Shown piece by piece: positions 1 to 64,000 of a DNA stretch of 64,000 nt. The DNA is taken from the NCBI GenBank assembly GCA_018829185.1, contig JAHJUI010000005.1, positions 682 to 64,681 on the forward strand, in the 5' to 3' direction. Below the pieces are notes generated by a model. That model made no database searches, was not told where the DNA came from, and was given only the letters and a program-made list of their open reading frames with translations. The DNA is from Nanobdellota archaeon (lineage in GTDB: Archaea > Nanobdellota > Nanobdellia > SCGC-AAA011-G17 > PNOQ01). How positions within the stretch are numbered: position 1 is the stretch's first letter; every line of letters begins with the position of its first letter. Made by a program: the position numbers and the translations under genes.

Positions 1-1
1 A

Positions 2-202
2 AAAGTAGGTGCATTATATGATGTAGCAAAACAAACAATAAAAGTAAGAAAAATGGATTTAAGGACAAGAAAAGCTTTATTAAATTCAAAAATAAAAGAT
101 AAATATATTGTTTATCCAATGAAAAGCAAAGATTTTACAGAAATAGAAAAATTATGGAAAGTTTACATTCCTTTTGGCAAAGCAGATTTAAGGAGGTATA
201 AA
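2..202 (+). CDS. 3' end of an upstream ORF (partial at window edge); its stop overlaps the start of the next gene (ATGgTAA)
   Basis: Open frame from the window edge ending ...LRRYKEW*. Its TAA overlaps the ATG of the 205..879 gene, which suggests translational coupling and a two-gene module. Confidence 0.3.
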
Positions 203-204
203 GA

Positions 205-879
205 ATGGTAAATTTAAAAGAGCAGGAAAGTATTTTTAAACTAATCGGAGAAAGTTTAAAAGAAAAAACAGAAGCTTTTGTTATTGGTGGTTCTGCAATG
301 ATGTATCATGGTGCTAAAAATGTAACTAAAGATATTGATCTGGTTTTTTCAAATAAAAAAGATAAAGAAAAAGTAGAGAAAGTTCTTAAAGATTTAAAAT
401 TTACACCAAAAAGTACAAAACTCGTATACATCAAGAAAAAAAATGTACCTTTGTTATTACAAAGAGATAATATTAAAATTGATTTATTTTGTAAAAGAAT
501 TATTTGTTTTGAACTATCACAAAAAATGATTGAAAGAGTTGCGGCAGTTTATGAATTTAATAATCTAATTTTAAAGATTATTTCTCCAGAAGACATTATA
601 GTACTAAAGTGTGCAACTGAAAGGCCAGGAGACAGATTAGATGCTGCTGAATTAATCAAAAACTTTGAGATTAATTGGGATATTATTGTTGATGAAGCAG
701 TAGCTCAAGGTAAGATTGGAAGAGGAATATTTTCTGTATTTCTATATGATTTTTTAATGGAACTTAAAGAAGATTTTAAAGTAGAAATCCCTAAACAAGT
801 TTTAAAGAATTTAATGGAGATTGGTGAAAAAGCTATTTTAAAAGCTAGGAAAGAAGGTATTTTAGTCAGAGAAGAATAA
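205..879 (+). CDS. Pol-beta superfamily nucleotidyltransferase-domain protein (AbiEii-like motif)
   Basis: N-terminal IGGSAMMYHGAKNVTKDIDLVF matches the GS-x(n)-DxD minimal NTase signature, closest to the AbiEii/DUF-type nucleotidyltransferase pattern GG[ST]A..Y...R.S.DIDL. RBS-like GGAGG sits upstream. Confidence 0.5.
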   Translation: MVNLKEQESIFKLIGESLKEKTEAFVIGGSAMMYHGAKNVTKDIDLVFSNKKDKEKVEKVLKDLKFTPKSTKLVYIKKKNVPLLLQRDNIKIDLFCKRIICFELSQKMIERVAAVYEFNNLILKIISPEDIIVLKCATERPGDRLDAAELIKNFEINWDIIVDEAVAQGKIGRGIFSVFLYDFLMELKEDFKVEIPKQVLKNLMEIGEKAILKARKEGILVREE

Positions 880-890
880 AACTTCCTTGC

Positions 891-915
891 CCTGCGCGGG
901 CTTGAGCGCTCTACC
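891..915 (+). terminator. GC-rich hairpins after the 205..879 gene (GCCCTGCGCGGGC, then palindrome GAGCGCTC)
   Basis: Two short perfect palindromes in an otherwise AT-rich intergenic stretch. Related to the TTGAGCGCAGCTCTAAA motif recurring at 2058, 2899 and 3573. Confidence 0.3.
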
Positions 916-1098
916 ATTAACATAATTAACATTACCTTAATAAGAAATAACAATTACAAAAGTAATTATCTATCCAAGAAAAACTGAAACACCTAATAAC
1001 ATAAGCATCATCCCTAAATATGTAGGTTTCCTACTTATTTTAAAAGCAATTTTCTTGGTTTTTCATAAGGTTTTTTTCTTAAGTGTAGTTGCTAATGG

Positions 1099-2016
1099 CT
1101 AAACCCTTTCTATCTTTCTTTGCCTATAAACTAAATGTTGGGAATGGATAGGATGACTCAACATATCAATGCCTTCAAGATTTAACTTTTTATCTAATTC
1201 CCAACCAAAACCTTGTTCATTCTCACATAAAGAAAGTGCTCTAACCATTGTTCTCCTAACCTGAGCAGGTAACCCTTCCATGTACAAATAAGAATAAGGA
1301 GTAAATACTCCAGAAACATCTTCATTACTACCCCATTTAGCCAAATAAGTTTCAGGAAGTGCTAAAGGAATTAAAGAATTTGCAGGAGCATATCTTGGAT
1401 CATCTGTGTTAAAGAAAGCACTCCTAACGCCGGTTGTAGTAATACCAACATCATTTTCAGCACCATCTAATTCACTGACAATTAAATCTAAATCACCATG
1501 ATCTATCCTAAGGTCTTGAACAGGTGTTTTATCCCAAGGCCCCCTTATCGAAATTTTCTTTCTTTCTTCTAAAGGAATATCCATCTCCGAATAACCAATC
1601 CACAAAGACGCTTCAGCTCTTTCATAATCCCCATCTATTTCAGGATTATCTATACCAAAATCAGTACCAAAAAACTGTCCCACCCAATGTTGTATAGGTT
1701 CACAATCTGTATTCCATGGTTTGTATAAAATAGCACTATTCCAAACAATAGAAGATCCATCTGGCCTCTCAGTAAAACATAAACATCTATTTGGAAAAGA
1801 AAAAGTAGCATCAGGGTGGTGCATAACTCCCCGTCTATAAATTCCAGCTAAATGGTGTACAAACTCGCCCATTTCCCCGCTTTCAGGAACCGGAAGACAG
1901 TCTTCGCCATATTCCATAACAGATTTACCTTTAATATTAAAACCATAATAATCTTCAACAGCATTAGCTATTTTTGTTCTATCTCCCCAAATAAGTTCAA
2001 TATGTTGTTCTACCAT
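1099..2016 (-). CDS. hypothetical protein (GC-elevated relative to neighbours)
   Basis: 305-aa intact ORF with clearly higher GC and different codon usage than flanking genes. No family recognised by eye. Confidence 0.5.
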   Translation of the reverse strand: MVEQHIELIWGDRTKIANAVEDYYGFNIKGKSVMEYGEDCLPVPESGEMGEFVHHLAGIYRRGVMHHPDATFSFPNRCLCFTERPDGSSIVWNSAILYKPWNTDCEPIQHWVGQFFGTDFGIDNPEIDGDYERAEASLWIGYSEMDIPLEERKKISIRGPWDKTPVQDLRIDHGDLDLIVSELDGAENDVGITTTGVRSAFFNTDDPRYAPANSLIPLALPETYLAKWGSNEDVSGVFTPYSYLYMEGLPAQVRRTMVRALSLCENEQGFGWELDKKLNLEGIDMLSHPIHSQHLVYRQRKIERV

Positions 2017-2057
2017 TGTAAAAATTGAGAATCTAGTAAATCTTTTAAAGCTTTTGG

Positions 2058-2074
2058 TTGAGCGCAGCTCTAAA
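2058..2074. repeat. intergenic hairpin motif TTGAGCGCAGCTCTAAA (copy 1)
   Basis: GAGC-GCA-GCTC stem-loop followed by TAAA. Lies between divergent genes 1099..2016(-) and 2119..2898(+). Confidence 0.4.
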
Positions 2075-2118
2075 TAGATTAATTTTATATATAAAGAAAA
2101 ATCATATAAATTCTAAAA

Positions 2119-2898
2119 ATGAACAAAATAATAACAATCCTAACCTTAATCTTAATAATACCTTTTGTAAAAGCAAACGATGTTGAAGTAATAGTTGCAG
2201 ATTATCATGATTTAGGAGAAAATATTGACATTTATGTAAAAAATAATTTAGATGAACCAATTTATTATTTTGATGGCTGTTTTAAAGGCTTTGAAATATA
2301 TGGACCATTAGAAGAAGGCTCTTCAACTGGTGCTCAAATAAACAGGCCCTGGGAAGAAGAATGTGATGCTTTTATGAACACAGCTAGAATTCAATTTGAA
2401 GAAGGACTTAACGAACCTGCATATAGAAGATTATTAAGAAATCCATTTTTTATGTTTTTTCTTAGATTTAAAAGTCCTTTTAAGGAAAGTACATTACAAC
2501 CTGGAGAAACTAAGTTAATTCATGTTTGGGACCAAAAAGCTTATGTTAGAATGGGTGATAAAAAATTAGATGAAAGAGATACAGTTATTGGCAACAATTA
2601 CTTTGTTAAGTTTAATTATGCAAGAAATGTTAAACATTATGGTTTTTCAGGAGTGTTTTCAAATATATTGATGAATCTTTTCTTAAGAGATGAAGGAATG
2701 ATTTTAGATACTGCAAGAAGTGATTTTCTAAGAATAGGTACTGATGAGCCTTATGAACCTATAGAATTAACTCTTGTTAAACTTGAATATGAGGAAGAAG
2801 TAGATTTAGAAGAAGCACAACGTAGGTTACAAGAAATGATGGAATCTGGCACTGTAATACGGTTGCCTGGCGAGGTTGAACTTGTTAAAGTAGATTAA
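2119..2898 (+). CDS. secreted hypothetical protein
   Basis: N-terminal signal peptide (MNKIITILTLILIIPFVKA). 259 aa. Confidence 0.55.
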   Translation: MNKIITILTLILIIPFVKANDVEVIVADYHDLGENIDIYVKNNLDEPIYYFDGCFKGFEIYGPLEEGSSTGAQINRPWEEECDAFMNTARIQFEEGLNEPAYRRLLRNPFFMFFLRFKSPFKESTLQPGETKLIHVWDQKAYVRMGDKKLDERDTVIGNNYFVKFNYARNVKHYGFSGVFSNILMNLFLRDEGMILDTARSDFLRIGTDEPYEPIELTLVKLEYEEEVDLEEAQRRLQEMMESGTVIRLPGEVELVKVD

Positions 2899-2916
2899 TT
2901 GTGTGCAGCTCTAAAA
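2899..2916. repeat. intergenic motif TTGTGTGCAGCTCTAAAA (copy 2, degenerate)
   Basis: Shares the GCAGCTCTAAA core with copies at 2058 and 3573. Sits immediately after the stop of 2119..2898. Confidence 0.35.
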
Positions 2917-2952
2917 CAATAAATTAATAAACAAAAACAAAAAATTAATTCT

Positions 2953-3576
2953 ATGATAAAACTAATTATTTTCGATGTATGGTGGACCTTAGCTTATAGA
3001 GATGTAAGCTTTGGGGCAGCAACCAAAATGCTAAAAGAAACCAAAGCTCCAGTAGCTTACAAAGATTTTAAAAAAATTTTTGAAAATTCTATCCAAAAGA
3101 AAGTCTGGCCTTCTAAATATGCTGCTTATGAAATCTTATGTAAAAACATGAAAGTAAAACCAACAAAAGAGAATGTAAATCTCCTAATGAAAATAAGAGA
3201 TACAGCAGAAGCTACAACTAAATTATATGATTTTGTAATTCCTTTGATAAAAACTTTAAGAAAAAAATACAAAATAGGAATAATTTCAAATAGCAGCACA
3301 TTTGCCATAGATCAAGTAAAGAAAAACACAGATTTGTTAAAATACATTGATTATCCTTTATTTTCTTATAATGTGGGGGTAACAAAACCAAACCCGAAAT
3401 TCTTCAAAGAAATGCTAAAACTAGCCAAATGCAAACCAGAAGAAGCAATCATGATTGGAGATGACTTAGAAGATGACATTTTAGCATCAAGAAAACTTGG
3501 GATTAATGCAATTCATTTCAAAAAAGACTATAATAAGTTAAAAAAAGATTTAACTTCTTTTGGGGTTTTTGTTTGA
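2953..3576 (+). CDS. HAD-superfamily hydrolase-like protein
   Basis: IIFDVWWTL (motif I region), ISNSS (motif II), KPNPKFF (motif III Lys), MIGDDLEDDI (motif IV). The second Asp of DxD is replaced by Trp, so possibly a variant or inactive HAD. Confidence 0.55.
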   Translation: MIKLIIFDVWWTLAYRDVSFGAATKMLKETKAPVAYKDFKKIFENSIQKKVWPSKYAAYEILCKNMKVKPTKENVNLLMKIRDTAEATTKLYDFVIPLIKTLRKKYKIGIISNSSTFAIDQVKKNTDLLKYIDYPLFSYNVGVTKPNPKFFKEMLKLAKCKPEEAIMIGDDLEDDILASRKLGINAIHFKKDYNKLKKDLTSFGVFV

Positions 3577-3589
3577 GCGCAGCTCTAAA
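3573..3589. repeat. intergenic hairpin motif TTGAGCGCAGCTCTAAA (copy 3), overlapping the stop codon of the HAD gene
   Basis: Exact match to copy 1 over 17 nt. Confidence 0.4.
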
Positions 3590-3637
3590 CTATAGTTTTT
3601 TAGTTAAATTTATATAATTCTAAATTAAAATTAGAGT

Positions 3638-4138
3638 ATGCTTTCTAATAAGGAAAAAGACAGTAAAAGGGTTATAAGGGAAAAAGCTTCTTATAGATTA
3701 GCTATGAATATAAGATTAATCGCTGTTAGTTTTATTGTATTTATTTTTATTTTAACTACAAGGCCAGAAATACTTACTGAAAAACTTATTTTTTCTTTCC
3801 AATTAATACTTGCTATTCCTTTTATTTTAATGTCGTGTATGTCTTTATCTAAAATGGGTTATTCAAAAAGAAGTGATAAATGGAAAGGTTTTTCTTGGTT
3901 TAATTTTGTTATTGGTTATGCTTTTTTATTAAATGCAATTGGTATTTTAATTGCTATTTATGTTAATTTATTGTTAGCTGTTTTATTCTTCTCAGCTATT
4001 TGGATTTTACAAATTGCGTATTCTATTTTAGAAGTTTCTTATGATAAATTTGCTAAATGGGAAAGTGTTCTTAAAGATGGATTTTTTATTTTGTTACAAA
4101 TAATATTAGGTTTATTACCAGCTTTAGGTGTTTTTTAG
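3638..4138 (+). CDS. integral membrane protein (4-5 TM helices)
   Basis: Hydrophobic segments throughout. No recognised family. Confidence 0.5.
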   Translation: MLSNKEKDSKRVIREKASYRLAMNIRLIAVSFIVFIFILTTRPEILTEKLIFSFQLILAIPFILMSCMSLSKMGYSKRSDKWKGFSWFNFVIGYAFLLNAIGILIAIYVNLLLAVLFFSAIWILQIAYSILEVSYDKFAKWESVLKDGFFILLQIILGLLPALGVF

Positions 4139-4143
4139 TAAAT

Positions 4144-5028
4144 TCAAAGTCTGATCCCAATTGTATATTTTGCTATGTTTTTTATTCTTTCAGAAATAGC
4201 TCTTAAATGATATGTTAATAATGGATTATTTTCTGTTGCAAAACTTTGCCATATATCTCTTTTACTTAAATCAATAAACCAATCAATATCGAATTTATAG
4301 AAATTGTTATATGTTTCTTCAAGGAGTTTGCATAGTTTTTTTTGTGACTGGATTAATTCTTTTGGTATTTTGTTTACCTTTTCTAATCCTTGTTTTTCTA
4401 ATGCTCTTAAAAGATATTCATATTGATCTGCTATTTCTTCTAATTGGATTGCTATAAAATAATAATATTTGTATTCTAAAGGCAATGAACTAGTATTAAT
4501 CATTCTTTTAATTGTTTGAGTCCCTGAAATAATTAAAAGGTGTTTTGCTCTTATTTCATCTATTAATTCTTTTTTTCCATTTAAAAATTCTGAATATGTT
4601 TCTGATAAACTTTTTGTGATTAAGAAGATTCTTCTGAAATAATTTTGGAAATCATCTCTTTCAATATTTATTGTTTTGATTATGCATTTATTTTTGTTAA
4701 TTGTTTCTAAACGCCATTCTTCCATTGCTTTTACAGACCAAAGTAACCAAGTTAAAGTATCTGGAGTATCATAGTTTATTCTTATTGTTTTAAATCCTGC
4801 ATCATATAATAATTGTAGAATTCTGTAGATTCCAATTCTATTCGCTTGTTTTATTGTAATTGAGATTGATTTATCTTTTGGTAATGGATTTGGAGAGATT
4901 AAGAGATATTGTTCTACTTCTTCAAAATTAATTGAGTCTCCTTTTTGTAAATTATGGTGTTTTATCCATTTTTTGGGTATTGCTGCCATTAAGCAGTGTT
5001 TTCCCATTTGTACTAGTTTTCTTTCCAT
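4144..5028 (-). CDS. putative transcriptional regulator with an AbrB/SpoVT-like N-terminus and a PhoU-like helical domain
   Basis: N-terminal MGKHCLMAAIPKKWIKHHNLQKGDSINFEEV resembles the swapped-hairpin AbrB/MazE DNA-binding domain. The remainder is helical and resembles archaeal AbrB-PhoU phosphate-uptake-regulator-like proteins. Divergent from the NTase operon. Confidence 0.4.
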   Translation of the reverse strand: MERKLVQMGKHCLMAAIPKKWIKHHNLQKGDSINFEEVEQYLLISPNPLPKDKSISITIKQANRIGIYRILQLLYDAGFKTIRINYDTPDTLTWLLWSVKAMEEWRLETINKNKCIIKTINIERDDFQNYFRRIFLITKSLSETYSEFLNGKKELIDEIRAKHLLIISGTQTIKRMINTSSLPLEYKYYYFIAIQLEEIADQYEYLLRALEKQGLEKVNKIPKELIQSQKKLCKLLEETYNNFYKFDIDWFIDLSKRDIWQSFATENNPLLTYHLRAISERIKNIAKYTIGIRL

Positions 5029-5067
5029 AAGTTCGGGAAAAGGGGTTTCTTTTTAAATCTTTCTAAA

Positions 5068-5096
5068 AACTTAAGCTTTTTTGAGAAACTTAAGCT
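5068..5096. promoter_or_regulatory. direct repeat of overlapping palindromes AACTTAAGCT(T) x2 in the divergent promoter region
   Basis: AACTTAAGCT at 5068..5077 and 5087..5096. Each contains CTTAAG and AAGCTT palindromes. Located between the AbrB-like regulator (start 5028) and the 5139 operon, so it is an operator candidate. Confidence 0.35.
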
Positions 5097-5138
5097 GAAT
5101 TTTAAAATAATCTAATTGTTTCTTAATTTTGATAAAAA

Positions 5139-5606
5139 ATGGATTTTGAAGAAATGGAAGACTTAATATTAAATGAAGCGGAAAAATGTACTTGGACTCG
5201 CTATCCAGATATAAATTGTTTTGATGACTTTCCAGATCATTATTATCGTGGTATTTTAGGTAACTTTGAGGCTATGTTACGGTTAGGACGTCTGTGCATT
5301 TATGAATGGATTCAAAGACCTTGTAAACGAACCCCTCCCCGTAGAGGCCGGGAAATATGTTGGACTGATTTAGTGAGTATAGACCATGACCGGACGAGAA
5401 GATTGTTCAGAAAACTATCAACAGAATTGGATTTGTTTAGAGAGCCAGAAAAACCAATAGACCTATCAAAAATAACTCGATTTTACCCTAGAACTAAAGA
5501 GGAAAAAGAAAGATATTACAAGGAGGAGAGAGGATATTACCTAGGGAGTATAGTTGTATCTATTACAAACAATCCTATGCTAGATTCTATACGGTCCCAT
5601 ACCTAA
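5139..5606 (+). CDS. hypothetical protein, first gene of the NTase/HD cassette (GC-elevated)
   Basis: 155 aa. The stop overlaps the start of the next gene (TAATG). Arg/Pro-rich. No recognised domain. Confidence 0.45.
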   Translation: MDFEEMEDLILNEAEKCTWTRYPDINCFDDFPDHYYRGILGNFEAMLRLGRLCIYEWIQRPCKRTPPRRGREICWTDLVSIDHDRTRRLFRKLSTELDLFREPEKPIDLSKITRFYPRTKEEKERYYKEERGYYLGSIVVSITNNPMLDSIRSHT

Positions 5607-6373
5607 TGACAAACGTAATTTATGAAACAGAAAGAAGATTAAAAGTTATTGATTCTGTAACAAATGATATAAATTCTGTGGTTAGGGCAATTTGTATTGG
5701 TGGCTCTATGGGTTTTGGCCAATATTACTCTATTAGAGAAAGTTCTGATATTGATATGGTTGTTGTGGTTGATCAAGACAAAGTTGATGATTTAGTTACT
5801 TTGCCTTATTTTCAAGGAGAAGTTCCTGATAATGTTGTTGAATTATTTAAACAAGGAAAAATAAATTTATTTTGGGTAACAAAAGAAGTTGATGATATTG
5901 AAGTAGGTGCTTTTGTTTATGAAACAGGGGGTTATTTGAATTTTTGTACATTGCAAGGCGGTATAACAGGTTATATTGATCATAAGCCAGAATTAACTCA
6001 GGATGCTTGGGGTTTTGATGGAGTCCATATTGTAATTGATAGAAATGTAATTCCTTGTGGGGATAATTATTCATATAGTAAACCTGCCTTAGTAAATGGT
6101 AAATTTTGGGGTGGTGTTCCTAGGGCTGATTTCTTTTATTTAGGACATTTTGCTTATGAAGAAGGTAATTTTCTTACAAATCTAGAAAAAGTTGTTTGGG
6201 AAATTACTATAAAACAATTGGTTAATGAACATGGCTTTAATGTTGATTTATCTAGATTTAATGTTTTAAATTCGGTTCACCCTTACAATACAAGTCCAGA
6301 GAAACTTCCTCCAAAAACTATCACGAATATACAAGAAGGAACAATAGAAGAATTAGCTAAAATCAACCAATAA
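5606..6373 (+). CDS. Pol-beta superfamily nucleotidyltransferase
   Basis: GGSMGFGQYYSIRESSDIDMVVVV gives a GS...DxD catalytic signature (AbiEii/ANT-like). Translationally coupled to the upstream ORF. Confidence 0.55.
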   Translation: MTNVIYETERRLKVIDSVTNDINSVVRAICIGGSMGFGQYYSIRESSDIDMVVVVDQDKVDDLVTLPYFQGEVPDNVVELFKQGKINLFWVTKEVDDIEVGAFVYETGGYLNFCTLQGGITGYIDHKPELTQDAWGFDGVHIVIDRNVIPCGDNYSYSKPALVNGKFWGGVPRADFFYLGHFAYEEGNFLTNLEKVVWEITIKQLVNEHGFNVDLSRFNVLNSVHPYNTSPEKLPPKTITNIQEGTIEELAKINQ

Positions 6374-6392
6374 ACTTTAAATATCCTATTTA

Positions 6393-7037
6393 TTGACTAA
6401 TACTATGATAAGTAATAAAGTTAATCCAAAGTACAACTGGGATCTATTAATGAATGAATTATCCAAATCTTCTGATGATAAAACTGGGCATTGCAAAGAC
6501 CATTCTTTAAGGGTTTTGAAAATTGCTTTAGACATTGCAGATTCTATTGAAAAAGTGGATTATAATGTATTGGTGGTAGCTTGCATTTTACATGATATTT
6601 CTTTTTCAACACATGGCCCAAAAGGTCATGCTATTAAAAGTGCTGAACTAGCAGAGCCAATTTTAGTTAAAGCGGGTTTTTCCAAAGAAGAAATTGAAAA
6701 AATCAAACAAGCAATAACAAGGCACGACAGAAACTTTTCAACCAAAAAAGAAGACCATGAACATTATTTAATAGAAGAGCAAATATTATGTGATGCTGAC
6801 AGGATAGATGGGTTGGGAGCGATTGGGATCATTAGGGGGATTTCATTTGGCATAAATCATGGAAGACCTTATTTTGTCTCTAAGGAAGATGAATTAAACG
6901 ATAGCATCTATGGTAGTATGAAAACTTATACCAAAACAGCTAAAATTATGTTCACAAAAAAGGGTAAAGAACTAGCAAAAGAAAGATGTAAAATTATGAA
7001 TGAGTTTTTAGTACAACTTGAAAAAGAGTTTCAGTAA
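6393..7037 (+). CDS. HD-domain metal-dependent phosphohydrolase
   Basis: H..H(D) ... ILHDISF ... TRHD ... [13 protein letters not shown] motifs, typical of the HD superfamily. Confidence 0.7.
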
Positions 7038-7069
7038 CATTTATAAAGTGCTATTTTTCTCAAACTATC

Positions 7070-7378
7070 ATGCAAAAAGCAAGAATCAATTTAGCAAGTG
7101 CAGATATTGGTAAGATGAATCAAATATGTGATTCTATTAAAGCAATCTCCGATAAGACTGGTGTTCAAATGAAAGGTCCTATTCCGTTACCAACTAAAAA
7201 ATTAAAGTTAACTACTAGAAAAAGCCCAGATGGTGAAGGAAAAGCTAGTTGGGAAAGATATGAAATGCGAATACATAAGAGATTAATTGATTTAGGTGTT
7301 GATGAAAGAGCTTTAAGACTGATTATGAGAGTACCTATTCCTGAAGGTGTTGACATTCAGATTGAGTTGTTAGACTAA
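7070..7378 (+). CDS. rps10: 30S ribosomal protein S10 (uS10), archaeal type
   Basis: [39 protein letters not shown] is the canonical uS10 core. 102 aa. Confidence 0.9.
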
Positions 7379-7500
7379 TGGCAAGAAAATCTATTTCTAA
7401 GGTTTTAAGTAAACATCTAGAAAACGAAGATTATACTGAATTCTTTGAAGTTGAAGATTTAGAAAAATTACATAAGTTGTATGAAGAGATTTTTAAGTAA
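7378..7500 (+). CDS. possible small ORF (40 aa) overlapping the rps10 stop (TAATG)
   Basis: [40 protein letters not shown]. Below the ORF-track length cutoff. Speculative. Confidence 0.2.
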   Translation: MARKSISKVLSKHLENEDYTEFFEVEDLEKLHKLYEEIFK

Positions 7501-7534
7501 AGTTTATAAATATTAATCAATTACCTTTTATTAT

Positions 7535-7873
7535 ATGATCGGTCCAATAAATGGGTGGTTAGAAAGATTAAATCCCCACGTATATCATCCAGAAGATTTA
7601 GTTGTACTATATAGAGAATATATAAAGGAGGATCCAATTAGTGGGCATTTTGTAAAAAAAAGAATAAAATTACATGGCAGAGTAACAAAAACTATTGAAG
7701 GTTGGCATCTTGAAAAGTCAGACTATGTTGTAATGGCAAGGTATTCAGAAAGACCAGATAATGTACAAATAGGTTCTGGAAATAGAAGCAAAACATATAG
7801 AAAAGCTAATTTCTTTGAAAGAATACATCCTAGCAAGTTTCCTCTGCCATTAGAAGAACGTACTGTTAACTAA
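7535..7873 (+). CDS. hypothetical protein
   Basis: 112-aa ORF, moderately GC-elevated. No recognised family. Confidence 0.4.
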   Translation: MIGPINGWLERLNPHVYHPEDLVVLYREYIKEDPISGHFVKKRIKLHGRVTKTIEGWHLEKSDYVVMARYSERPDNVQIGSGNRSKTYRKANFFERIHPSKFPLPLEERTVN

Positions 7874-7875
7874 AT

Positions 7876-9405
7876 TTATTCTACAGTAACTGGTTTTTCT
7901 AAAAACTCTTTTAAATCTTTTCTTACTTTTTTACCAAATTTTGTTAAATTACCCTTCCCATCTAAGATCTTATATTGATTTAACTGTCCTATTAACCAAT
8001 TAGATGTCTTTTTATTTTTTCCTAATAAAAATTTAGCACAACCAGTATTTCCTAATCTTTCCTGTAATATTTTTCTTCTTTTTGGATAGTACTTAAATAG
8101 TTTATCTTTTAAGATTGATATGTTTTTTATTATTTCTAAAGATCCTATCACCAAGTCTACTCTATCATATTTATCATTTTCCCATCTCCTTACAGAAGAT
8201 TTTATATTATTTTTATCACATACTTTCTTCAAAATTTCAATTTCGCTGCTGTTTGTACTTATGATTATATGACTGTGTGTTTTGGAATTAACACAGCCAT
8301 CCCCTTCCATAACCCCGCAAATAAAATTAAATGCTAACACTTTATCGTTTTCTTTATATATTGTATTCAATAAATGATTTAATAGTCTGTTATAATAAAT
8401 TTGGACAAGTTTTCTATCTTCTCTAATTCTTAATGAGCCATAGGGGTTCCTATTTGGAGCGTATTTTGTTTTTGTTTTAATAATTCTAATTTTTTTATTT
8501 TTTAATATCAATCCTGTTTTTTTAGACCATTTTTTAATTAGTTTATTTTTTAATAGTTCCAAATCTTTTTCTTGGTAATTTGTGTAAGTCAGAGATATAG
8601 CAATATTTGAGTCCAAGATTATTTTTTTATGTTTTTCTTTAAAATAATTGGCTTGCTCAAAAGTAGATGCAGACATTGCCCAATGGTTTCCTTTTTTTGT
8701 ACCATCTGAAAAATAACATCCAAGATAATGTGCAAATTCATTTAAATTTATTTTTTTATTTAGGGTGAATGGGTTATGATTACCATAAAACACTAAAATG
8801 TTGTTTTTATTTATTTCAACAAAGTTAAAATTAATTAATAACTTTTTAAAAAGTTTACTTGATTTTGTTAATTTATTTCCATCAAATTTCTTCCCAATTT
8901 TAAATATTCCTTTTTTTCCTGATAATCCTTTACCTAGCATACACATTAATTCTTTTGTCTTTTTTCTTTTTGTAGAATTTACAACACAAATCTTTTTAAA
9001 ATTATTTTTATTTATTGTTATATTAATTAAAATTATATCTTTATTTTTTAAATTATAAAAATTTGGAATATAAATTCTTCCGTCAGATCCAACTTTAGTA
9101 AAGAAACCATTGATTTTTTCCATTTGAACTTCTACTTTCTGTTTGTAAAGTTTATTTTTAATGTTTAAATCAGTAGGTATAAATATTCCATTTCCCCGGT
9201 AATTTCTTATTTTACTATAAAAAATAATTTTTGAATTTAATCTTATTTTATACTGATCTTTAATTGAAAATTTATTCCTTATTTGTAAAGGTATTCTAAT
9301 AAACCCTGCCCCTTTATTATTTCCCTTTGTTGCTATGGCTTCAAATTTTATTTTGTCCATATTAAATAACAGAATTTGTAGATATTTAAGCTTTTCTATA
9401 GTCAC
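7876..9405 (-). CDS. LAGLIDADG-type (double-motif) homing-endonuclease-like protein with N-terminal extension
   Basis: Two dodecapeptide-like motifs about 140 aa apart: LNEFAHYLGCYFSDGTKKG and LAFNFICGVMEGDGCVN. Extremely Lys/Asn-rich and AT-rich compared with the adjacent glmS. Confidence 0.4.
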   Translation of the reverse strand: MTIEKLKYLQILLFNMDKIKFEAIATKGNNKGAGFIRIPLQIRNKFSIKDQYKIRLNSKIIFYSKIRNYRGNGIFIPTDLNIKNKLYKQKVEVQMEKINGFFTKVGSDGRIYIPNFYNLKNKDIILINITINKNNFKKICVVNSTKRKKTKELMCMLGKGLSGKKGIFKIGKKFDGNKLTKSSKLFKKLLINFNFVEINKNNILVFYGNHNPFTLNKKINLNEFAHYLGCYFSDGTKKGNHWAMSASTFEQANYFKEKHKKIILDSNIAISLTYTNYQEKDLELLKNKLIKKWSKKTGLILKNKKIRIIKTKTKYAPNRNPYGSLRIREDRKLVQIYYNRLLNHLLNTIYKENDKVLAFNFICGVMEGDGCVNSKTHSHIIISTNSSEIEILKKVCDKNNIKSSVRRWENDKYDRVDLVIGSLEIIKNISILKDKLFKYYPKRRKILQERLGNTGCAKFLLGKNKKTSNWLIGQLNQYKILDGKGNLTKFGKKVRKDLKEFLEKPVTVE

Positions 9406-9427
9406 ACAAAATTAAGAATTGTGTGGT

Positions 9428-11224
9428 TTATTCGACTGTGCAGCTTTTCGCGAGGTTGCGAGGCTGATCAACGTCACATTCTTTTTTTACTGCAATATAA
9501 TAAGCAAGTAATTGCATTGGAATAGATGCTAATATTGGTGTTAAGATGTAAGAAGTTTCTGGGATATACATTGTAAAGTCACTTAGTTCTCTTATTTCTT
9601 TATCTCCTATGGTTGCAATAGAAATTATTATTCCCCCGCGAGCTTTAACTTCTTCTATATTGGAAATTACTTTTTTGTAAGTTCTGTTGTCTTTTGTTGC
9701 TATGAAAAATACAGGCATTTCATTGTCTATTAAAGCAATTGGTCCATGTTTCATTTCTGCTGCAGGATAACCTTCTGCGTGAATGTAACTTACTTCTTTT
9801 AGTTTTAATGCTCCTTCTAAAGCTATTGGAAAGTTTATTCCTCTCCCTAAATATAATGCATTTTTCTTTAAGTAATATTTATCAGCACATTCAAGTACTT
9901 CTTTTCCATTGTTTAAAATGGATCTTATCAAATTTGGGATTAGTTTTATGTCACGAATTCTGTTTTCTATTTGTTGTAAGGGAAGAATATTTCTAACCTT
10001 TCCAAAATAAATTGTTAAATAATATAACATTGTTAATTGAGATGTAAATGCTTTTGTTGAAGCAACTCCAATTTCTGGACCTGCATCTAAATGTATTGTG
10101 GAATCTGATTCACGCTCTATAGTTGAGCCATGAACATTAACTAGGGAAACTATTTTTGCTCCTTTTGATTTTGCTTCTCTTAAAGCTGCAAGTGTATCTG
10201 CTGTTTCTCCTGATTGGGATATTGGAATTACTAATGTGTTTTCATCTAATATTGGGTCCCTGTATCTAAACTCTGATGCATATTCTACTTCTGTTGGAAT
10301 CTTTAATAATTCTTCAAACATAAATTCAGCTATTAAAGCAGAATGCCAAGAAGTGCCACAAGCAACTAAAACTATTCTTTTTATGTTTTTTATTTCGTTT
10401 TCAGTAAGATTTAAGTTAGAGAATAAGATTTCATTGTTTAATACTCTTTTTTGATTTATTTTTTCTATTATGTCTGCTTGTTCATGAATTTCTTTTAACA
10501 TAAAATGAGGATAATTATTTTTTTCAGCTTCTTCTATTGACCAAGAGATTTCCATTGGTTTTCTTTTGATTTCTTTATTTGTGTAAATATTTGATATTTT
10601 TATTTTATCATTAATTACTGCTATTTCATCATCTTCTAAAAACAATACTTTATTTGTGTGTTTTAAGAATGCTGGAATGTCAGATGCTATGAAGTAATCA
10701 TTATCTTTTATTCCAATTACTAAAGGTGAACCTTTTCTTGCTGCAAGTATTTGATCAGAATCTTTGTTTATTGCTAAGATTGCAAAGGTTCCATCTAATT
10801 GTTTTATTGTTTCTTTGAAAGCTTGTTCAAAAGGTAAGTTTGATTCTCCAATTAAATGTGCTATTACTTCAGTATCTGTTTCTGATTTGAATTCATGGTT
10901 TTTTAGTTTGTTTTTTAGTTCTTGGTAGTTTTCTATTATTCCATTGTGGACTATTGCTATGTTGTTGTAAACGTGCGGGTGGGCGTTTTCTTTTGTTACT
11001 GAACCATGTGTGCTCCAACGAGTATGTGCTATTGCTATGTTTGATTTTGGTAATTCTTTGTTAAATTTGTGTATTTTTCCAACTTCTTTTATTATTTCAA
11101 AAGAATTATTTTGCTTTATTGCAAAACCATAAGAGTCGTATCCCCGGTATTCTAATTTCTTTAATCCTTCTATAACTATCTCAGATGCATTTTTACTCCC
11201 TTTATAACCAATTATGCCGCACAT
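9428..11224 (-). CDS. glmS: glutamine--fructose-6-phosphate aminotransferase (isomerizing)
   Basis: N-terminal MCGIIGY (Ntn Cys), two SIS domains, C-terminal ...LAKSCTVE. 598 aa. Confidence 0.92.
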   Translation of the reverse strand: MCGIIGYKGSKNASEIVIEGLKKLEYRGYDSYGFAIKQNNSFEIIKEVGKIHKFNKELPKSNIAIAHTRWSTHGSVTKENAHPHVYNNIAIVHNGIIENYQELKNKLKNHEFKSETDTEVIAHLIGESNLPFEQAFKETIKQLDGTFAILAINKDSDQILAARKGSPLVIGIKDNDYFIASDIPAFLKHTNKVLFLEDDEIAVINDKIKISNIYTNKEIKRKPMEISWSIEEAEKNNYPHFMLKEIHEQADIIEKINQKRVLNNEILFSNLNLTENEIKNIKRIVLVACGTSWHSALIAEFMFEELLKIPTEVEYASEFRYRDPILDENTLVIPISQSGETADTLAALREAKSKGAKIVSLVNVHGSTIERESDSTIHLDAGPEIGVASTKAFTSQLTMLYYLTIYFGKVRNILPLQQIENRIRDIKLIPNLIRSILNNGKEVLECADKYYLKKNALYLGRGINFPIALEGALKLKEVSYIHAEGYPAAEMKHGPIALIDNEMPVFFIATKDNRTYKKVISNIEEVKARGGIIISIATIGDKEIRELSDFTMYIPETSYILTPILASIPMQLLAYYIAVKKECDVDQPRNLAKSCTVE

Positions 11225-11247
11225 GATAAAAATGATATGTTAAAAAG

Positions 11248-11256
11248 TTTTATAAA
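11248..11256. promoter_or_regulatory. palindromic box A (TTTTATAAA) positioned to serve both glmS (minus) and the 11281 RNA (plus)
   Basis: About 24 nt from the glmS ATG on one side and about 25 nt from the first base of the GC-rich RNA element on the other. Confidence 0.4.
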
Positions 11257-11280
11257 GGATGTGGAATTTAAATTCATTAT

Positions 11281-11436
11281 GCCGAGATCGCGTAATCTGG
11301 TATCGCACCAGACTCATTTATGAGGGTGAACCTGGAATCAGATACGGTCAGCTGGGCCTGCAAGGGCGTCTGGGTTCAAACATGTGCGCTGGTTGCTTAT
11401 AGTTTCCAACGTGCGTTGAAAGTCCCAGTCTCGGCG
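11281..11436 (+). tRNA. putative intron-containing pre-tRNA (anticodon CAU; Met or Ile2 type) with two or more introns, one apparently in the T-arm; alternatively a novel structured ncRNA
   Basis: 156-nt GC-rich island in an AT-rich spacer. 5' part reads GCCGAGA-UC-GCG-UAAUCUGGUAU-CGC-A-CCAGA-CU-CAU (acceptor, D-arm with GG, anticodon stem, U33, CAU). 3' part reads CTGGG-TTCAAAC ... CCCAG-TCTCGGC-G (T-stem, T-loop, complementary T-stem, acceptor complement to GCCGAGA, discriminator). The two parts are separated by about 80 extra nt. A T-run follows (TTTTATTT) and box A lies at -25. The exact exon/intron map could not be resolved by eye. Confidence 0.4.
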
Positions 11437-11485
11437 TTTTATTTCCAAAACATTTATATTTAGGTGTTTACTACTAATTGTTAAT

Positions 11486-11908
11486 ATGTTTGAAATTCAA
11501 AACGCTAGATCTAATAGATTAGATGGAATTAACTTTGTTGAGGATGGAGGACGGGTTATTCTTTTACATGAAGATATAGCTCAAGAAGTTGTTTTAGAAC
11601 CTACTAATCAAGAGGATAAAAACAATCTTGGTAGATTGTTAGAAGCTTTAGAAACCGCCCAAGGAATTTTGTCTAATGGAGATTTAGGAAACGAGAGGGG
11701 TGTTTCCTATACAGAATTAATGTCTAAGGAAGGAAGTCTTTATCAATTTCATATGTGCCTCTTTAGTCCAGGAGTTCATTTAATTTCTCAGTTAAACTCA
11801 AGTGGATTAGAAACATATACTAGTTCTGTAGATTTAAACATTTATGGAAGGGGTGGAGCTAGGTTAATTACTGAGGCTCTTTTAACAAAATCGGGAGGTG
11901 AAACATAA
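11486..11908 (+). CDS. hypothetical protein (GC-elevated)
   Basis: 140-aa ORF. No recognised family. Confidence 0.45.
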   Translation: MFEIQNARSNRLDGINFVEDGGRVILLHEDIAQEVVLEPTNQEDKNNLGRLLEALETAQGILSNGDLGNERGVSYTELMSKEGSLYQFHMCLFSPGVHLISQLNSSGLETYTSSVDLNIYGRGGARLITEALLTKSGGET

Positions 11909-12126
11909 TGGCTGTTGAAGAATTAGGCTTGGTTGCAGCAAAGTTTCTTCCTTTATTTATTATATTAATTATTTGGAGTACAATATGGAAAGGCATTGCT
12001 TTGTGGAAAGCAGGTAAAAATCATAATTTAGTATGGTTTGTATTTATCTTTGTTTTAAATACAGCAGGAATATTACCTTTAATTTATGTGTTGTTTTTTT
12101 CAAAGAAAAAAGGTAAGAAAAAATAA
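11908..12126 (+). CDS. small membrane protein (PLDc_N-like two-TM peptide)
   Basis: WKGIALWKAGKN...VWFVFIFVLNTAGILPLIYVLFF resembles the small PLD-nuclease N-terminal-domain membrane peptides. Start overlaps the previous stop. Confidence 0.45.
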   Translation: MAVEELGLVAAKFLPLFIILIIWSTIWKGIALWKAGKNHNLVWFVFIFVLNTAGILPLIYVLFFSKKKGKKK

Positions 12127-12132
12127 ACTTTT

Positions 12133-12324
12133 TTATTTCTTTTTTGTTACTTTTTGAGCAGCTTTAGCTTCTGCTTCTAAATCTATTCCTAAATCTTTTA
12201 ATGCTTTAACATGAGCTTTCATTATTTGTTCGACAGCCATAACCATCTTAATTAGTTCTTCTCTTTCTTTAGCAAGAGTTGTTAATGCTCCTTTATGAAA
12301 TCCTACAATTTCTTCGTTTGCCAT
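12133..12324 (-). CDS. small helical hypothetical protein (63 aa), downstream partner of the RHH ORF
   Basis: GGAGG RBS lies inside the upstream RHH ORF. Coiled-coil-like sequence. Confidence 0.4.
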   Translation of the reverse strand: MANEEIVGFHKGALTTLAKEREELIKMVMAVEQIMKAHVKALKDLGIDLEAEAKAAQKVTKKK

Positions 12325-12325
12325 T

Positions 12326-12460
12326 TTAAACCTCCTTGAATTTACTTATATGTTTAATTATTGCTTGATTTACAAAGTCTTCTTCATCTGCAAATAGTTT
12401 TGTCTTTTCAACTATCTCTTTTATAGATTATACAATTTGATCTGGTATGTTTATTGTTGC
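12326..12460 (-). pseudogene. ribbon-helix-helix (CopG-like) small ORF interrupted by an in-frame TAA
   Basis: Minus-strand translation MATINIPDQIV*SIKEIVEKTKLFADEEDFVNQAIIKHISKFKEV. The beta-strand (INIPDQIV) plus helices match the RHH fold. The stop sits where a Glu/Lys codon is expected (single-base GAA/AAA to TAA change). Confidence 0.4.
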
Positions 12461-12486
12461 CATGATTTTTTGAAGAAATTAATTGT

Positions 12487-12729
12487 TTATAAAAGCTTTG
12501 AATGACCAAAGTGAATAAGCAAATCTATGTTTTTTACATTTGGAATGTCGCAAGCACCATAGTTTGAGCCAAACCAAATAAGAATTTTTGCTTTTGTGTT
12601 TTTTTCTAAGTATTTTGCAATAAAAGTAGCTTTTGGTTTTAAACCTGCAGGTAATTGTATTAAAACGGTTTTAGGTTTTTCTTTGTTTATTTTTTCTGCT
12701 ACTTCTTTTAGCTCTAGTTCGAATTCCAT
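12487..12729 (-). pseudogene. dph2: N-terminal fragment of diphthamide synthase Dph2 (2-(3-amino-3-carboxypropyl)histidine synthase)
   Basis: KTVLIQLPAGLK ... NYGACD ... LLIHFGHS match conserved Dph2 N-terminal blocks. The ORF stops after 80 aa (full length is about 330 aa). Downstream space is occupied by the RHH cassette. Confidence 0.5.
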
Positions 12730-12763
12730 GGGATTGTAGAAAAACAGTATTTTTTAAAACTAT

Positions 12764-14419
12764 CTATATTTGTAGAGGTTGAGGTATTGCTGAAAAAAGT
12801 TTCTTTAATGGATTCCTTAATATCCTAAATGTTCTTGTTTCACTTTCAGCTGTATTTGGTACATAGGTTCCATTGTGTGCATAATAATCTGCATCTTCAT
12901 TAAAAGCATAATCACTGCATTTTATTGACCAAGAGTGTAATCCCGGGGCTAATCCATTTACATAAAATTCTAAAATAATGTCTTTTGCTGGGTTTACCAC
13001 GCCTTGTGTTGTGTCTCCATCCAAGGTTAAATTACACTCTCCTATGTCTGAAGCATCTGAAACCATGAATTGAAATTCTTTTGATGTTGCTCTAAATACC
13101 CCACTTTGTCTTGGTTCTATTAATGTTATTTCTGGAGGTAATCTATCAATCGTAAATTCTGCTAGGATTGTTTCGTTAATGTTTATAAAATAAAACTTTG
13201 TGATTTCATCAGATATTACATCTACACGAGTTCTTCCGTAACCTGTAAAAGCGTAGTCATATGGCCAACTGAAGGAGAGAGGATAGCCTGCATTTCCTGC
13301 TTCTATGTAATGCACTTTGTCCACTACAATATCTGTGAATAAATGATCGTGTCCGTGAAAAAAGGCTTGAACTCCATAATCTTGCATCATTTGGTGAACT
13401 ATTGCTTGCTCTCCAGAGTATGCTGCCATTCCTCCTCCCCGACCATAACCTTGCCAAATCCAAGTTGGCCAATAACCACCAACGGTGTGATGAATCATTA
13501 TAAATTTCCAAGGTTCTGTTGCATTTTGTAATGTACTATTTAACCAATTTAATTGAGTTTCTCCAAGTGTCCAAGTTTCATCAGTATGATTTGAAAATGG
13601 ATCTGTTTCAGTGTAGCTCATTACATTTAATACTATGAATAAAGCATTCCCCCATGTGAAAGCATAATAATCCTCATTAGCACTTCCACTTTCTGAATAA
13701 GTTGTATCTAATGGATTTGAGAAATACTTTTTCCTTAAATTTATTGCTACTTCTACATCTTCTTGAGCTTCCCAGCCTGGCTCTCCTTCCCAGTTTCCTA
13801 CTGTAAAGAATGCTGGTATATTCAATGAGGTTAAAGCATTTCTAAATATTTCATATTCTTGTATTGCTTCAGATTCATTTGTGATTATGCTTGATCCGTT
13901 TGTTGCTATTTGAATATTATCTCCCAAGAAAAAAGATAAATCTGAATTATCGTTTAGGGACATTCCTTCTATAATTGTACTTAATCTAATTGCATTATCT
14001 GGGAATCCTAGATCTATATGGGAATCTGTGAATAATGTAAAACTAAATGGCCCGTTTCTTTTTGTTCTAAATGTTTTTTCTATTGAAGAAGAATATTCTG
14101 TTTCACTTTGTAATTTTGCTTTTAAAATATAATAATATTGTGTATTTTCATTTAAATTTTCTATATCAAACTCTAAAAGTTCATTGGGGTTTATATTTTG
14201 TACTTCTGTTGAATTTGTATAATTTCCAGGAAGAATTCCATATTCAATGTATGCTGAAATTGGATCTGGCCCATTGATTAAATTTATTGTGATTGAATTT
14301 TCTGTTGGCCTTCCAAGTAAATCTAAGGAAGTGAAATCTGGAAAAGCATTAGCTAAATTTATAGAGAATACTAAGAATAATACTATAATCACACTCTTTT
14401 TCATGAAATTGAGCACCAT
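12764..14419 (-). CDS. secreted calcineurin-like metallophosphoesterase (purple-acid-phosphatase-like) with N-terminal FN3-like region
   Basis: Signal peptide. Motifs FTDSHID, FLGDNIQ, GNWEGEPGW, IHHTVGGYW, GHDHLFTD give the metallophosphatase signature. Confidence 0.6.
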   Translation of the reverse strand: MVLNFMKKSVIIVLFLVFSINLANAFPDFTSLDLLGRPTENSITINLINGPDPISAYIEYGILPGNYTNSTEVQNINPNELLEFDIENLNENTQYYYILKAKLQSETEYSSSIEKTFRTKRNGPFSFTLFTDSHIDLGFPDNAIRLSTIIEGMSLNDNSDLSFFLGDNIQIATNGSSIITNESEAIQEYEIFRNALTSLNIPAFFTVGNWEGEPGWEAQEDVEVAINLRKKYFSNPLDTTYSESGSANEDYYAFTWGNALFIVLNVMSYTETDPFSNHTDETWTLGETQLNWLNSTLQNATEPWKFIMIHHTVGGYWPTWIWQGYGRGGGMAAYSGEQAIVHQMMQDYGVQAFFHGHDHLFTDIVVDKVHYIEAGNAGYPLSFSWPYDYAFTGYGRTRVDVISDEITKFYFININETILAEFTIDRLPPEITLIEPRQSGVFRATSKEFQFMVSDASDIGECNLTLDGDTTQGVVNPAKDIILEFYVNGLAPGLHSWSIKCSDYAFNEDADYYAHNGTYVPNTAESETRTFRILRNPLKKLFSAIPQPLQI

Positions 14420-14451
14420 AATTTGTTTATATATTTTTCTTTGTTATAAAA

Positions 14452-17400
14452 CTACTTTTTCTTTTTGTGGTAATGTCCGTGTCCAATTGATTTTATTGCA
14501 AAAAAAGTACCTAAGGCTATTATCCCTATTAATATTACTAATCCTATTAGACCAAATGTTTTTAGATTTTTATTTAATTGAATCCCTTCTCTTAATTCTG
14601 GACTTAATCTTGGTTCTATTTTTTCTAATTTTGCAGTTATTATTCCTTCTGTTTCTGAAAATGTTATTAAAACATCAGAATATCCATCTTCATTTATATC
14701 TACTTTTCTTTCTTCTGTGTTTTCTATTATTATTTCTAATGTTATTTCATCCCAAATAAATTTGATTGTGTCTCCTAACTCTAATTCTATTTCTCTTATT
14801 TCTAAGTAATCGTAATCTACTAAAAATGAATTTGGTCCTTCTTCAGATTCTGGGGGGGGTGTCTCTCCTCCTTGTACTCCTGATCCGCTTGTTGAAGTTC
14901 CTGCTGTTGCAGTAGGAGTTTCTCCTGCAGTGTAAATACTGAAAGAGGTTACATTAAATATAAAATTGTTATTTGTATATGAAACTTCTGTGCAGTCTGA
15001 ACAAACTGCTCCATCTTTCAAAACTCTTGGGTTTGTGAATGTTAAGTTATAAAGAGTTAATGTTGCTGTTGTGTTTAGTTCAGGTAATGCTGTAGAATTA
15101 ACTTCTATTCTGTTTTGACTTATGTTCACATTATTATCTAAATTTGTCCCATTTGATAAATCTACATTTGTTGTGAAATTTATCATTCCTAAACTTGGGA
15201 CTTCCATTATTAGATTTGATATGTTTGATACATTTACTTGAGATAGATCTGTTGTGTTTCCCGAGAATTCTGAATTAGTTATAACTGAAAATGTTCTTAA
15301 TCCTGTTGTATTCATGTTTGGTGTGTAGTTTCCTCCATGGAATGTGTAGTTTACTACGTAATTTGTATTAAAGTTGTAGTCAGTGCAATTTATGAACCAA
15401 GCGTAGTTCCCTGCTGCCAAATTATTTATTGTGAAGTTTGTATTTAGGTCTTTTACCATGCTCGTATTTGATTGATTTATTGCATTATTAAAAAAGAATG
15501 TGCAGTTTTCTATTGTAGATGCGTCTGTTACGTTGAAAATGAAAGTTATATTTCCATCTGTGTCTCCTGAGTCATTTGATGGGGAAACTATATTTATTCT
15601 TGGTGGCATTCTATCTATTGTTACGTTTGCACTGGATAACTCTTCTTCTGTTATGTAGTATACTTTTGTTATCTCATCTGAGAGGACTTCTACCTTTGCA
15701 CGTCCTTTACTATCATTGTAATAACTTCCGTATCCTGCTGTAAATGCTAAGCCATATCCTGCGTTTCCCACTACTATATAATGTGTTTTGTTCTCTATCA
15801 TATCTGTAAATAAGTGATCATGTCCAAGGAACATTATCCTTACATCATTGTCTACCATCATTTGTTGTATTGTTGCTTGTTCTCCAGAATATGCTGCTCT
15901 TCCTCCTCCACGACCGTATTTTGTCCATGCTGCAGCTGCTGCTCCTGTCCAATTTCCTCCGGCTGTGTGATGAATTATTACAAATTTCCATGGTTCTGTT
16001 GCATTTTTTAATGTATTATTAAACCAGGTTAATTGAGTAGAACCTAATGTCCAGTTTTCCATGCTATTATCTGATGGATTTACAGGAGTGTAGCTCATTA
16101 CATTTAAAACAATAAATAAAGCATTCCCCCATGTGAAAGCATAGTAATCTTCATAATCTCCTCCGCCCTGAACGTAAGTTGTATTAGTTGGATTGGGTAC
16201 GAATTTTTGCCTTATACTTCTTGCTAATGATAAGTTTGTAGAATCTATCCAACCCGGTTCTCCTTCCCAATTACCAATTGCCATTAAAAAAGGAATTGAA
16301 TTATAATCTGGATGTAATGATTCTCTTAAAAGTACATATTCTGAAGTTGCCCATGTTTCATTATTAATAGCCCCATCTCCCACTCCTGGTTGTATATTGT
16401 CCCCTAAGGACATAACAAAATCTGAATTATCATTTAAAGACATATTTGCTAAAATCTTTTTTAAATCTGCTGAAGTTTCTGGCCAAGTGGGATCTACATG
16501 CATATCTGATATTAATGTAAAATTAAATGGATATGATGCTCTTCTTGTTCTAAAAGATCTTTCATCTGTTGTTGCATATGTTGATTCATCTAATCTTTTA
16601 GACCTTACACGATAATAATAAACTGTGTTTGTTGTTAATCCAGTTATATCAAATTCTATTAATGTGTCATTTGTTACATTTTGAACTGTTGTTGTATCTG
16701 AATAACTTCCTGCAGCTCCAGAAGTTGATCCATATTCTACGTACGTTGAGGAGTTTTCATGGCCGTTAATTAAATTTATAGTTATTGAGGTATTTGAAAC
16801 TTTTCCCATTAAATCCATGGAAGTCATATTTGGGAAAACAGATTTATAATCAAGAGTTACATTATATAATTCTGGGGTATAAGATATATTGTCTGTTTCG
16901 AAATCAAATTTATATTGGAAATATCTATTACTTGCAATTGATAATTGTTGAGGTGTTGCATCATCTACTGAAGTAAAGCTTTCTCCGCTGCAAACGCTGT
17001 CATCGCAGGATTGTACAGAAAGATTTAATTTTAATGCTCCTCTTTTGTAATGGTTTAGGATTTCTGCTGCTGTTAAAGATCTATTGTATATTGCTACTTC
17101 ATCCATTGTAGCATTTGGTGCAAATTGATTTGTTATTGTTCCTATTGTTATGTTGTTTGTGCTAGCTGCTAGGTTTCCTGTATGGGTTGTGCTGTTTTCA
17201 AAGACTCCATCAACATATAATAGCATATCTGAGCTATTGTAAACTGCAGCAATATGGTGCCAATTTGTATCATTAAAAGTTGATGCTGTATCAATTGTTT
17301 TCCCTGTACCTGTTTTTATCCCAAATCTTATATGTTGGTTATTGGCTATGCCAATTACGTGCCAAATAATACCAAGAACAAATGAAGTAGTTCCTTCCCT

Positions 17401-17997
17401 TACAAAAACTTCTGAGGTGGATGCATCTCCAAAGTTTCCAGTATTTCTTCTCTTGAACCAAAATTCTACTGAAAGTGTGTCTCCTACATCAAAATCAGTT
17501 GTTCCAGTCATTTGAATTGCTGTTGCTGTTGTTCTGTTAAACATTACCCCTTGACCTAGCTTTCCTGGTTGGTTATAATGAACTTCTCCAATGATATTTC
17601 CTGTGTTACTATGGCCTGAAGAATCTATGAATTGTCCTGATGTTTCGTTTAAGTGCATTAGTAAAATGTTTCCTGTCATGTTTGCTCCGCCAAGAACTGT
17701 TTCTACTGCTTCATTTGCGGGAAGATCTTCTCCATAAGGAACTCCTTCTATCCAAGTTAGGTTATTCCATGTTGTATTTTCTGCTCCATCAAAAACTTTA
17801 GAAGTATAATTTCCTGTTAGATTCCCTGCACTTAATTGAACAAAACCAGATACATTGTATTCAGTGTTTGAGTAAGTCCCATTGTTAAAATCCCCTTGCG
17901 TTATAACTGTAAATAAATCTGCAAAACCAAATTGTATAAATGAAAATAATATAATTGTAAATACTAAAATCAGAAGATATTTTCCCCTCTTTTTCAT
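14452..17997 (-). CDS. large surface protein: LamG/ConA-like domain + calcineurin-like metallophosphoesterase + C-terminal TM anchor
   Basis: Signal peptide. LamG_3-like block (...ATMDEVAIYNRSLTAAEILNHY). Phosphoesterase motifs (ISDMHVDP, SLGDNIQ, IGNWEGEPGW, IIHHTAGGNW, LGHDHLFTD). C-terminal TM helix plus HGHYHKKKK. Very dense N-x-S/T sequons. Paralogous to 12764..14419. Confidence 0.6.
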   Translation of the reverse strand: MKKRGKYLLILVFTIILFSFIQFGFADLFTVITQGDFNNGTYSNTEYNVSGFVQLSAGNLTGNYTSKVFDGAENTTWNNLTWIEGVPYGEDLPANEAVETVLGGANMTGNILLMHLNETSGQFIDSSGHSNTGNIIGEVHYNQPGKLGQGVMFNRTTATAIQMTGTTDFDVGDTLSVEFWFKRRNTGNFGDASTSEVFVREGTTSFVLGIIWHVIGIANNQHIRFGIKTGTGKTIDTASTFNDTNWHHIAAVYNSSDMLLYVDGVFENSTTHTGNLAASTNNITIGTITNQFAPNATMDEVAIYNRSLTAAEILNHYKRGALKLNLSVQSCDDSVCSGESFTSVDDATPQQLSIASNRYFQYKFDFETDNISYTPELYNVTLDYKSVFPNMTSMDLMGKVSNTSITINLINGHENSSTYVEYGSTSGAAGSYSDTTTVQNVTNDTLIEFDITGLTTNTVYYYRVRSKRLDESTYATTDERSFRTRRASYPFNFTLISDMHVDPTWPETSADLKKILANMSLNDNSDFVMSLGDNIQPGVGDGAINNETWATSEYVLLRESLHPDYNSIPFLMAIGNWEGEPGWIDSTNLSLARSIRQKFVPNPTNTTYVQGGGDYEDYYAFTWGNALFIVLNVMSYTPVNPSDNSMENWTLGSTQLTWFNNTLKNATEPWKFVIIHHTAGGNWTGAAAAAWTKYGRGGGRAAYSGEQATIQQMMVDNDVRIMFLGHDHLFTDMIENKTHYIVVGNAGYGLAFTAGYGSYYNDSKGRAKVEVLSDEITKVYYITEEELSSANVTIDRMPPRINIVSPSNDSGDTDGNITFIFNVTDASTIENCTFFFNNAINQSNTSMVKDLNTNFTINNLAAGNYAWFINCTDYNFNTNYVVNYTFHGGNYTPNMNTTGLRTFSVITNSEFSGNTTDLSQVNVSNISNLIMEVPSLGMINFTTNVDLSNGTNLDNNVNISQNRIEVNSTALPELNTTATLTLYNLTFTNPRVLKDGAVCSDCTEVSYTNNNFIFNVTSFSIYTAGETPTATAGTSTSGSGVQGGETPPPESEEGPNSFLVDYDYLEIREIELELGDTIKFIWDEITLEIIIENTEERKVDINEDGYSDVLITFSETEGIITAKLEKIEPRLSPELREGIQLNKNLKTFGLIGLVILIGIIALGTFFAIKSIGHGHYHKKKK

Positions 17998-18048
17998 AGA
18001 TTAACTTAATTGAGAATTATTTATATAGTTTTCTACCCTTCTACGTTT

Positions 18049-20199
18049 TTACTTATATCTTAGTTTTTTAAAAAATTCTGTTTTTAATAAAATTGTAAAG
18101 ATTATCCCAATTATAAGGGCTATTATTAGGATAATTACTGGCACTAATGCTTTGTTTAAAGGTATTTCGTTATTTATTTCTTCTCTTTCATTATCTTGTT
18201 CTTTTACTTCTTCTTCTGTTACTTCTTTTTCTACTTCTACTTTTATTTCTGGGCTATATGTTTCTATTGATATTGTTGCTTCTCTTCCTTCTATTTTTTC
18301 TAATGTGATGGTTATTTCTTTTTCTCCATCAAAGTCTATGTCTATGTCTTCTTTATCTCCTATGTAGAGTCTTAATTCTATTTTTTCTGAATAGATTTCA
18401 AAATCTACATAGTTTTTGTCTATTTTTTTAACGTAAATATTGTGTGTTTGACCATTTAGGATTAATCTTATTCTGCCATTTGAGTTTAATGTGTAGTTTT
18501 TATCTTCTCCACGAAATACTTGTTGAGGATTTGGAATTGAGCTGCTTGGAGTATGAACTACTGGAATAACTGGGGAAATACTAATTGTGTGCTCTGAACC
18601 TAAAGTTAAAACAAAATCTAATTGCCCTTCTGATTGTGTAAATGTGCAGTTTGCAGTATTGCAATTTATTCCATCATAGGTTGCAGAATAAGTTGTAGCA
18701 TTATTTGACATCTGAACAGTTATGTTTGTTGTTCCAGTTCCGTCTAAAACTATGCTTGCATATCTTGAATCTCCCACTGTTGATGTTGAAGATAATAAAT
18801 TTATATTATTATTTGTAATGTTTTTTATTTCTGGATCTGATGTAAAAAGATATGTTAAATTAAGGTAACTAGGATTAGATACATTTGTTTTCAAGAATGG
18901 ATCATCCCCCCCCAATTTAAATGAAAGCCAATACCATTCTGTTCTATTATAAATCCAATAACCTAAATTTATTCTTTCATTTGTCCATTCGTATTGTGTT
19001 GTGTTAGATATGGATTTACCATAATCTGCTAATTTGGACCAAGTTGCATGTTTTTGAAAGCCCACATAATTTCTATCATCTGTTGTTAAGTTGTACCAAA
19101 AAGACATATTTACATTTACTATTCTTGAAATGCCAGTTATGCTCTCTGATATATTATCTATTGCCAATTGAACCCAAATAGCGCAAGTACAAAAATTCTC
19201 ACCGCTAGTTGGGGCTTCAAATTTGATTGCTTTTGAATCTTCTCCGTAAGTTGAAGGTTGTCCATGACTGGGATATTGTCCTGGCCTAAAATAATAATTT
19301 AAAGTAGATTGGTTTCCTAAGTAAAATCTTTGTTTTATTATATTATTTTTGTTATCTGTGACATTTAATACAATAGAATATAATCCTTGTCTTGAGGCTG
19401 TAAAGTTTATTGTTATCTTATTTCCAGACGTGCTATAAGAAACAGTTTCATTTGGATCTGTTTCAACAGAGTTAACTGTATAAGTATTGATAGCTGTTTC
19501 ATTTGGATACATTATATAAACATCAAAAATTGTTTCTTGATTCGGAAATAATGTTCTGTTATCTTCAGGATTAAACATTATATTTACTTCGCTTAAAAAC
19601 TGGTTATTAGTATAATTATTACTTATATAATTATCAAATATAGAATTTACGTTATTAGAAAAAATATTATCTGCTATATTGTTTAATACAGCTGGACTTC
19701 TTCCTCCAGCATGTAAAAAAATACCTACTATGTTTGAATTAATTGTGTTGTTTGTTATAGGGTTATTAACCGAAAAGACAGAGTTAATCCCATTATGTAC
19801 ATTATAAGAAATTGAGTTATTATGGATGGTTCCATTGTCTGCATTTTTTAAGTGAATTCCCATACCAAATCCAGTTATATTGCAATTCCTAATGGTTATA
19901 TTGTCATAACCTAATGCATTGTCAATACCAAAATCATCTATAACTATCCCTGCTCCAAAATCTGCTAATGTACTGTCTCCAACTATGTTAAAGCCATTAC
20001 AATCTAATACTAAATTATGGGCTCCAATATTGACCCCATCTGCTGTACAACCGGTTAAACTATTTGACATTGTCCAACTAGAAGTTAAAGTGTCTGCACA
20101 ATTACATGATGTTGCTCCTCCGCAGTTTGCTGCATTCACTGAGTAAACAGATACTAAAAATGATATTAATAAAATAAAAAATACTCTCCTCTTTTCCAT
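18049..20199 (-). CDS. secreted right-handed beta-helix (pectate-lyase-fold) surface protein with C-terminal TM anchor
   Basis: Signal peptide. Repeated NITIRNCNITGFGMGIHL / NNSISYN / NNTINSN beta-helix repeats. C-terminal TM plus KKLRYK. Many N-glycosylation sequons. Confidence 0.55.
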   Translation of the reverse strand: MEKRRVFFILLISFLVSVYSVNAANCGGATSCNCADTLTSSWTMSNSLTGCTADGVNIGAHNLVLDCNGFNIVGDSTLADFGAGIVIDDFGIDNALGYDNITIRNCNITGFGMGIHLKNADNGTIHNNSISYNVHNGINSVFSVNNPITNNTINSNIVGIFLHAGGRSPAVLNNIADNIFSNNVNSIFDNYISNNYTNNQFLSEVNIMFNPEDNRTLFPNQETIFDVYIMYPNETAINTYTVNSVETDPNETVSYSTSGNKITINFTASRQGLYSIVLNVTDNKNNIIKQRFYLGNQSTLNYYFRPGQYPSHGQPSTYGEDSKAIKFEAPTSGENFCTCAIWVQLAIDNISESITGISRIVNVNMSFWYNLTTDDRNYVGFQKHATWSKLADYGKSISNTTQYEWTNERINLGYWIYNRTEWYWLSFKLGGDDPFLKTNVSNPSYLNLTYLFTSDPEIKNITNNNINLLSSTSTVGDSRYASIVLDGTGTTNITVQMSNNATTYSATYDGINCNTANCTFTQSEGQLDFVLTLGSEHTISISPVIPVVHTPSSSIPNPQQVFRGEDKNYTLNSNGRIRLILNGQTHNIYVKKIDKNYVDFEIYSEKIELRLYIGDKEDIDIDFDGEKEITITLEKIEGREATISIETYSPEIKVEVEKEVTEEEVKEQDNEREEINNEIPLNKALVPVIILIIALIIGIIFTILLKTEFFKKLRYK

Positions 20200-20234
20200 G
20201 TATAAATTAAAAGAGCTTTTGTTTATATAGTTTT

Positions 20235-21202
20235 CTAATCAAATAAGCTAGAAACAGACTCTCCACAATGAATTCTGCGTATTGCTTCTGCTAATAAGGG
20301 TGCTATAGAAACAGTTTTTATTTTCTTTATTTGTTTAAATTTTATTGAGTTTGTTACAATCACTTCTTCTATATCTGGGTCTTCCATTCTTTCAAATGCT
20401 GGGCCTGCAAAGTCTCCATGGGTGAATGAGAGGTATATTTTCTTTGCTCCACTTTGTTTTAATGTTTTTACTGCAGCTATTAAGGTTCCGCCAGTCATTA
20501 TCATGTCATCCATCATAATTACATCTTTTCCTCTTACATTTCCTAAAATAATTGCTTCTTGGACTTTGTCATGACCTTCTAATTCGTATGATCTTTTTTT
20601 ACTTATTATTACAAAGGGTAAATGTAGCTTTGAAGCTAGTTTTGAATTTATTTTTACTCCGCCTTCATCTGGTGCAACAACTACAAAATTTTTTAGATTC
20701 ATTCTTTGAAAATGTTTGGCTAAGATGGGCATTGCGTATAAATTATCGCAAGGAATATCAAAAAAACCTTGGATTTGGCTTGCATGTAAATCTAAAGTTA
20801 GAATTCTATCTGCTCCTGCTGCAGTTAATAAATTTGCTACTAATTTAGCTGTAATTGGTTCTCTAGAGGCTGCTTTTCTGTCTTGTTTTGAATAACCGTA
20901 CCAAGGCATTACAGCTGTGATTCTTCTTGCAGATGATCTTTTTAATGCGTAGATGATCTTTTTAATGCGTCAATCATGATTAAAAGTTCCATTAAAGTTT
21001 CATTTGCTGGATTAGAAGTTGATTGTATTATGAAAACATCTTTTTCCCTCATGTTTTCTTTTACCCTTACATATGTTTCTGAGTTTGCAAATTTGTCTAT
21101 TTCTACTTTTGTTAAAGGTATTCTTAGAATTTTAGATATTTCTTGTCCAAGCTCTGGGTTTGATGTGCCACAAGTTAACTTTATGTTGTTTCTGGTTATC
21201 AT
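20235..21202 (-). pseudogene. prs: ribose-phosphate pyrophosphokinase (PRPP synthetase) disrupted by a 20-bp tandem duplication
   Basis: Two ORFs (20942..21202 N-terminus, 20235..20909 C-terminus) together make a complete Prs. Removing one copy of AGATGATCTTTTTAATGCGT restores DALKRSSARRITAVMPWYGYSKQDRKA, the conserved Prs block. With the duplication the frame ends ...ALKRSSTH*. Confidence 0.75.
20931..20970. repeat. exact 20-bp tandem duplication (AGATGATCTTTTTAATGCGT x2) inside prs
   Basis: Directly visible in sequence. The length is not a multiple of 3, so it causes a frameshift. Confidence 0.9.
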
Positions 21203-21247
21203 AGAATATAATATGTTAACTTAGTTTATATATAAAGATTTTGGTAA

Positions 21248-22279
21248 TTAACTTATACTTTCGGTTTCAATTTTTTCTAAATCACAGAAATTTGTTGTGA
21301 AGTTATAAGCTCCTGCATTTAAGAAAGTTAAAATATCTCCGACTTTTGGGTTTTCTAAGTAAACCCTATAGCGGAATAAATCTAATGAGCAAGGAGTTAT
21401 TCCTTTTATCACAAATGGTTTTCCTTGGCCTTTTTCTAATTCTCCTTCAACTAAAAGTTTTACAGGAACTATCAGAGCGTCCATGTCTGAGTTGTAAATT
21501 GATGCATTAACAATAATGTTGTTTTCATAGATTGCTACAATTTCTGTTTGTAATTTTATTGAAGGTGCTGAGATAAATCTTCCTGGTTCGATTATTAGTT
21601 TTATATTTTTTTCATTAAGAAATTGTTTTAACTCTTTTATTTTATTGAAAATTGTTTGAATTACATCTTCATTTGTGTTTGCGTAAACTGCTGGAATTCC
21701 TCCCCCAATATTTACAAAATCTATGTTTTTCCAGTTTTCTTCTTCTACGAAATGTTGCAGTTCATATTTTAAATTCCATTCAGATAAATTTTGGGTTTTT
21801 CTATGGAAGTGTATTCCTAGGTTATTGATTTGATTGTTATTTTTTAATTCTTTTAGATATTTATTTATTTTAATTGAATCCATTCCAAAAACAAAATGTT
21901 TTTCTGTTCTGATTGTATTTTCTTTGTATTTTGCTCTTAAAAGTAAATCTATTTGAATCTTATTTTCTTTTAGAAAATCTAATAATATATTTAAATCTTG
22001 TTCATTATCTACAATAAACGTTTTTATGTTTAAATCTGTTAGTTCTTTTATATCTTCTTTTTTCCATGCTTGAGCTAAGAATATGATTTTTGATTTATCT
22101 TTTACATGTTTTAATTCATTAAAAAAATGTACACTGAACATTGAATCTGTTTCTTTTTCAAGTATTTTAATAACTTCTTGATTTGTTTTTGAACTATAAG
22201 AAACTATATCTGCATATTCCTTTACTTTATTATATTGTTCAAGAACTTTTGATTTTGAAAGAAGAAATTTAGGTTTCAT
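21248..22279 (-). CDS. PLP-dependent decarboxylase of the Orn/DAP/Arg (alanine-racemase-fold) family; possibly a carboxy(nor)spermidine/ornithine-type decarboxylase
   Basis: YSSKTN (PLP-Lys region), VNIGGGIP (GGG motif), NAGAYNF (GAY motif). Overlaps and is co-oriented with dys. Confidence 0.55.
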   Translation of the reverse strand: MKPKFLLSKSKVLEQYNKVKEYADIVSYSSKTNQEVIKILEKETDSMFSVHFFNELKHVKDKSKIIFLAQAWKKEDIKELTDLNIKTFIVDNEQDLNILLDFLKENKIQIDLLLRAKYKENTIRTEKHFVFGMDSIKINKYLKELKNNNQINNLGIHFHRKTQNLSEWNLKYELQHFVEEENWKNIDFVNIGGGIPAVYANTNEDVIQTIFNKIKELKQFLNEKNIKLIIEPGRFISAPSIKLQTEIVAIYENNIIVNASIYNSDMDALIVPVKLLVEGELEKGQGKPFVIKGITPCSLDLFRYRVYLENPKVGDILTFLNAGAYNFTTNFCDLEKIETESIS

Positions 22280-23214
22280 TTCAATAAACCTTCTTCTTTT
22301 AACTGTTCTAAAGCAGCGATCATTGCTATGGGGAATGTTATTGTTACATCTCCAATTACAGTTGCTACATCTGATTCATCTTTTACTTTTCCCCAAGATT
22401 TTGCTTCGTTTGTTGTTGCTCCTGAAACAGATCCGCTTGTTTTATGGGCTGTTGTCATGTAAACTGCGTAGTTTGCCCCTCCATTTAGTAATGTACAAAG
22501 AATTGCATGATGTTTTGAAAGTCCTCCTCCAAGAGCAATAACTCCTTTGTTTTCATCTTGACTTGTGGATAATAAAATATTTCCAAAGTCTTGTACTGGG
22601 TCTATTATGAAATCTGGATGCTTTTGTTGGAATAAATATAAATGGAAACCCAATCCTCCATCTGTTATTGCTGGACAGAAGATTGGAACATTATTTTTTG
22701 CTGCTTGATATAAAATTGAATCTTCATCATTAAGCATTAAACCAATTTCTTTTATGAAATCTGAAATTGCCCAACGTTTCTTTTTTTCATATAGTTTATT
22801 TAAATATTCTAACATTAAATCTTCAAAACGCATATAAGTTTCATTTGTTAACAATAGATTTCCTATTCTGTTTACTCCTTGTTCATGTAATTCTACATCA
22901 TCTTCATTGAATGTTGCTATTTTGAATTTTTCTCCATTTGCTTTCATTATATCTTCTTCTATTGAACCTGTTGTTGTTACAATTACATCTGCCATTTTTA
23001 GTTTAATTAATTGAGCAAAAAATCCTCTTAAACCAGAGGTAACCATATTTGATGTAAAAGTTAAGAAGATTTTAGCATTGTTTTTTTTCATTTTTACAAA
23101 TACTTCTGATGCTTTTTTTAGTTCAATACTTTGGAAACCTATGTTTTGATATGAGTCTACTAACTCTTTAACGTTCATTCCATGCTTCCATTTAAAGTCT
23201 TTAACAAATGCCAT
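22276..23214 (-). CDS. dys: deoxyhypusine synthase
   Basis: FLTFTSNMVTSGLRG and the NAD-binding Rossmann-like blocks are characteristic of DHS. 312 aa. Confidence 0.85.
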   Translation of the reverse strand: MAFVKDFKWKHGMNVKELVDSYQNIGFQSIELKKASEVFVKMKKNNAKIFLTFTSNMVTSGLRGFFAQLIKLKMADVIVTTTGSIEEDIMKANGEKFKIATFNEDDVELHEQGVNRIGNLLLTNETYMRFEDLMLEYLNKLYEKKKRWAISDFIKEIGLMLNDEDSILYQAAKNNVPIFCPAITDGGLGFHLYLFQQKHPDFIIDPVQDFGNILLSTSQDENKGVIALGGGLSKHHAILCTLLNGGANYAVYMTTAHKTSGSVSGATTNEAKSWGKVKDESDVATVIGDVTITFPIAMIAALEQLKEEGLLK

Positions 23215-23319
23215 TTTAAAAAAAGTAGAAACTAACTTGATCCTCTAATGTTGTCATCAAGTGTTGATTTCATGTGTTTTTGGTAAAAATAAAGGTTTAA
23301 AAATCTTTTTATTTACCTT

Positions 23320-24927
23320 TTATGAAAGAATATTATACAAATCACTTAAATTTAATTCGAAGGCAGCTACTGGCGTTTCTAATTCAAAATTTGTTAAAAC
23401 TTTTGGATGTAATTCTCCTAAATATGCTACTTCTTTGTCTTTAACACTTAATCTTGCAACTCTTCCAGGTATAAAACTTGGATGTTCTGTTTCTTTTATT
23501 GTATATTTTAAGTTTAGTTCAGAAAGTAATGAATCCAGGATTTGCCTTACATAGGTATAATCTACTTTTGAATCTGCAATTAAAACACAAACTCTTGATT
23601 TTTCTTCTGGTGTAAAAACATCTCCGATTTCAAATATTTTTTGGGGTAATTCACGGTGTTTATTTTCTGATAAAACTTTTAGCAAACTAGGAGTTAGCCA
23701 AGCACGCATAACATTATAATCTTGATTTAATGCATTTTCTAGTTCAACACAATTTATTTCGGTGTTCATTAATTTTGATTGTGACTTTTTATTTGTTAAA
23801 TTGTAAGTATTTGTTTCTAGTAAACCAAAACCTACAAGAATATCTGCTACTTTGTTTTTGAATATTTCAAAAGTATCTTCTTGAGCTATTGTTGAAACAT
23901 TTGGTAATTCTTCTTTGAAATTTTCATATCCATATGCTATTGCAATATCTTCTGCTATGTCAATTTGAGTTAAAATGTCTGCCCTATAAGCAGGATAGAA
24001 TACATTTGGTTTTTTGTAATCCATCCCCATTTTAGAAACTAAAGTTTTTATTTGAGAATCTATTAATTTTAAGCCCAGAATTTTATTAATGTAATCTCTG
24101 TTTATTTTTATTTTTTTAGGTTTTAAATTAGGGAATGTTTCTTTTTCTATTTTTACAGAATAAATTTTTCCATTTCTTTCTGCTAAACTTGTTACAATAA
24201 TGTTTAATGCTTGTTCGATTGTGTTTTTATCAGTGCCTGTAACATCAATAAATAAGTTCTTTGTTTTTTCAGTAACTCTTGTTTCTTCCGAGTTGATTAT
24301 TGGAGGCATTGAAAGTACTTGATTATTTGCATCAATCCAAATTGGATATTCTTTAAAATTATCAAGTAAATATGCATGGTCTTTTCCTTTTGGATGGATT
24401 TCCAGTATTTGTTTTAGAGTTATTGGTTTATTTGTTTCTAATGGTGTGAATTTAAATGATTGTGGTTTTGTTGTATATGTAATTGGGAATTTTATTTTGT
24501 CTAAATCATAAACCCCAATAGATGCTTTTTTTCTGTTTCTTCCATGAGTTGAATGTAATTTTTCTTGTACTTGCATTAAGGATTCGATTGCTTCATCTGT
24601 TAAGTTTACATCTTTTACTACTGCTGCAACTGCAAATGGTCTTACTTTTGATGTTTTTTTGTCTATTTTAGCTATGTAATCTGAGGCTTTAACAGAGTAG
24701 GTTCTAAGGCCTTTTTTTGTTCCTATAAAGGATGCCAGTGCACGTGAAAAACCCTCGCTAGAAAGCAAATCTGGACGATTGGGGAATATCTCTACAGTGA
24801 TCTCACCTTTAGTTACTTCTTCTAAATCTGTACCTAAACGGGATATTCTATCTTTTAGTTTTTCATCTGATAGGGATTTTCCTATCTGTTTCAATACATC
24901 CTGTTTGTTTAATGTTATTGTTGGCAT
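23320..24927 (-). CDS. pheT: phenylalanine--tRNA ligase beta subunit (archaeal type)
   Basis: B3/B4 and B5 domain blocks. Likely start is MPTITLNK at 24927, immediately after the stop of the upstream gene. About 535 aa. Confidence 0.88.
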
Positions 24928-24928
24928 T

Positions 24929-25474
24929 TTAATTTGAGCAGCAACATGCAACTCCGGCTCCTAATAAATTTGTTTCTAATGATTCACATAATTGTTCTTC
25001 TGAAAATAAGGTGATTTTATCTATTGATTCGCAAGGTTTTTCTATTACTAGAACTTCTTCACAGGTTCCATAATTATATCCTTCTTCATGACAGGCCTCA
25101 TTACACCCTAATTTATTAACTTCTATTTTGCAAGCTATTTCAGACCATTTTAATATTTCTTTGACTTGATTTACTCTGTAATACATATAAAAGGGAAGTG
25201 GTTTGTATTCAAGTTTTTCACAATCATAAGGTGTGACTGTTTCATTATTTTCTATTTTCTTTTTTAAAATATACATTTGACAAGAAGGTTCTAACCATTT
25301 AGTTTGTTGGCATAATTCCATTGCTTCTTCATAATTTCCTTCGTTAGTTAATTTTATTGTTTCATGATAGATTTTATCTATTCTTTTAGAATCAAAATAG
25401 TAAAATAGTGCAATAATTGCTAGTAGGATTATTATAATAACTATCCAAAACCACCATTTTTTCAATATTTTCAT
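24929..25474 (-). CDS. membrane-anchored Cys-rich hypothetical protein
   Basis: N-terminal TM helix. Multiple Cys, including a C-terminal CCC. Confidence 0.45.
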   Translation of the reverse strand: MKILKKWWFWIVIIIILLAIIALFYYFDSKRIDKIYHETIKLTNEGNYEEAMELCQQTKWLEPSCQMYILKKKIENNETVTPYDCEKLEYKPLPFYMYYRVNQVKEILKWSEIACKIEVNKLGCNEACHEEGYNYGTCEEVLVIEKPCESIDKITLFSEEQLCESLETNLLGAGVACCCSN

Positions 25475-25475
25475 T

Positions 25476-25772
25476 TTATTTCCATTGACATTGGTTCTCT
25501 ACACATTGGCAACTTAAATCATAATTATCTTCATTGTAGCAACCTTTCCAAACGCAATCTGTTGTTACTGCCCGTTCAGTTTTACCTTTGCAAACTTCTC
25601 CTGAACAGCCACCCTCCATGCAATCTGCATTTGTTTCACATTCTCCAAATGTGGATTCCCCGCAAAACTCATTCGAAGGGAAAATCAAACTTGGATTTAA
25701 AATCTTTATTGCTACTAAAACTGCCAATATTAAGATAATCCAAAAATATATGCTTTTAAAGATTAAAGCCAT
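25476..25772 (-). CDS. small secreted Cys-rich protein
   Basis: Signal/anchor N-terminus and 10 Cys in 98 aa. Confidence 0.4.
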   Translation of the reverse strand: MALIFKSIYFWIILILAVLVAIKILNPSLIFPSNEFCGESTFGECETNADCMEGGCSGEVCKGKTERAVTTDCVWKGCYNEDNYDLSCQCVENQCQWK

Positions 25773-27250
25773 TTTTTCACCTTTCTTAATTGTTTTATAT
25801 CATTTTTATAAAGTTCCCTTATATCTTTTATCCCATAATATGGTAATATAATTCTTCCTAATCCAAATCCCCAAGCTAAAACTGGAACTGGTTCTCCTAA
25901 TAATGGTTCAGTAACTTCTGGCCTGAAAATTCCTGCTCCACCAAGTTCTACCCATGTTTTTTTTTCTGGAATGTAAACATCAACCTCTATACTTGGTTCA
26001 GTATATGCAAAATATCCTGGGCGGAATCTTATTTTGTTATATCCCATTTTCTTAAAGAATTCTTTTAAATAACCTGTTAGATTACGGAAATTTGCATCTG
26101 GATCAATTACAATTCCTTCTGATTGATTAAATTCAAATGAATGTGACCAATCAAGTGTTTCATTTCTATAGTTTCTTCCAATTGCAAAGAATTTTGCTGG
26201 CCAATCTGATTTTTTAAGTTTTGATAATGTTTTTGCTGAAAGAACAGTTGTGTGTGTTCTTAGGACTAAACGTCTTGCTTCTTGTTCTGTCCAAGGACTT
26301 TTCCATGATTTTTCTTGAATTTGTTTTACTTTATTAATTAATTTTTTATCGGGAAGTTTTCCATTTCCCTTTACAAAGAATGTATCTTGCATTTCCCTAA
26401 CTGGATGATCTTGGGGTGTGAATAGTGCGTCAAATACCCAAAAGCTTGGATTTATTATTGGTCCTGTCATTTCTTGGAAACCCATGTCTAGCCAAATTTG
26501 TTTAGCATGTTGTTTTGCTTGATTTACAAAATGTCTTTTTCCTGGGTAAATTTTTGGAACGTTGATTTCTACATCATATCTTCTGAATTGTTTGTTTTTC
26601 CAAGAATTATCTTTTAGCATTGTACTTGTTAATTGATCTGCTAAGTTCTTTGGTATTTTGACTGTTTTTAGTTCTGTTCCTATTTTTGTTAATGTTATTG
26701 TTAATATTTTTTCTGTTTCTGTTTTTATTATTTGTTTTCTTTGTTTTAATTCTTGGTATATTTTCTCTTGCGTTTCATTTATTTTTGATTTTTCTATTGG
26801 AAGAGACTTTAGGAAGTCTTCTGTTGTGTTTTCTTTTAGGTATTTCTCTCCAAGAATTGTTGGTTTTATTTTGAAACCTGGTTTTATAGAAATAAACCCA
26901 TTTTTCCTTAATAAACCTAAGGATGCATTAAGTTCATCTTTTTGGAGATTTGTGATTCTTTGTATTTCTTCTAAATTATCTGCTTCTTCTAAAGCTTTTA
27001 AAAATGTTTTTTCAGGAAATTCTTTTTTTAGGTATTCTCTTCCGTTTTTATCTAAATCTATTATTTCTTGAGTTGATTTTAATGTTTTTATAACTCCTTT
27101 GTTTTCTAGCCATTGAATTGCTCTTGTTGCGCTAACTTCTTCTAAGTTTGATTTTTTTGATAATTCTTTTAAAGAAATATTATTTTCTAAGTAAGGTAAT
27201 ATAGTTCTTTCTAATGGATGTAAGGTTAATGCTAACTTCTGAATATCCAT
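25763..27250 (-). CDS. pheS: phenylalanine--tRNA ligase alpha subunit (archaeal type)
   Basis: Class II aaRS motifs (FRPGYFAYTEPS..., GGAGIFRPEV, LAWGFGLGR). N-terminal wHTH extension. Confidence 0.88.
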   Translation of the reverse strand: MDIQKLALTLHPLERTILPYLENNISLKELSKKSNLEEVSATRAIQWLENKGVIKTLKSTQEIIDLDKNGREYLKKEFPEKTFLKALEEADNLEEIQRITNLQKDELNASLGLLRKNGFISIKPGFKIKPTILGEKYLKENTTEDFLKSLPIEKSKINETQEKIYQELKQRKQIIKTETEKILTITLTKIGTELKTVKIPKNLADQLTSTMLKDNSWKNKQFRRYDVEINVPKIYPGKRHFVNQAKQHAKQIWLDMGFQEMTGPIINPSFWVFDALFTPQDHPVREMQDTFFVKGNGKLPDKKLINKVKQIQEKSWKSPWTEQEARRLVLRTHTTVLSAKTLSKLKKSDWPAKFFAIGRNYRNETLDWSHSFEFNQSEGIVIDPDANFRNLTGYLKEFFKKMGYNKIRFRPGYFAYTEPSIEVDVYIPEKKTWVELGGAGIFRPEVTEPLLGEPVPVLAWGFGLGRIILPYYGIKDIRELYKNDIKQLRKVKKWL

Positions 27251-27282
27251 AAATAAATTGTAATAAAGAATGTTTAAAAATG

Positions 27283-28014
27283 TTACTCTTTAGAGCTTTC
27301 TTGAATTGCTCTTATTTTGTCTCTTAGTTCTGCTGCTTTTTCGAAGTCTTCCGCTCTTGCTGCCTCGCATAATTCTGCTTCTAATGACATTTCTTGGCAG
27401 ATTGGAGTTTCTGATGCAAAAATTGCAATATCTCCCCAATGGGAAATTTCTCTTTTAATTTTTTCTGAAAGCTTCCAGTAGTCAATTAAGATGCTGCCGG
27501 ATGCACCATCATAAAGCCCATATTTTTTAAGTGGTATGCTAGTGGAATCAACTATTGCTTTGATTGGTTCCACTTTATAGTCTGTTGGGAGCCTCCCCCT
27601 CCCTAGTTCAGAAGAAACAAAATATGCTGTTCCTATAGAGATCATTGGGCTTAGGGAATCTGGATCTAACAATGCCGTAATGTGAGATAGTCCTTCAACT
27701 CCTAGAAATTTTTCTTTATAATCTTGTAATGTTTTGTCCATTCTCCGTTTAAGACTATTTTTTAAGTCCATAACCAATTTCAAGTCTGTTTCACTTGGCA
27801 TTAATTCCTCCCCATTAAGGATGTTATCTATTAAACAAGAAAATGAATATACTTCTAATGTGCCGTCTGAATGTGACTCATCGGAAATTCTTAGATTGGT
27901 TGATCCATCTGGATATTCTAGTCTGCATGCGAATGTCTCTCTTTTCCGATCTATATATCTCCTAAATCTTGCTTCAAAGGCAGATTGTTCTTGTGGATTA
28001 TTTTCTTCTTTCAT
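27283..28014 (-). CDS. hypothetical protein with C-terminal UVR domain (GC-elevated)
   Basis: C-terminus EAELCEAARAEDFEKAAELRDKIRAI is a UvrB/UvrC-type UVR motif. The N-terminal domain is unassigned. Confidence 0.45.
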   Translation of the reverse strand: MKEENNPQEQSAFEARFRRYIDRKRETFACRLEYPDGSTNLRISDESHSDGTLEVYSFSCLIDNILNGEELMPSETDLKLVMDLKNSLKRRMDKTLQDYKEKFLGVEGLSHITALLDPDSLSPMISIGTAYFVSSELGRGRLPTDYKVEPIKAIVDSTSIPLKKYGLYDGASGSILIDYWKLSEKIKREISHWGDIAIFASETPICQEMSLEAELCEAARAEDFEKAAELRDKIRAIQESSKE

Positions 28015-28029
28015 TTTAAAATAAAGAAA

Positions 28030-28836
28030 TTAAACACTTGGCAACTTTGACCAAGTGCTTTTTAGTAAAGAATCTACTGTTGATGCAAATGCTGGTGAGT
28101 GTGCCCAAATTCCAATGTCTGAACTTTCATGTACTTCTTTGTCATCATTTAGCATAAACATTAATTGGGTGCCATCGATTAAAATAAATCTTGCACCAAT
28201 CTTGTCTGCTCTTTTAACATCTGCGAATTTAGCTAATTCTTTTGCAGCTAATTCTGCTTTTTCACTTTCTAGCTTTGCAATAATCTTAACTTTAACACCT
28301 TTCTCAGAAAGTTTCTTTAAAGTATATTTTAAACTGTCTGCTTTTTTGACTATGCCTGTTGAACTGGTCATGATAACAACTGATTTTTTAGCATCTTTAA
28401 GCATAGTTTCCATATGATTGTAAATATTGTATCTTCCTTTTATTGCTCCAGAAACATTGTGAGCATCTACATGATTTACACCATTTTTGTATAAAAGACT
28501 TAATTCAGAAAATACATCTTCTTTTTTTATCTTATCTAGGCTTTCAACTTGTTGATCTGCTGATTTCTTAATATGTTTCTTAACTCTTAACACGATCTCA
28601 CTTGGTTCAACAGCAATATATTTTATTGGTTTTCCAAGCTTCATTATAACAAAACCGCGTTTTTCTAAGCTTTCTAAAATATCATAACTTCTTGATCTTG
28701 GTACGTCTGAAATGTCTGAAAGTTCTCCTGCAGCTGCAATACCTTTACTTAACAATGCAGTCCAAATTTTTGCTTCATAAATGTTTAAATCGAATGCTGA
28801 TCTGATTTTTTTGATAAAATCTTTGTCCATTATCAT
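28030..28836 (-). CDS. TrmB-family transcriptional regulator
   Basis: N-terminal wHTH LNIYEAKIWTALLSKGIAAAGELSDISDVPRSRSYDILESLEKRGFV plus a C-terminal sensor domain. Confidence 0.7.
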   Translation of the reverse strand: MIMDKDFIKKIRSAFDLNIYEAKIWTALLSKGIAAAGELSDISDVPRSRSYDILESLEKRGFVIMKLGKPIKYIAVEPSEIVLRVKKHIKKSADQQVESLDKIKKEDVFSELSLLYKNGVNHVDAHNVSGAIKGRYNIYNHMETMLKDAKKSVVIMTSSTGIVKKADSLKYTLKKLSEKGVKVKIIAKLESEKAELAAKELAKFADVKRADKIGARFILIDGTQLMFMLNDDKEVHESSDIGIWAHSPAFASTVDSLLKSTWSKLPSV

Positions 28837-28904
28837 TTTTTGTCTCCTACACCTCGTAGTCTAGATAAGTTTGGATCAAAAGTATCTTTATAAAGGTTTC
28901 GGTC

Positions 28905-28946
28905 TGTTGTTTCTTTTGAGTAGTTACATATAGAAAGATTTATAAA
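28905..28946 (+). promoter_or_regulatory. 42-nt promoter-associated repeat TGTTGTTTCTTTTGAGTAGTTACA(T)ATAGAAAGATTTATAAA (copy A)
   Basis: Identical to 34268..34309 apart from one base. Ends in a box-A element. Confidence 0.45.
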
Positions 28947-28947
28947 T

Positions 28948-30450
28948 TTATGCTCTTCTTTTAGTAAATTCTCTTGCTACAAAAGTTAAAATAAAGAATA
29001 CTACTAAAGCTATTAATAAAATATAAAGTTCTGGTAAAACAGACCCTAAACTAGCTTTAAACAATATCATTTTCTTTAAAATTGAATTAGAGACTACTAA
29101 AGGATTAAATAACGCTATATATTTGAATTTCTCTGTTATTGTTTCTATTGGTAAAATTGTATTTGAGAAAAACATCAATAATGCTGCTATTCCTATTGCT
29201 GCTAAAAGTGCTGTTTCTTCTGATTTAAATGCATAACCAATAGCCATTCCCAAAAAAATGAAAACTGTTGCTGAAATAAATAATATCAATGATGTGCTTG
29301 CAAGAACTGATAAGATTGGCATCTTTAACCAGAATATTGCTGCTAACATTAATATTGCTAATTGAATTAATAATATTAGTAAGCAAGTGATGTAAGTTCC
29401 TAGCAGAAATACGAAGTCTGAAGTTGGAGTCATGAAGTTTCTAAAAAATGCTTTTGTTTTTCTTTCTCTTAAAACCATTGTAGAGGATAAAATTATACTT
29501 GCTAATAAAATTATCAAAGCTAGTAAAGTAGGGAATAGGTAATTTAGATTAGATGAATCTGAAGTTATTGATTGAACTTCTATTTTTATTGGTGAAACTA
29601 CTTTTTCGGCTTCAGTAACTTTTACATCATTCAAAAGTTCAGATAAAGTGTTTAAACCAGTTTGTAGATTAGATAAAGTTGTTTTTGTAGAGGTGCTTTT
29701 TGATTTTATTTCTGTTGCTATTTGTGTAATTGCTGCTGTAGAACCTTCCAAATTTGTTAAATCTGTTAATACACTATTTATCTGTTCTTCTAAATCATCT
29801 ACTAATGTTTGGTTAGCACAAGAAAGTTCTGCTGTAATATTTTTTGCTTCTTCCAGACTTGAAATTAAAGCTGAAACTGATGGGATTGATGAACTAATAG
29901 TATCTGATTTAGATGCAATTGTTTCTGTGTTTGAAATTGCTGAAGAAATTGATTCTGTTTTAGGAATCAGATTTGTTTTTGCTTCATCTACAACATTGAT
30001 TAAAGCTTGAGTCATAGTTACACTTAATTCTGAGGATTTTGAGGAAATTTGTGAGTTGATATCGTTAATTAAAGAATAAGCAAGATTAACTCTTGATTTG
30101 TCTGCATGGAAAGTTACTGGTTCAGTGCTACCTTCAATTGAAAGACCTTCTGGGAAAATTATGCATATTTGTGTTTTACCTTCTTTTACAGAATTTATAC
30201 ATAATTCTTCTGAATCTAGTTTTTGTATTGAAAAAGATTTTTCTTCGAAACTTGTTAAAATTGAATTTGTTAATTCATTTTCTGATGGGGAATAAGTTCC
30301 AACATTTATTCCGTATAATTCTGATGAGTTAAATGCCATTCCTACTAAGAATACTATTAATAATGGAGCCAAAAGAATGATTAATGCAGATAGTTTTGAT
30401 CTTATGAGTATCTTAAAGTTTTTTCCTATTATATTTAATAAGTTGTACAT
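28948..30450 (-). CDS. ABC-2 family transporter permease with large extracytoplasmic domain
   Basis: N-terminal TM helix, about 270-aa external Ser/Thr-rich domain, 5-6 C-terminal TM helices. Confidence 0.6.
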   Translation of the reverse strand: MYNLLNIIGKNFKILIRSKLSALIILLAPLLIVFLVGMAFNSSELYGINVGTYSPSENELTNSILTSFEEKSFSIQKLDSEELCINSVKEGKTQICIIFPEGLSIEGSTEPVTFHADKSRVNLAYSLINDINSQISSKSSELSVTMTQALINVVDEAKTNLIPKTESISSAISNTETIASKSDTISSSIPSVSALISSLEEAKNITAELSCANQTLVDDLEEQINSVLTDLTNLEGSTAAITQIATEIKSKSTSTKTTLSNLQTGLNTLSELLNDVKVTEAEKVVSPIKIEVQSITSDSSNLNYLFPTLLALIILLASIILSSTMVLRERKTKAFFRNFMTPTSDFVFLLGTYITCLLILLIQLAILMLAAIFWLKMPILSVLASTSLILFISATVFIFLGMAIGYAFKSEETALLAAIGIAALLMFFSNTILPIETITEKFKYIALFNPLVVSNSILKKMILFKASLGSVLPELYILLIALVVFFILTFVAREFTKRRA

Positions 30451-30451
30451 T

Positions 30452-31375
30452 CTATCTTCTTCCCAATACTTCTTTTAATTCTTTTACTGAGGGAAAAGGC
30501 CCTTTTTCTTCTGGTTCTTGTCTTTCTTTTCCTTTTCTTCTTTTTTCTTGATATCTTTCTTTTACACGTTGCGAAAATATTTTTTTGAAAACTCCATCTA
30601 AAGTAGTTTGGCCATATTTCTTTTTTATTTTAGCTGGAGGTCCATCTTCTACAATTTGTTTATTGAATAAGATTGCTATTTTATCACAAATGTGATCCAT
30701 CTCGTTTAGTAAATGTGTTGTTAAAATTATGGTTGTACCTTGTTTTTTTATTTTCTTTATTAATTCAATCATTTGTTGCCTTAGTAGTGGATCTAAATCT
30801 TCTGTGGGTTCATCCATGATTAATATTTTTGGATCGTGAATTAAAGAACATGCTAAGTCTAATCTTTTTTTCATACCAATTGATAAATCTTCTGCTAAAG
30901 TGTTTATTGCATCTGGTAGTTCTACTAAATTGATTATGTCTTCTACTGCATCTTGTATTTTAGCTGTTTTAACTCCATAGAGTCTTGCAAAATAGAATAA
31001 ATTTTCTCTTACTGTTAGTTTATTATAGAATGATCCATCTTCAGTTGCAAAACCAAAGCACTTTTCAATGTCTTTCATTGCCTTAAAAACGTTTTTTCTT
31101 AAGTATAGAACTTCTCCACTTGTAGGTTTGTAGAACCCAATTAATAACTTTAGAATTGTTGTTTTTCCTTCACCAGAAGCTCCAATAATTCCTGTGATTT
31201 TATTTTCTGGAATTGATAGATTAACTGAATCTAGGATTACGTTTTTACCAAACTTTTTGGTTACCTCTTTTAATTGGATTAATTCTGTATCCATGATATA
31301 ATTTTTAGTTTTTCTTTTTTTAAATCTGTCGATTTTGGGAAGGCTTATAAATTTATTGAAATTCCCTTTTTTCAT
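30452..31375 (-). CDS. ABC transporter ATP-binding protein
   Basis: Walker A GASGEGKTT, signature LSIGMKKRL, Walker B ILIMDEPTEDLD. The true start is probably the internal MDTELIQL (about 31294). Confidence 0.85.
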   Translation of the reverse strand: MKKGNFNKFISLPKIDRFKKRKTKNYIMDTELIQLKEVTKKFGKNVILDSVNLSIPENKITGIIGASGEGKTTILKLLIGFYKPTSGEVLYLRKNVFKAMKDIEKCFGFATEDGSFYNKLTVRENLFYFARLYGVKTAKIQDAVEDIINLVELPDAINTLAEDLSIGMKKRLDLACSLIHDPKILIMDEPTEDLDPLLRQQMIELIKKIKKQGTTIILTTHLLNEMDHICDKIAILFNKQIVEDGPPAKIKKKYGQTTLDGVFKKIFSQRVKERYQEKRRKGKERQEPEEKGPFPSVKELKEVLGRR

Positions 31376-32057
31376 GAAAGAAGGTCCTTTATCGCCTGGA
31401 GAATATGCAATAGCATACGAACAAGATAGACTTGGAATCTTTGATGTAGATTTAGAAAACCCAATTTATGATTTAAGTCAGATTTTTAAAAGTTGTATTT
31501 CTAGTGTTGATTCCCCAAGGGGGGCTGAATTAATTGATCCAAGGGGCATACATTCTATTTTCTTTTTTGGGGATTTTGTTAGCACACCAGTTTATACTCA
31601 AGGGTTTGAAGAAAACCGTAAATGGTTAGCTAAAACTTTTTTTGGTCCTGGACATTATGTTTTGGATCGTCGTAAACATGTTGGAGTAATTGATTTGGGT
31701 GTTGTTTGTAAAGATGTACCTAAGAGGGGGCATCTTAGAGAAGAAAGAACAAACAGAAAAACCCCTATTTCGCTTAGTGTTAATGCCTTCACAAAAGATT
31801 CTCTTACAGAAGCAATAGAAAGCTCTAGATCTTATGGGGGGGAGATAATAGGAACTGGAATTCCCTTGGTCGATGATGGTTTTTTTCAAGAACTAGTAGA
31901 AGCTCATCCAGAAATAGTTAGAGATCCATTATACAATTTAGTGCATAAAGTGAGAGATGGTTTTGGTGATGTTCCTCGGAGAGATGTAATAAATGCTCAA
32001 TTAAGATTTAAAGAGCTAGAAAGAAATCCTAATTTAAAGTGCCATTGGAATTATTAA
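31374..32057 (+). CDS. hypothetical protein (GC-elevated)
   Basis: Start probably MKEGPLSPGEY. No recognised family. Confidence 0.4.
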   Translation: MKEGPLSPGEYAIAYEQDRLGIFDVDLENPIYDLSQIFKSCISSVDSPRGAELIDPRGIHSIFFFGDFVSTPVYTQGFEENRKWLAKTFFGPGHYVLDRRKHVGVIDLGVVCKDVPKRGHLREERTNRKTPISLSVNAFTKDSLTEAIESSRSYGGEIIGTGIPLVDDGFFQELVEAHPEIVRDPLYNLVHKVRDGFGDVPRRDVINAQLRFKELERNPNLKCHWNY

Positions 32058-32095
32058 AGGAAAAGTATAAAAACTTCTAATTTAATTTTTTCTTT

Positions 32096-32881
32096 ATGAA
32101 ACATACTTGGCAAATAACTTTAATTTTAATTGGTTTGTTTATTGTATCTCAAATTGTTGGTTTATTTGTTGTTGATAGTTATTTAGATAAGCCAGATTTG
32201 CCATTAGGTATTGAAAGGCCAGACATTGAAGAAAATATAAGTTATATTCCTGTGTTGATTGCTATTTTGTTTGCAACCGGCATTGCACTTTTATTAATTA
32301 AATTTAATGCTGTTAAAATTTGGAAGATTTGGTTTTTTATTGGAGTTGTTGTAACTTTAACTATTACATTTGGATCTTTTATTCCAGAAGTGATTGCTTT
32401 AATTTTAGGACTGGGATTTGCTTTTTTCAAAATATTTAAAACAAATGTTATTGTTCATAATTTTACAGAGATATTTATTTATCCAGGTATTGCAGCTATC
32501 TTTGTTCCTATTTTTAATTTAATGTCAATATTTATTTTATTAGTTGTTATTTCGATTTATGACATAATTGCTGTTTGGAAAACAAAACATATGGTTAAAA
32601 TGGCAGAATTTCAAAGTGAGACAAAAATCTTTGCTGGTTTATTAATTCCTTATAAGAAAACAAGAGCTGTTCTTGGTGGAGGCGATATTGGTTTTCCTTT
32701 AATGTTTGCAGGAGTTGTAATGAAGACTTCTAATATGTTAAATGGAGTTATTGTTAGCTTATTTGCTGCTTTGGCTTTGTTTATATTATTTTATATGGCT
32801 AAAAAAGAGAAATTTTATCCAGCAATGCCTTTTGTAACTGCTGGATGTGTTGTTGGTTATTTAATTACATTGTTGCTATAG
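32096..32881 (+). CDS. presenilin/signal-peptide-peptidase-like intramembrane aspartyl protease (A22 family)
   Basis: Multi-TM protein with YD (ISIYDIIAV), GxGD (LGGGDIGFP) and a PAL-like (YPAMPF) motif in the correct order. Confidence 0.55.
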   Translation: MKHTWQITLILIGLFIVSQIVGLFVVDSYLDKPDLPLGIERPDIEENISYIPVLIAILFATGIALLLIKFNAVKIWKIWFFIGVVVTLTITFGSFIPEVIALILGLGFAFFKIFKTNVIVHNFTEIFIYPGIAAIFVPIFNLMSIFILLVVISIYDIIAVWKTKHMVKMAEFQSETKIFAGLLIPYKKTRAVLGGGDIGFPLMFAGVVMKTSNMLNGVIVSLFAALALFILFYMAKKEKFYPAMPFVTAGCVVGYLITLLL

Positions 32882-32985
32882 TTTGAAAAGTTCTGCTGTG
32901 ACAAACACATTTTGTTACTGAAGAGATTTCCTCTCCCTCAAATGTGTAAATCATTCCACATTCTAAACATTTTGCTTGTGCCATT

Positions 32986-33459
32986 TTAATATATAACTCC
33001 TATGAGTACGAATCTTATTTGTTCGAACCTAACTTTTTGGTCTGCTAAACTTGAATTATCTCCTTTAGTTATGCAGTACCAACCTTGTTCATCTTCATTG
33101 ATATCTATGATTCTGTGAACTATGAATCCTATGTTTGTCTCATAGGCAATAACATCTCCTACTTGTAAGTCTTCTTTGTTTTCTGGTGTTAATTCTAAGC
33201 CATTTGCTTCTTCATCTAGCAAAGGATCCATAGAATTTGTGTCAGTGTATTGTGCCCAAGAAGCTTGAGCAATGTTTATGATTATTTTATCTGGTAAAAC
33301 TAAGATTTGATCTTCTGAAATTCTATCTTTTGGTGAAGGTCTTTCTGTTGCATTAAAGTCAAAAGGTATTTGGATGTTAGAATTTGCTATTATTGTATTT
33401 GAGAAAAAACCTAAAAAGAATATACAAAGGATTGTGATTAATAATGGTATTTTGTTCAT
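32986..33459 (-). CDS. signal peptidase I, archaeal/ER type (S26B)
   Basis: N-terminal TM helix. Boxes SMDPLL (Ser nucleophile), GDVIAY, HRIIDI (His general base), ITKGDNSS. Confidence 0.55.
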   Translation of the reverse strand: MNKIPLLITILCIFFLGFFSNTIIANSNIQIPFDFNATERPSPKDRISEDQILVLPDKIIINIAQASWAQYTDTNSMDPLLDEEANGLELTPENKEDLQVGDVIAYETNIGFIVHRIIDINEDEQGWYCITKGDNSSLADQKVRFEQIRFVLIGVIY

Positions 33460-33562
33460 TTTCTTAAGAAAAAGGTATTGATTTTTGTTTATAAAGGTTT
33501 GGTTTTGTAGTGTCTTATTGGTGGTAACAATATTTTAAAAACACATATTTTAATTTAATATT

Positions 33563-33865
33563 ATGAAAATAAAAGCTAAAATTTGTAGAAATCCTTTTGG
33601 TTTGATGTTTAGAGGGTTAAAAAAAGGAGATTCTATTGTTTTAGAATGTGGTGAAGGAATATTTAGTGCTGCTATTCATATGTTATTTGTGTTTTATTCT
33701 TTAGATATTGTTTGGTTAGATAAGGATCATATTGTTGTTGACAAGAAAACTGTTAAACCATTTACATTATTTGCTTATCCTAAAAGACCTGCTAAATATA
33801 TTGTTGAAATGAGAAAAGGTTTTTCTAAAGATATTAAAATTGGTGATAAAATAGAATTTATTTAA
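33563..33865 (+). CDS. DUF192-family protein
   Basis: FGLMFRGL...IVWLDKDHIVVDK...YIVEMRKG matches the COG1430/DUF192 pattern. Confidence 0.55.
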   Translation: MKIKAKICRNPFGLMFRGLKKGDSIVLECGEGIFSAAIHMLFVFYSLDIVWLDKDHIVVDKKTVKPFTLFAYPKRPAKYIVEMRKGFSKDIKIGDKIEFI

Positions 33866-34239
33866 ACATAAGGCTTTAATGCACTTAGTGGGCCTTTAAG
33901 CAATTTTCTTTCTATTCTTCCTTTTAAGTAAGGTGAAAATTCCGTTCCAAAGTAAACTAATGCTCCAATTTTTTTTACGCCTTCTGGGTTGTCTACCTCT
34001 CCATCACGATTGTGTTTAATATGCCGGGTTTCTACTTCATTTCCTTTGATAGTTATGCTTTCTTCACATTCATCAAGAGATTCTGTACATAAAGTTGCAG
34101 TGCCATCCTTCATAACTGTAACCATTCTCGTTTTATCTCCATCTGGGTGCATTCTAAAATATCTTGCCCCTGTACCCTTTAGAATAACGTGCATTGCTAA
34201 TCTTTCTGTTAGTTTCATTTTAACACCAAATTTTAGCAT
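33862..34239 (-). CDS. hypothetical protein (GC-elevated)
   Basis: 125 aa. No recognised family. Confidence 0.4.
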   Translation of the reverse strand: MLKFGVKMKLTERLAMHVILKGTGARYFRMHPDGDKTRMVTVMKDGTATLCTESLDECEESITIKGNEVETRHIKHNRDGEVDNPEGVKKIGALVYFGTEFSPYLKGRIERKLLKGPLSALKPYV

Positions 34240-34267
34240 AAATGGGTATTTATAAATCTTTTGCTTT

Positions 34268-34309
34268 TGTTGTTTCTTTTGAGTAGTTACAGATAGAAAG
34301 ATTTATAAA
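34268..34309 (+). promoter_or_regulatory. 42-nt promoter-associated repeat (copy B), with box A about 27 nt upstream of the 34332 ATG
   Basis: TGTTGTTTCTTTTGAGTAGTTACAGATAGAAAGATTTATAAA. Near-identical to copy A. Confidence 0.45.
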
Positions 34310-34331
34310 GGGAAAAATAGATTAATTAATT

Positions 34332-34622
34332 ATGGCACACAAACCCCATGAATTGGAATATACTAAGCTTTTGCAAAGTGGAGCGGTTTTTCATTATACC
34401 TGTAATGCTCCTAGCTCAGATATGCTTAGCCGGCATGGTGTGCAAGAACTTGGGCAAGATGTTGATTCGGACCCAAGAGGACTTTTGTTGATACCGGCAG
34501 ATGTTTATACTAAATTCGGGCTAGTGCTTGATCCCTTAAATGATTCTGAAACACATAGAATTGTTTCTGAAAATTTAATGAGGAAAATGTCTGAAAGAGA
34601 GAAATCATCTGATTCTGATTGA
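34332..34622 (+). CDS. hypothetical protein (GC-elevated, 96 aa)
   Basis: Preceded by box A at the spacing expected for a leaderless transcript. Confidence 0.4.
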   Translation: MAHKPHELEYTKLLQSGAVFHYTCNAPSSDMLSRHGVQELGQDVDSDPRGLLLIPADVYTKFGLVLDPLNDSETHRIVSENLMRKMSEREKSSDSD

Positions 34623-36506
34623 TTCTAAATTCTTTGGTGCATTTGTTTCAATGTGTAATAACTTATGCAATGTAGAAGCCATTTCTAAACAATTTGAACT
34701 TTCACCATGATTTAAGATTATTTTCTTTGGTTTTGGATTTAATCTTTGAGCGAAATTTAATAATTGTTGATAGTCAGAATGACCTGTAAATGAGTGTATT
34801 GAATAAATATCCATTTTAACTTCAGTTATATTTTGGTTATGCCCGCTTTGGAAAGCAATTTGTTTTTCTCCTTGTTGTAATCTTTTACCAAGAGATCCTT
34901 CTCCTTGGTAACAAGTTAAAACTAATGAGTTTTTATCGTTTCCTGCAAGTTCTTTGAAATACTCAACAGATGCTCCCCCGGTCATCATACCTGAAGTTGC
35001 TAAGATTATACATGGTCCTGTTTCTTCTAAGATTTGTTTCATTTCTTTTTGAGAACCAACTTGTTTGAATATTTTTGATAAGAATGGATTTTGATCTTTG
35101 TGGAAAATTTGTTTCTTAACTTTGCTATTGAAAAAATCTGGGTATGCTGTGTGTATTGCTGTTACGTCCCACACCATTCCTTGAACAAATATTGGAACGT
35201 TGGGTATTTTTCCTTCTCTCATTGCTCTTTCTAATACTAACATTATTTCTTGAGAACGTCCTACTCCAAGAACTGGCATTAAGACACGGCCCTTTCTGTC
35301 AATAGTCTTATTAATAATGTCTAAAAGATAAGTTTCTGCTTCTTCTCTTGAAGACATTACAGATTCTTTGTTACCATATGTTGCTTCTACAATAACTGTT
35401 TCTAATCTTGGAAACTTTGTAGATGCGGGGGCTAATAAATTAGACATTTCGTAATTCATATCTCCAGTGTAAAGTAAATTATGTAATCCTTCTCCAATGT
35501 GCATATGGGCCATTGAACTTCCAAGAGTGTGACCTGCGTTGTAAAATGTTAACCTAATATCTGGTGTGATATCTGATACTTCTTCATAATCTAAGCAAAT
35601 TGAATGTTTTACCATGTTTTTAATGTCTGTAGATGAATAGATTTGTTTTTTTGCATCTTTTGCGGCTACAGAAATATAATCTAAACATAAAAGCGCCATA
35701 ACATCCCTTGTCGGTTTTGTACAATAAATTGGTCCGGTGTAACCATATTTGTATAATAAAGGTATTAATCCGCAGTGATCTAAGTGAGCGTGAGTAACAA
35801 TAACTGCATCTAGTTCATTTATTTTGAATTCTGGACTGTCTAAGAAAGGATACATTGAATCTCCGGATGCTGCTACATTTATACCGCAGTCTAATAAAAT
35901 TCTAGATTCTGGTGTTTGTAACAATAATGAAGATCTTCCTACTTGTCTAGCTCCACCTAAGAAAGTAACTCTGATCCACTCTTCTTTTTTGCCCCTTATT
36001 CTTCCGCCATAAATTCTTTCTCCGACTTTGTTTAAGAATTTTTTTCTGTAATCATCATTTAAGTAAAGTACACTTCTAATGTTTTCAATTAATTTTGATC
36101 TAATTGCGGGTGTTCTTTTTACTAAAGGCACCCACATTGTTTGTTTTTTAATTTCTTTTAGAATTTCTCCAGCCTTGCCAATAACAAGACCGGGTTTTTC
36201 AGCTTCTATGACCACCATAGAACGTTGTGGATCAAAAATTATCTTGTCTATTTTTGCTTCTTTTGGAACTAATTTATTTATTAAAACTTCAGCATCTTCT
36301 TGTTCTAAGCATAAAGAAGGATCTGGTCTTACTTCAATACGTTTTTTAATTTCATTTACTATGTCTTTAATTGTTCCGTTATTGTCTAAGAAAAAATCCT
36401 TTGATTTAGTATACAGTACAATATTTGCTCCTTCAAAAGCCATTTGATTTATTTTAGCTCTATCTGGTAACTTCTCTTTAACTTCTTGTAAAATTTTTAA
36501 AACCAT
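34605..36506 (-). CDS. aCPSF1 / FttA: KH-domain beta-CASP metallo-beta-lactamase ribonuclease (archaeal transcription termination factor)
   Basis: N-terminal KH domains, HAHLDHCG MBL motif, beta-CASP region, 633 aa. Architecture typical of aCPSF1. Confidence 0.85.
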   Translation of the reverse strand: MVLKILQEVKEKLPDRAKINQMAFEGANIVLYTKSKDFFLDNNGTIKDIVNEIKKRIEVRPDPSLCLEQEDAEVLINKLVPKEAKIDKIIFDPQRSMVVIEAEKPGLVIGKAGEILKEIKKQTMWVPLVKRTPAIRSKLIENIRSVLYLNDDYRKKFLNKVGERIYGGRIRGKKEEWIRVTFLGGARQVGRSSLLLQTPESRILLDCGINVAASGDSMYPFLDSPEFKINELDAVIVTHAHLDHCGLIPLLYKYGYTGPIYCTKPTRDVMALLCLDYISVAAKDAKKQIYSSTDIKNMVKHSICLDYEEVSDITPDIRLTFYNAGHTLGSSMAHMHIGEGLHNLLYTGDMNYEMSNLLAPASTKFPRLETVIVEATYGNKESVMSSREEAETYLLDIINKTIDRKGRVLMPVLGVGRSQEIMLVLERAMREGKIPNVPIFVQGMVWDVTAIHTAYPDFFNSKVKKQIFHKDQNPFLSKIFKQVGSQKEMKQILEETGPCIILATSGMMTGGASVEYFKELAGNDKNSLVLTCYQGEGSLGKRLQQGEKQIAFQSGHNQNITEVKMDIYSIHSFTGHSDYQQLLNFAQRLNPKPKKIILNHGESSNCLEMASTLHKLLHIETNAPKNLESIRIR

Positions 36507-36526
36507 TTTATGTATAAAATAAAAAA

Positions 36527-37168
36527 TTATATTTTCTTTTCAATTATTCTTGTTTCTACTTTTCTAACGCCTTCATTGGTGATTGTAAATACATCAATTC
36601 CGTCGCCTGTTGGCATATCTCTTTGTAAAGCTGCGTTAAGTGCTTTTAATGCAACTTCAATTCCTTGTTGAGTTGTCATATCTTTTATGTAAAGTGTTTC
36701 AAGTACACCATAAGCATAAGGGCTTCCTGAGCCTGTTGAACAGTAATCATCTCTGAATGTGATTGATCCATCAAGTCCTAGTTCATATAGTTTGAATCCT
36801 GTATTGTCTTTTCCACCTAGTAAAAAAGCTACTATTCCTGGAACCATTGACATCTTTCTTATATTTTGATAAAGAATTCCGCCTAGTAAATTAGCAGCTT
36901 GTTTAACGGTTGCTTCATTACCAGTTCTTATTTTTTTTAATCTTAATTCTGCTTTTACTAATTTGATTATTAATTGAGCGTCTGAAACTAGACCTGCCAT
37001 TGTGACTGCCATATCATCTGATATCTTATGTATCTTTGTTTCTTTCTTATTTGCAATCATGTAGCCTGCGCTAGATCTTTTATCTGCCACAAGAACTATT
37101 CCGTCTTTACATACAAGACCTACAGTTGTTGTACCTTTTTTAACTAATTTACTGATATCTTCTTCCAT
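36527..37168 (-). CDS. psmB: proteasome subunit beta
   Basis: Propeptide followed by TTTVGLVCKDGIVLVADKR (Thr1 active site). Confidence 0.88.
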   Translation of the reverse strand: MEEDISKLVKKGTTTVGLVCKDGIVLVADKRSSAGYMIANKKETKIHKISDDMAVTMAGLVSDAQLIIKLVKAELRLKKIRTGNEATVKQAANLLGGILYQNIRKMSMVPGIVAFLLGGKDNTGFKLYELGLDGSITFRDDYCSTGSGSPYAYGVLETLYIKDMTTQQGIEVALKALNAALQRDMPTGDGIDVFTITNEGVRKVETRIIEKKI

Positions 37169-37347
37169 ATTAATGACCTCTTAGAATGAGTCATGATAAG
37201 TAATAAACTAGGGATTTATAAAGTTTTTGGTTGGGGGTGATAGAAAACTTGATCCCTAGTTAATTAATATCTACTTTTTATATGATTTTACTAGTATTTA
37301 AATGTTTTGGTTTGTTACTTTTGTTAAGTAGTAATAAAAGAAAAAAG

Positions 37348-37593
37348 TTATTCTCCTTTTGGTAGTCCTCTTTTAACTGGAACTTCATAATAAGTTGCTA
37401 AAGCACTAGCTTCTTTTTCAATTAATTCAGCTGTTTCATAAATGCCTTTTATATCGTCTACGCTTAAATAATCTGCGTCAGCACGTCTACGGATATTTTC
37501 AGCCCTATCAAGAAGTTTTCCTACCCTAACAGCTGCTTCAAGAGTTGTTAATCCTGGGTATTTTGTTTCTATATGTTTTGTGAGATCTACCAT
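37348..37593 (-). CDS. conserved hypothetical small protein (81 aa)
   Basis: Box A (GTTTATAAAC, minus orientation) about 28 nt upstream. GC-elevated. Confidence 0.4.
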   Translation of the reverse strand: MVDLTKHIETKYPGLTTLEAAVRVGKLLDRAENIRRRADADYLSVDDIKGIYETAELIEKEASALATYYEVPVKRGLPKGE

Positions 37594-37619
37594 TTTTATT
37601 AAATTTATAAAAAGGGGGA

Positions 37620-37666
37620 GTTTATAAACCTTTCTATTAGTTGTTCTTTAACAGTAGTTACAAATT
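37620..37666. promoter_or_regulatory. mosaic copy of the promoter-associated element: inverted ATAGAAAGGTTTATAAAC plus AGTAGTTACAAAT
   Basis: The halves match the 43567..43595 copy but are arranged in opposite orientations. Confidence 0.35.
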
Positions 37667-38831
37667 ATTTTAGAATATTGATATTTTTAACCTTATTTTT
37701 TACATTATCTTCTTTTAATAAAAATTTAATGAATGGTTTGGCTTTTGTGTATTTTCTTTTAACAATAGTGTAAGAACGTCTTTTTTCAAACTTAACATTT
37801 TTGTATTTTTTCTTGAATTTAACTAAATGTTCTTTATGGGTTTTTAATGGTCCATAATGTTTTTTTGTTTTAGGTAAATTATCTTTTACTTTAAAATAGA
37901 AAATTGCTTTTTTCTCCCAATTCCAGCCAGCATCAATTATTTCAAAATCATTTTGCTTTAGTTTGTTTTTAATAAAGTCAAATGCTTTTAATAATTTACT
38001 GCCTACAATATCTTTTTTTCCAGATTTGGGAGTTACTTCTAATAGAATATAATCTTTGTAACTATTTAATTCAAATATTTCCTTTTGGAAACTTGGATTT
38101 TTTACTGCTTCTTTTAGTTTAGAAAATTGTGCTAATGATAACACCGCTGCTGCATTTCTTTCTTTTTGAACAGGATCAATTACTATTAAAGGGGATAATT
38201 TCTTGGCTTCATTTAGATTGAATAAAGCTTCATTTTTATTTTTGTAGTATTTCTCTGTGTCAATTATTACTTTTGGTTTCCATTTTTTTACGTTTTTTAT
38301 GAAGTTATCAAATGTTTTGTATTTTATAATTAATAATTCTGTTACATAGCCTGAGAAGCCCCTAATGTATGATTCTGCACCATAGAGTTTGTTTGCTTTT
38401 AAGAATAGTTTTAACTTTCTTATTTCGTTTTTCGTATCTTTGTTTGTTTTCTTGTTTACATAGCTTATATGTAATGGAGATATATCTGTTATGTTTAATG
38501 CTTGTTCTGGTTTTTTAATTTCTAAGACCGGAACTACTTCAAATAATAATCCATTAAACATTACATGGAAATAATCTCTAGAGCCATGAACTCTTTTTAT
38601 TTTATTAAATGATTTTTTAAGAACTATATGTAAAATATTTGATATTTCTTTTTCATTTTTGAATCTTACAAAAACATCTATATCTTTATTTCCTGGAAGG
38701 AATGTTCCTTTTGCATAGCTACCGCCTACTATTGCTTTTGCATTTCTTAAACGTTTATTTAATCTAGTTAGAAATATATTAGTTGTTTCTTTTAGCAATG
38801 TTACTTCTTTTTTATCTGGTATATATTCCAT
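37665..38831 (-). CDS. cca: CCA-adding tRNA nucleotidyltransferase, archaeal class I
   Basis: IVGGSYAKGTFLPGNKDIDVFVRF (GS...DxD) followed by the archaeal CCA body domains. 388 aa. Confidence 0.75.
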   Translation of the reverse strand: MEYIPDKKEVTLLKETTNIFLTRLNKRLRNAKAIVGGSYAKGTFLPGNKDIDVFVRFKNEKEISNILHIVLKKSFNKIKRVHGSRDYFHVMFNGLLFEVVPVLEIKKPEQALNITDISPLHISYVNKKTNKDTKNEIRKLKLFLKANKLYGAESYIRGFSGYVTELLIIKYKTFDNFIKNVKKWKPKVIIDTEKYYKNKNEALFNLNEAKKLSPLIVIDPVQKERNAAAVLSLAQFSKLKEAVKNPSFQKEIFELNSYKDYILLEVTPKSGKKDIVGSKLLKAFDFIKNKLKQNDFEIIDAGWNWEKKAIFYFKVKDNLPKTKKHYGPLKTHKEHLVKFKKKYKNVKFEKRRSYTIVKRKYTKAKPFIKFLLKEDNVKNKVKNINILK

Positions 38832-38866
38832 GGTTTAAAATTAAAAATTGAGTATTAAAAAGGTTT

Positions 38867-39901
38867 CTAAAAGTAAAAGTTCACTTTTGGTAATAATCCG
38901 TCAGAACTTCGCCCTATTATAAAATAAGAATCTCCTGTATCAATTTGTATATCTCCTTCTGGTGTTTTATGCGCATATGTTATTGTTGGGGTGTTATCTT
39001 TTGATTGTGGAGAAAATAAATAACTTGGAATCATTTGTTTTGGTAAGTTGAATATGTTTAAGTTCATTGGAGCATACAATATTGGTTTTTCAGTGTCTGA
39101 AACTCCAATTGTGTCATAGAAGTCTGCTGTGATATCTGCTATTTTTTCACAAACTAATGGATCATCTACATTACATTTTTCATTTAATGGGCAACCACAT
39201 TTTGCACAATCTCTGATTAATATTTTATTATGTGTACACAAGTAAGGTTTAGTTTCTGAGCATTTTCCTACTGGTGTTTGATCTTCGCATGTTGCTGTTT
39301 CATCTATTGTTAAAGTAGGTAATGCTTGTTCTATTGGGACACAACATTGGGTTTCTGCTTCTTTTTTGATCATTGTTGATAGAATTGGTTCAAAGCCTGT
39401 TGGACATCTTCCTTTTGCTGTGAATCCATTATTTTTACTGCAATCATCTGAAGTAGTACATTGTCCACTTCTACAAATCTGGTCTTCCTTACAGGTTATT
39501 ATTTGTTTTTCAGGATTACAATATGATTTAAGGTCTGTTGAACAACTTCCTGCTTGAGTATTGTCTGTGCATTTATCTAGGGGTTGACATAATCCGTTTT
39601 CGCATCCATCTGGACATATTGTTTTTTTGTATAATATCTTTAATCCAACACAAGTTGGTTCATATAGAACGTTTGAGTCAAAGCAATATGAATAAAGTTT
39701 CTTTGCTCCTAATTGTACGCTATTAACTTCTTTTATACATTTTGGGATGCAAGTGAATTCCCCTGTTTGTTCATAATCGGCTGGACAAGTATACACTGCT
39801 TCTTCTTCTATATTTGTTAGTGCAAATCCTGTAAATGGAAAGAAAGCTTGTGCTAATGGCACCATTAATACCAATATTAAAAGTAAAACACCTTTTTTCA
39901 T
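38867..39901 (-). CDS. secreted Cys-rich protein
   Basis: Signal peptide. About 40 Cys in EGF/laminin-like spacing. Confidence 0.5.
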   Translation of the reverse strand: MKKGVLLLILVLMVPLAQAFFPFTGFALTNIEEEAVYTCPADYEQTGEFTCIPKCIKEVNSVQLGAKKLYSYCFDSNVLYEPTCVGLKILYKKTICPDGCENGLCQPLDKCTDNTQAGSCSTDLKSYCNPEKQIITCKEDQICRSGQCTTSDDCSKNNGFTAKGRCPTGFEPILSTMIKKEAETQCCVPIEQALPTLTIDETATCEDQTPVGKCSETKPYLCTHNKILIRDCAKCGCPLNEKCNVDDPLVCEKIADITADFYDTIGVSDTEKPILYAPMNLNIFNLPKQMIPSYLFSPQSKDNTPTITYAHKTPEGDIQIDTGDSYFIIGRSSDGLLPKVNFYF

Positions 39902-39925
39902 ATTTAATTTATTGTTTTTTGTATT

Positions 39926-41845
39926 TTATAAAGGTTTCTTCTTGAAAAAAGGGAATAGGAATCCTAGGTTAAATGCGTAAGCTGGTATTGATTTTAGGAT
40001 TGGTTTTTCTTTTCTATTTGCTGCTGCTTCACTTTCGTAGCAGGTTAATCCATCCCAATATTCGTTTTCATCATCTCCACAACAACCAAAATTATTTGGG
40101 GCAGAATATATAAATTCTCCTACTTCAAATCTTGGTTCGGATACATTATTTGTCCAGATGTAACCTGCCTCTTCACAAGTGTTTATTCCGGGTAATCCTG
40201 TATCTAGATCCCACCAACCGAATCCTATGCATCTTGCTTCGTGTTTTTCTCCTAATGGGCCGTCAATGTCAATCATTTGTGTTCCGTCTCCTTTGTAACA
40301 AGTTCCTTCGTATACACAATAGTTTGGCCAGTAACTTCCATTACAGTATGCGAAATCTGTTTCATTGTCTGCATAATCGCAACCCTCTGCTTGATTACAT
40401 GGGCCACCACCCATTTCATTATCATAATTTGTTCCATTTGTATCGTAGTAGTCTCCAAAGAAGAATTGTTGATAAGCTGAATCTGTTGTATCACAAGCAT
40501 CCCCTATTTCATCTCCATCTATATCTCCTTGTGCTGGGTTGTATGTGTAATCGCAATTGTCATATAAATCCCATATTCCATCTTCATCTGTGTCATCTGA
40601 TTCTATTGACCAGATTCCAAATGTAGCTAACTTACATTCCCCATAACCTACTTTAAAATATCCTCCGTCGGTACCATAATCATCCCCATAACTATTTTTT
40701 ACAATCCAAGTTTGATCTGCATCGTCCCATCCGATTATAATTATTGCGTGGTCCCAATCGCTCGGATTTGTACAGGTTAAAACATTGTCTTCCCCAAGGC
40801 TTCCACTAGACATATCTAGCTCAGAAGAAACTGGGCCCTTTTCCATTATTATTTGTTTTATTTCCCCCATTATCGGTTGATATATAAACTCCTTTGAGTC
40901 GAATGAAATCAATCTAGTTTCCCAATCCAAGCACAAATCCTCAGAACAGGAGGTATCACTACATACTCCAGTTGAATTATGTTCACAAATTGAATCGCAT
41001 GTGCCTCCACTACACCCGCACCCAGTTCCATCAACATAAAACATACATTCTTCATCTACTACACCAAAATCTTTAATGAAATCTATTGCATGGGGCAAGC
41101 TCCCCCCACAACAACCACTATTTTCTACTGTATGACAATCAGAAACCAATTGTTCTTCTGATAAATTTAAATCTAAGTTTGGATTCCCAGAACGAACATT
41201 ATACTCTGCTTCTGTCATTCCTATTGCTGAAAAAGCATAACAACTTCCACAGATTCCTTGATCTTTAACTGGGGTCATCCAATCTTCACCATTATAATCT
41301 CTCCAATCAAAATTAGCTGGCAAAGTTCTGGAACTTTTTACTGGTATATTGTCTTTTTTAATTTCTTCCAGTAAAGGCATTTCTCGTGAAGATTTAACTG
41401 ATTTATCGTTTAAATTAGTTAATTTTGTAACAGTTCCAATTTCTCTCCCAAATCGATTCACACAAACTGCATATTCTTGTGTAAACTCGTCTTTACCATC
41501 TGTTTTTATTTTTGTTTTATAGCCTTCTTTTGCACAATAATTATATTTTTGACCACATTTTCCTTGTAAGAATTCCCATCCCCCACATTGATTTCTTTTG
41601 TTGAAAACACAAATTCCATGTTGTCCTCCATCTTCTTCTGTAATGATTTTATAATCATAACCTAATTCAGTACAATAAACTGCTGCTGGATTTGCCATCC
41701 CTATCCCTTCTCCACCACAGGTTGAAACTTGTTTAGGTTGCAAGAAATTATTAGTTTTAAATAAATCTTCAAAACTAAATGCTGTAGTATTAAAACTCAT
41801 TAAAATCAATACTAAAATTACATAAAGTACTATTGCCTTTTTCAT
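39926..41845 (-). CDS. secreted papain-family (C1A) cysteine protease with Cys-rich and Ca-binding (TSP3-like) C-terminal region
   Basis: QGICGSCYAFSAIG (catalytic Cys box), HAIIIIGWD (His box), NSYGDDYGTDGGYF (Asn/Trp box). DxDxDGxxD repeats (DNCDYTYNPAQGDIDGDEIGDACD). Confidence 0.7.
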   Translation of the reverse strand: MKKAIVLYVILVLILMSFNTTAFSFEDLFKTNNFLQPKQVSTCGGEGIGMANPAAVYCTELGYDYKIITEEDGGQHGICVFNKRNQCGGWEFLQGKCGQKYNYCAKEGYKTKIKTDGKDEFTQEYAVCVNRFGREIGTVTKLTNLNDKSVKSSREMPLLEEIKKDNIPVKSSRTLPANFDWRDYNGEDWMTPVKDQGICGSCYAFSAIGMTEAEYNVRSGNPNLDLNLSEEQLVSDCHTVENSGCCGGSLPHAIDFIKDFGVVDEECMFYVDGTGCGCSGGTCDSICEHNSTGVCSDTSCSEDLCLDWETRLISFDSKEFIYQPIMGEIKQIIMEKGPVSSELDMSSGSLGEDNVLTCTNPSDWDHAIIIIGWDDADQTWIVKNSYGDDYGTDGGYFKVGYGECKLATFGIWSIESDDTDEDGIWDLYDNCDYTYNPAQGDIDGDEIGDACDTTDSAYQQFFFGDYYDTNGTNYDNEMGGGPCNQAEGCDYADNETDFAYCNGSYWPNYCVYEGTCYKGDGTQMIDIDGPLGEKHEARCIGFGWWDLDTGLPGINTCEEAGYIWTNNVSEPRFEVGEFIYSAPNNFGCCGDDENEYWDGLTCYESEAAANRKEKPILKSIPAYAFNLGFLFPFFKKKPL

Positions 41846-41881
41846 ATAAACTAAACTTATTGAGAAAATATAAAAACCTTT

Positions 41882-43438
41882 CTATTTCTTATTTTTCTTT
41901 CTTTTCTTTGGTTTTTTGTTAATTTTAACTTTTTTATTAGAATTATGTTGTGCTATGAAAAGTATTGTTGATATTCCTAAAATTACAACTACCCCGATTA
42001 TTACTACTTTAGATTCTGGAGATAATCTTGCTAATTTTCTAGCTTCTTGAATTGGAGTAAGACATTCTTTTTTGTTATCTTCATTACAAATTTGATTTTC
42101 TGGACATCCACAAATTTCACAGTCTCTTTCTAAATTTCCATTTTCTGTGCAGTAGAATGGTTTATCTTGTGAACAACTTTCAAATTCAGTGTGATAATCA
42201 TCTAAGCAAGTGTTAGTTTTTTCTGATTCTTTTTCTGATTGACGAACTGGGACGCAACATTTTAAATCTTCTCCCCAAAGATCAGAACAATCTGATTCTA
42301 AACCAGGATTATTTGAATTTATAAAGCCACTTGCGCATTCTGTTTCACAATAACCATCTGCACCATAACAAGAAAGTTCCATTATTTCTGTTTCTGTTTC
42401 ATTTTCTTCAAATTCAGATATGCAATACTCCTCAAAACAAGTATAATCTTCTGAACAAGGACATTCGCTGCATAAATTGGTTGCAATTCCAGATAAACAT
42501 TTGATTCCTCCTAAACAATTACCGTCTAAGACAAGGGGTAATCCCTGAGCAATATTAGTACAGTCTATTGTTTCTTCTAGTTTTAAAGGATCATTTGCAC
42601 AACCTGGATCTGCTAAATCTATTAATCCATCTCCATCGTTATCTGCTCCATCATTACATGCAGGCTCATCTGGATTTTCAATATAATTTGGACTGCAGCT
42701 TCCATCTTCTAAACAAAAACGACTATTTCCCCCAGTAGCATTTATACATCCCACATTAGTATCTCCCCCATCTTCACTAACTGGACTACAAGCTGTACAA
42801 CCTGTTTCCCCACATATTGGTGTTGTTCCACTGCAAGTACAATTATATGGTCCATCTGGATCACATCCAGGAACTAATTCCCACTCATCAGTACAAAACA
42901 TTCCAGGATAAATATCTGAACATTCATTTGAACTGGCACCCTCACCACACCCACTAATTGGGGGCGAGGCCTTTAAACATTCTCCAGTTAGTTTGTCACA
43001 ATACCCGTACTCTAATCCTCTTGCTTCAATACATTCTAAATTAGTTTCACATCCTCTGCATTCGTGAGGAACATTCACATTCTCACAATATGGTTCGTTA
43101 GAAGTTAAATCGCAAGGACAATCCCAACAACAATTAGATCTATCTTCTCCATTAGTACAAACATTGTCTCCACATTCGCTAGGTACACAACATTGTTTTT
43201 GATTGTATGGGGGAGAAATATCCCCTGGGCAATCAAGGATTCCTTTTGTATATTCTGAAGAACCACAGCTAAATTTACATGTTCCTCCAAAACCAGAACA
43301 AGTTGTAACTGCATTTCCAGTTACTAAATTAAAATCTAAATTGTTTATCCAGTCAATGAATGAAAATGCACTAACCGAAGTAGCTACAAAGGATACTAGG
43401 ATTATTAAAAATATTGATATCACAACTCTTTTTTTCAT
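41882..43438 (-). CDS. Cys-rich surface protein with C-terminal TM anchor and poly-basic tail
   Basis: Signal peptide. More than 50 Cys. DNDGDGLIDLADPGC Ca-binding-like repeat. TM plus KKVKINKKPKKRKKNKK. Confidence 0.5.
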   Translation of the reverse strand: MKKRVVISIFLIILVSFVATSVSAFSFIDWINNLDFNLVTGNAVTTCSGFGGTCKFSCGSSEYTKGILDCPGDISPPYNQKQCCVPSECGDNVCTNGEDRSNCCWDCPCDLTSNEPYCENVNVPHECRGCETNLECIEARGLEYGYCDKLTGECLKASPPISGCGEGASSNECSDIYPGMFCTDEWELVPGCDPDGPYNCTCSGTTPICGETGCTACSPVSEDGGDTNVGCINATGGNSRFCLEDGSCSPNYIENPDEPACNDGADNDGDGLIDLADPGCANDPLKLEETIDCTNIAQGLPLVLDGNCLGGIKCLSGIATNLCSECPCSEDYTCFEEYCISEFEENETETEIMELSCYGADGYCETECASGFINSNNPGLESDCSDLWGEDLKCCVPVRQSEKESEKTNTCLDDYHTEFESCSQDKPFYCTENGNLERDCEICGCPENQICNEDNKKECLTPIQEARKLARLSPESKVVIIGVVVILGISTILFIAQHNSNKKVKINKKPKKRKKNKK

Positions 43439-43566
43439 ATTTTGTTTAAACCCCCTCTTTGTTTATAAACATTTCTATATTTTACTGTTCTCTTTTTATA
43501 TTAAAATTAAAGGATTTTGTATATAAAAAGGTTTCTTAGGGGTTATTTTGTTAGTAATCTCTTGTT

Positions 43567-43595
43567 AGTAGTTACAAATAGAAAGGTTTATAAAC
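43567..43595 (+). promoter_or_regulatory. promoter-associated element AGTAGTTACAAATAGAAAGGTTTATAAAC (copy C)
   Basis: Box A is about 25 nt upstream of the ATG at 43616. Confidence 0.4.
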
Positions 43596-43615
43596 GAGAA
43601 TTTATTTCGAATTTT

Positions 43616-44521
43616 ATGAGATCAAGAATATTGGCATTAACAACTGCATTGACTTTGTTAGTATCTCCTTTAGCTAGTCAAGCAAAGGATTTAACTGTAT
43701 TTGCACAAGAGGGTAGTTTTGTTCATGGTGTTAGTTCTGCAGGTGAGGTTAATTTCTTTAATTTAGAAGATTTTGGCCCTGAAGATAGAAGAATTGATGA
43801 TCTTTCTTTAAGTCCTGACCAAACACGTTTAGCTTATATTTGCGCTAATGAAACGGATGGTTATCTTTGGACTGGAGAACTTAAGATAGCTGAATTGGGA
43901 AAAGAAATTGATTTAAGTTATAAGGGTGTTGACATGACTATTGTAGATTGTCCAAATGTCCAGAGATTTGATTTTGATGATTATAACTTATTTAGTTTGG
44001 ATTGGGGTCCAAATGGAAGATTAATTGTGGCAGATGGAATGGATAGGAGAATAAGAAGTAATAAAGTTCAACTTTATTTAATTGATACTATTGGTGGAAC
44101 TATTGATGTTTTACATACTGGACCAAGTTATAATATGAATCCCACTTGGGGAGATGATAATAGAATTTATTTTGAAACTATTGCCAACAAGGGGTTAGCT
44201 GTTTTAGATTTAAGGACAAGAGAAGTTAGTGCTTTTGGAAAAACTTCAATGGAATGGGAGAACCCAGATGCATGTGAAGCTGGAATTGTTTTTTCTTCTA
44301 AGAGTGAAAATGGAACTTCTAATGTTTATTTAGCTGATTATGATGGAAGAGTAAGGGGATTAGTTGATGATGGTATTGATCATGAAACCCCTAGGTGGAG
44401 TACAGATTGTGAAACTGTTTTTTATGATTCTGGAATAGAAACTTTTGCTATAGATATAGACAAGGTTTATGAACCTTGGCCAGTTACTCAAATGTTTAGA
44501 CATCAAGATCAAGAAGATTAG
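43616..44521 (+). CDS. secreted beta-propeller-like protein (GC-elevated)
   Basis: True start is MRSRILALTTALTLLVSPLASQA (signal peptide). The ORF-track start at 43517 lies upstream of the promoter. Confidence 0.5.
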   Translation: MRSRILALTTALTLLVSPLASQAKDLTVFAQEGSFVHGVSSAGEVNFFNLEDFGPEDRRIDDLSLSPDQTRLAYICANETDGYLWTGELKIAELGKEIDLSYKGVDMTIVDCPNVQRFDFDDYNLFSLDWGPNGRLIVADGMDRRIRSNKVQLYLIDTIGGTIDVLHTGPSYNMNPTWGDDNRIYFETIANKGLAVLDLRTREVSAFGKTSMEWENPDACEAGIVFSSKSENGTSNVYLADYDGRVRGLVDDGIDHETPRWSTDCETVFYDSGIETFAIDIDKVYEPWPVTQMFRHQDQED

Positions 44522-44556
44522 AAAAAGTTAAAAAGCTTTAATTCTAAATTTAAGTT

Positions 44557-45294
44557 ATGATTCCTAAATTATATTTTAAGAGAAGTAAAGAAAAAGATTA
44601 TTTTAATGTTTTCTGTGCTATAACTGGGAATGCTTATAGTCATAATTTTGCAAAAAACTTTCCTGAATCTTTAATCAAAAAAGTGAGCAAAAGAGATTAT
44701 AAAGATGTAAAAAAAGATATTAAAAAATTTATAGACCCTGCATATGAAACAAAAGGTAACAAAATTTATCCTTTTTTTAAAAAAATTGAAAAAGAATGGA
44801 AACCTGTTGAAAAAGAATATTTTAAAAGATTAGAAAGAGTAATGAAAAAAAGATTTTTGGCTAAGGAAGTAAATGTATATGCTACTTTTTTAGGGAGGTG
44901 TGATTATAGATATGCATTACCTTGTCCTTGGTTTAAAATTAGTTTAAAACATCCACAAGAGGTTTGTGTAAAAATTATGATGCATGAAATGATGCACTTT
45001 ATGTTCCACTGGCATTGGCAAGAATATAGTCGAAAACATATAGGAATAGAACTAACTTCCCATTTAAAAGAAGCATCTAGCTTTTTATTAAATGAAGAAT
45101 TTTCAGATTTATTGAAAATAAAAGATATGGGATATGACATGCATCAAGATCTAAGAAAAGAGCTAATAAAAGCTTGGAGGCAGACAAAAGATTTTAACAA
45201 GTTTCTTGATAAAAGTTTTCCAATAATGAAGAAGTGGGGTAAAGAGAATGGGAATTTAATGAAAGAAGAATCCATCCAAAATATCAAATGTTAG
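44557..45294 (+). CDS. hypothetical protein with HExxH motif (putative zincin-like metallopeptidase)
   Basis: KIMMHEMMHFMFHWHW. Otherwise unassigned. Confidence 0.35.
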   Translation: MIPKLYFKRSKEKDYFNVFCAITGNAYSHNFAKNFPESLIKKVSKRDYKDVKKDIKKFIDPAYETKGNKIYPFFKKIEKEWKPVEKEYFKRLERVMKKRFLAKEVNVYATFLGRCDYRYALPCPWFKISLKHPQEVCVKIMMHEMMHFMFHWHWQEYSRKHIGIELTSHLKEASSFLLNEEFSDLLKIKDMGYDMHQDLRKELIKAWRQTKDFNKFLDKSFPIMKKWGKENGNLMKEESIQNIKC

Positions 45295-45419
45295 GTCACT
45301 TTGGTTTCTTAGTTTTTGCTAGAAGAATATAAAAATTAATTTTTTAGAAGAATTGTTATGGAGGTTTAAAAATATTTAGTATTAATTTCTTCAAAAAAAA
45401 TTCAACCCTGTCTAAAAAA

Positions 45420-45872
45420 ATGAAAATACATATATGTGGGATTTATGGATGTGGAAAAAGCACTTTGGCAAAGATTCTTTCTAAAAAATTGGATATTTCT
45501 TGTTATTTATTAGACGATATAAAATATAAAGTAAAATATACAGAAATTAGAAGTGTTGAAGGGGGGATTGAAAAAGTTAGAGATATATGTAAAAATTCTT
45601 CTTGGATAACTGAGGGCATTTGGACTAACTACGCTAAAGAAGCTTTCAAAAAATCAGATATAATAATTTTTATGCAAACACCTAAAATAATTTGTTGCTT
45701 TAGGATTCTAAAAAGATTTTTTTTAAGAAAAAAGGAGAAAGGCGACACTTTAATAGGTGCACTAAAATTAATAAAAAAAGTCTACAAATATCATTCAAAA
45801 GATGAAACTGTTTCTGAGAAGGCGCATAAAGAAATAATCAATAAATACAAAAAAACAACAATTAATAATTAA
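45420..45872 (+). CDS. P-loop NTPase (adenylate-kinase/FlaR-like small kinase)
   Basis: ICGIYGCGKSTLAKIL Walker A at the N-terminus. 150 aa. Confidence 0.5.
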   Translation: MKIHICGIYGCGKSTLAKILSKKLDISCYLLDDIKYKVKYTEIRSVEGGIEKVRDICKNSSWITEGIWTNYAKEAFKKSDIIIFMQTPKIICCFRILKRFFLRKKEKGDTLIGALKLIKKVYKYHSKDETVSEKAHKEIINKYKKTTINN

Positions 45873-46002
45873 AAATAATGAAGATTTTAAGAGAGTTTAT
45901 GGATTAATTACTAAAAAATCTAAACTAGATTAAGACTTATATTTGAAGTAAAGAAATCTCCTAAAAGGTAAGTTTTTTAAGGTTTTTTATCATTATATAT
46001 TT

Positions 46003-48093
46003 ATGCTGAATTTTAATAAATACTGGAGATTACCTTTAGTTATTGGTTTGGCTACTAGTTTAATTGGTTGTGGTAAACAGAATCCTATTCCTCCTGTTAT
46101 TCCTGTTATTCCTGATTTGCCCGTTGTTACTGAAGAAATAAATGCTGCACAGGGTGGTGTGATTGAAACAGGTACTTATGAAACAGGTATTTATAAGGTT
46201 GAGTTTCCCCCAAATTCTTTGTCACAAGATACAACTGTTGAGATTGGTGCTCCTGATGAAATTCCAAATTATCCTGTTTCGGAAAATTTAGAGCAAGCAA
46301 GTTCTTTTTTAGATATAAATCTTGGTTCTGCTTCTTTGGTTGATACTTGTTATATTTATATTCCTTATTCTGGTTTTGATAATGATAATCCACCTATGCC
46401 TTTTTTGTTTAATAGTAGTGGAAATCCTTTTGATATAGCAAGACCTTCTTCTGAAGATGAACATGTTAAAATAAATTATTTTAATGCAAGAAGGGATGGC
46501 GACTGGATTGCTGGTTTGTTTGATTTTATTGATTATGTTCAAGTGCCTAAGTTAACATTTCCAGATGGCTTTGATTTTAATTCTAGTGATCCTGTTATTT
46601 TACTAGTTCATGGGCAAGGTGGTAGTGCAGAAACATTTAATGAGCTAAATGATCCTCAGCCAACAATGTACGAATTTCTTAAGGAGGGTTATAATGGTAG
46701 AATTGGGACATGGGAATATCCTAGTATATTATCTGTTGATGTTACTGGTTTTGTGTTAGAAGATAAAATTGCTGAGTTAGAAGCCGAGCATGGAACATTT
46801 CCTTTTAAATTTGATGTTGTTACTCACAGCAGGGGTGGTTTAGATATAAGGTATTTTGTTAGAAATGGAAATGCTGATAAGGTAAATAAGGTTGTTTTTC
46901 TTGGAACACCGAATAATGGAACAACAATTGAGGCAGCTGGATATCATTTATTATTCCCCCCTGAAAGGAGTATTGATGATTGGTTTAATCCTTGGTCTTC
47001 AGGATTTTTGGATTGTTTAACTGGAAGTTCATTTTTAAATTCAATAAACACTTCTACTAGTGAAGAATTTAATGTTGATTATTACCCTATTGCTGGTAGC
47101 ATTTCAAATGATAATCCTTGTATTCCTGGAGAAGATGATCATTTAGTTGGTGTTGCTTCTGTTGATTTACATAATTTTCCTCATGAAAATGTTAGATTAC
47201 ATTCTTTAAATGAGATAGATTTGAGTCATGGAAGGTTGGTTGAGAATAGGAGGGATTTATTTATACATTTAGAAGATATTCTTAATCTAGATAATCCTTC
47301 TTTAAACGGGTTTGTAGTTTTTAGTGCTTTTGGAGTAATTATTTATTATCTCGATACTGGCGAAACAGAAAGATTAGGGGGGCAGGGGTATACCAAACCT
47401 GGTATTTCAAGAGATGGGGAAAAAATTTCTTTTAGTAAGATGTTGGGGGAGCCCACGATTCATATTATGAATGATATTATTCCTGGTGGAGAAATGATCC
47501 CGATAACACCCGGAGCCGGTCCTAGTTGGTCTCCTGACGGGAATGAACTTGCTTATATGTATGATGGAGATATTTGGATTGTTAATGTCAATACACTTAA
47601 TAAAAGAAATTTGACCAATTCTCCATCTTCTGTAGAATTATATCCAGATTGGTCTCCGTTAGGAGATAAAATTGCATTTAATTCTGATAGAGATGGTATA
47701 CTAAGTATTTATACTATTCCTGTTGATGGAGGAATTTGGACACGACTAACCTCTTCCCCCTGGCCTACTAAGTATCCAAGTTGGTCTCCTGACGGGAATG
47801 AACTTGTTTTTTACACTCATGTTGGTGGTGGTGGTAAAGTAGAAATATTCAAAATGAATAGTGATGGGACTAATAACAATAGGTTAGTATATTCTTCAAC
47901 AAATTACACAACAGATTACCCTTCTTGGTCTTATCCAAATGGAGATTGGATTTGTTTTAGACAACATCGGACTAATTATCCCGATATAGGAAAAATATAT
48001 TATGTAGATAGTGAAATTGGTGGTTTCCCCATTAGATTAACTCCTGACTTTTCGAGTGCAGATCAAGTTTTTTCTAGTTGGTATTGCGAATGA
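46003..48093 (+). CDS. lipoprotein-like alpha/beta-hydrolase (lipase/PGAP1-like) fused to TolB-like PD40 beta-propeller repeats
   Basis: Signal peptide with LIGCG lipobox-like Cys. VTHSRGG (GxSxG-type nucleophile elbow). Repeated WSPDGNELAY / WSPLGDKIAFNSDRDG PD40 motifs. Confidence 0.5.
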   Translation: MLNFNKYWRLPLVIGLATSLIGCGKQNPIPPVIPVIPDLPVVTEEINAAQGGVIETGTYETGIYKVEFPPNSLSQDTTVEIGAPDEIPNYPVSENLEQASSFLDINLGSASLVDTCYIYIPYSGFDNDNPPMPFLFNSSGNPFDIARPSSEDEHVKINYFNARRDGDWIAGLFDFIDYVQVPKLTFPDGFDFNSSDPVILLVHGQGGSAETFNELNDPQPTMYEFLKEGYNGRIGTWEYPSILSVDVTGFVLEDKIAELEAEHGTFPFKFDVVTHSRGGLDIRYFVRNGNADKVNKVVFLGTPNNGTTIEAAGYHLLFPPERSIDDWFNPWSSGFLDCLTGSSFLNSINTSTSEEFNVDYYPIAGSISNDNPCIPGEDDHLVGVASVDLHNFPHENVRLHSLNEIDLSHGRLVENRRDLFIHLEDILNLDNPSLNGFVVFSAFGVIIYYLDTGETERLGGQGYTKPGISRDGEKISFSKMLGEPTIHIMNDIIPGGEMIPITPGAGPSWSPDGNELAYMYDGDIWIVNVNTLNKRNLTNSPSSVELYPDWSPLGDKIAFNSDRDGILSIYTIPVDGGIWTRLTSSPWPTKYPSWSPDGNELVFYTHVGGGGKVEIFKMNSDGTNNNRLVYSSTNYTTDYPSWSYPNGDWICFRQHRTNYPDIGKIYYVDSEIGGFPIRLTPDFSSADQVFSSWYCE

Positions 48094-48281
48094 ATAATTT
48101 TAATTTAACCATTAAATCTTTTTGAGTTTTCTTTCTTCATCTTCTGAACTATTTTTATAAAGTTTTTTATTGTTTATTAATTGGTGATTATATGGTGCCC
48201 ACAATATTAGTTGTGATTAATTATTAAGAAACTATTTACGCTTTAGAAAACATTAAAAACACCGAAATATAAATTAAAACT

Positions 48282-49040
48282 ATGATAAAAATAGGTCCTG
48301 CGGGTATTGGAGGGATTAAAGAAATAGAAAGTAATTTTAAGTATTTTTCTAAGAATAAAATTAAAGCTGCTGAAGCTGCTTTTACATATGGTGTTTACCT
48401 AAAAGAAAAAGAAGCTGTAAAAATTGGTAAATTAGCTAAAAAATTAAATATTAGCTTAAGTGTTCATGCTCCTTACTGGATTAATTTAAATTCTGAAGAA
48501 AAAATTAAAGTTAAAAAAAGTAAAGAAAGGATTTTGAAAGCTGGGTTTATTGGGGAAAAATTAGGGGCTACTCATGTTGTATTTCATCCTGGTTATTATG
48601 GTAAAAAGAGTAAAGAAGAAACTTATGAAAATATAAAGAATGAAATTTTAGATTTGCAAAAAGATTTTAAGAAATGGAAAATTAAGTTAGCTCCTGAAAC
48701 AACTGGAAAAGTGAATGTTTTTGGTTCTATTGAAGAGATTTTACAATTAGTAAAAGATACTAAATGTAGTTTTTGTTTGGATTTTGCACATTTACTTGCT
48801 AGAAGTCAAGGAAAAATGAGCTATGGTGAAATGTTAAAACAATTTAAGAAATTTAAACATATTCATGCACATTTTTCAGGTATTGAATACTCTGCTAAAG
48901 GTGAAAGAAGACATAAAAAAACTCCTGAAAGCGAGATTAAGAAACTAATGAAAGTTGTTAAAGGCCAAAATATAACTGTTATTAATGAAAGTCCAGATAT
49001 GGTGAATGACGTTTTGAGTATGATAAGTTATTTAAAGTAA
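48282..49040 (+). CDS. nfo: endonuclease IV-like AP endonuclease (TIM barrel, family 2)
   Basis: SLSVHAPYWINL and VVFHPGYY correspond to the conserved Nfo metal-binding blocks (HxxYLINL, NFHPG). Confidence 0.55.
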   Translation: MIKIGPAGIGGIKEIESNFKYFSKNKIKAAEAAFTYGVYLKEKEAVKIGKLAKKLNISLSVHAPYWINLNSEEKIKVKKSKERILKAGFIGEKLGATHVVFHPGYYGKKSKEETYENIKNEILDLQKDFKKWKIKLAPETTGKVNVFGSIEEILQLVKDTKCSFCLDFAHLLARSQGKMSYGEMLKQFKKFKHIHAHFSGIEYSAKGERRHKKTPESEIKKLMKVVKGQNITVINESPDMVNDVLSMISYLK

Positions 49041-49058
49041 GTATTTCTTTTAATTGTT

Positions 49059-49358
49059 ATGATTGAGGGCCTTCTGGGTATAGTGGAGAATGTTAGTGTT
49101 ATGATAGAAAATCCTACCCTCATTAAAGAGAAGATTGTGTATGGTCTTATACCAAGGGGGATATATCATGGTGTGCCTGATTCCTCTCTTTCAAATAATC
49201 TCCAAAGGTGCTTCTGGGATTGGGTTGGAAATTTTGTTAAAAGGCAATCTTGTCTTGCCTATGTCAATTTAAGCGATAGAACTTTTGTAGGAGAATCAAA
49301 TTTAGGGGATGTAGTTAATACAATGAATACAATTTATAGACTTTCACCAATTAGTTAA
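49059..49358 (+). CDS. hypothetical protein (GC-elevated, 99 aa)
   Basis: No recognised family. Confidence 0.3.
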   Translation: MIEGLLGIVENVSVMIENPTLIKEKIVYGLIPRGIYHGVPDSSLSNNLQRCFWDWVGNFVKRQSCLAYVNLSDRTFVGESNLGDVVNTMNTIYRLSPIS

Positions 49359-50248
49359 ACTTTCTTTATTTTTGCAACAAAAAATCCATCTGTGTCATTG
49401 TCTTGTGGCCAAAGTCTTAAACATTTATTTATTTCTGAAGAATATTTATTCTCTTTATAATCTAAGATTGGTTTTGAGGATTTTAAGTTTAAATTGATTT
49501 TTTCTAATTTTGCATTTTCATATTCTTCTAATAAATAATTTATTATTCCTTCGTTTTCTTCTGGTTCTAAAGAACATGTTGAATAAACTAAAGTTCCATT
49601 TATTTTAAGGTTTTCAAAAGCTGTTTTTATTAATTGTCTTTGAGTTCCAGCTATTCTTTTTACAGTGTTTAAATTCCATTCTTTAAGTGTTCTTAGAGAT
49701 TTTCTGATGGTTCCTGTTCCTGAACAAGGAGCATCTACTAAAATCTTATCGAAGTTTTGATCTTTGAAAAATCTTCCTTCCATTAAGGTAACTACTGCAT
49801 TTGAAACTCCACATCTTTGTAAATTAATTGATAATGATTTTAATCTCGGTATTTTATAATCGTTTGCTATAAGTAATCCTTTATTTTCCATTAATTGAGC
49901 TAGTTCTGTTGTTTTGCTTCCTGGTGATGCACACATATCTAATATTACTTCATCTTTTGGGTCTAAAACTAAAGGTGGGATCATTGATGCTGATTCTTGC
50001 ATATAAAAGTAACCTAATTGATGTTCAGGTAAATTTCCTAAACCTATTCTTTCTTCTTCTATGTAAAACCCAAAATCTGTCCAAGGAATTTTTTTAAGTT
50101 TTAAGTCTATTTTGAAATCTTTTACAGGAATCTTTAAAGTATTCACCCTTATTGATTTTTTTACTGGTTTTACACAATATTCTTTAAAAGTTTCTATATC
50201 GGTGAGTTCTGCATAATGATCTAGGAAATTTTGTTTGAATTCTGGCAT
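49355..50248 (-). CDS. RsmB/NOL1/NOP2/Sun-family RNA cytosine-C5 methyltransferase
   Basis: DMCASPGSKT (SAM motif I), DAPCSGTG (motif IV with catalytic Cys), TCSLEPEENE (motif VI Cys). Confidence 0.8.
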   Translation of the reverse strand: MPEFKQNFLDHYAELTDIETFKEYCVKPVKKSIRVNTLKIPVKDFKIDLKLKKIPWTDFGFYIEEERIGLGNLPEHQLGYFYMQESASMIPPLVLDPKDEVILDMCASPGSKTTELAQLMENKGLLIANDYKIPRLKSLSINLQRCGVSNAVVTLMEGRFFKDQNFDKILVDAPCSGTGTIRKSLRTLKEWNLNTVKRIAGTQRQLIKTAFENLKINGTLVYSTCSLEPEENEGIINYLLEEYENAKLEKINLNLKSSKPILDYKENKYSSEINKCLRLWPQDNDTDGFFVAKIKKV

Positions 50249-50325
50249 AAAGTTTTAAAAAAAAGTAAGTTTAAATATCTTGTTGTTTAGCAACATTTAA
50301 ATAATGGTATTTTCATAATTCTGTT

Positions 50326-50727
50326 ATGGCAAAAGATAATAAGTTTAAAGTATTATTTTTAATTGCTGCTATTTATGATTTTCTATTAGGAGCTATATTC
50401 TTGTTTTTTTACAAACCGATTTATTCTATGTTTAATATTGTTTTGCCTGCTTATCCAATGTATCTGCAGATGTCAGCTGCATTTGTATTTGCTATGGGTT
50501 TTGGTTATTATTTTATTTATAAAAATCTTTATAGAAATATTGATTTAGTAAAATTAGGAATTGCTTACAAGATATTTTACAGTGCATGGGCTGGCTATTT
50601 CTTCTTTAAAGGTCTTGCACATGTAACCTTCTTTTATTTTGTTTTATTTGATTTGGTATTTTTAGTATTCTTTATAATGTTCTTGAAATATGCAAAGAAA
50701 GATGCAAGATACTTGAAGTGGAAGTAA
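50326..50727 (+). CDS. integral membrane protein
   Basis: 4 predicted TM helices. Confidence 0.45.
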   Translation: MAKDNKFKVLFLIAAIYDFLLGAIFLFFYKPIYSMFNIVLPAYPMYLQMSAAFVFAMGFGYYFIYKNLYRNIDLVKLGIAYKIFYSAWAGYFFFKGLAHVTFFYFVLFDLVFLVFFIMFLKYAKKDARYLKWK

Positions 50728-50751
50728 GAAAGATTTAAATATCTCTTCTGA

Positions 50752-51186
50752 TTGTGGTTTTTTATGAGAAATGTAACAAGAGTTGTTGGGACTAGTTTGT
50801 TAGTACTTACTTTAGGTTTAATTAGTTGTAATAAGGAAAAAATGATGGAACTTAGAGCTTCGCAATATATTCAAGAGGGGGAAGATAGTGAAGCCTTGAA
50901 TACTTATTTTGAAGGTTTGGTTGATAGAGCTAGAGATTTAATTGATGCACATGGCGCAGCTTCAGATCCAATGAGCAAGGATTTCAGTCCTGCGAGAATT
51001 GATACTTTAAAAGAAAAAATGGAAGATTATGCAGTTCAGTTAAGGATTTATGTTGTAGGAAATCCCCCCCTGGAAGATAATCAGATTTCTAAGTTACAAG
51101 GATTGGCTTCAACTTTAGATCAATATTCTAGTGGTGAAAGAGAAAATATGGCAGACCGGTATCCTCTGCGTTCTGGAAATGATTAA
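50752..51186 (+). CDS. putative lipoprotein (GC-elevated)
   Basis: Signal peptide with LISC lipobox-like Cys. Confidence 0.4.
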   Translation: MWFFMRNVTRVVGTSLLVLTLGLISCNKEKMMELRASQYIQEGEDSEALNTYFEGLVDRARDLIDAHGAASDPMSKDFSPARIDTLKEKMEDYAVQLRIYVVGNPPLEDNQISKLQGLASTLDQYSSGERENMADRYPLRSGND

Positions 51187-51216
51187 TTTTAAATACCGCC
51201 CCCCTTTCTAATTTTT

Positions 51217-51702
51217 ATGAAATACAGCAATAGATTAAGACTTTTTGGAGTTACCTTACTAACTGCCACCATTCCTTTTTTATGGGGTTGTTCTCAAGCA
51301 CCAATAAATCCCGATTATTTGACAGAAAGTCAAACTGAAGAAGTTAGAAGATTAGTTGAAGAAAATACTTCCTTAAAAGAAAATGTTGATGCTTGTGTAG
51401 GGGATAGGGATTTTTGGTTTGGTGCATATATAACACATTGGTATGAAAAATCTCAAGGGAATGTTGCCCTTGCTGAAGATGGAGTATCAACCCATATTTT
51501 AGAGGAACAATTGCAATTAGATCATGATTTAGGCATTCTTCTTTTAGGGGGTATTAATTTAAGTTATGATACAAGAAATATGGTCCGTGATGGAGTAATG
51601 GATTTAAGTTATTCTTTAGCTAAAATGCATAATCAAGCGGACACTTTGTTTTTTCATTATGATGAATTAAGAGATGGTAATCCTAGTGATGAGTTAAAAT
51701 GA
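51217..51702 (+). CDS. putative lipoprotein (GC-elevated)
   Basis: Signal peptide ending LWGCSQ (lipobox-like). Confidence 0.4.
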   Translation: MKYSNRLRLFGVTLLTATIPFLWGCSQAPINPDYLTESQTEEVRRLVEENTSLKENVDACVGDRDFWFGAYITHWYEKSQGNVALAEDGVSTHILEEQLQLDHDLGILLLGGINLSYDTRNMVRDGVMDLSYSLAKMHNQADTLFFHYDELRDGNPSDELK

Positions 51703-51704
51703 TA

Positions 51705-51776
51705 TGCGCGAGCCGGGAATCGAACCCGGGTCAGAACGTTGGCAACGTCCTAGTCTAACCGCTAACCTACTCACGC
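51705..51776 (-). tRNA. tRNA-Gly (anticodon GCC), no encoded CCA
   Basis: Minus strand: GCGTGAG acceptor pairs with CTCGCGC. D-arm contains GG. Anticodon stem GGACG/CGTTC with loop TT-GCC-AA. T-arm CCGGG-TTCGATT-CCCGG. Discriminator A. Confidence 0.85.
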
Positions 51777-51811
51777 ATACTAAGAAAAGAGAAATAGTTT
51801 ATTTAAAAATC

Positions 51812-52177
51812 TTATTGTTTTTCTTCATACTCTTTTATTGCGTTTTGTAAGGCTTCAGTACATAAAGCTGCACAATGCATTTTTAGTTGAGGTAAACCAC
51901 CAATCTCTTTAATTATATCTTCCCCTTTTAGCTTTTTAGCTTGCTCTAATGTTTTTCCTATAACTGATTCACATAATGCTTCTGAAGAAACAATTGCTGC
52001 TATGCAGCCATATGTTTTGAATTTGGCATCAACTATTTTTCCATCTTTTACTTTTATGAAAATTTTCATAGCATCTCCGCAAGGAGAATTCATTGTTTGT
52101 CCCATTGCATCTGCATCTTTCATTTCTCCAACATGCTTTTGATTATCAAACAATTTTTGTATTTTTTCGTTGTACAT
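51812..52177 (-). CDS. iscU: Fe-S cluster assembly scaffold protein (NifU N-terminal/IscU-like)
   Basis: NSPCGD, GCIAAIVSS and LKMHCAALCTEAL carry the three conserved Cys. Confidence 0.8.
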   Translation of the reverse strand: MYNEKIQKLFDNQKHVGEMKDADAMGQTMNSPCGDAMKIFIKVKDGKIVDAKFKTYGCIAAIVSSEALCESVIGKTLEQAKKLKGEDIIKEIGGLPQLKMHCAALCTEALQNAIKEYEEKQ

Positions 52178-52178
52178 T

Positions 52179-52681
52179 TTATAGTTTTTGGTTTTGATAT
52201 TTTCCCTTATATTCTGCTTTTCCCTCCATCCTTTCTAAGTTTAATTGGCAAATTCTTTCATTTGCATTTAATCTTATTGGAAATGGTGAATGGTTTTTAA
52301 TTTCTAATACTTGTTTGTTGTTTATTCCTGGAGAGATAAACGAGGCGTTTATGTGGACCCCTAGCCCCAGTCTTGCGAATCTGCTTCTTCCTTGCAATCT
52401 TCCGCAAATGTTATTGGCAGTTTAATTTTTTCTTTTGTTATACCAAGAATGAATTGTCCTGGCTCTAAGATTACAAAATCTCTTTTTATTAATTTTGTAT
52501 ATTTTTTATAATCTGTTTTCTCTTTTATTGAAACTTGTTTTTTTCCATTTATAAAAATTCTGAATTGATTGTCTAGCGTTAAATCTATTGAAGCAGGACC
52601 CAATTGATTTTTTTTGAATGGGGTTATTTTTATTCTTTTGTTTTTTATTTCTTCTAATATTTTGCTTTTTGAGAGTATCAT
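52179..52681 (-). pseudogene. dcd: dCTP deaminase/dUTPase-family gene split by a 1-nt frameshift
   Basis: ORF 52361..52681 carries the N-terminal half (…LGPASIDLTLDN…ILEPGQFILGITKEKIKLP). ORF 52179..52397 carries the C-terminal half (…GRLQGRSRFARLGLGVH…YKGKYQNQK). The frames switch right after KLP at a CCAA run. One added base restores KLPNNICGRLQGRS, which matches the Dcd consensus LPDNL..LEGRSS. Confidence 0.7.
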
Positions 52682-52737
52682 TTTGTTAAATATCTGTTAA
52701 AAGTAAGGTTTAAAAGGTTTTTGAATCACCCAATTCC

Positions 52738-53028
52738 ATGGATTTAGAATATACAATAATAGACGAACAATACGAGGCGGGCATTATTATTAATCTTGGT
52801 TTAAAACAACCACCCCGGCCATCTGATTGTTTGTCAAGAAGCAATCCTGGAACTATCCCTGCTTATATAGCATTAAGGGGCATATTATACAAAAGAGGTT
52901 GGGCAAATCTTAAGGGGGAAATAGAAGCTCCTGGGTTAATTCTTAATAGACGTGTGCAATTTGATGGAGACTTAGGTAGTTGGGTTTTTGAGGTAACTCT
53001 TAGGCTTGATCCAACTAAAATACAATGA
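52738..53028 (+). CDS. hypothetical protein (GC-elevated, 96 aa)
   Basis: No recognised family. Confidence 0.3.
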   Translation: MDLEYTIIDEQYEAGIIINLGLKQPPRPSDCLSRSNPGTIPAYIALRGILYKRGWANLKGEIEAPGLILNRRVQFDGDLGSWVFEVTLRLDPTKIQ

Positions 53029-53483
53029 ATTACTATGATGAAATATCTTCTGGCTATAATGAACTTCACAAAGAAGAGCAATTAAAGAAGATTAAGATTA
53101 TTATTAAAGAATTAAACATAACTAATGAAATGGTTTTAGATGTTGGCTGTGGGACTGCTTTTTATTCTGATTTATTTAAAGATTATACTGGGATAGATAA
53201 TAGTGAAGGAATGTTAGAAAAAGCTAATTCTAATGTTATTTTGGGAAATGCAGAAGAATTACCGTTTGAAGATGATTCTTTTGATATTGTTATTTCTGTT
53301 ACTGCTTTACATAATGTTAAGGGTTTTAAAAAGGCTATAAAAGAAATGGAAAGGGTTTCTAAAGGAAAGATTGCTATTTCTGTTTTAAAGAAAAGTAAAC
53401 ATTTTGATGAAATTAAAAAAGAATTAAAAGATTATAAACAAATTGAGGAAGAAAAAGATATTATCTTTATTAATCAAACATAG
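53025..53483 (+). CDS. class I SAM-dependent methyltransferase
   Basis: VLDVGCGTAFYS (motif I), followed by an acidic motif II and an ISV... motif. 152 aa. Confidence 0.7.
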   Translation: MNYYDEISSGYNELHKEEQLKKIKIIIKELNITNEMVLDVGCGTAFYSDLFKDYTGIDNSEGMLEKANSNVILGNAEELPFEDDSFDIVISVTALHNVKGFKKAIKEMERVSKGKIAISVLKKSKHFDEIKKELKDYKQIEEEKDIIFINQT

Positions 53484-55263
53484 AAAATACGCCTTTATTG
53501 TCATTGTCTTTTTTTGGTTCTTCTTTTTTATCTTCTAAAATAATTGTTCTTTCTTTTCGGGGTAATGGTTTATCAAATTCTTCTACTTCTTTGTTTGATT
53601 CTGATGCTAAATGAAGTAAATATTTTATTTGTTCATTTCTTGACATTGGTGAAAATTTTTTCTCTGGCTCCGCTACTTTTGATTTAAATATTGTTGTTTT
53701 TGCTCCATCTTTGATTATTGGTTTTACATCAAATGATTTTTCTTCTGTTTTAATTCCTTGAGTTTCAATATCTTTTAAAATTCTTGCTTTGAAATCCCTT
53801 ATATCTTCATCTGTTGCTTTTCCAAATCTTATTTTAGACTTAAGTTTGGTCTTCATTTCTGTTTTTCTCTTTTCTCCAAGCCGTCTCTCTCTATCTTTAA
53901 CTCTCTCTGTTTTCTTTATTCCTTTAAATTTGTAGTAAAAGAAAACTCCAAATATACCAACTATAACAATCAAAAATATCCATGATGAATTGGTCCTTGA
54001 TGATCCTGAAGCTCTAACTGCGCTACCGGTTGTAGCTGTAAAAAAATCTCCAAAACGATTAATTGCGCTTCTTGCATCTGTAATTTCTATTCCATTTAAT
54101 GTTTCTTCAGTGTTTAATATTCTTAAATCATAAATCCCAGATCTTGCTTCTTTGAAAAGTTCCACATTCATTGATTCTCCGGGTCTTAATTTTGTAATTT
54201 TTTTAACTATTGAGCTATAATCTCCGCTGTTTAGTTCAATTTCTAAATCTTCTGTATAATCTAGATTTCCTATATTTTTTATTTCAAGAACTTGATTTGT
54301 TAAAGTGATAAGTAAATCTTCAACCCCCTCCACTGTAAATTTTGTTTCTTGTGTAAATCCCTCTGATTTTGAAATAATTGTCCAATCTCCTGGGAGAGCG
54401 TATTCATCTAATTCAAACTCTATTTCTTCTCCAGTTTCAGCAATCTTTTCAGAATATATTTTCCCCTTTGGATTTTTTATTGTTATGTCTATTTTTTCTT
54501 CAATTGGATCTCCTGCCTGATCATACAAAAATGGAATTATTATGACCGTTTCTCCTGGCAAAAATGAAGTTATACTTAATGAATTTTCTAAGCTTGTTGG
54601 TTTTGGTATGATCTCTAGAGAAATTGTTTCGGAACCACGGTTTCCAAAATTATCTTGAACTTGTAACAATAATGTGTGTTCTCCAGATTTTATTTGTTCT
54701 GGAACTAAAATTTCATATTCAAATTTGTTTTTTGTGATATCCAGCATATATGTTTTTCCATAAAGTTCATATCTTGCTTCTGCTTCTTCAATGTCTCCGC
54801 CAAATGGTTTTTCTAATGTGCTTTTTATTGCAATTGTTTGACCTGGTTTGTATCGTTCTCTGTTTAATGTTGATGTCAATGTCAGTTCAGAATCAACTCT
54901 TAATGAATCTATGTTGTCGAAAGTTACTGTGTTTCCATATCCATCATTATACGTTACTGAAATGGTATATTTTCCCGCAGGCATTGGTTCATTATCTGGA
55001 TTTAATGCTAGCATGGTTTCAACAGAAAATTTTCCATTTACTAAAGTAGAAGCAGCATTATATTCTGCATTTTCATTTTTGAAGTTTACAAGAACAAAAC
55101 CTATTTCTATTGGTTGTTCATTGTCTGATAATTCTCCTGAAAAAATGAATGAATCTCCAAGTTCTATCTTTTCTTTATTGATATTAAACGTTCCTTCGAT
55201 TGCTGCTTGAGCTCTAAATGGTATAAATAAAAACAAAAGTAATAATATCATCACCTTTTTCAT
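53470..55263 (-). CDS. surface protein: signal peptide, Ig-like/beta-sandwich ectodomain, TM helix, long charged cytoplasmic tail
   Basis: N-terminal signal peptide. Internal TM helix (SWIFLIVIVGIFGVFFYY). Lys/Glu-rich C-terminal ~170 aa. Confidence 0.5.
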   Translation of the reverse strand: MKKVMILLLLFLFIPFRAQAAIEGTFNINKEKIELGDSFIFSGELSDNEQPIEIGFVLVNFKNENAEYNAASTLVNGKFSVETMLALNPDNEPMPAGKYTISVTYNDGYGNTVTFDNIDSLRVDSELTLTSTLNRERYKPGQTIAIKSTLEKPFGGDIEEAEARYELYGKTYMLDITKNKFEYEILVPEQIKSGEHTLLLQVQDNFGNRGSETISLEIIPKPTSLENSLSITSFLPGETVIIIPFLYDQAGDPIEEKIDITIKNPKGKIYSEKIAETGEEIEFELDEYALPGDWTIISKSEGFTQETKFTVEGVEDLLITLTNQVLEIKNIGNLDYTEDLEIELNSGDYSSIVKKITKLRPGESMNVELFKEARSGIYDLRILNTEETLNGIEITDARSAINRFGDFFTATTGSAVRASGSSRTNSSWIFLIVIVGIFGVFFYYKFKGIKKTERVKDRERRLGEKRKTEMKTKLKSKIRFGKATDEDIRDFKARILKDIETQGIKTEEKSFDVKPIIKDGAKTTIFKSKVAEPEKKFSPMSRNEQIKYLLHLASESNKEVEEFDKPLPRKERTIILEDKKEEPKKDNDNKGVFSMFD

Positions 55264-55356
55264 ACACTTGATAGTTGCTTACTCATATATAAAATTATTG
55301 TTTGATAATAAATTTAATCCTCTTGGCTGATTTATATATTAAGTTTTTTGTCGTTG

Positions 55357-55746
55357 CTATTGGTCCTCTCTTTTTCTAAATAATTGGATTCTATCCAAGG
55401 TTATATATGTTTCTCCAGCTTCAATCTTTATTCCTAATAACCCATCGATATCATTTAATCCCTGTCTTGTTTCTTGATCTACAGATAATGGATAAGCTTC
55501 GACAATTTCAAAAGCTGATGCATCTAATAAATCTGCAGGAGATAATCCAAACTTGAATTGAATTGTATCAAAATCAGAATAAGCCACAATCTTCCTGATT
55601 GAATCTGAACAGATCCTTTTTCTTTTTTCAGGAGTTTTTGGGTCTGTGCCATCTAAATTAGTTGAACTACAAACCACATAAAATTCATTACCTACTTTTT
55701 GATATCTGCCATATTGATTTGGTACAATGGGACTTATATGTATCAT
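55357..55746 (-). CDS. hypothetical protein (GC-elevated), divergent from thrS
   Basis: 129 aa. No recognised family. Confidence 0.4.
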   Translation of the reverse strand: MIHISPIVPNQYGRYQKVGNEFYVVCSSTNLDGTDPKTPEKRKRICSDSIRKIVAYSDFDTIQFKFGLSPADLLDASAFEIVEAYPLSVDQETRQGLNDIDGLLGIKIEAGETYITLDRIQLFRKREDQ

Positions 55747-55836
55747 TTTTACTAAATTTCAGGATAAAACGCTCTTTTTAAAGGTTTTTATCAGATTTTG
55801 AGCGTTAAATTTAAATACTAAAAAGTAAAGTTAAAT

Positions 55837-57573
55837 ATGATGAAAGAAAAAGATAAAGAATTAGAATTAGAAAAGTTGAGACATACTTGTAGTCATGTTT
55901 TAGCTCATGCTGTTAGAAACTTGTTCCCAAAAGTTAAATTAGGTATGGGGCCGGCAATTGAAAATGGATTCTATTATGATTTCGATAAAAAAGAAGGATT
56001 TGACCAAGAAGAATTAAAAAATATTGAAAAAGAAATGAAGAGAATTATAAGGCGAAACCTTCCCTTGAAAAAAATTGAAGTTTCTAAAGAAAAAGCTAAA
56101 GAAATGTTAAAAGGGGAAAAATATAAATTAGAACTTTTAGAAGATTTGAAAGGAAAAATTACTTTTTATGAACAAGGAGATTTTAAAGATCTTTGCAAAG
56201 GCCCACATTTGGAAACAACTGGAGATATTATCGCTTTTAGTTTGTTAAAAACTTCTGGAGCTTATTGGAAGGGAGATTCTAAAAACAAAATGCTTCAAAG
56301 GATTTATGGGACTGCTTTTTTTAATAAAAATGAAATGGATGAATATGTACTTAGAATGGAAGAAGCAGAAAGAAGAGACCATAGAAAAATTGGGAAACAA
56401 TTAGATTGGTTTAGTTTTCATGAAGAAGCACCAGGAAATGTTTTTTGGCACCCTAAGGGGAGTATAATCTATAATGAAGTTTTAAAATATTGGAGAGAAA
56501 TACATGAAAGAGAAGATTATCAAGAAGTAAAAACCCCAATAATCTTGAATAAGAAATTATGGATGTCTAGTGGACATTGGGACAATTTTAAAGAAAATAT
56601 GTATTTCACTAAAATTGATGATACTGATTTTGCAGTTAAACCAATGAACTGCCCAGGCGGGATGTTAATCTATAAATCGCGGTTGCACAGCTACAGAGAA
56701 TTTCCAATGAGAATAGCAGAACTTGGAACTTGCCATAGGCATGAACTTTCAGGAACTTTACAAGGTTTGTTTAGAGTTAGAATGTTTACGCAGGATGATG
56801 CTCATATTTATTGTTTGCCTGATCAAGTTAAAGGTGAAATTAAGAAAATTATAAAACTGGTTTTAGAAATTTACAAAACTTTTGGTTTCCCTGAAGGGAA
56901 AATCGAATTAAGTACTATGCCAAAAAAACATATTGGTTCTTTAAAGGTTTGGAAAGAATCTGAAAAAATACTGACGGAAGTTTTGAAAGAAGAGAAAATT
57001 GATTATGAATTAAATCCAGGAGATGGTGCTTTTTATGGTCCTAAAATTGATTTCCATGTTAAAGATTGTTTAGGAAGAACCTGGCAATGTGGAACCATTC
57101 AATTAGACTTTTCAATGCCAGAAAATTTTGATTTGAAATATGAGGCTGCAGATGGTCAAAAACATAGACCAATAATGTTGCATAGAACTGTTTTAGGAAG
57201 TATTGAAAGATTTATTGGTGTATTAATTGAAAACTACGCTGGAAAATTACCTGTTTGGCTGAATCCTACTCAAGTTATTGTTTTGACTGTAACTGATAGA
57301 AGTAAACCTTTTGCAAAGAGGGTTGTTGGGGAGTTAAAGAAAAATGGAATAAGGGTTCATTTAGATGATAGGGCACAATCAGTTCCAAAGAAAGTTAGAG
57401 ATTCACAATTGCATAAAGCAAATTATACTTTAACAATTGGGGACAAGGAAGTTGAAACTGAAACTCTTGCTATAAGGACGTTAGATGGAAATGTTAAATT
57501 TAATGTTAAATTAAGCAAATTTATTGATGAAATTTTAAAAGAAATAAAAGAAAGAAAAAACTATAGCAAGTGA
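55837..57573 (+). CDS. thrS: threonine--tRNA ligase (editing domain + class II catalytic core + anticodon-binding domain; no N-terminal TGS domain)
   Basis: RHTCSHVLAHAV (editing-domain His motif), class II motifs (…FRVRMFTQDDAHIY…, …GTIQLDF…), C-terminal anticodon-binding domain. 578 aa. Confidence 0.88.
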   Translation: MMKEKDKELELEKLRHTCSHVLAHAVRNLFPKVKLGMGPAIENGFYYDFDKKEGFDQEELKNIEKEMKRIIRRNLPLKKIEVSKEKAKEMLKGEKYKLELLEDLKGKITFYEQGDFKDLCKGPHLETTGDIIAFSLLKTSGAYWKGDSKNKMLQRIYGTAFFNKNEMDEYVLRMEEAERRDHRKIGKQLDWFSFHEEAPGNVFWHPKGSIIYNEVLKYWREIHEREDYQEVKTPIILNKKLWMSSGHWDNFKENMYFTKIDDTDFAVKPMNCPGGMLIYKSRLHSYREFPMRIAELGTCHRHELSGTLQGLFRVRMFTQDDAHIYCLPDQVKGEIKKIIKLVLEIYKTFGFPEGKIELSTMPKKHIGSLKVWKESEKILTEVLKEEKIDYELNPGDGAFYGPKIDFHVKDCLGRTWQCGTIQLDFSMPENFDLKYEAADGQKHRPIMLHRTVLGSIERFIGVLIENYAGKLPVWLNPTQVIVLTVTDRSKPFAKRVVGELKKNGIRVHLDDRAQSVPKKVRDSQLHKANYTLTIGDKEVETETLAIRTLDGNVKFNVKLSKFIDEILKEIKERKNYSK

Positions 57574-57579
57574 TTTTCT

Positions 57580-58056
57580 ATGTTAGATAAATTAAAAGAA
57601 AAATTAAAGGAAATAAAAGAATTAGATAAGTTTAAAGATTGGAATGGAAAACATTTTGATGCTTATCTTTGTAGTATTTTTGTTGCTGATAAATTACAAT
57701 TTGATTTTTATGATCCTGAAACTGATAGGATAACTAGTTTTAATGGTGAAGAAGTTATTGAAGAGCAAGAAATTCTTAGAAAAGAGAAAAAGAAATTAAT
57801 TGAATTAAAATTAGATGATCTTAAAATTGATTTAGATAATGTTAAAGAAATTATTAAAAAATTAATAGATGAAAAATATAAGGGAGAAAGTTCAAATAAA
57901 GAAATTGTTTTTTTACAAAATTTTGAAGATAAAATTATTTGGAATGTAACTTATATTACAGATACTTTTAATATTTTAAATGTTAAAGTTGATGCTAAAA
58001 CTGGAGAAACTCTTTTTGAAAAGATTGAATCTGCTTTAAATTGGAAAGTTAACTAA
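57580..58056 (+). CDS. hypothetical coiled-coil protein
   Basis: 158 aa, Lys/Glu-rich. Confidence 0.4.
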   Translation: MLDKLKEKLKEIKELDKFKDWNGKHFDAYLCSIFVADKLQFDFYDPETDRITSFNGEEVIEEQEILRKEKKKLIELKLDDLKIDLDNVKEIIKKLIDEKYKGESSNKEIVFLQNFEDKIIWNVTYITDTFNILNVKVDAKTGETLFEKIESALNWKVN

Positions 58057-60139
58057 GGTCAATGTAAATTTCTCTGTCTGTTCCTTCTCCTGCTAAGGTT
58101 AAAAGTGGTACTGGAATAGCTGCTTCGTTTATTATTTCTTGAGAAATTGCATTTATTGCTGCGTTTATTGAACTGCTCATTGTTACGTTTATATAATCTT
58201 CTCCTACTTCAAAAATTCTGAATTCTGTTGGGTAATTCATAGTTGCTGTTGTTGTGAAATAATGTATTCCATTATATTCTTCATAGGTGTTTGCGTGGTT
58301 ATGTCCGCTGATTACAACTATTGTTTTGTAATCATTTTTGTAGTTTTCTAGAATTGTTTCAATTTCATCTTCAGTGCATCTAAACCCATTAGAAGAAGTA
58401 TTCATATACTCATCATTGCAATGCATTCCTATGTGATGAAATAAGAATAATTTTTTGTTTTGACCTTGATAAGTTGATAATGTTTCACTTAAAAAAGTTT
58501 CATTGTATCTGCTTTCAGATGTACCTTCGCTTATTTCTGAAAGGCCTACAAACAAGTTATTTCCCTTGACAAAATTCCAATTCATCATATCTGAACCAAA
58601 TATGCTTTCATAAATTAGTTGACATATTGGATCGTCAATATTGTCGTGCCAATGTGCACCGATTAAATAATAATCTGAACCAACTGTTCCTAATCCATCT
58701 GCTATTGATTTAAATGCGTTAAAAGAAGTATTTTGGTTGCAATCTGGATTTGCTACATTATCTCCCGTGAAGATTGCAAAATCATAATCAATATTTTGTG
58801 CTTCTTGGATTGCATCTTGTAAAGCAATTGTTGGTGCTAAGGAAGTTCTGGATGTTGAATTTATCCATTGGCAGATTCCAGTTGAACATTCACTTACATA
58901 ATCAGTTAAATAATTTTCGCAATCTGTTCTTCCGTCTCCCGGAACAGAATTTCCGCAAAGACCTGCAATAATTATGTGTGTATCCGTGATTTGTAAAAAT
59001 GTTAAAGGTTGTTCTTCTATTTGTTGCTCCATATAAGTATAATAATCTTGTATTTCATTTTCTTGTAACTTTCTGTTCCACACTGCAACTTCATCTATTG
59101 CTCCATAGAAATAATTATAAGCAATTAATTTATTATATCCTATTGCAAAGGGATGTATTATTGGTTGAGATATGTAACCTACATAGGATTCTGAATCTTT
59201 TACTCCATTAACATAAAAAGTGATATTTGGTGCATCATAGATCATAATTAAATTGTGCCATTCGTCTTGGCTCCAAGAATTTTTATTTGTTGTTGTAGAT
59301 GAGCCTGTAACCCCCATTCTAAGTGATCCTTGACTAATCCCAAAATATGTTGACCACCCGCCCGGTGTTCCACCTGTATTTTGTGAGACTAAACCCCTAT
59401 TTTTTGATAGTGAAGAATTAATTGTTTCTGTTGGTTTAAACCAAAGTGAAACTGTAAAAGTTTCTGTTAAATTTAAACTCAAGTCATTTCCAAAACTTAC
59501 GTAATTATTCACCCCATTAAAATTTAAAGCATTGTCAAAAGCCCCAACTATTTGAGTTGCTCCATTTATTGTTCCATCGTTATTATTAATTCCCCCTTCA
59601 TCTTCTGCATTTGTGTCTAAACTCCAGTAAGAAATTAATCCTGATTGGGGTAATGGATTGTATGTTCCTTTTTGTTTTATTTCTCTAACAAATATTGCTG
59701 CTGGGGCTGTGGGGATTAAAATTTTTTCATTTACTAAAACTTTTGGGAATAATTCTATTCTTTCTATTTTTCCTATACAAGTTATATCAACATTAAACCA
59801 TTTTGAAGAAAATTCTTCTAATCCATCAATAATATTTCCTGATTTAGTTTCTTGATTTGTTATAATTCTAATAACAAAGCTATTTATTGAGACTTCTGCT
59901 TTGTTTTCTATTAAAATTTCTAAACTATCACATCCTATTGAAGGATCAGATGCTTTTGCATCTAATATTTTTACATCGACTCCTATAAGTACCATTACTT
60001 CTTCTATTTCTTCTCCAGTTTGTTCTGTTTGAGAATTAAAAAATTGTCCGCCCCATCTAAAAACTAAGGCTGCTAATACTATTGTGAAACCAATTAATAG
60101 AACTGTTGCTATTAAAGGAGAAATGCCTCTTTTTTTCAT
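58049..60139 (-). CDS. archaeal class III (type IV pilin-like) signal peptide fused to LamG-like and calcineurin-like phosphoesterase domains
   Basis: N-terminus MKKRGISPLIATVLLIGFTIVLAALVF is the canonical archaeal prepilin/archaellin signal (KRG/ISPLIATVLLI). LamG_3 block (AIDEVAVWNRKLQENEIQDYY). Phosphoesterase motifs (LQITDTHI, FTGDNVAN, FHHIGMH, SGHNHANT). Box A lies 20 nt upstream. Confidence 0.6.
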   Translation of the reverse strand: MKKRGISPLIATVLLIGFTIVLAALVFRWGGQFFNSQTEQTGEEIEEVMVLIGVDVKILDAKASDPSIGCDSLEILIENKAEVSINSFVIRIITNQETKSGNIIDGLEEFSSKWFNVDITCIGKIERIELFPKVLVNEKILIPTAPAAIFVREIKQKGTYNPLPQSGLISYWSLDTNAEDEGGINNNDGTINGATQIVGAFDNALNFNGVNNYVSFGNDLSLNLTETFTVSLWFKPTETINSSLSKNRGLVSQNTGGTPGGWSTYFGISQGSLRMGVTGSSTTTNKNSWSQDEWHNLIMIYDAPNITFYVNGVKDSESYVGYISQPIIHPFAIGYNKLIAYNYFYGAIDEVAVWNRKLQENEIQDYYTYMEQQIEEQPLTFLQITDTHIIIAGLCGNSVPGDGRTDCENYLTDYVSECSTGICQWINSTSRTSLAPTIALQDAIQEAQNIDYDFAIFTGDNVANPDCNQNTSFNAFKSIADGLGTVGSDYYLIGAHWHDNIDDPICQLIYESIFGSDMMNWNFVKGNNLFVGLSEISEGTSESRYNETFLSETLSTYQGQNKKLFLFHHIGMHCNDEYMNTSSNGFRCTEDEIETILENYKNDYKTIVVISGHNHANTYEEYNGIHYFTTTATMNYPTEFRIFEVGEDYINVTMSSSINAAINAISQEIINEAAIPVPLLTLAGEGTDREIYIDLS

Positions 60140-60200
60140 AATAATAATTTAAGAAAATATGTTTATAAACTTTTCTAAGTGTTGTTCCTCTTAAGAAGGT

Positions 60201-60422
60201 TTATTTTAAAATTTTTGTTTTTGAGGTTTTTCCAGAAATTATTTTTACTTTTTGTTTAAGAAGCTTTGAAAAATATTTTTCTATTTCTATATTTGCCTTA
60301 TTTTTTTCCGGTAATGCTTTTACTTCTACTTTGTATGCTTTTCTTTCTTTGTTGTAACCAATAATTTGTGTTTTTTTAGAATTTGTTTTTACAATTATTT
60401 TTATTGGTAGCTTTATTTCCAT
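60201..60422 (-). CDS. DUF167 (YggU/UPF0235) family protein
   Basis: VKALPEKNKANIEIEKYFSKLLKQKVKIISGKTSKTKIL matches the DUF167 core. Likely start is MEIKLPIKII, whose ATG overlaps the dph5 stop by 8 nt. Confidence 0.5.
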   Translation of the reverse strand: MEIKLPIKIIVKTNSKKTQIIGYNKERKAYKVEVKALPEKNKANIEIEKYFSKLLKQKVKIISGKTSKTKILK

Positions 60423-61135
60423 TGTTGTAAGGCTTCTTCTTCCATGAAATGTAATTTTCCTGGAATAATTAGGCATTGGGGGAATTTATCCCATTTTATT
60501 TTATTTAATTTTGACAATTTATCTACTTTTATAGTTTGATTTTTATTCCCTATTCTGGAACAAGCTATTGCTAATTGATCTTTAACATTGTTTTTTAATA
60601 AAAATTCAATTGCATTATTTATTGATAAGAATTTTTTTGTAATTGGATCTAAATCTAATAAAAATAAAGTATGTAACTCTTGTTTTTGGTTTTGATCTAA
60701 AACTTGTATTGGGGTTTTTGTTTCATGGAAGGGTATTGATGTTATTTTTCCATATTTGTAAACTTCTAAGCCTACAACCCCTATTGCGGAGGTAATTGAA
60801 GCATTATGTATAAATTCTATTTTTATTTTCTTTTCCCTGGCTCTTTGTAATAAATCTACATGTGTTGTTGCAGAGAAAATATCTCCTATTACTAAAAAAG
60901 CTACATTTGATTTTTTTGCTTTTTCAAGCATTTCATCTGCTTTTTTTTCTACTAAATCTCTATCTGCTACTGTTATTTTTTTCTTGTAAAGTTTTTCTAG
61001 TTTTTTAATTGAAGTTGGGAGTATTGATGTGTAATATTCTAAGTAAATATATTTGCATTTTTTTATTGCTTCTAGCCCTTTTAGGGTTATATCTTTTTCA
61101 TCATTTAATCCAAGTCCAATAAAATATAATGTCAT
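60413..61135 (-). CDS. dph5: diphthine synthase
   Basis: MTLYFIGLGLNDEKDITLKGLEAIKKCKYIYLEYYTS matches the tetrapyrrole-methylase-fold Dph5 N-terminus. 240 aa. Confidence 0.85.
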   Translation of the reverse strand: MTLYFIGLGLNDEKDITLKGLEAIKKCKYIYLEYYTSILPTSIKKLEKLYKKKITVADRDLVEKKADEMLEKAKKSNVAFLVIGDIFSATTHVDLLQRAREKKIKIEFIHNASITSAIGVVGLEVYKYGKITSIPFHETKTPIQVLDQNQKQELHTLFLLDLDPITKKFLSINNAIEFLLKNNVKDQLAIACSRIGNKNQTIKVDKLSKLNKIKWDKFPQCLIIPGKLHFMEEEALQQWK

Positions 61136-61608
61136 TTTTTGTTCACCTTGAAAATTAATGTGAATAATGCTCCTGATGTGAAAGCTAAAATGAAATTATT
61201 GGGTATTTTAACAAATAAAAGTAAAAAAGGAATTGCAAAGAAGACTAAGTCGAATAAAAGTGTTTTATATTTGTATTTTTTTGAGAATAATAAAGAACCA
61301 TAAGGCAATCCAAATAGGAAAATTAAAATTACTGTAAATAAATTTAATGTTGAAAACAAAGCTAATCCAAAGTAGAAATATTCTTTTTTAAAGAAATATG
61401 CTACGATTAATCCAATTATGAAGAATATTATTGTTGATATGTAATTAGGTAATGCTAGATAGAATAGAAAAGTTACTAGGAAAATTAAAATTGTCCTTTT
61501 TAACCAAATAAAATATTTTTTTCCTTGTTTTAATTCTTCTTTTGTAAATCTAGCTAATAGTAAACCGACTACAATTCCCAAGAAGGTTATTATTATTTCT
61601 ATTAACAT
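61132..61608 (-). CDS. integral membrane protein
   Basis: 4-5 TM helices. Overlaps the dph5 start by 4 nt. Confidence 0.45.
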   Translation of the reverse strand: MLIEIIITFLGIVVGLLLARFTKEELKQGKKYFIWLKRTILIFLVTFLFYLALPNYISTIIFFIIGLIVAYFFKKEYFYFGLALFSTLNLFTVILIFLFGLPYGSLLFSKKYKYKTLLFDLVFFAIPFLLLFVKIPNNFILAFTSGALFTLIFKVNKK

Positions 61609-61643
61609 AAGCCAAATAGAAATTTGGGAGTATAAAAGATTTT

Positions 61644-63806
61644 TTATTTATGTTTTTTATGCTTTCTTTTTTTATGTTTCTTTTTTCTTTTCTTTTTCTG
61701 TTCTTTTTCTTCTTCTTTTCTTCTTCTGTTGAAAAACAAAAATCCTGCGATAGCAATAACTAGTAGCATTAGTGAAAGTGTTAACTTCCATAATGGTGGT
61801 TCTGTAACTTCTGTTGTTGGTAATTCTGTTGTCGGTGCTTCAATTTCTGTTCTACATATACCGCTATCGCAGGCGGTGTTATTTGGGCACTCAAAAATAT
61901 CAGACCATTCATAACATGGATCTTGGTCATAATTTCTACATACTACATATGTATTATCATCTATGCAAACTTTTTGGTCTTTTGCACATTCATCTCTACA
62001 GGGCAAAGAAGGTTCGCATGCTAATTCTGCTTCGGAATTATCTGTTGGGCTCATGCATCCTGGGTCATCTGGGAAGTCTGTGCATCCATCATTATCATTG
62101 TCTCTGCCATCATTACAATCTGGATAATTATATGAGTGGGTTATGTAGTCGTCGTCATCGTCATCTGGTGGAGTTGATTGACAATTTGATGCTGAACTAC
62201 AATCTTGATCAGCACAATCTACTTCATTATCCCCGTCATTGTCTATTCCGTCATTACAATTTTCTTGGATTTGATCATAAATACATGCTAGTGGGCCACA
62301 AATATTAATTGTAAATGGATTTCCATCATCGCAATTAGAATCATTGAAATAGTGTGTTATATGACCTAACCCACTCCCTTCTTCAACGCAATCATCATCT
62401 GTACAATCTACTCCATCATCAAGTTGTGGCCCGGTGCCCACTTGGCATCCTGTAATTGGATCGCCTGTAATTGGGTCACAAGTTTCTTCCCCATTGCAAT
62501 ATAAATTATCATTACAATAACTATGAGCTGGATTATTTTCGCATTCTGAATTAACGTTACATATATCTTCTGTACAATCAAAACTATCATCACAATCATT
62601 CTGGTTTTCACATTCAACAACTGTTACACTTCCTGTTGAAGCATCTCCTTGTGTTTCTATTTCCAACATTACATAATCATTATAAATATAATCATAATAC
62701 CATTCTCCTGGCGGGCTTAATCTTGGTGGATCTATTTCTTGGTCATCTATCTCTCTTAATTTAGGGGTTGCACAATCTGATGCTGAATCACATTGATCTT
62801 GGCCTTCTCCTGGAACTTCTGTGCAAACATTTTGTACGCATTCTGCATGTGTTATTCCGGCGGTAATTCCTTCATAATCCCAAGCTAAAAAAGTTACAAT
62901 GTTGTTTGAAATATAGTCTTCTAAATTTTCGTAATAAAAGATATTTCCTGAGAAAGAAACTTCTGTTTGGGAGTTTGTTGAATATAATTCTACAAAATTA
63001 CTCTCACTATAATCATAAATATATAGTTTTCCTTCATGTGGCAAACTAGATAGGGGATCCTTGAAATAACCCTCCCAAGTAAAATTAATCCTTTCTAAAT
63101 TATTTGGTACTTCAAAGAAATATTTTAAGGCTCCATGTAAACAATCTTTTTTAGATGCAAATAAAGCAAAATCAGAGTTTTCACCATTGGGGTCTTGTAA
63201 ATTAGAATAAGTTAAATTTTCCATGCAATCATAAGGATTGTCATATTGTATTTCACAAGAAAATCTATTTGGGGCAATTTCATCTGGGCCCTTGTTTTCG
63301 CAATCTGAAATCATTTCTACATCTAAATGCCATTGATCTGCCCAAGTTTCGTTTGTATCTTGATCAGAATGAAGTTCAAAAACTTCTCCCGGATAAGTAG
63401 AATCACATCCTGCAGAGTTACAGACTTGTGCATACCAAGTTAGATCTGCTTCTGCTGTTAATGTAATTGATCCTCCTGAGACAATATCTCCCTCAGCTAA
63501 ACAATCAGTTTGATCATCGTAATCACAACTTGAGAAACTTGGTGAATCATCTATTAATAATTTACACGAAGCTCCACCATCATCAAATTCTGCTGTGAAA
63601 ATTATGTTTTCTCCTACAATGTAGTTTAGCCCAATTGGGGGTTGTACAGTTATACTTGTTAAAGAAGGAAGTGGTGCTCCAGGTGGTGCTAATCTTGGTT
63701 CTTTAATAATAACTGGAAAAAATTTTAAAGAAAAAAATATACTAAAAGTTAGAAAAATCAAGATAAATACAGATATATAAATAGTCCAAACTTGCTTTCT
63801 GTCCAA
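61644..63806 (-). CDS. Cys-rich surface protein with TSP3-like Ca-binding repeats, C-terminal TM anchor and poly-basic tail
   Basis: N-terminal TM/signal. More than 60 Cys. CNDGIDNDGDNEVDC and CNDGRDNDNDGCTD repeats. TM plus RRRKEEEKEQKKKRKKKHKKRKHKKHK. Confidence 0.5.
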   Translation of the reverse strand: MDRKQVWTIYISVFILIFLTFSIFFSLKFFPVIIKEPRLAPPGAPLPSLTSITVQPPIGLNYIVGENIIFTAEFDDGGASCKLLIDDSPSFSSCDYDDQTDCLAEGDIVSGGSITLTAEADLTWYAQVCNSAGCDSTYPGEVFELHSDQDTNETWADQWHLDVEMISDCENKGPDEIAPNRFSCEIQYDNPYDCMENLTYSNLQDPNGENSDFALFASKKDCLHGALKYFFEVPNNLERINFTWEGYFKDPLSSLPHEGKLYIYDYSESNFVELYSTNSQTEVSFSGNIFYYENLEDYISNNIVTFLAWDYEGITAGITHAECVQNVCTEVPGEGQDQCDSASDCATPKLREIDDQEIDPPRLSPPGEWYYDYIYNDYVMLEIETQGDASTGSVTVVECENQNDCDDSFDCTEDICNVNSECENNPAHSYCNDNLYCNGEETCDPITGDPITGCQVGTGPQLDDGVDCTDDDCVEEGSGLGHITHYFNDSNCDDGNPFTINICGPLACIYDQIQENCNDGIDNDGDNEVDCADQDCSSASNCQSTPPDDDDDDYITHSYNYPDCNDGRDNDNDGCTDFPDDPGCMSPTDNSEAELACEPSLPCRDECAKDQKVCIDDNTYVVCRNYDQDPCYEWSDIFECPNNTACDSGICRTEIEAPTTELPTTEVTEPPLWKLTLSLMLLVIAIAGFLFFNRRRKEEEKEQKKKRKKKHKKRKHKKHK

Positions 63807-63829
63807 ATTAACACCTCTTTTTGGCCTTA

Positions 63830-64000
63830 TTTCTTTTTCTTAGGCCACATAACAGCATAATAAAATAAACCTAAAAATAATACTGTTACGCTAATAATCG
63901 TGAATAAGTAATTTTGTCTTGTTTGGCTTAATAACTCTGGATTTGCTTGGCCTGGGGATAATTGAACCCCTTCAACTTTATCTGCTCCTTTTAATGCTAC
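63830..64000 (-). CDS. 3' end of a membrane-protein gene (partial at window edge)
   Basis: Open frame to the window end. C-terminus ...VLFLGLFYYAVMWPKKKK*. Confidence 0.3.

Follow-up and report, generated by a model that had tools for sequence, protein, structure and literature searches.

Gene content and flanking synteny

We analysed a window, meaning the whole 64-kb stretch of DNA, from a Nanoarchaeota (DPANN) MAG, a tiny archaeal genome. Four adjacent open reading frames at 4144-5028 (-), 5139-5606 (+), 5606-6373 (+) and 6393-7037 (+) were confirmed in the ORF list, and a ribosomal protein gene follows them:

4144..5028, minus strand: regulator, 294 aa, with a putative AbrB/SpoVT (MazE)-like N-terminus, an alpha/beta middle and a helical C-terminal part, family unassigned
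5139..5606, plus strand: orf155, an ORF of 155 aa, hypervariable small gene facing the regulator; alternative start at ATG 5154 (150 aa)
5606..6373, plus strand: nucleotidyltransferase (NTase), 255 aa, Pol-beta superfamily, motif GGSMG...SDIDM, small uncharacterised family
6405..7037, plus strand: HD gene, YpgQ/YedJ-type stand-alone phosphohydrolase, 210 aa, Pfam PF01966 (E 9.8e-14), NCBIfam PRK10119
7070..7378, plus strand: gene for ribosomal protein S10, PF00338 (E 2.4e-28), conserved neighbourhood anchor
4143..6374, no strand: indel of 2.23 kb that sets the window apart from the sibling genome L029; it covers precisely the regulator, orf155, the NTase and the intergenic region, with TAAA at 4139-4142 and 6371-6374

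A preliminary description of this DNA took the three plus-strand genes for a translationally coupled cassette, with a TAATG overlap between the first two and a 19-nt spacer before the third. The overlap stands, as the orf155 stop codon TAA (5604-5606) shares one base with the NTase start ATG (5606-5608), but the spacer does not. Public gene calls and alignment with the sibling start place the HD start most likely at ATG 6405 rather than TTG 6393, leaving a 31-nt spacer that contains a TATA-like element; the HD gene is translationally uncoupled from the NTase.

Comparison with the sibling separates the HD gene from its upstream neighbours. By blastn, window positions 3567-4142 correspond to L029 2624-3204 (95.7%) and positions 6371-7495 to L029 3201-4326 (86%), and L029 carries an 81%-identical HD orthologue in the order TM166-HD-S10-GlmS, with S10 100% identical (77% in L007, the closest outgroup). 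Because L029 lacks exactly the regulator, orf155 and the NTase, the HD gene lies outside the variable block, as a resident of the region before S10. A mobile accessory island inserted between TM166 and HD, as opposed to a block deleted from the sibling, would account for the clean indel with TAAA on both sides, for a second indel close by at 7496-9461 that holds a LAGLIDADG-like gene, for the left neighbour of the regulator differing by strain (L036) and for the foreign composition of orf155. We nevertheless consider such an insertion rather unlikely: no integrase, transposase or terminal inverted repeats were found, TAAA is trivial in a genome of 30% GC, codon usage of the regulator and the NTase is host-like, and the trio occurs as a unit in no other genome. 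Moreover, in L007 the NTase already lies immediately upstream of S10-GlmS, so that the order NTase-(x)-S10 may be ancestral and deletion in the sibling is at least as parsimonious.

Families and neighbourhoods of the nucleotidyltransferase and the HD protein

The NTase does carry the GS...DIDM-type pattern noticed earlier, in the Pol-beta form GGSMG...SDIDM, and conforms to the motif hG[GS]-x9-13-Dh[DE]h with a third carboxylate. All 15 homologues aligned share G33-S34, D48, D50 and E99, and in a 40-sequence alignment G33-S34, D48 and D50 stay invariant or nearly so. At E<1e-3 there are 194 matching representative clusters, and the named members of the family all come from MAGs labelled DPANN, save one labelled Saccharibacteria. 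PF01909 (NTP_transf_2) is matched by 13 of 40 members (best E 2.6e-7), and the window protein itself has no Pfam match at E<=0.1. Its AF2 model reaches a pLDDT of 92.4, and the best PDB fold matches of this model are ANT(4')/KNTase and Tam41 (TM 0.35-0.37); KNTase has the lowest E-value in Foldseek (E 1e-4, prob 1.0, TM 0.35), and residues 13-66 of KNTase are matched by the family profile at E 0.017. Any affinity of the family to KNTase/MNT enzymes would thus be remote. As in KNTase ANT(4') and MNT proteins, an N-terminal helix leads into hGGS-x12-SDID; unlike them, the NTase has a beta-rich middle (residues 120-185) and a conserved KPAL..GKFWGG.PR motif without counterpart, lies outside any resistance context and reaches a TM of only 0.35.

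Earlier assignments of these proteins to AbiEii, CBASS CD-NTase, SpoT-like or other defence families found no support in any sequence or fold test. The generic catalytic core of Pol-beta enzymes (GS/DxD) is all that the NTase has in common with AbiEii and MenT type IV/VII toxins and with CBASS CD-NTases; their family HMMs do not match it, and it has neither a partner gene (AbiEi or a Cap effector) nor a conserved operon. None of the 40 family members matches AbiEii or CD-NTase models (PF08843 0/40 at E<=0.01), PADLOC returned only hits of E>0.01 to minimal-NTase candidate models and none to AbiE or MenT models, and no AbiEii or MenT structure is among the 50 PDB fold matches listed. We rejected AbiEii since PF08843 is missing, the upstream orf155 has no homologue or domain match and the NTase is solitary in ~17 other lineages, and CD-NTase/CBASS since the fold match is confined to the core and the genes next to the NTase encode S10 and an HD protein of the YpgQ type. 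A split CCA-adding or GlnD-like housekeeping enzyme was likewise rejected, as the NTase matches neither PolyA_pol nor GlnD, the HD protein reaches these families only far below threshold (14-16 bits against cut-offs >400) and the pairing is not conserved.

That the last gene encodes an HD protein was borne out by its Pfam match. PDB matches run the full length of the protein, among them Lin1889 (3b57, 2e-13), YpgQ (5dqv, 2.4e-12) and YedJ (3gw7), and together with 2pq7 and further structures they span residues 27-213; the ligands H37, H67-D68 and D134/D136 (214-aa numbering) can be read from the sequence. Full-length similarity (E 2e-13 to 3e-9), the H...HD...D ligands and a similar size thus liken it to YpgQ of B. 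subtilis, YedJ of E. coli and Lin1889, from which it differs in its identity of ~25-30%, its archaeal host and a lineage-specific site beside S10. Mn-dependent (d)NTP pyrophosphohydrolase activity is on record only for YpgQ of B. subtilis (PMC8177086). By family, the HD protein would be a (d)NTP pyrophosphohydrolase of the YpgQ/YedJ type.

NTase plus HD pairings exist in known systems. Here, orf155, the NTase and the HD gene might form one module, in which the HD protein breaks down a nucleotide signal or modification made by the NTase, or a defence pair under the regulator. The three genes lie side by side on one strand and include the TAATG overlap; the NTase-HD junction lacks a clear terminator, and for this reason there may be read-through into HD; and Foldseek lists CdnE (6e0k) for the NTase at E 8e-4. 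We regard such a module as very unlikely. The CdnE match covers the Pol-beta core only (TM 0.28, rmsd 15 A) and ranks below KNTase and Tam41, PADLOC system models match the three proteins only at generic NTase or HD cores, and the HD protein is of a generic type. The adjacency is confined to this species, recurring in none of the other lineages (~17 for the NTase, 5 for HD), and in the sibling the HD gene keeps its promoter and its S10 position in the absence of an NTase. Elsewhere the NTase is solitary among housekeeping genes (EF-1a/S10, L31e/L15e, S2, AspRS, PheRS, RNase J, RFC, TFIIB, FtsZ, TatD, TYW1, OapB/C and RLI), with no conserved neighbour in all-vs-all clustering of loci and no homologue of HD, the regulator or orf155 within 6 kb at 22 non-self NTase loci; conversely, HD homologue loci gave no NTase-family match at E<=1. 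The synteny expected of a three-gene cassette is thus absent from every relative, where the genes lie scattered, which is the outcome that the preliminary description had named as refuting its proposal. This evidence shows the NTase/HD adjacency to be a matter of chance, though within this lineage it may bring some selective advantage.

The regulator, the small gene facing it and the paired boxes

The regulator had been described as AbrB/PhoU-like, and the two halves of that name fared differently. Pfam PF04014 matches residues 17-46 of the regulator (sequence GKHCLMAAIPKKWIKHHNLQKGDSINFEEVE) below threshold, and the same residues match in two orthologues (E 1.2e-3, 1.9e-2 and 9e-4; 19.2, 15.3 and 19.6 bits against a cut-off of 24.7), a sub-threshold basis for a tentative AbrB assignment. 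No PF01895 or NCBIfam PhoU match appeared at E<=0.1-1 in three orthologues; the motifs LEEIADQ and SERIKNI and the helical C-terminus presumably recall PhoU, which we take as a lead only. The regulator profile found nothing in the PDB at E<=10, and the single-sequence AF2 model was unusable (pLDDT 46). Its orthologues are 97, 94, 69, 69 and 53% identical.

Opposite the regulator, each of the four lineages whose upstream sequence is available has a divergent ORF of 131-155 aa. In the window this is orf155, which finds only itself among 5.8e9 proteins, has no Pfam, NCBIfam, PADLOC, PHROG or PDB match, and whose DNA matches no Rfam family. Its positional analogues in L037, L034 and L038 (131-144 aa) show no demonstrable mutual homology, leave-one-out HMMs linking none of them. 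The gene had been called strongly GC-elevated, which overstates the gene-level value of 36.8% (gene mean 30.6%, sd 3.2; top 7.5% of 468-nt windows); a 150-nt core at 5250-5399 reaches 44.7% (top 0.4%). GC3 is 27.7% against 17.7% (sd 2.2), or 4.5 sd high, and the codon-usage score of 0.04 against 0.41 (sd 0.06) lies far below all host genes, with an excess of CGN arginine codons. In the near-identical strain L037, an unrelated small ORF replaces orf155 exactly, the exchange beginning no more than 6 nt from the ATG and stopping at the stop codon, between flanks that are 91-93% identical; these limits, seen on one 1-kb metagenomic contig, suggest a gene-sized unit. The atypical codon usage and this exact replacement fit a foreign or rapidly replaced origin of orf155, in line with the horizontal origin proposed earlier.

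The same oddities could mean that orf155 is a spurious or decaying ORF and that 5111-5605 is either a foreign remnant before the NTase or its 5' leader, long and regulated, given the lack of any detectable homologue or Rfam family, the low codon score with its CGN excess and the unlinked analogues. We hold this to be improbable, as 155 sense codons would arise by chance at 30-37% GC with a probability of ~4e-6 by our own estimate, the frame is the best-scoring of six, three further lineages have ORFs of similar size at the equivalent divergent site, and the L037 replacement runs from the ATG to the stop codon.

Predicted promoters and candidate operator boxes lie around these genes as follows:

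5050..5065, minus strand: predicted regulator promoter, TTAGAAAG (BRE-like) then ATTTAAAAA (TATA-like), ~30 nt before the ATG
5067..5077, no strand: candidate operator box 1, AAACTTAAGCT, core of the near-palindrome AAAAACTTAAGCTTTTT, abutting the BRE of the regulator
5086..5096, no strand: candidate operator box 2, AAACTTAAGCT, 19 nt from box 1, ending 4 nt before the orf155 TATA-like element
5101..5110, plus strand: TATA-like TTTTAAAATA of the orf155-NTase unit, identified by sequence, starting at about -38 from ATG 5139
6377..6384, plus strand: TATA-like CTTTAAATA / TTTAAATA of the HD gene, starting at about -29 from ATG 6405, the genome-canonical -30 position

TATA-like elements in this genome are most frequent between -30 and -28 relative to the ATG (45 genes), and the genome-wide rule is a TATA-like hexamer starting at -31 to -27 with TAGAAA upstream. 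The regulator, HD, S10 (own TATA TTTATAAA at -30) and orf112 obey this rule. For the regulator, whose promoter is kept in L037 and L034, a TATA-like element ~30 nt before the ATG therefore points to a leaderless-type transcript. The orf155 element lies ~9 nt further out than the genome norm and is conserved in L037, and the HD element has an equivalent, CTTTATAAC, in the sibling, where no NTase lies upstream. The NTase does not fit: it has no TATA at -30 here, unlike in most other lineages, and would therefore be read together with orf155.

Between the two divergent promoters, AACTTAAGCT is present twice, 19 nt start-to-start as first described, and the exact repeat is the 11-nt AAACTTAAGCT of the two boxes, which are its sole exact copies in 64 kb. 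Such a repeat has a probability of ~0.004 in a 110-nt stretch under a window-wide Markov-1 null, and an empirical count gives 12 close repeats of this kind of at least 11 nt in 64 kb. Each copy was said to consist of two overlapping palindromes; CTTAAG, two-fold under-represented in the window, is in both, but AAGCTT is complete in copy 1 only.

Although the regulators compared are only 53-69% identical, box 1 retains 10/11 and 11/11 positions in lineages with regulators of 69% and 53% identity, being a perfect palindrome (AAAACTTAAGTTTT) in L034, and box 2 retains 11/11 in L034 and 9/11 in L038. Both boxes together are identical at 41/44 sites (93%) in L034 and L038, against 37/98 (33-43%) in neutral flanks; the 19-nt spacing is unchanged in both, and the footprint rests on three independent lineages. 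Among 38 loci, the box motif is confined to those carrying the regulator, and there only to its upstream side. Phylogenetic footprinting thus strongly supports the earlier proposal that the repeat is the operator of the adjacent AbrB-like regulator, as judged from sequence. The boxes could instead be activator sites or shared promoter elements.

The weak PF04014 match of the N-terminus in three orthologues and the paired near-palindromic sites between the regulator's own and the divergent promoter, kept across lineages, resemble AbrB/SpoVT/MazE swapped-hairpin regulators with their autoregulated promoters. The regulator departs from them in its length of 294 aa, ~240 further residues matching no Pfam, NCBIfam or PDB entry, in having as its target a divergent gene and not a co-directional toxin, and in its archaeal BRE/TATA promoter context.

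Such a regulator with a palindromic operator, together with a small upstream gene overlapping the NTase start and the GS...DxD motif, recalls a toxin-antitoxin layout, in which the NTase would be an AbiEii/MenT-like toxin and either orf155 or the MazE/AbrB-like regulator the antitoxin. The toxin family searches above speak against this, with PF08843 absent from the protein and its 40 relatives, and so does distribution, since the NTase stands alone in every other lineage and so lacks a cognate partner in them, and the regulator and a small ORF occur without the NTase in L034 and L038. In L037 the NTase, of which the contig carries only the first 54 bases (93% identical to those in the window), is preceded by the unrelated small ORF, an arrangement incompatible with a cognate antitoxin. 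We find a toxin-antitoxin pair highly improbable.

Proposed regulation and its meaning

We propose, with a probability of roughly 0.7, that the locus is an autoregulated AbrB-like switch over a small hypervariable gene, whose transcript also carries the NTase as a hitch-hiker in this species only. The regulator would most likely bind the two boxes, each of which abuts the BRE/TATA of one of the divergent promoters, as a pair of dimers. Once bound, it would occlude TFB/TBP on both sides and thereby repress both its own gene and the small-ORF transcript. The NTase, elsewhere solitary with its own promoter, is here predicted to be promoterless. Given its one-base overlap with the small ORF, it would be co-transcribed with that ORF under the control of the regulator. 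The HD gene, with its own predicted promoter, adjoins S10 with or without the regulator module and the NTase. Upstream of S10, in a part of the genome prone to rearrangement, three mutually independent pieces thus probably form a mosaic, and the three plus-strand genes are likely neighbours of separate origin rather than a conserved defence or signalling system.

A more far-reaching interpretation, which we think doubtful, is a novel, tightly repressed DPANN 'variable slot' in which the AbrB-like regulator and a fixed dual palindromic operator guard a small gene swapped wholesale between strains. It is similarly doubtful that this small gene is an arms-race effector (a toxin, anti-viral or host-interaction factor) with the orphan NTase recruited as a co-expressed partner, a reading suggested because unrelated small genes between conserved flanks fit the expected pattern.

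A novel NTase-HD defence or signalling cassette would have been notable. The operator candidate is one of few in archaea (DPANN) with cross-lineage footprinting and clear BRE/TATA geometry, and the NTase represents a small orphan Pol-beta family reported almost exclusively from DPANN MAGs; its structure is predicted with confidence and has no close counterpart among solved ones. Conflict and host-interaction systems are, to our knowledge, almost unknown in such organisms, and a strain-hypervariable small gene facing a conserved regulator could point to genes of this kind.

Gene order around the regulator and the NTase

The window derives from a Nanoarchaeota (DPANN) MAG, and the four ORFs named in the preliminary description are all present in it, as is the TAATG overlap, in which the orf155 stop and the nucleotidyltransferase (NTase) start share 5604-5608. 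The HD gene most likely starts at ATG 6405 (product 210 aa), because public gene calls use this codon and the start codon of a sibling genome aligns there; the NTase-HD gap is therefore 31 nt rather than the 19-nt spacer given previously.

Features of the region, including two indels relative to the sibling genome
4144-5028 (-): regulator, 294-aa AbrB-like protein
5139-5606 (+): orf155, 155-aa ORF facing the regulator
5606-6373 (+): NTase, 255 aa
6405-7037 (+): HD phosphohydrolase
4143-6374: first indel, 2.23 kb, clean and single, comprising regulator, intergenic region, orf155 and NTase
7496-9461: second clean indel, just downstream, comprising orf112 and a 509-aa LAGLIDADG-like ORF
7535-7873: orf112, in the second indel, without matches
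7876-9405 (-): the 509-aa ORF, whose LAGLIDADG_3 match (E 0.016) falls below threshold

Orf155, NTase and HD had been proposed to form a three-gene cassette under the divergent regulator. NTase context was gathered from 22 non-self loci in about 17 lineages, and tblastn found no homologues of HD, the regulator or orf155 within 6 kb of any of them. The only neighbours common to the window and other NTase loci were S10 and GlmS, in the closest outgroup, and all-vs-all clustering of flanking ORFs gave no recurrent NTase partner. Elsewhere the immediate neighbours of the NTase are housekeeping genes (EF-1a, S10, L31e, L15e, S2, AspRS, PheRS, RNase J, RFC, TFIIB, FtsZ, TatD, TYW1, OapB/C and RLI), and no NTase-family matches occurred near HD homologues in five other lineages. 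The cassette's synteny is thus absent in relatives, where the genes lie scattered, an outcome that the preliminary description had itself named as refuting the proposal, and the cassette is a chance juxtaposition within a recombination-prone neighbourhood. Neither a functional NTase-HD pair, whose adjacency is not conserved, nor an AbiEii, CBASS or (p)ppGpp-type system finds support; no paper connecting DPANN with NTase and HD was found in the literature.

The sibling genome (GCA_043823355.1) has the gene order TM166-HD-S10-42aa-GlmS. At the DNA level, window positions 3567-4142 and 6371-7495 directly adjoin there, so 4143-6374 is one clean indel, with TAAA flanking it on either side and HD falling outside it. 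Lying between the S10 unit and GlmS, the second indel may represent an insertion of the homing-endonuclease type. In another strain (L036) the regulator is joined directly to an orf259 homologue. The stretch is clearly fluid. The outgroup order is EF-2, EF-1a, NTase, CBM9, S10, MTase, GlmS, so that placement of an NTase upstream of S10 may be the ancestral state, with loss in the sibling. An unannotated 40-aa ORF directly follows S10 (7378-7500); it is called in every public assembly and has the 42-aa counterpart in the sibling.

An orphan NTase and an ordinary HD hydrolase

The NTase is a genuine Pol-beta enzyme and a member of an uncharacterised family. An identical protein (100%) occurs in GCA_043825655.1 (contig JBDRRR010000022.1), and GGSMG, SDID and E99 are conserved in its 15 close homologues. 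The protein itself matched nothing among Pfam, NCBIfam and PDB sequences. At E<1e-3 an exhaustive profile search yielded no more than 194 representative clusters. Counting named members only, as distant clusters carry no organism names, the hosts are Woesearchaeota, Pacearchaeota or Nanoarchaeota MAGs, with one Saccharibacteria-labelled MAG as the sole exception. Among 40 diverse members, 13 matched PF01909 (NTP_transf_2), 8 matched Polbeta and none matched AbiEii, CD-NTase or PolyA_pol models; the family profile reached kanamycin nucleotidyltransferase at E 0.017. The confident AF2 model (pLDDT 92.4) had ANT(4')/KNTase and Tam41 as its top solved-structure matches (TM 0.35-0.37), followed by the unnamed NTase-like 3c18 (TM 0.32-0.33), whereas CdnE reached just 0.28. 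Since family models and structure matches give no AbiEii link, the AbiEii-likeness suggested from the sequence amounts to the generic GS/DxD motif alone. The best match in a viral structure library was no better than E 1.3e-3, and neither the NTase nor the slot ORF facing the regulator matched anything in PADLOC or PHROGs beyond generic NTase cores.

Two NTase paralogues occur on separate contigs within one Woesearchaeota MAG (genome CAZRTL01), and one of the copies directly follows an apparent tRNA 3' end (GGTTCAAATCC) and a LAGLIDADG_3 protein. The window also holds a second nucleotidyltransferase-like gene (205-879, +, 224 aa), unrelated to the 255-aa NTase, with a precomputed DUF6036 and a weak DUF2204 match; it overlaps the 3' part of the preceding 209-aa gene, itself truncated by the window start.

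The HD protein is of an ordinary stand-alone HD hydrolase type, judging by its matches to PF01966 (E 9.8e-14) and NCBIfam PRK10119, its intact H...HD...D ligands and its full-length resemblance to the solved Lin1889, YpgQ, YedJ and others (E 2e-13 to 3e-9). For YpgQ, the activity is that of a (d)NTP pyrophosphohydrolase dependent on Mn (PMC8177086). Window and sibling HD proteins are only 81% identical amid flanks at 96-100% (TM166 99%, S10 100%, GlmS 96%), and HD GC3 (25%) is higher than the host range, which suggests that HD itself has either evolved more quickly or been replaced by another allele.

Promoter signals and other elements

An empirical TATA-position analysis over 45 window genes replaced a sigma-70 and terminator scan, which gave chance-level results and is irrelevant for an archaeon. 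Relative to the ATG, TATA-like hexamers peaked at positions -30 to -28 (9, 11 and 12 matches against a background of about 1) and were often preceded by TAGAAA. The resulting window-wide signature, seen in most genes, is TAGAAA(A/C) followed by a TATA-like element beginning -31 to -27 from the ATG; this distance implies that the mRNAs of this DPANN archaeon would be predominantly leaderless. The regulator (TTAGAAAGATTTAAAAAG), HD (CTTTAAATA), S10 (TTTATAAA) and orf112 obey the -30 rule, and orf155 has a TATA-like TTTTAAAATA at about -38. At the rule position the window NTase has no TATA-like element; one is present in most other NTase lineages. On these signals the likely transcription units would be the regulator, orf155-NTase, HD and a unit beginning with S10, with transcript read-through into HD possible.

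Two further elements were observed in the window. A 157-nt GC-rich segment (11281-11437, +) lies where the GC content of the window is highest (up to 52.7% in 150-nt windows). Its ends resemble an acceptor stem (GCCGAGA...TCTCGGC), and it contains a D-arm-like GCGTAATCTGGTATCGC as well as a CAT placed much as in an anticodon, giving it the look of an intron-containing tRNA; ARAGORN and an Rfam gathering search did not detect a tRNA there, and folding gave a z-score of only -1.9. A further cis-regulatory candidate could be an exact tandem direct repeat of 20 nt (AGATGATCTTTTTAATGCGT x2, 20931-20970), which closely precedes the gene at 20235-20909 (-).

A regulator, its candidate operator and a variable slot

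Between the regulator and orf155 lie exactly two copies of AAACTTAAGCT in 64 kb (box 1, 5067-5077; box 2, 5086-5096), a repetition with a probability of about 0.004 under a window-wide null, and CTTAAG is two-fold rarer than expected in the window. A metagenome scan recovered regulator orthologues at 97% (L037), 94% (L036), 69% (L034 and L035) and 53% (L038) identity. In aligned intergenic regions the boxes are conserved at 10/11 and 11/11 positions in L034 and at 11/11 and 9/11 in L038, both with the 19-nt spacing kept, while the TATA-to-ATG segments of the same regions are only 33-43% identical; L034 box 1 is a perfect palindrome, AAAACTTAAGTTTT. Across 38 fetched loci the motif was confined to those carrying the regulator and always lay upstream of it. 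This cross-lineage footprint of boxes and spacing strongly supports the earlier proposal that the repeat is an operator for the adjacent regulator. The regulator's BRE adjoins box 1 and only 4 nt separate the end of box 2 from the orf155 TATA, a symmetrical placement that would suit the blocking of TFB/TBP at both divergent promoters.

The regulator N-terminus has a sub-threshold PF04014 (MazE/AbrB) match, the same in three orthologues. The PhoU-likeness also suggested for it was not borne out, as the remaining 240 residues matched neither PhoU nor anything else. A regulator profile found nothing in PDB, and the single-sequence AF2 model (pLDDT 46) was too poor for structure search. In the literature, AbrB and PhoU appear only as archaeal transcription-factor families. 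Viral contigs scanned for the regulator family and the double-box pattern contained neither. In L035 (51-923) an in-frame stop breaks the regulator orthologue into 85-aa and 156-aa pieces; either the gene is a pseudogene or the stop is a sequencing error.

A divergent ORF of 131-155 aa faces the regulator at every regulator locus with upstream sequence, and this small gene is a putative hypervariable slot. The contig L037 shares its metagenome with a contig of the window strain. Its identity to the window is 91% across regulator and intergenic region, as far as 5133, and 93% in the 54 bases that open the NTase gene (5606-5659), beyond which the contig does not extend; between them (5134-5605) there is no similarity, and an unrelated 131-134-aa ORF takes the place of orf155. 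Homology of four slot ORFs was considered and dropped: pairwise BLASTP was marginal (E 0.006-0.08), and in leave-one-out HMMs the left-out member was never significant (E 0.12 once, otherwise missing among top matches). Because these HMMs do not link the ORFs, we call their conservation positional only.

The only relative of orf155 among 5.8 billion proteins was itself, and it had no match in PHROGs, PADLOC, Pfam, NCBIfam or PDB. In composition the gene is foreign: its codon score is 0.04 (host genes 0.41, sd 0.06), its GC3 27.7% (host 17.7%, sd 2.2), and CGN makes up 10 of its 19 Arg codons, compared with 12% in host genes; regulator and NTase codon usage looks native. We treat orf155 as a real gene because its frame scores best among six and chance is very unlikely to leave 155 codons open. 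Its GC-rich core had also raised the idea of a structured RNA, which was rejected: an Rfam search at E<=1 over 3600-8000 was empty, and no tRNA lies there.

The gene after the slot ORF in L034 and L038 encodes a TctA-family membrane protein instead of an NTase. These genes (L034 3-881; L038 3082-4281; mutual identity 41.6%) follow the slot ORF at a distance of 161-194 nt, and the L038 protein matches PF01970 at E 1e-46; the 64-kb window has no TctA gene. A transporter may have been the original target of the regulator module. Because a TctA-family gene stands in the NTase's place at these loci, the conserved core is regulator, operator and slot, with the third gene variable. Read from sequence, the locus is a predicted AbrB-like switch that regulates itself and, by means of a footprint-supported double operator, a small gene that varies between strains, and the NTase is an orphan, known almost solely from DPANN MAGs, that would be co-transcribed behind the small gene in this species alone.

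What the first reader, a model, noticed from the sequence alone, without database searches (positions are those of the whole stretch)
7876..9405. Free-standing double-motif LAGLIDADG-like protein of extreme Lys/AT composition beside glmS
Two dodecapeptide-like motifs (…YLGCYFSDGTKKG… and …FICGVMEGDGCVN…) at canonical spacing, embedded in a 509-aa protein. The N-terminal ~200 aa and C-terminal ~60 aa look like added DNA-binding modules. Composition is far more AT/Lys-rich than the neighbouring glmS. This could be a domesticated homing endonuclease, a remnant of a mobile intron or intein, or a novel regulator. Archaeal free-standing LAGLIDADG genes outside rRNA introns are uncommon.
Basis: partly seen in the sequence, partly recalled or inferred. 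Interest (0 to 1): 0.55.

Follow-up and report, generated by a model that had tools for sequence, protein, structure and literature searches.

The report
Homing endonuclease gene docked on glmS
The ORF beside glmS is most likely a selfish "homing" DNA-cutting gene of tiny DPANN archaea that inserts at the very end of the essential glmS gene and supplies a rewritten copy of that end, a lifestyle so far described only for the WHO elements of yeasts.

Summary
There is an intact minus-strand ORF whose true start is probably the ATG at 9360 (494 aa). It has two invariant LAGLIDADG motifs, a confident I-DmoI-like predicted fold, two N-terminal AbrB-like barrels and a C-terminal winged helix.

The context matters more than the fold. 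In 41 of 41 informative homologous loci the gene lies directly downstream of glmS. Three sister-family genes converge on the glmS 3' end, and one distant copy follows top6A. Close relatives with the same flanking genes lack it (empty sites). X-bearing glmS alleles carry a recoded, non-canonical C-terminal tail: canonical KSVTVE occurs in 2/38 of them versus 88/120 in the clade. The window's X ORF ends in the displaced native glmS tail (22/27 nt identical to relatives' native tails). Genomes with 87-90% identical GlmS carry X genes only 49-55% identical, and the similarity breakpoint falls about 40 nt before the glmS stop.

Best reading: a free-standing homing endonuclease element that targets the glmS 3' end and replaces it with a resistant copy. 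It works like yeast WHO elements at FBA1 but arose independently. Cleavage is inferred and not shown. I found no literature on this family. Novelty: new variant of a known kind. Interest 0.72.

The parts
7876..9360 (-).
9115..9357 (-). N-terminal beta-barrel 1 (AbrB/DUF1905-like; contains GFIRIP and GIFIP hairpins); absent in a natural sub-group of about 410-aa homologues
   Evidence: (2d9r, TM 0.72 normalised to target)
8878..9114 (-). N-terminal beta-barrel 2, AbrB/MazE/SpoVT swapped-hairpin signature GF..KVGSDGRIYIP
   Evidence: 2glw E=0.0035, SpoVT, AbrB; MazE_antitoxin in 14/39 members, best E 9e-6
8350..8754 (-). LAGLIDADG domain 1; motif 1 YLGCYFSDG at 8701-8727 with putative catalytic D234
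8101..8349 (-). LAGLIDADG domain 2; motif 2 ICGVMEGDG at 8296-8322 with putative catalytic D369
7903..8100 (-). C-terminal helical/wHTH-like domain (LFKYYPKRRK...); the conserved 3' ~260 nt of X that serves as the right-hand crossover region in cassette exchange
   Evidence: wHTH-PRTase_assc in 5/39 members
7876..7902 (-). Relic of the displaced native glmS tail, fused in frame to the end of X (LEKPVTVE*). It is 22/27 nt identical to native glmS tails of X-less relatives; the last 15 nt match L057 at 14/15
9361..9427 (-). Element spacer with its own archaeal promoter (BRE/TATA aaaagcttaaatat at 9382-9395, about 25 nt before the ATG), a conserved ACCAC...TTTGTGTGAC block and a short inverted repeat (9403-9409 / 9419-9425)
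9428..9460 (-). Element-borne replacement tail of glmS (RNLAKSCTVE*). GC-rich recoding and the non-canonical S-C-T; nucleotide homology with the empty-site allele L055 ends exactly here
9461..11224 (-). Body of the host gene glmS (glutamine-fructose-6-phosphate aminotransferase); vertically inherited part and left homology arm

Best explanation
X is the endonuclease gene of a free-standing homing element whose home site is the 3' end of glmS. The mobile unit is about 1.55 kb. It consists of a replacement copy of the last ~10-17 glmS codons plus a stop, a ~70-nt spacer carrying its own BRE/TATA promoter, and the X ORF. Proposed mechanism: X is a monomeric pseudo-dimeric LAGLIDADG nuclease whose two AbrB-like barrels and wHTH extend its DNA contacts. 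It recognises and cuts glmS alleles with the canonical tail sequence (the codons for ...PRNLAKSVTVE*). The break is repaired from an X-bearing allele, using the glmS body as the left arm and downstream DNA as the right arm. This copies in the element and swaps the recipient's tail for the element's version. That version encodes a functional but altered tail (SCTVE, AVSVE, AVCVE, CVSVE and others) and is presumed resistant to cutting. The original insertion went into the tail codons, so the displaced native tail became the last codons of X. Divergent X cassettes can replace one another in occupied loci, crossing over in the conserved last ~260 nt of X. Copies eventually decay. Shown here: fold, invariant active-site residues, fixed position, empty sites, recoded or non-canonical tails, the relic tail, mosaic structure, truncated copies. 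Inferred: DNA cleavage, its target, the resistance of variant tails, and how two alleles meet in one DPANN cell.
For: (1) Nuclease: confident LAGLIDADG model matching I-DmoI at TM ~0.6 normalised to target, plus intein endonucleases. Both position-8 Asp residues are retained in 147/149 and 149/149 members. (2) Position: glmS lies directly upstream on the same strand in 41 of 44 loci. Two of the other three have under 300 bp of upstream contig. Sister-family genes converge on the glmS stop, 1-67 nt away, in 3/3 loci. One distant copy lies 33 nt after top6A. (3) Presence/absence: L058 and L059 have the same flanking genes as L001 and L006 (Endo_dU, glmS, GNAT, GCD14, TopoVI) but no X. Their glmS stop overlaps the GNAT ATG, and in the filled sites the X stop sits 1-2 nt before that ATG. 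L057 (GlmS 76% identical, shared upstream synteny) and L056 also lack X. L055 (88% nt identity) lacks X. About 6-8 of 44 long-contig GlmS relatives share a contig with X (rough estimate). (4) Tail replacement: window and L055 are ~90% identical up to ...GATCAGCCT, then the last 10 codons are completely recoded. Canonical KSVTVE is found in 2/38 X-bearing loci against 88/120 clade GlmS, Fisher p=2e-14. (5) Relic: 7/113 X proteins match at least 5/9 of NLAKSVTVE at their C-terminus, against 0.035% of control windows. The window's X tail is 22/27 nt identical to native tails, against a control mean of 9.9 and maximum of 17. (6) Horizontal exchange: L011, L014 and L016 have GlmS 87-90% identical but X only 49-55% identical. 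Identity falls from 80-90% to ~45% about 40 nt before the glmS stop and recovers in the last ~260 nt of X. (7) Own promoter in the spacer. (8) Truncated copies at the same site: L043, L034, L032. (9) One copy per genome, and a small family of 195 clusters among 1.84 billion representatives. (10) Experimentally supported precedent: WHO elements at FBA1 (PMC7282813; bioRxiv 10.64898/2026.08.13.744650).
Against: No cleavage data exist, and the target and resistance are inferred. The family is well conserved over its full length, and most copies (about 35 of 41) are intact. X and GlmS distances correlate overall (Mantel r=0.61), so much of the history is vertical and the gene could have a host function. 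Tail type does not track X distance globally (p=0.12). No tandem clusters of elements or extra tail fragments were found, unlike WHO loci. The relic tail is short and survives in only ~6-10% of members. Some apparent truncations lie near contig ends or could be MAG assembly errors. More distant relatives sit at unrelated loci. A route by which donor and recipient alleles meet in DPANN cells is unknown.
Confidence: 0.7

Rival explanations
1. Domesticated LAGLIDADG protein acting as a DNA-binding regulator of glmS / UDP-GlcNAc synthesis genes, similar to WhiA (LAGLIDADG scaffold plus C-terminal HTH). The AbrB barrels and wHTH would bind operators, and the position next to glmS would reflect regulon organisation.
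For: Three kinds of DNA-binding module. Full-length purifying selection and mostly intact copies. Neighbours are sometimes other pathway genes: glmM-like PGM/PMM downstream in L004, and glmU divergent from X' in L060. WhiA appears among the structural matches. Partial co-divergence with GlmS.
Against: WhiA-type domestication is marked by loss of the catalytic residues, yet both Asp residues are almost universally retained here. The gene is missing from close relatives with identical flanks. The constant feature is abutment to the glmS stop codon in either orientation, not to a promoter. A regulator model does not explain the recoded or non-canonical tails, the relic tail on X, or the cassette exchange bounded inside the glmS tail.
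Confidence: 0.12
2. Fossil of one ancient insertion. An endonuclease gene entered the glmS 3' end in an early DPANN ancestor, has since been inherited vertically with many independent losses, and is no longer mobile. It is either inactive or kept for an unknown reason.
For: Overall correlation of X and GlmS distances. One copy per genome. The relic tail has decayed in most members. No element clusters.
Against: A nuclease fossil should lose its active site, but the Asp residues and full-length ORFs are maintained. GlmS 87-90% identical paired with X 49-55% identical, with sharp breakpoints, requires recombination with divergent alleles and cannot be explained by vertical descent. The window retains a well-preserved DNA-level relic (22/27), which suggests a relatively recent event. 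There has been retargeting to top6A and an opposite-orientation sister lineage at the same site.
Confidence: 0.12
3. Degenerate intein or intron endonuclease that escaped from glmS. An intein in GF-6P aminotransferase exists in Methanocaldococcus (recalled from memory, not checked here).
For: The best Foldseek hits include intein endonucleases (TliVMA, PI-SceI). The association is with the same host gene family.
Against: glmS is uninterrupted and has its own stop. X has its own promoter and start. No Hint/intein splicing domain in 39 members, and the N-terminus is AbrB-like. No intron-like RNA was found.
Confidence: 0.03
4. Marker or integration module of a larger island that uses the glmS 3' end as an attachment site, as Tn7 uses attTn7. 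X would be only the targeting component.
For: The glmS 3' end is a classical safe-harbour site for Tn7-like elements (established knowledge). In the window an extra ORF (7535-7873) accompanies X when compared with L057.
Against: In L001 and L006 versus L058 and L059 the only extra DNA is the ~1.55-kb tail + spacer + X unit. No transposase or integrase genes are adjacent. LAGLIDADG proteins are not recombinases.
Confidence: 0.03

Closest known systems
WHO elements at FBA1 in Torulaspora/Lachancea yeasts (Coughlan et al. 2020, PMC7282813; Osborne et al. 2026 preprint, 10.64898/2026.08.13.744650)
   Same: A LAGLIDADG endonuclease gene with an added DNA-binding domain lies beside, not inside, an essential sugar-metabolism gene and is transcribed independently. 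The element includes a replacement 3' end of the host gene. The old 3' end is displaced downstream of the endonuclease gene. The host gene evolves as a chimera whose 3' end is hypervariable, and divergent elements supersede one another. Either orientation relative to the host gene occurs.
   Different: Independent origin: AbrB barrels and a wHTH instead of an intein (Hint) remnant and a zinc finger. The host is archaeal, not a meiotic eukaryote. The replaced segment is only ~10-17 codons, versus ~415 bp. The displaced fragment is fused in frame to the endonuclease ORF. No tandem clusters were seen. Cleavage has not been demonstrated.
I-DmoI and other monomeric double-motif LAGLIDADG homing endonucleases
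   Same: Predicted fold, two LAGLIDADG helices, and an acidic residue at position 8 of each motif. Archaeal.
   Different: I-DmoI is encoded in an rRNA intron and is ~190 aa with no accessory domains. X is free-standing, 494 aa, flanked by AbrB-like barrels and a wHTH, and falls below Pfam's gathering thresholds.
Free-standing homing endonucleases of T-even phages (intronless homing) and mitochondrial HEG insertions that carry a replacement 3' end of the host gene (e.g. Allomyces atp6; recalled from memory, not checked here)
   Same: The endonuclease gene sits next to a conserved gene. It spreads by cleavage of endonuclease-less alleles and co-conversion of flanking sequence. In the mitochondrial cases a foreign copy of the gene's C-terminus travels with the ORF.
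   Different: Different nuclease families (mostly GIY-YIG or HNH) and hosts. None targets glmS or has this domain architecture.
Tn7 / attTn7
   Same: Exploits the highly conserved 3' end of glmS as a recognition site while leaving GlmS functional.
   Different: Tn7 is a transposon (TnsABCD) that inserts downstream of the stop codon. Here a homing nuclease is inferred, and the insertion lies within the last codons, compensated by a replacement tail.
WhiA (DUF199)
   Same: LAGLIDADG scaffold fused to a C-terminal helix-turn-helix domain.
   Different: WhiA has lost the catalytic residues, is universal in Gram-positive bacteria and acts as a transcription factor. X keeps both Asp residues, has a patchy distribution and is site-bound.

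Membership tests
LAGLIDADG homing endonucleases (monomeric, double-motif) | Two LAGLIDADG motifs forming the interface helices of two alpha-beta-beta-alpha-beta-beta-alpha domains | tested here: met
   Invariant motifs. AF2 model with pLDDT 90.8. Foldseek hits to I-DmoI (TM ~0.6 normalised to target, E 4e-4), I-OnuI, PI-SceI and bI3.
LAGLIDADG homing endonucleases (monomeric, double-motif) | Acidic catalytic residue at motif position 8 in both motifs | tested here: met
   D234 and D369 are invariant in the alignment. Asp is present in 147/149 and 149/149 family members.
LAGLIDADG homing endonucleases (monomeric, double-motif) | Score above the curated threshold of a Pfam LAGLIDADG model | tested here: not met
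   LAGLIDADG_3 scores 15.9 bits against a cut-off of 22.5. Only 11/39 members hit it at E<=0.05, and one hits LAGLIDADG_2 at 4.7e-5. This is a divergent lineage not captured by current models.
LAGLIDADG homing endonucleases (monomeric, double-motif) | Site-specific double-strand cleavage of a long target present in element-less alleles | not testable with these tools
   Requires biochemistry. The predicted target is the canonical glmS tail, e.g. L057 ccaaggaatttagctaaaagtgttactgtagagtaa.
Homing genetic element (general) | Fixed home site with presence/absence polymorphism among related genomes | tested here: met
   41/41 informative loci lie at the glmS 3' end. Empty sites with conserved flanks: L055-L059.
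Homing genetic element (general) | Phylogeny of the element is incongruent with that of the host gene | tested here: met
   GlmS distance 0.10-0.26 versus X distance 0.45-0.59 in six pairs, with mosaic breakpoints. Overall correlation is r=0.61, so there is also much vertical descent.
WHO-class homing elements | Endonuclease gene adjacent to, not interrupting, the host gene, with independent transcription | tested here: met
   glmS has its own stop codon. The 65-80-nt spacer has a conserved BRE/TATA. The promoter is predicted, not measured.
WHO-class homing elements | Element carries a replacement 3' end of the host gene that differs from sensitive alleles | tested here: met
   Recoded last 10 codons compared with L055. 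Non-canonical tails in 36/38 X-bearing loci versus 32/120 in the clade. Resistance itself was not tested.
WHO-class homing elements | Displaced old 3' end of the host gene lies downstream of the endonuclease gene | tested here: met
   The relic tail forms the last codons of X: window 22/27 nt and 7/113 proteins at >=5/9. It is much shorter than in WHO elements and has decayed in most members.
WHO-class homing elements | Tandem clusters of successive elements and host-gene fragments | tested here: not met
   No second X or additional tail fragments were found downstream in 38 loci. Only single, sometimes truncated, copies occur.
WHO-class homing elements | Descent from the VDE/HO lineage (Hint-domain remnant plus zinc finger) | tested here: not met
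   No Hint or zinc-finger domains in 39 members; AbrB-like barrels and a wHTH instead. The resemblance is therefore analogous, not homologous.
AbrB/MazE/SpoVT swapped-hairpin DNA-binding domains | Sequence signature and beta-barrel fold of the looped-hinge-helix / swapped-hairpin family | tested here: met
   Profile hits to 2glw (E 0.0035), SpoVT and AbrB. MazE_antitoxin in 14/39 members, best E 9e-6. 2d9r barrel with TM 0.72 normalised to target. All hits for the window protein alone are below curated cut-offs.
WhiA-like domesticated LAGLIDADG regulators | Loss of the catalytic acidic residues | tested here: not met
   Both Asp residues are retained.
Inteins | In-frame insertion within a host protein, flanked by Hint splicing blocks | tested here: not met
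   Separate ORF with its own start and promoter. No Hint domain.

The most novel reading that the evidence does not exclude
DPANN archaea harbour a prokaryotic counterpart of the WHO class of homing elements, the 'third structural class' so far known only from a few yeast genera. It was built independently from an AbrB-LAGLIDADG-wHTH nuclease. It homes into the universally conserved 3' end of glmS, the same site that Tn7 exploits in bacteria. It rewrites the last codons of an essential enzyme each time it moves, and it is in an arms race with that site, producing the unusual diversity of GlmS C-termini in these lineages. Related nucleases at top6A and other genes would make 3'-end replacement homing a general strategy in reduced archaeal genomes and evidence of frequent DNA exchange among them.
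Probability: 0.55. Interest if true: 0.8.

Novelty: new variant of a known kind. Interest (0 to 1): 0.72.

Why it matters
If the model is right, it extends a recently recognised class of homing element, one that replaces rather than interrupts the end of its host gene, from yeasts to archaea through convergent evolution. It shows that the glmS 3' end is a safe-harbour target in archaea as well as in bacteria (attTn7). It explains why the otherwise near-universal GlmS C-terminal tail is hypervariable in some DPANN lineages. It gives sequence-level evidence of homologous DNA exchange between DPANN genomes, whose genetics are essentially unknown. It also offers a new meganuclease scaffold (LAGLIDADG core plus AbrB barrels plus wHTH) with a predictable natural target that could be tested directly in vitro.

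Tried and rejected
- **Single-sequence searches** were nearly blank: nothing in PDB sequences, PADLOC or PHROGs. Only profile and structure methods were informative.
- **Intein origin** is rejected: no Hint domain and glmS is uninterrupted.
- **Foreign codon usage as the cause of the AT-richness** is rejected: GC3 equals that of glmS.
- **Tail type tracking the X lineage globally** is not significant (p=0.12), so I claim only the local cases.
- **WHO-like tandem clusters or extra glmS-tail fragments** downstream of X: none found. The long spacers in L031 and L025 hold no recognisable fragments.
- **DNA-level conservation of the element-borne tail** across loci: synonymous sites vary, so there is no evidence of a conserved DNA operator there.
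- **Metagenome scan with GlmS** returned few close relatives, but it did yield the L055 empty site.
- **Third-tier relatives:** P0196 is on too short a contig, and P0211 follows a radical-SAM gene, so neither is informative.
- **Literature:** no paper combines LAGLIDADG with glmS in archaea, or AbrB with LAGLIDADG.
Full report
**1. The observation**

An intact ORF lies at 7876-9405 on the minus strand (509 aa from a GTG). All homologues start at the query's Met16, and an identical 494-aa protein is on record from a Nanoarchaeota MAG (P0001). The true start is therefore most likely the ATG at 9360. The 15 extra residues are also the only part of the model with pLDDT below 50.

The two dodecapeptide motifs are YLGCYFSDG (8701-8727) and ICGVMEGDG (8296-8322). 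On its own the protein barely registers in libraries:
- Pfam LAGLIDADG_3 at E=0.016, below the cut-off.
- An AbrB hint in NCBIfam.
- Nothing in PDB sequences, PADLOC or PHROGs.

It does, however, belong to a coherent family of more than 120 full-length proteins of 480-500 aa from DPANN metagenome-assembled genomes, at 32-61% identity. In a 39-member alignment both motifs are invariant: Y227, G229, D234, G235 and F361, G364, E367, G368, D369. Among members matched by pattern, the position-8 Asp is kept in 147/149 (motif 1) and 149/149 (motif 2). So the motifs are real and under selection.

**2. Anatomy of the protein**

An AlphaFold2 model built on the alignment is confident (pLDDT 90.8, pTM 0.85). 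Foldseek against PDB returns I-DmoI (TM about 0.6 normalised to the target), the intein endonucleases TliVMA and PI-SceI, I-OnuI, the bI3 maturase and the WhiA N-terminal domain. The viral library returns only intein-containing proteins and ordinary LAGLIDADG endonucleases.

- **N-terminus (~160 residues):** two small beta-barrels. The family profile hits 2glw (the single-chain tandem AbrB-like protein of Pyrococcus), SpoVT and AbrB. Pfam MazE_antitoxin is found in 14 of 39 members (best E 9e-6). An 85-residue barrel, 2d9r, matches structurally.
- **C-terminus (~70 residues):** helical with a hairpin, and hits a wHTH model in 5 of 39 members.
- **Architecture:** AbrB-like x2, LAGLIDADG x2, wHTH. 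I found no paper mentioning AbrB together with LAGLIDADG.

The protein is very Lys-rich (17%), and the gene has the lowest GC of the window's 32 large ORFs (0.236 vs 0.305). GC3 equals that of glmS, so the skew reflects amino-acid content and not foreign codon usage.

**3. The genomic context**

In the window the gene lies 67 nt downstream of glmS on the same strand.
- The same arrangement holds in 41 of 44 homologous loci drawn from metagenomes and from 39 different GTDB species representatives, with one copy per genome. Two of the three exceptions have under 300 bp of upstream contig.
- An exhaustive HMM search of 1.84 billion representatives finds only 195 clusters.
- A sister subfamily of about 510 aa with the same architecture is sometimes fused to large membrane proteins. 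All three members examined are convergent with glmS, with the stop codons 1-67 nt apart.
- The most divergent member (L044) sits 33 nt after top6A instead. A still more distant relative follows a radical-SAM gene.

The constant feature is abutment to the stop codon of glmS in either orientation. That points to site-specific insertion rather than operon logic.

**4. The gene is dispensable and polymorphic**

None of four sampled GlmS relatives has X.
- **L058 and L059** share the flanking genes of X-bearing L001 and L006 on both sides (Endo_dU, glmS, GNAT acetyltransferase, GCD14 methyltransferase, Topo VI). Their glmS stop overlaps the acetyltransferase ATG. In the filled sites the X stop lies 1-2 nt before that same ATG. 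The only extra DNA is therefore about 1.55 kb.
- **L057** (GlmS 76% identical to the window's, shared upstream synteny) has glmS converging on the rpS10 gene with a 2-nt gap.
- **L056** (75% identical) also lacks X.
- **L055** (88% nucleotide identity to the window) lacks X as well.

Matching contig lengths between the GlmS and X hit lists suggests that roughly 6-8 of 44 long-contig GlmS relatives carry X. This is a rough figure.

**5. The end of glmS travels with X**

- **Recoded tail.** Window and L055 are about 90% identical up to ...GATCAGCCT. After that, the last ten codons encode nearly the same peptide with entirely different codons: CGC AAC CTC GCG AAA AGC TGC ACA GTC GAA in the window and AGG AAT TTA AGT AAG TGC GTT TCT GTC GAG in L055.
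- **Non-canonical tails.** Across the clade the canonical GlmS end KSVTVE is found in 88 of 120 homologues but in only 2 of 38 X-bearing loci. Those carry SCTVE, AVSVE, AVCVE, CVSVE, SVTCK and similar (Fisher p=2e-14). All three sister-family loci also have non-canonical last residues.
- **Relic tail.** X itself often ends with a relic of the GlmS tail: window ...LEKPVTVE*, P0059 ...NLAKSVTVL, P0056 ...LAESVTVK, L030 ...AQKSVTVE, L043 ...FLVTVE. Seven of 113 X proteins match at least 5 of 9 positions of NLAKSVTVE at their C-terminus, against 0.035% of internal control windows. At the DNA level the last 27 nt of the window's X ORF match native tails of X-less relatives at 22/27 (control mean 9.9, maximum 17). 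The last 15 nt match L057 at 14/15 but match the window's own current glmS tail at only 10/15.

The simplest history is an insertion into the tail codons of a canonical glmS. The element supplied a new tail and stop, and the old tail was left as the last codons of X.

**6. Horizontal exchange**

X and GlmS distances correlate overall (Mantel r=0.61), so much of the inheritance is vertical. There are also sharp conflicts. L011, L014 and L016 have GlmS 87-90% identical but X only 49-55% identical, and five to six further pairs behave alike.

Sliding-window identity in that trio is 80-90% through glmS until about 40 nt before its stop. It is about 45% through the tail, the spacer and X codons 1 to ~395, and about 85% again over the last ~260 nt of X. 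A cassette made of the glmS tail, the spacer and the nuclease body has therefore been swapped between close relatives. In all six such pairs the tails differ. Globally, tail type does not track X distance (p=0.12), so I do not claim a general rule.

**7. Other features**

- The spacers (mostly 65-80 nt) share a conserved block ending in a canonical BRE/TATA about 25-30 nt before the ATG (window 9382-9395). This implies an independent, probably leaderless transcript. The block is absent downstream of glmS in the empty sites.
- Truncated copies occur at the same site. L043 retains only residues 280-494 with a frameshift. L034 has a premature stop. L032 has lost its last ~20 residues. A natural sub-group lacks barrel 1. 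Some of these could be assembly artefacts.

**8. Mechanism proposed**

X is the nuclease of a free-standing homing element. It is inferred to cut glmS alleles with the canonical 3' end. Repair from an X-bearing allele installs the element and exchanges the tail for a functional, presumably uncuttable version. Divergent elements can supersede one another, crossing over in the conserved 3' part of X.

*Shown here:*
- the fold and the invariant active-site residues
- the fixed site and the empty sites
- tail replacement and the relic tail
- the mosaic structure and decayed copies

*Inferred:*
- cleavage, target and resistance
- the role of the AbrB and wHTH modules
- the route by which two alleles meet in one cell

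**9. Comparison with what is known**

The closest precedent is the WHO elements of Torulaspora and Lachancea. These are LAGLIDADG-plus-zinc-finger endonuclease genes downstream of the essential aldolase gene FBA1. They home by replacing the 3' end of FBA1 with a resistant version, push the old 3' end downstream, and make FBA1 evolve as a chimera. [quoted passage not shown] A 2026 preprint documents an arms race there and still treats the class as confined to yeasts.

The archaeal element works in the same way but is not a member of that family:
- no Hint remnant and no zinc finger
- a much shorter replaced segment
- the relic is fused to the ORF
- no tandem clusters

It is a member of the LAGLIDADG superfamily by fold and active-site residues, although it falls below Pfam thresholds. 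It differs from WhiA by keeping the catalytic residues. It differs from inteins and intron endonucleases by being free-standing. It differs from Tn7, which also exploits the glmS 3' end, by its inferred mechanism and by inserting within the last codons.

**10. Verdict**

It is not a stray or domesticated LAGLIDADG protein. It is the window's copy of a small DPANN-wide family of glmS-docked homing elements with a new domain architecture and a WHO-like 3'-end replacement strategy.

- Best explanation: 0.70.
- Main rivals: a domesticated regulator (0.12) and an immobile fossil (0.12).
- Novelty: new variant of a known kind.
- Interest: 0.72.

The decisive test is simple: in vitro cleavage of canonical versus element-borne glmS tails by wild-type X and by active-site mutants.

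Noticed in passing
window 7535-7873 (+): A 112-aa ORF convergent with X (its stop lies 2 nt from the X stop) has no Pfam or PHROG match. It is absent between rpS10 and glmS in the X-less relative L057, so it is a second lineage-specific insertion at this junction.
   Followed up: partly
window 4144-5028 (-): A 294-aa protein with a weak N-terminal AbrB/MazE-like match (E=0.0012). This is another AbrB-type DNA-binding protein a few kb from X.
   Followed up: no
L004 3212-4189 and 389-1279; L003 13052-13485: Other free-standing LAGLIDADG genes in X-bearing genomes. A 325-aa LAGLIDADG_3 gene is wedged between an LbH acetyltransferase gene (2 nt after its stop) and the glmS start. A LAGLIDADG_2+HTH_3 gene lies near rpS9, and there is another LAGLIDADG_3 gene in L003. 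Docking at gene ends may be common in these genomes.
   Followed up: no
L044 5914-7437: The most divergent X-like gene (29% identity) lies 33 nt downstream of top6A, not glmS, and is followed by what looks like an rRNA gene. This may be a retargeted copy.
   Followed up: partly
L060, L061, L062 (P0152, P0154, P0149): A sister subfamily with the same architecture is convergent with the glmS stop. In some contigs it is annotated as the C-terminal ~480 residues of 1290-1456-aa membrane proteins (P0154, P0164, P0195). These are either real fusions or gene-calling read-through.
   Followed up: partly
glmS-X spacers, e.g. window 9396-9427: A conserved block ACCAC...TTATTATTTGTGTAAC.ATAG lies upstream of the BRE/TATA in many X-bearing loci and is absent from the empty sites. 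In the window it includes a 7-bp inverted repeat (9403-9409 / 9419-9425). It could be an operator for X (autoregulation) or a glmS terminator.
   Followed up: no
L022, L026, L028, L035, L038, L041 (record titles): Several X-bearing contigs are labelled as CPR/Patescibacteria (Saccharibacteria, Nomurabacteria, Yanofskybacteria, Peregrinibacteria) in their genome records, although the gene family is otherwise from DPANN archaea. I did not examine whether this reflects mis-binning or inter-domain transfer.
   Followed up: no
L045 and L055 (same JGI sample Ga0180009): Two contigs closely related to the window (88% nt identity) both break inside glmS. This may reflect strain heterogeneity around the polymorphic 3' end in that community.
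   Followed up: no
L064 4001-5389 (P0211): A third-tier relative (462 aa, lacking barrel 1) lies 59 nt after a radical-SAM/SPASM gene in a ribosomal/translation gene neighbourhood and is not near glmS.
   Followed up: no

What the first reader, a model, noticed from the sequence alone, without database searches (positions are those of the whole stretch)
11281..11436. GC-rich 156-nt element whose ends form a tRNA(CAU) frame but carry ~80 nt of insertions, pointing to a multi-intron pre-tRNA with a possible T-arm intron
The 5' 37 nt read as a textbook tRNA 5' half: 7-bp acceptor GCCGAGA, D-arm with GG, anticodon stem CCAGA, U33, CAU. The last ~27 nt read as T-stem CTGGG, T-loop TTCAAAC, complementary T-stem CCCAG, then acceptor strand TCTCGGC exactly complementary to the 5' end. 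The two halves are separated by extra sequence. In the T-arm the stem halves are about 41 nt apart, which implies an intron at a non-canonical 59-61 position as well as one at or near the anticodon loop. An anticodon 3' strand (TCTGG at 11369) overlaps the T-stem 5' strand, so the exon map is unresolved. A three-intron model with a very short anticodon intron also fits. The element has a box A at -25, shared divergently with glmS, and a T-run terminator. Multi-intron and split tRNAs are hallmarks of DPANN and Thermoproteales.
Basis: partly seen in the sequence, partly recalled or inferred. Interest (0 to 1): 0.7.

Follow-up and report, generated by a model that had tools for sequence, protein, structure and literature searches.

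The report
Three-intron serine tRNA gene, DPANN archaeon
The 156-base GC-rich element is a serine tRNA gene (anticodon GGA, not CAU) broken by three short archaeal introns, a known kind of disrupted gene that standard tRNA finders miss; close relatives carry the same gene with none or two of the introns.

Summary
Window 11281-11436 (+) is a class II tRNA-Ser(GGA) gene with three introns. They lie at tRNA positions 30/31 (11312-11330, 19 nt), 37/38 (11338-11349, 12 nt) and 59/60 (11381-11422, 42 nt).

Removing the three introns gives an 83-nt RNA. ARAGORN calls it tRNA-Ser(gga), and its minimum-energy fold is the class II cloverleaf, with G73, a 3-bp D stem and a 14-nt variable arm. That product is 80/83 identical to an intronless metagenomic gene (L126, Rfam tRNA 56.6 bits). 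It matches the intronless tRNA-Ser(GGA) at the same glmS-adjacent locus in a sister genome (L130/L131). Other relatives carry two (L127, L117) or three (L129) of the same introns.

The T-loop intron sits in a strict bulge-helix-bulge motif. The other two sit in relaxed motifs that show compensatory changes across relatives.

The host is an AT-rich MAG labelled "Nanoarchaeota archaeon" (DPANN). Multi-intron tRNAs, 59/60 introns and disrupted DPANN tRNA genes are all documented. This is therefore a new member of a known kind, of modest interest. Splicing itself is inferred, not shown.

The parts
11249..11256 (+). TTTATAAA, an archaeal TATA box (box A) at -32 to -25 relative to tRNA position 1. 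It is a perfect palindrome and also lies 25-32 nt upstream of the divergent glmS start codon at 11224.
   Evidence: Read. The same octamer starts at -32 in L131, L126 and L127 and at -33 in L129, although the flanks differ. Promoter function is inferred.
11281..11311 (+). Exon 1: tRNA positions 1-30. It holds the acceptor 5' strand GCCGAGA, U8 C9, the D arm GCG-UAAUCUGGUAU-CGC, A26, and C27 C28 A29 G30.
   Evidence: It is contiguous with exon 2 in the intronless L126 and L130 and in L117.
11312..11330 (+). Intron 1 (19 nt, ACUCAUUUAUGAGGGUGAA) at position 30/31. Its own hairpin is CUCA/UGAG. Its GGUG pairs with C25 A26 C27 C28 to form the 4-bp central helix.
   Evidence: It is absent from L126, L130 and L117 and homologous in L127 and L129. 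The pair at position 26 covaries: A-U here against G-C in 66 Micrarchaeota genes.
11331..11337 (+). Exon 2 (7 nt, CCUGGAA): positions 31-37. The anticodon GGA is at 11334-11336.
   Evidence: L126, L130 and L117 read CC(A/G)GCCUGGAAAGC(U/C)GG without interruption.
11338..11349 (+). Intron 2 (12 nt, UCAGAUACGGUC) at the canonical position 37/38, in a relaxed bulge-helix-loop motif. C32 U33 G34 pair with G G C of the intron. The 3' site lies in the 3-nt bulge UC|A next to the anticodon stem.
   Evidence: 3 of 4 central pairs. In one search the motif appears in the minimum-energy fold once intron 1 is removed. Homologous introns of 13-14 nt in L127 and L129 keep the pairing.
11350..11380 (+). Exon 3: positions 38-59. 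It holds A38, the anticodon-stem 3' strand GCUGG, the 14-nt variable arm GCCUGCAAGGGCGU (11356-11369), the T-stem 5' strand CUGGG, and UUCAAA.
   Evidence: The variable-arm and T-stem pairs covary.
11381..11422 (+). Intron 3 (42 nt) at position 59/60, in a strict hBHBh' motif. The outer helix is the 5-bp T stem. The central helix is U54 U55 C56 A57 paired with UGAA. The bulges are AA|C and AG|U. The inner helix has 7 bp.
   Evidence: L129 carries the same intron with a 6-nt deletion confined to its apical loop. L117 and 11 Micrarchaeota genes have unrelated introns in the same motif.
11423..11436 (+). Exon 4: positions 60-73. It holds U60, the T-stem 3' strand CCCAG, the acceptor 3' strand UCUCGGC, and the discriminator G73. 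CCA is not encoded.
11437..11444 (+). TTTTATTT, an oligo-T stretch directly after G73 and the likely transcription stop.
   Evidence: Read. Termination is inferred from the general rule that archaeal RNA polymerase stops at oligo-T.
37665..38831 (-). Archaeal CCA-adding enzyme gene. It acts in trans and is needed because the gene ends at G73 without CCA.
   Evidence: PF09249 tRNA_NucTransf2 E=5e-33, PF21133 CAA_C E=1.9e-10, PF01909 E=2.3e-9.

Best explanation
Window 11281-11436 (+) is the gene for tRNA-Ser(GGA) of an AT-rich DPANN archaeon labelled 'Nanoarchaeota archaeon'. It is split into four collinear exons by three endonuclease-type (bulge-helix-bulge) introns at positions 30/31, 37/38 and 59/60.

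Proposed pathway (every step after the exon map is inferred):
1. Transcription starts about 25 nt downstream of the TTTATAAA box and stops in the T-run.
2. The archaeal splicing endonuclease (EndA) cuts in the 3-nt bulges. Intron 3 (strict BHB built on the T stem and T loop) and intron 1 can fold in the primary transcript. Intron 1 forms a 4-bp helix between C25-C28 and intron GGUG, plus its own hairpin.
3. Intron 1's motif borrows bases from the D stem and the anticodon stem, so it excludes the mature fold. Only after intron 1 is removed can the anticodon stem form and present intron 2 in a bulge-helix-loop motif at the canonical site. The predicted order is therefore intron 1 before intron 2, with intron 3 independent.
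4. An RtcB-type ligase joins the exons.
5. The CCA-adding enzyme encoded at 37665-38831 adds CCA.
6. The 83-nt product has G73, a long variable arm and anticodon GGA. It would be charged with serine and read UCU/UCC.
For: 1. Spliced product. Removing 11312-11330, 11338-11349 and 11381-11422 gives an 83-nt RNA. ARAGORN calls it tRNA-Ser(gga), and its minimum-energy fold (-35.6 kcal/mol) is exactly the class II cloverleaf.

2. Intronless orthologues.
- L126 is 80/83 identical to that product. ARAGORN calls it tRNA-Ser(gga) and Rfam RF00005 scores it 56.6 bits.
- L130/L131 has an intronless tRNA-Ser(GGA) at the syntenic spot next to glmS, behind a near-identical promoter. The two genomes are 92.5% identical in DNA from glmS up to tRNA position 29.

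3. A natural series of intron states: L127 has introns 1 and 2 only, L129 has all three, and L117 has 37/38 and 59/60 only.

4. Splice motifs.
- Intron 3: central helix 4/4, outer helix 5 bp, inner helix 7 bp, the best motif in the element. Only 9-12 of 1000 shuffles do as well.
- Intron 1: central helix 4/4, inner helix 5 bp counting a terminal U-A pair (4 by the stricter loop rule).
- Intron 2: central helix 3/4, rising to 4/4 in L127.
- The full-length minimum-energy fold already shows the motifs of introns 1 and 3. The motif of intron 2 appears after in-silico removal of intron 1.

5. Covariation.
- On 11 spliced or intronless relatives, 98.5% of cloverleaf cells are paired and 14 of 24 pairs show double changes. 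None of 500 shuffles reached this, and slid controls gave 30-46% paired.
- In the central helix of the 30/31 intron, position 26 is A-U in the window, L127 and L129 and G-C in 66 Micrarchaeota genes. In the 59/60 motif, L092 has G57-C where the others have A57-U.

6. A conserved TTTATAAA at -32/-33 in five genes.

7. A CCA-adding enzyme gene in the window.

8. Literature.
- Archaeal tRNA genes carry one to three introns at canonical and non-canonical positions (PMC3239211).
- A 13-nt 59/60 intron was cleaved in vitro by ARMAN-2 EndA (PMC3239211).
- The three-intron maximum is also stated in PMC4033280.
- DPANN lineages show increased tRNA gene disruption and unidentified disrupted tRNA genes (PMC5829648).
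Against: - There are no expression or splicing data. Everything after the exon map is inference.
- No EndA or RtcB gene was found among the 40 window ORFs scanned, and the rest of the genome was not available.
- Introns 1 and 2 sit in relaxed, not strict, motifs. Intron 1's 3' bulge is closed by a 1-bp outer helix, or by 3 bp with a 4-nt bulge in the minimum-energy fold. Intron 2 has a G-A mismatch in its central helix and no inner helix. Both therefore need an endonuclease of broad specificity, which is not shown for this organism.
- The whole-element fold z-score is only -1.84.
- The six assemblies that carry the element are identical to one another, so they add no independent support.
- Covariation in the central helix of intron 1 rests on one variable position, because the search pattern fixed the other three.
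Confidence: 0.9

Rival explanations
1. One reading: a multi-intron pre-tRNA with anticodon CAU (elongator Met, initiator, or Ile2), using the anticodon stem CCAGA/UCUGG.
For: The string CCAGA-CU-CAU is literally present at 11308-11317, and UCUGG occurs at 11369-11373.
Against: - UCUGG overlaps the only usable T-stem strand, so no consistent exon map exists for this model.
- Position 37 would be U, and the discriminator is G rather than A.
- The 14-nt variable arm and the 3-bp D stem are class II features.
- The CAU segment is missing from L126, L130 and L117, which read CCAGC-CUGGAAA-GCUGG without interruption.
- With the BHB-defined junction, C31 pairs with G39.
Confidence: 0.01
2. A decaying pseudogene: a former tRNA-Ser gene disabled by three insertions that is no longer spliced or used.
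For: Standard finders do not call it. Two of the three motifs are relaxed. A close relative has an intronless gene at the same locus. A tRNA census of the whole genome was not possible.
Against: - The exons are intact and differ from L126 at only 3 of 83 positions, none of which breaks a pair.
- All three insertions fall exactly where a BHB-type motif puts both cut sites two bases into a bulge, and their removal gives a textbook T loop (UUCAAAU) and anticodon loop (CUGGAAA).
- L129 and L127 keep the same introns. Their changes are compensatory or confined to loops.
- The promoter box is conserved.
Confidence: 0.05
3. The same tRNA-Ser(GGA) gene but with a different processing map. For example, intron 2 could be removed at shifted junctions or by another activity, or the order of splicing could differ from that proposed.
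For: Intron 2 has only 3 of 4 central pairs and no inner helix. The order of splicing rests on predicted minimum-energy folds alone.
Against: Only the junctions 11337/11338 and 11349/11350 reproduce the loop CUGGAAA seen in L126, L130 and L117. A shift of even one base changes the product.
Confidence: 0.03
4. A different structured RNA (reduced SRP RNA, RNase P RNA, a C/D box sRNA or a CRISPR-related RNA) that only mimics a tRNA at its ends.
For: It is a GC-rich island of unusual length with no tRNA call.
Against: cmscan at E<=10 over 11181-11536 gives only three chance-level matches (15-21 bits against gathering scores of 45-80), and none overlaps the element as a whole. No C or D boxes are visible in the introns. 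The orthologue series explains every base.
Confidence: 0.01

Closest known systems
Multi-intron tRNA genes of Thermoproteales (Pyrobaculum, Thermofilum, Caldivirga), with up to three BHB introns per gene. Sugahara et al. 2007 and 2008, as cited in PMC4033280 and PMC3239211.
   Same: There are three collinear endonuclease-type introns in one tRNA gene. Canonical (37/38) and non-canonical positions are mixed, and strict and relaxed BHB motifs occur together. Standard tRNA finders miss such genes.
   Different: The host here is a mesophile-type, 30% GC DPANN (Nanoarchaeota-labelled) MAG, not a TACK hyperthermophile. The endonuclease type is unknown here, whereas it is (alpha-beta)2 with a Crenarchaea-specific loop in Thermoproteales.
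ARMAN-2 (Ca. Micrarchaeum) disrupted tRNAs: pre-tRNA-Cys(GCA) with a 13-nt 59/60 intron and pre-tRNA-Pro(GGG) with 53/54 and 59/60 introns, cleaved by the epsilon2 EndA (PMC3239211).
   Same: It is also a DPANN host. The T-loop position 59/60 is the same, the introns are short (11-42 nt), and the central helix is built from T-loop bases.
   Different: The 59/60 motif here is strict hBHBh', whereas in ARMAN-2 tRNA-Cys it is relaxed hBH. The tRNA species differs, and there are three introns rather than one or two. The host is labelled Nanoarchaeota rather than Micrarchaeota, the ARMAN-2 lineage.
Micrarchaeota tRNA-Ser(CGA) genes with a short intron after position 30, found here in the genome-contig scan. 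I did not find them described in the papers I read.
   Same: The intron position is identical (30/31) in the same tRNA family. The motif is identical too: C25-N26-C27-C28 paired with intron GGNG, a 3' bulge AA|N, and a 1-bp outer helix G24-C32. Some of these genes also carry a 59/60 intron.
   Different: The isoacceptor differs (CGA against GGA). The introns are mostly 11-16 nt and lack the inner hairpin. Position 26 is G-C rather than A-U. Most have one intron.
Split and permuted tRNA genes (Nanoarchaeum equitans, Caldivirga maquilingensis, Thermofilum pendens).
   Same: They use the same BHB and EndA logic to join tRNA pieces.
   Different: Here all four exons are collinear on one strand in one transcription unit. 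No trans-splicing or permutation is needed.

Membership tests
Archaeal BHB-intron-containing (multi-intron) pre-tRNA gene | After the inserts are removed, the exons assemble into a canonical cloverleaf with the conserved tertiary bases. | tested here: met
   ARAGORN calls tRNA-Ser(gga) and the minimum-energy fold equals the cloverleaf. U8, A14, G18 G19, A21, the A15-U48 pair, G53, U54 U55 C56, A58 and C61 are all present; 98.5% of cells are paired across 11 relatives.
Archaeal BHB-intron-containing (multi-intron) pre-tRNA gene | Each intron is bounded by two 3-nt bulges on opposite strands, separated by a 4-bp helix (strict hBHBh'), or by a recognised relaxed form (HBh', hBH/BHL). | tested here: met
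   Intron 3 is strict (4 central, 5 outer and 7 inner pairs). Intron 1 has 4 central pairs, both bulges and an inner helix, but only a 1-bp outer helix, so it is relaxed. Intron 2 has 3 of 4 central pairs, its 3' site in a 3-nt bulge and its 5' site in the loop (BHL type), so it is relaxed.
Archaeal BHB-intron-containing (multi-intron) pre-tRNA gene | Intronless or differently interrupted orthologues match the predicted spliced product. | tested here: met
   L126 is 80/83 identical. L127 (2 introns) is 80/83 and L129 (3 introns) is 78/83 after splicing. L130 is intronless at the syntenic locus.
Archaeal BHB-intron-containing (multi-intron) pre-tRNA gene | The genome encodes a splicing endonuclease able to cut relaxed motifs, and an RtcB ligase. 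| tested here: inconclusive
   No PF01974 or PF02778 hit among the 40 window ORFs scanned. The window is a small part of the genome and the rest could not be searched.
Archaeal BHB-intron-containing (multi-intron) pre-tRNA gene | The precursor is transcribed and spliced in vivo. | not testable with these tools
   No RNA data are available.
tRNA-Ser (class II tRNA) | A long variable arm, a 3-bp D stem with unpaired 13/22, the G73 discriminator, and a serine anticodon. | tested here: met
   There is a 14-nt variable arm with a 4-bp stem (11356-11369), U13 opposite U22, G73 at 11436, and GGA at 11334-11336. The acceptor and arms are shared with Ser(GGA), Ser(UGA) and Ser(CGA) genes of relatives.
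tRNA(CAU): elongator Met, initiator Met or Ile2 | CAU at positions 34-36 of the mature tRNA, a purine (A) at 37, a short variable loop, and the A73 discriminator. | tested here: not met
   The CAU (11315-11317) lies inside intron 1. The base after it is U. The variable arm is long and the discriminator is G. The orthologues lack the segment.
Other Rfam RNA families (SRP RNA, RNase P RNA, sRNAs) | A covariance-model match at or above the family's gathering score. | tested here: not met
   Searches (gathering threshold, whole window; E<=10, 11181-11536) give no credible match on the element.

The most novel reading that the evidence does not exclude
The locus may capture very recent turnover of BHB introns. 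Two genomes that are 92.5% identical in DNA from glmS into the tRNA differ by all three introns (3 against 0), and the homology stops inside the tRNA gene, at position 29. The intronless allele is followed at once by an integrase-like ORF and a Prim-Pol gene. More distant, non-syntenic relatives share homologous introns with the window. One reading is that a mobile element integrating at the tRNA, or recombination with a spliced copy, reset the gene to an intronless state. That would give a concrete, datable case for testing how archaeal tRNA introns are lost or gained, and whether introns interfere with tRNA-targeted integration.
Probability: 0.2. Interest if true: 0.55.

Novelty: new member of a known kind. 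Interest (0 to 1): 0.3.

Why it matters
- It corrects an annotation gap. The gene is invisible to ARAGORN and to the Rfam tRNA model, so the MAG would appear to lack tRNA-Ser(GGA). PMC5829648 explicitly attributes incomplete tRNA sets in DPANN genomes to such unidentified disrupted genes.
- It places three-intron tRNA genes in a Nanoarchaeota-labelled DPANN lineage. The reviews I read report the three-intron maximum from Thermoproteales.
- The same 30/31 intron motif recurs in tRNA-Ser across Micrarchaeota.
- The series of 0, 2 and 3 introns among close relatives is a compact natural experiment on intron gain and loss and on how tolerant DPANN splicing endonucleases are of relaxed substrates.
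- None of this changes the known mechanism.

Tried and rejected
- ARAGORN and Rfam on the raw window give no call on the element, so they could neither confirm nor refute it.
- I removed the T-loop intron plus every possible single interval and ran ARAGORN on the results. It accepted 345 variants with many different anticodons, including Met, so it was too permissive to decide anything. I dropped it in favour of BHB geometry and orthologues.
- Other BHB candidates from the scan, such as 26/50, 16/108 and 15/91, give products that cannot form an anticodon arm, so I rejected them.
- The six contigs that encode the identical GlmS carry an identical element and give no comparative signal.
- My first MAFFT alignment of the loci used wrong coordinates for L129 and cannot place introns. 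I replaced it with an exon-aware alignment.
- I looked for EndA in the window and found none.
- I looked for other copies of the three introns in the window and in all loci. Only the orthologous copy in L129 turned up, so there is no sign of intron spread within the sequence held.
- I looked in L131 for a partial-tRNA direct repeat that would mark the far end of an integrated element. Nothing of at least 13 nt was convincing, and the integrase call is weak (E=0.004, below the Pfam cut-off). The integration idea therefore stays a hypothesis.
- I considered whether an intron hosts a C/D box sRNA. No C or D boxes are visible by eye.

Full report
**Observation**

The element at 11281-11436 is a GC island (up to 58% GC) in a window of 30.5% GC.
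- GCCGAGA at 11281-11287 is exactly complementary to UCUCGGC at 11429-11435.
- There is a D arm with G18 G19.
- CUGGG-UUCAAA and CCCAG are separated by about 42 nt.

ARAGORN finds only a tRNA-Gly at 51704-51777 in the whole window. Rfam finds nothing on the element at gathering scores. At E<=10 it gives only chance-level matches, which at most clip the element's ends.

**Exon map**

The minimum-energy fold of the 156-nt RNA already pairs the T stem and then shows the archaeal splicing motif:
- a 4-bp helix, U54 U55 C56 A57 with UGAA;
- 3-nt bulges on opposite strands, AA|C and AG|U;
- a 7-bp inner helix.

This is the bulge-helix-bulge motif in its canonical geometry (helix, central helix, bulge, helix on each strand). 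A systematic scan of all splice-site pairs ranks it first, with 4 central, 5 outer and 7 inner pairs. Only 9-12 of 1000 dinucleotide shuffles contain one as good anywhere. Cutting two bases into each bulge removes 11381-11422 and leaves the textbook T loop UUCAAAU, so this intron is at 59/60.

The T stem therefore starts at 11370. The 14 nt before it form a hairpin, GCCU-GCAA-GGGC plus GU. Together with G73 and a 3-bp D stem with U13 opposite U22, this identifies a class II (long variable arm) tRNA of the serine type, not a Met or Ile tRNA.

The same scan finds a second motif:
- C25 A26 C27 C28 pair with GGUG at 11325-11328.
- The 5' bulge is AG|A.
- The intron has its own hairpin, CUCA/UGAG.
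- The 3' bulge is AA|C.

Removing 11312-11330 joins CCAG to C-CUGGAA. This gives an anticodon stem strand CCAGC whose partner GCUGG lies at 11351-11355, and a loop that starts CUGGAA.

The remaining 12 nt (11338-11349) sit exactly at the canonical 37/38 site. There, C32 U33 G34 pair with G G C of the intron, and the 3' cut lies in the bulge UC|A next to the stem.

**Test of the product**

The spliced 83-nt sequence is called tRNA-Ser(gga) by ARAGORN. Its unconstrained minimum-energy structure is exactly the class II cloverleaf, at -35.6 kcal/mol.

**Comparative evidence**

Contigs that encode the identical GlmS carry an identical element, so they add no information.

A degenerate 5'-half pattern scanned against species-representative genomes returned 119 stretches. 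About 95 of them are archaeal tRNA-Ser genes, mostly from Candidatus Micrarchaeota. A tighter pattern scanned against JGI metagenomes returned four close relatives. A look-up of a GlmS from the same 90% cluster gave a sister genome.

| Locus | Introns (length) | Identity of spliced product to the window's | Notes |
|---|---|---|---|
| window | 30/31 (19 nt), 37/38 (12 nt), 59/60 (42 nt) | reference (83 nt) | - |
| L126 | none | 80/83 | ARAGORN Ser(gga); Rfam tRNA 56.6 bits |
| L130/L131 | none | 7 mismatches and 1 gap in 84 aligned positions | syntenic, next to glmS, near-identical promoter; two of the differences are compensatory pairs |
| L127 | 30/31 (18 nt), 37/38 (13 nt) | 80/83 | no T-loop intron |
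| L129 | 30/31 (22 nt), 37/38 (14 nt), 59/60 (36 nt) | 78/83 | G-C to A-U change in the variable arm; intron 3 differs only by a 6-nt apical deletion |
| L117 | 37/38 (73 nt), 59/60 (57 nt) | 84 nt, not scored | reads CCAGCCUGGAA without interruption; intron sequences unrelated |

Searches support the table.

Only the junctions given above reproduce the orthologues' sequence. A shift of one base changes the product.

On an alignment of 11 spliced or intronless relatives, the cloverleaf has 98.5% of cells paired and 14 of 24 pairs with changes on both sides. None of 500 shuffles reached this. Slid controls gave 30-46% paired.

**Splice motifs across relatives**

- 71 of 102 extracted tRNA-Ser genes have an intron after position 30, and 69 of them have a complete 4-bp central helix.
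- My search pattern left only one position of that helix free, position 26. It pairs as G-C in 66 Micrarchaeota genes and as A-U in the window, L127 and L129.
- 14 genes have a 59/60 intron in a BHB built on the T loop. L092, with G57, pairs it with C where the others pair A57 with U.
- Intron 1's hairpin changes A-U to U-A in L127.
- Intron 2's central helix is 4/4 in L127, and U33-G becomes U33-A in L129.

**Mechanism (inferred)**

TTTATAAA starts at -32 in the window, L131, L126 and L127 and at -33 in L129. This fits an archaeal TATA box and implies a very short 5' leader. A T-run follows G73.

Intron 1's central helix uses C25 (a D-stem base) and C27 and C28 (anticodon-stem bases), so its motif and the mature fold exclude each other. 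The full-length minimum-energy fold shows the motifs of introns 1 and 3 but not of intron 2. After in-silico removal of intron 1, the fold shows the D arm, the 5-bp anticodon stem, a 3-bp extension and the UCA bulge, which is intron 2's motif. I therefore predict that intron 1 is removed before intron 2, and that intron 3 is independent.

CCA is not encoded. An archaeal CCA-adding enzyme gene lies at 37665-38831.

No EndA gene was found among the 40 ORFs scanned. The two relaxed motifs imply an enzyme of broad specificity. Enzymes of that kind are:
- the (alpha-beta)2 type and the epsilon2 type;
- the L3-loop alpha4 type, which has been linked to increased tRNA disruption in several DPANN lineages (PMC5829648; PMC3239211).

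**Host**

NCBI labels the window's proteins "Nanoarchaeota archaeon". Archaeal markers in the window include deoxyhypusine synthase, a proteasome subunit and TrmB.

**Comparison with what is known**

- Archaeal tRNA genes carry one to at most three introns, at canonical and non-canonical positions. Three-intron genes are reported from Thermoproteales (PMC3239211, PMC4033280).
- 59/60 introns are documented in ARMAN-2 and were cleaved in vitro.
- Unidentified disrupted tRNA genes in DPANN genomes were predicted.

The element is therefore a new member of a known kind.

**What remains open**

- Splicing in vivo has not been shown.
- The endonuclease type is unknown.
- The direction of intron change between the window and its sister genome is unknown. 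Homology between them (92.5% DNA identity) runs from glmS to tRNA position 29 and then stops.
- In the sister genome the intronless gene is followed by an ORF with a weak integrase match (E=0.004) and by a Prim-Pol gene (E=1e-7). No att-like repeat was found.

Noticed in passing
L131 9862-9945 (-) and 5057-9787; window 9462-11309: A sister genome (GCA_043823355.1, 92.5% DNA identity across glmS) has an intronless tRNA-Ser(GGA) at the same locus. Homology with the window ends at tRNA position 29. Downstream lie an ORF with a weak Phage_integrase match (E=0.004), a winged-helix protein and a 723-aa Prim-Pol protein, where the window has its 140-aa ORF and DUF5652. This may be an integrated element at the tRNA, but no att repeat was found.
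   Followed up: partly
L008-L125 (for example L008 4260-4354, L082 777-875): About 66 Candidatus Micrarchaeota tRNA-Ser(CGA) genes carry a short intron (mostly 11-16 nt, up to 45) after position 30. All share the same motif, CGCC paired with GGCG and a 3' bulge AA|A. I did not see this conserved 30/31 intron described in the papers I read.
   Followed up: partly
L048, L085, L086 (genes of 235-250 nt): Some Micrarchaeota tRNA-Ser genes have very long T-loop inserts (about 105-130 nt) in addition to anticodon-arm introns. L085 appears to have three introns (30/31, about 38-40, and 59/60). Their exact junctions were not worked out.
   Followed up: no
window 11224-11281: The only TATA-like box between the divergent glmS and the tRNA is the perfect palindrome TTTATAAA (11249-11256). 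It lies 25-32 nt from both the glmS ATG and tRNA position 1. One box may therefore serve both directions, with glmS as a leaderless mRNA. The arrangement is conserved in L131.
   Followed up: partly
window 37665-38831 (-): An archaeal class I CCA-adding enzyme gene (PF09249, PF21133). NCBI annotates it only as 'nucleotidyltransferase domain-containing protein'.
   Followed up: yes
L051, L068, L109, L064, L083: Contigs filed under Methanothrix sp., 'Candidatus Acidiferrales bacterium' and Marsarchaeota carry tRNA-Ser genes with the Micrarchaeota-type 30/31 intron. The L051 gene is identical to that of Ca. Micrarchaeum sp. A_DKE (L082). These contigs are probably mis-binned.
   Followed up: no
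window 12487-12729 (-): An 80-aa ORF whose only family match is Diphthamide_syn (PF01866, from the precomputed table). From my recollection of the family, that is much shorter than a normal Dph2. It may be a gene fragment or a pseudogene.
   Followed up: no
window 51704-51777 (-): The only other tRNA in the 64 kb is an ordinary intronless tRNA-Gly(GCC) (Rfam 60.7 bits). Not every tRNA gene of this organism is disrupted.
   Followed up: yes
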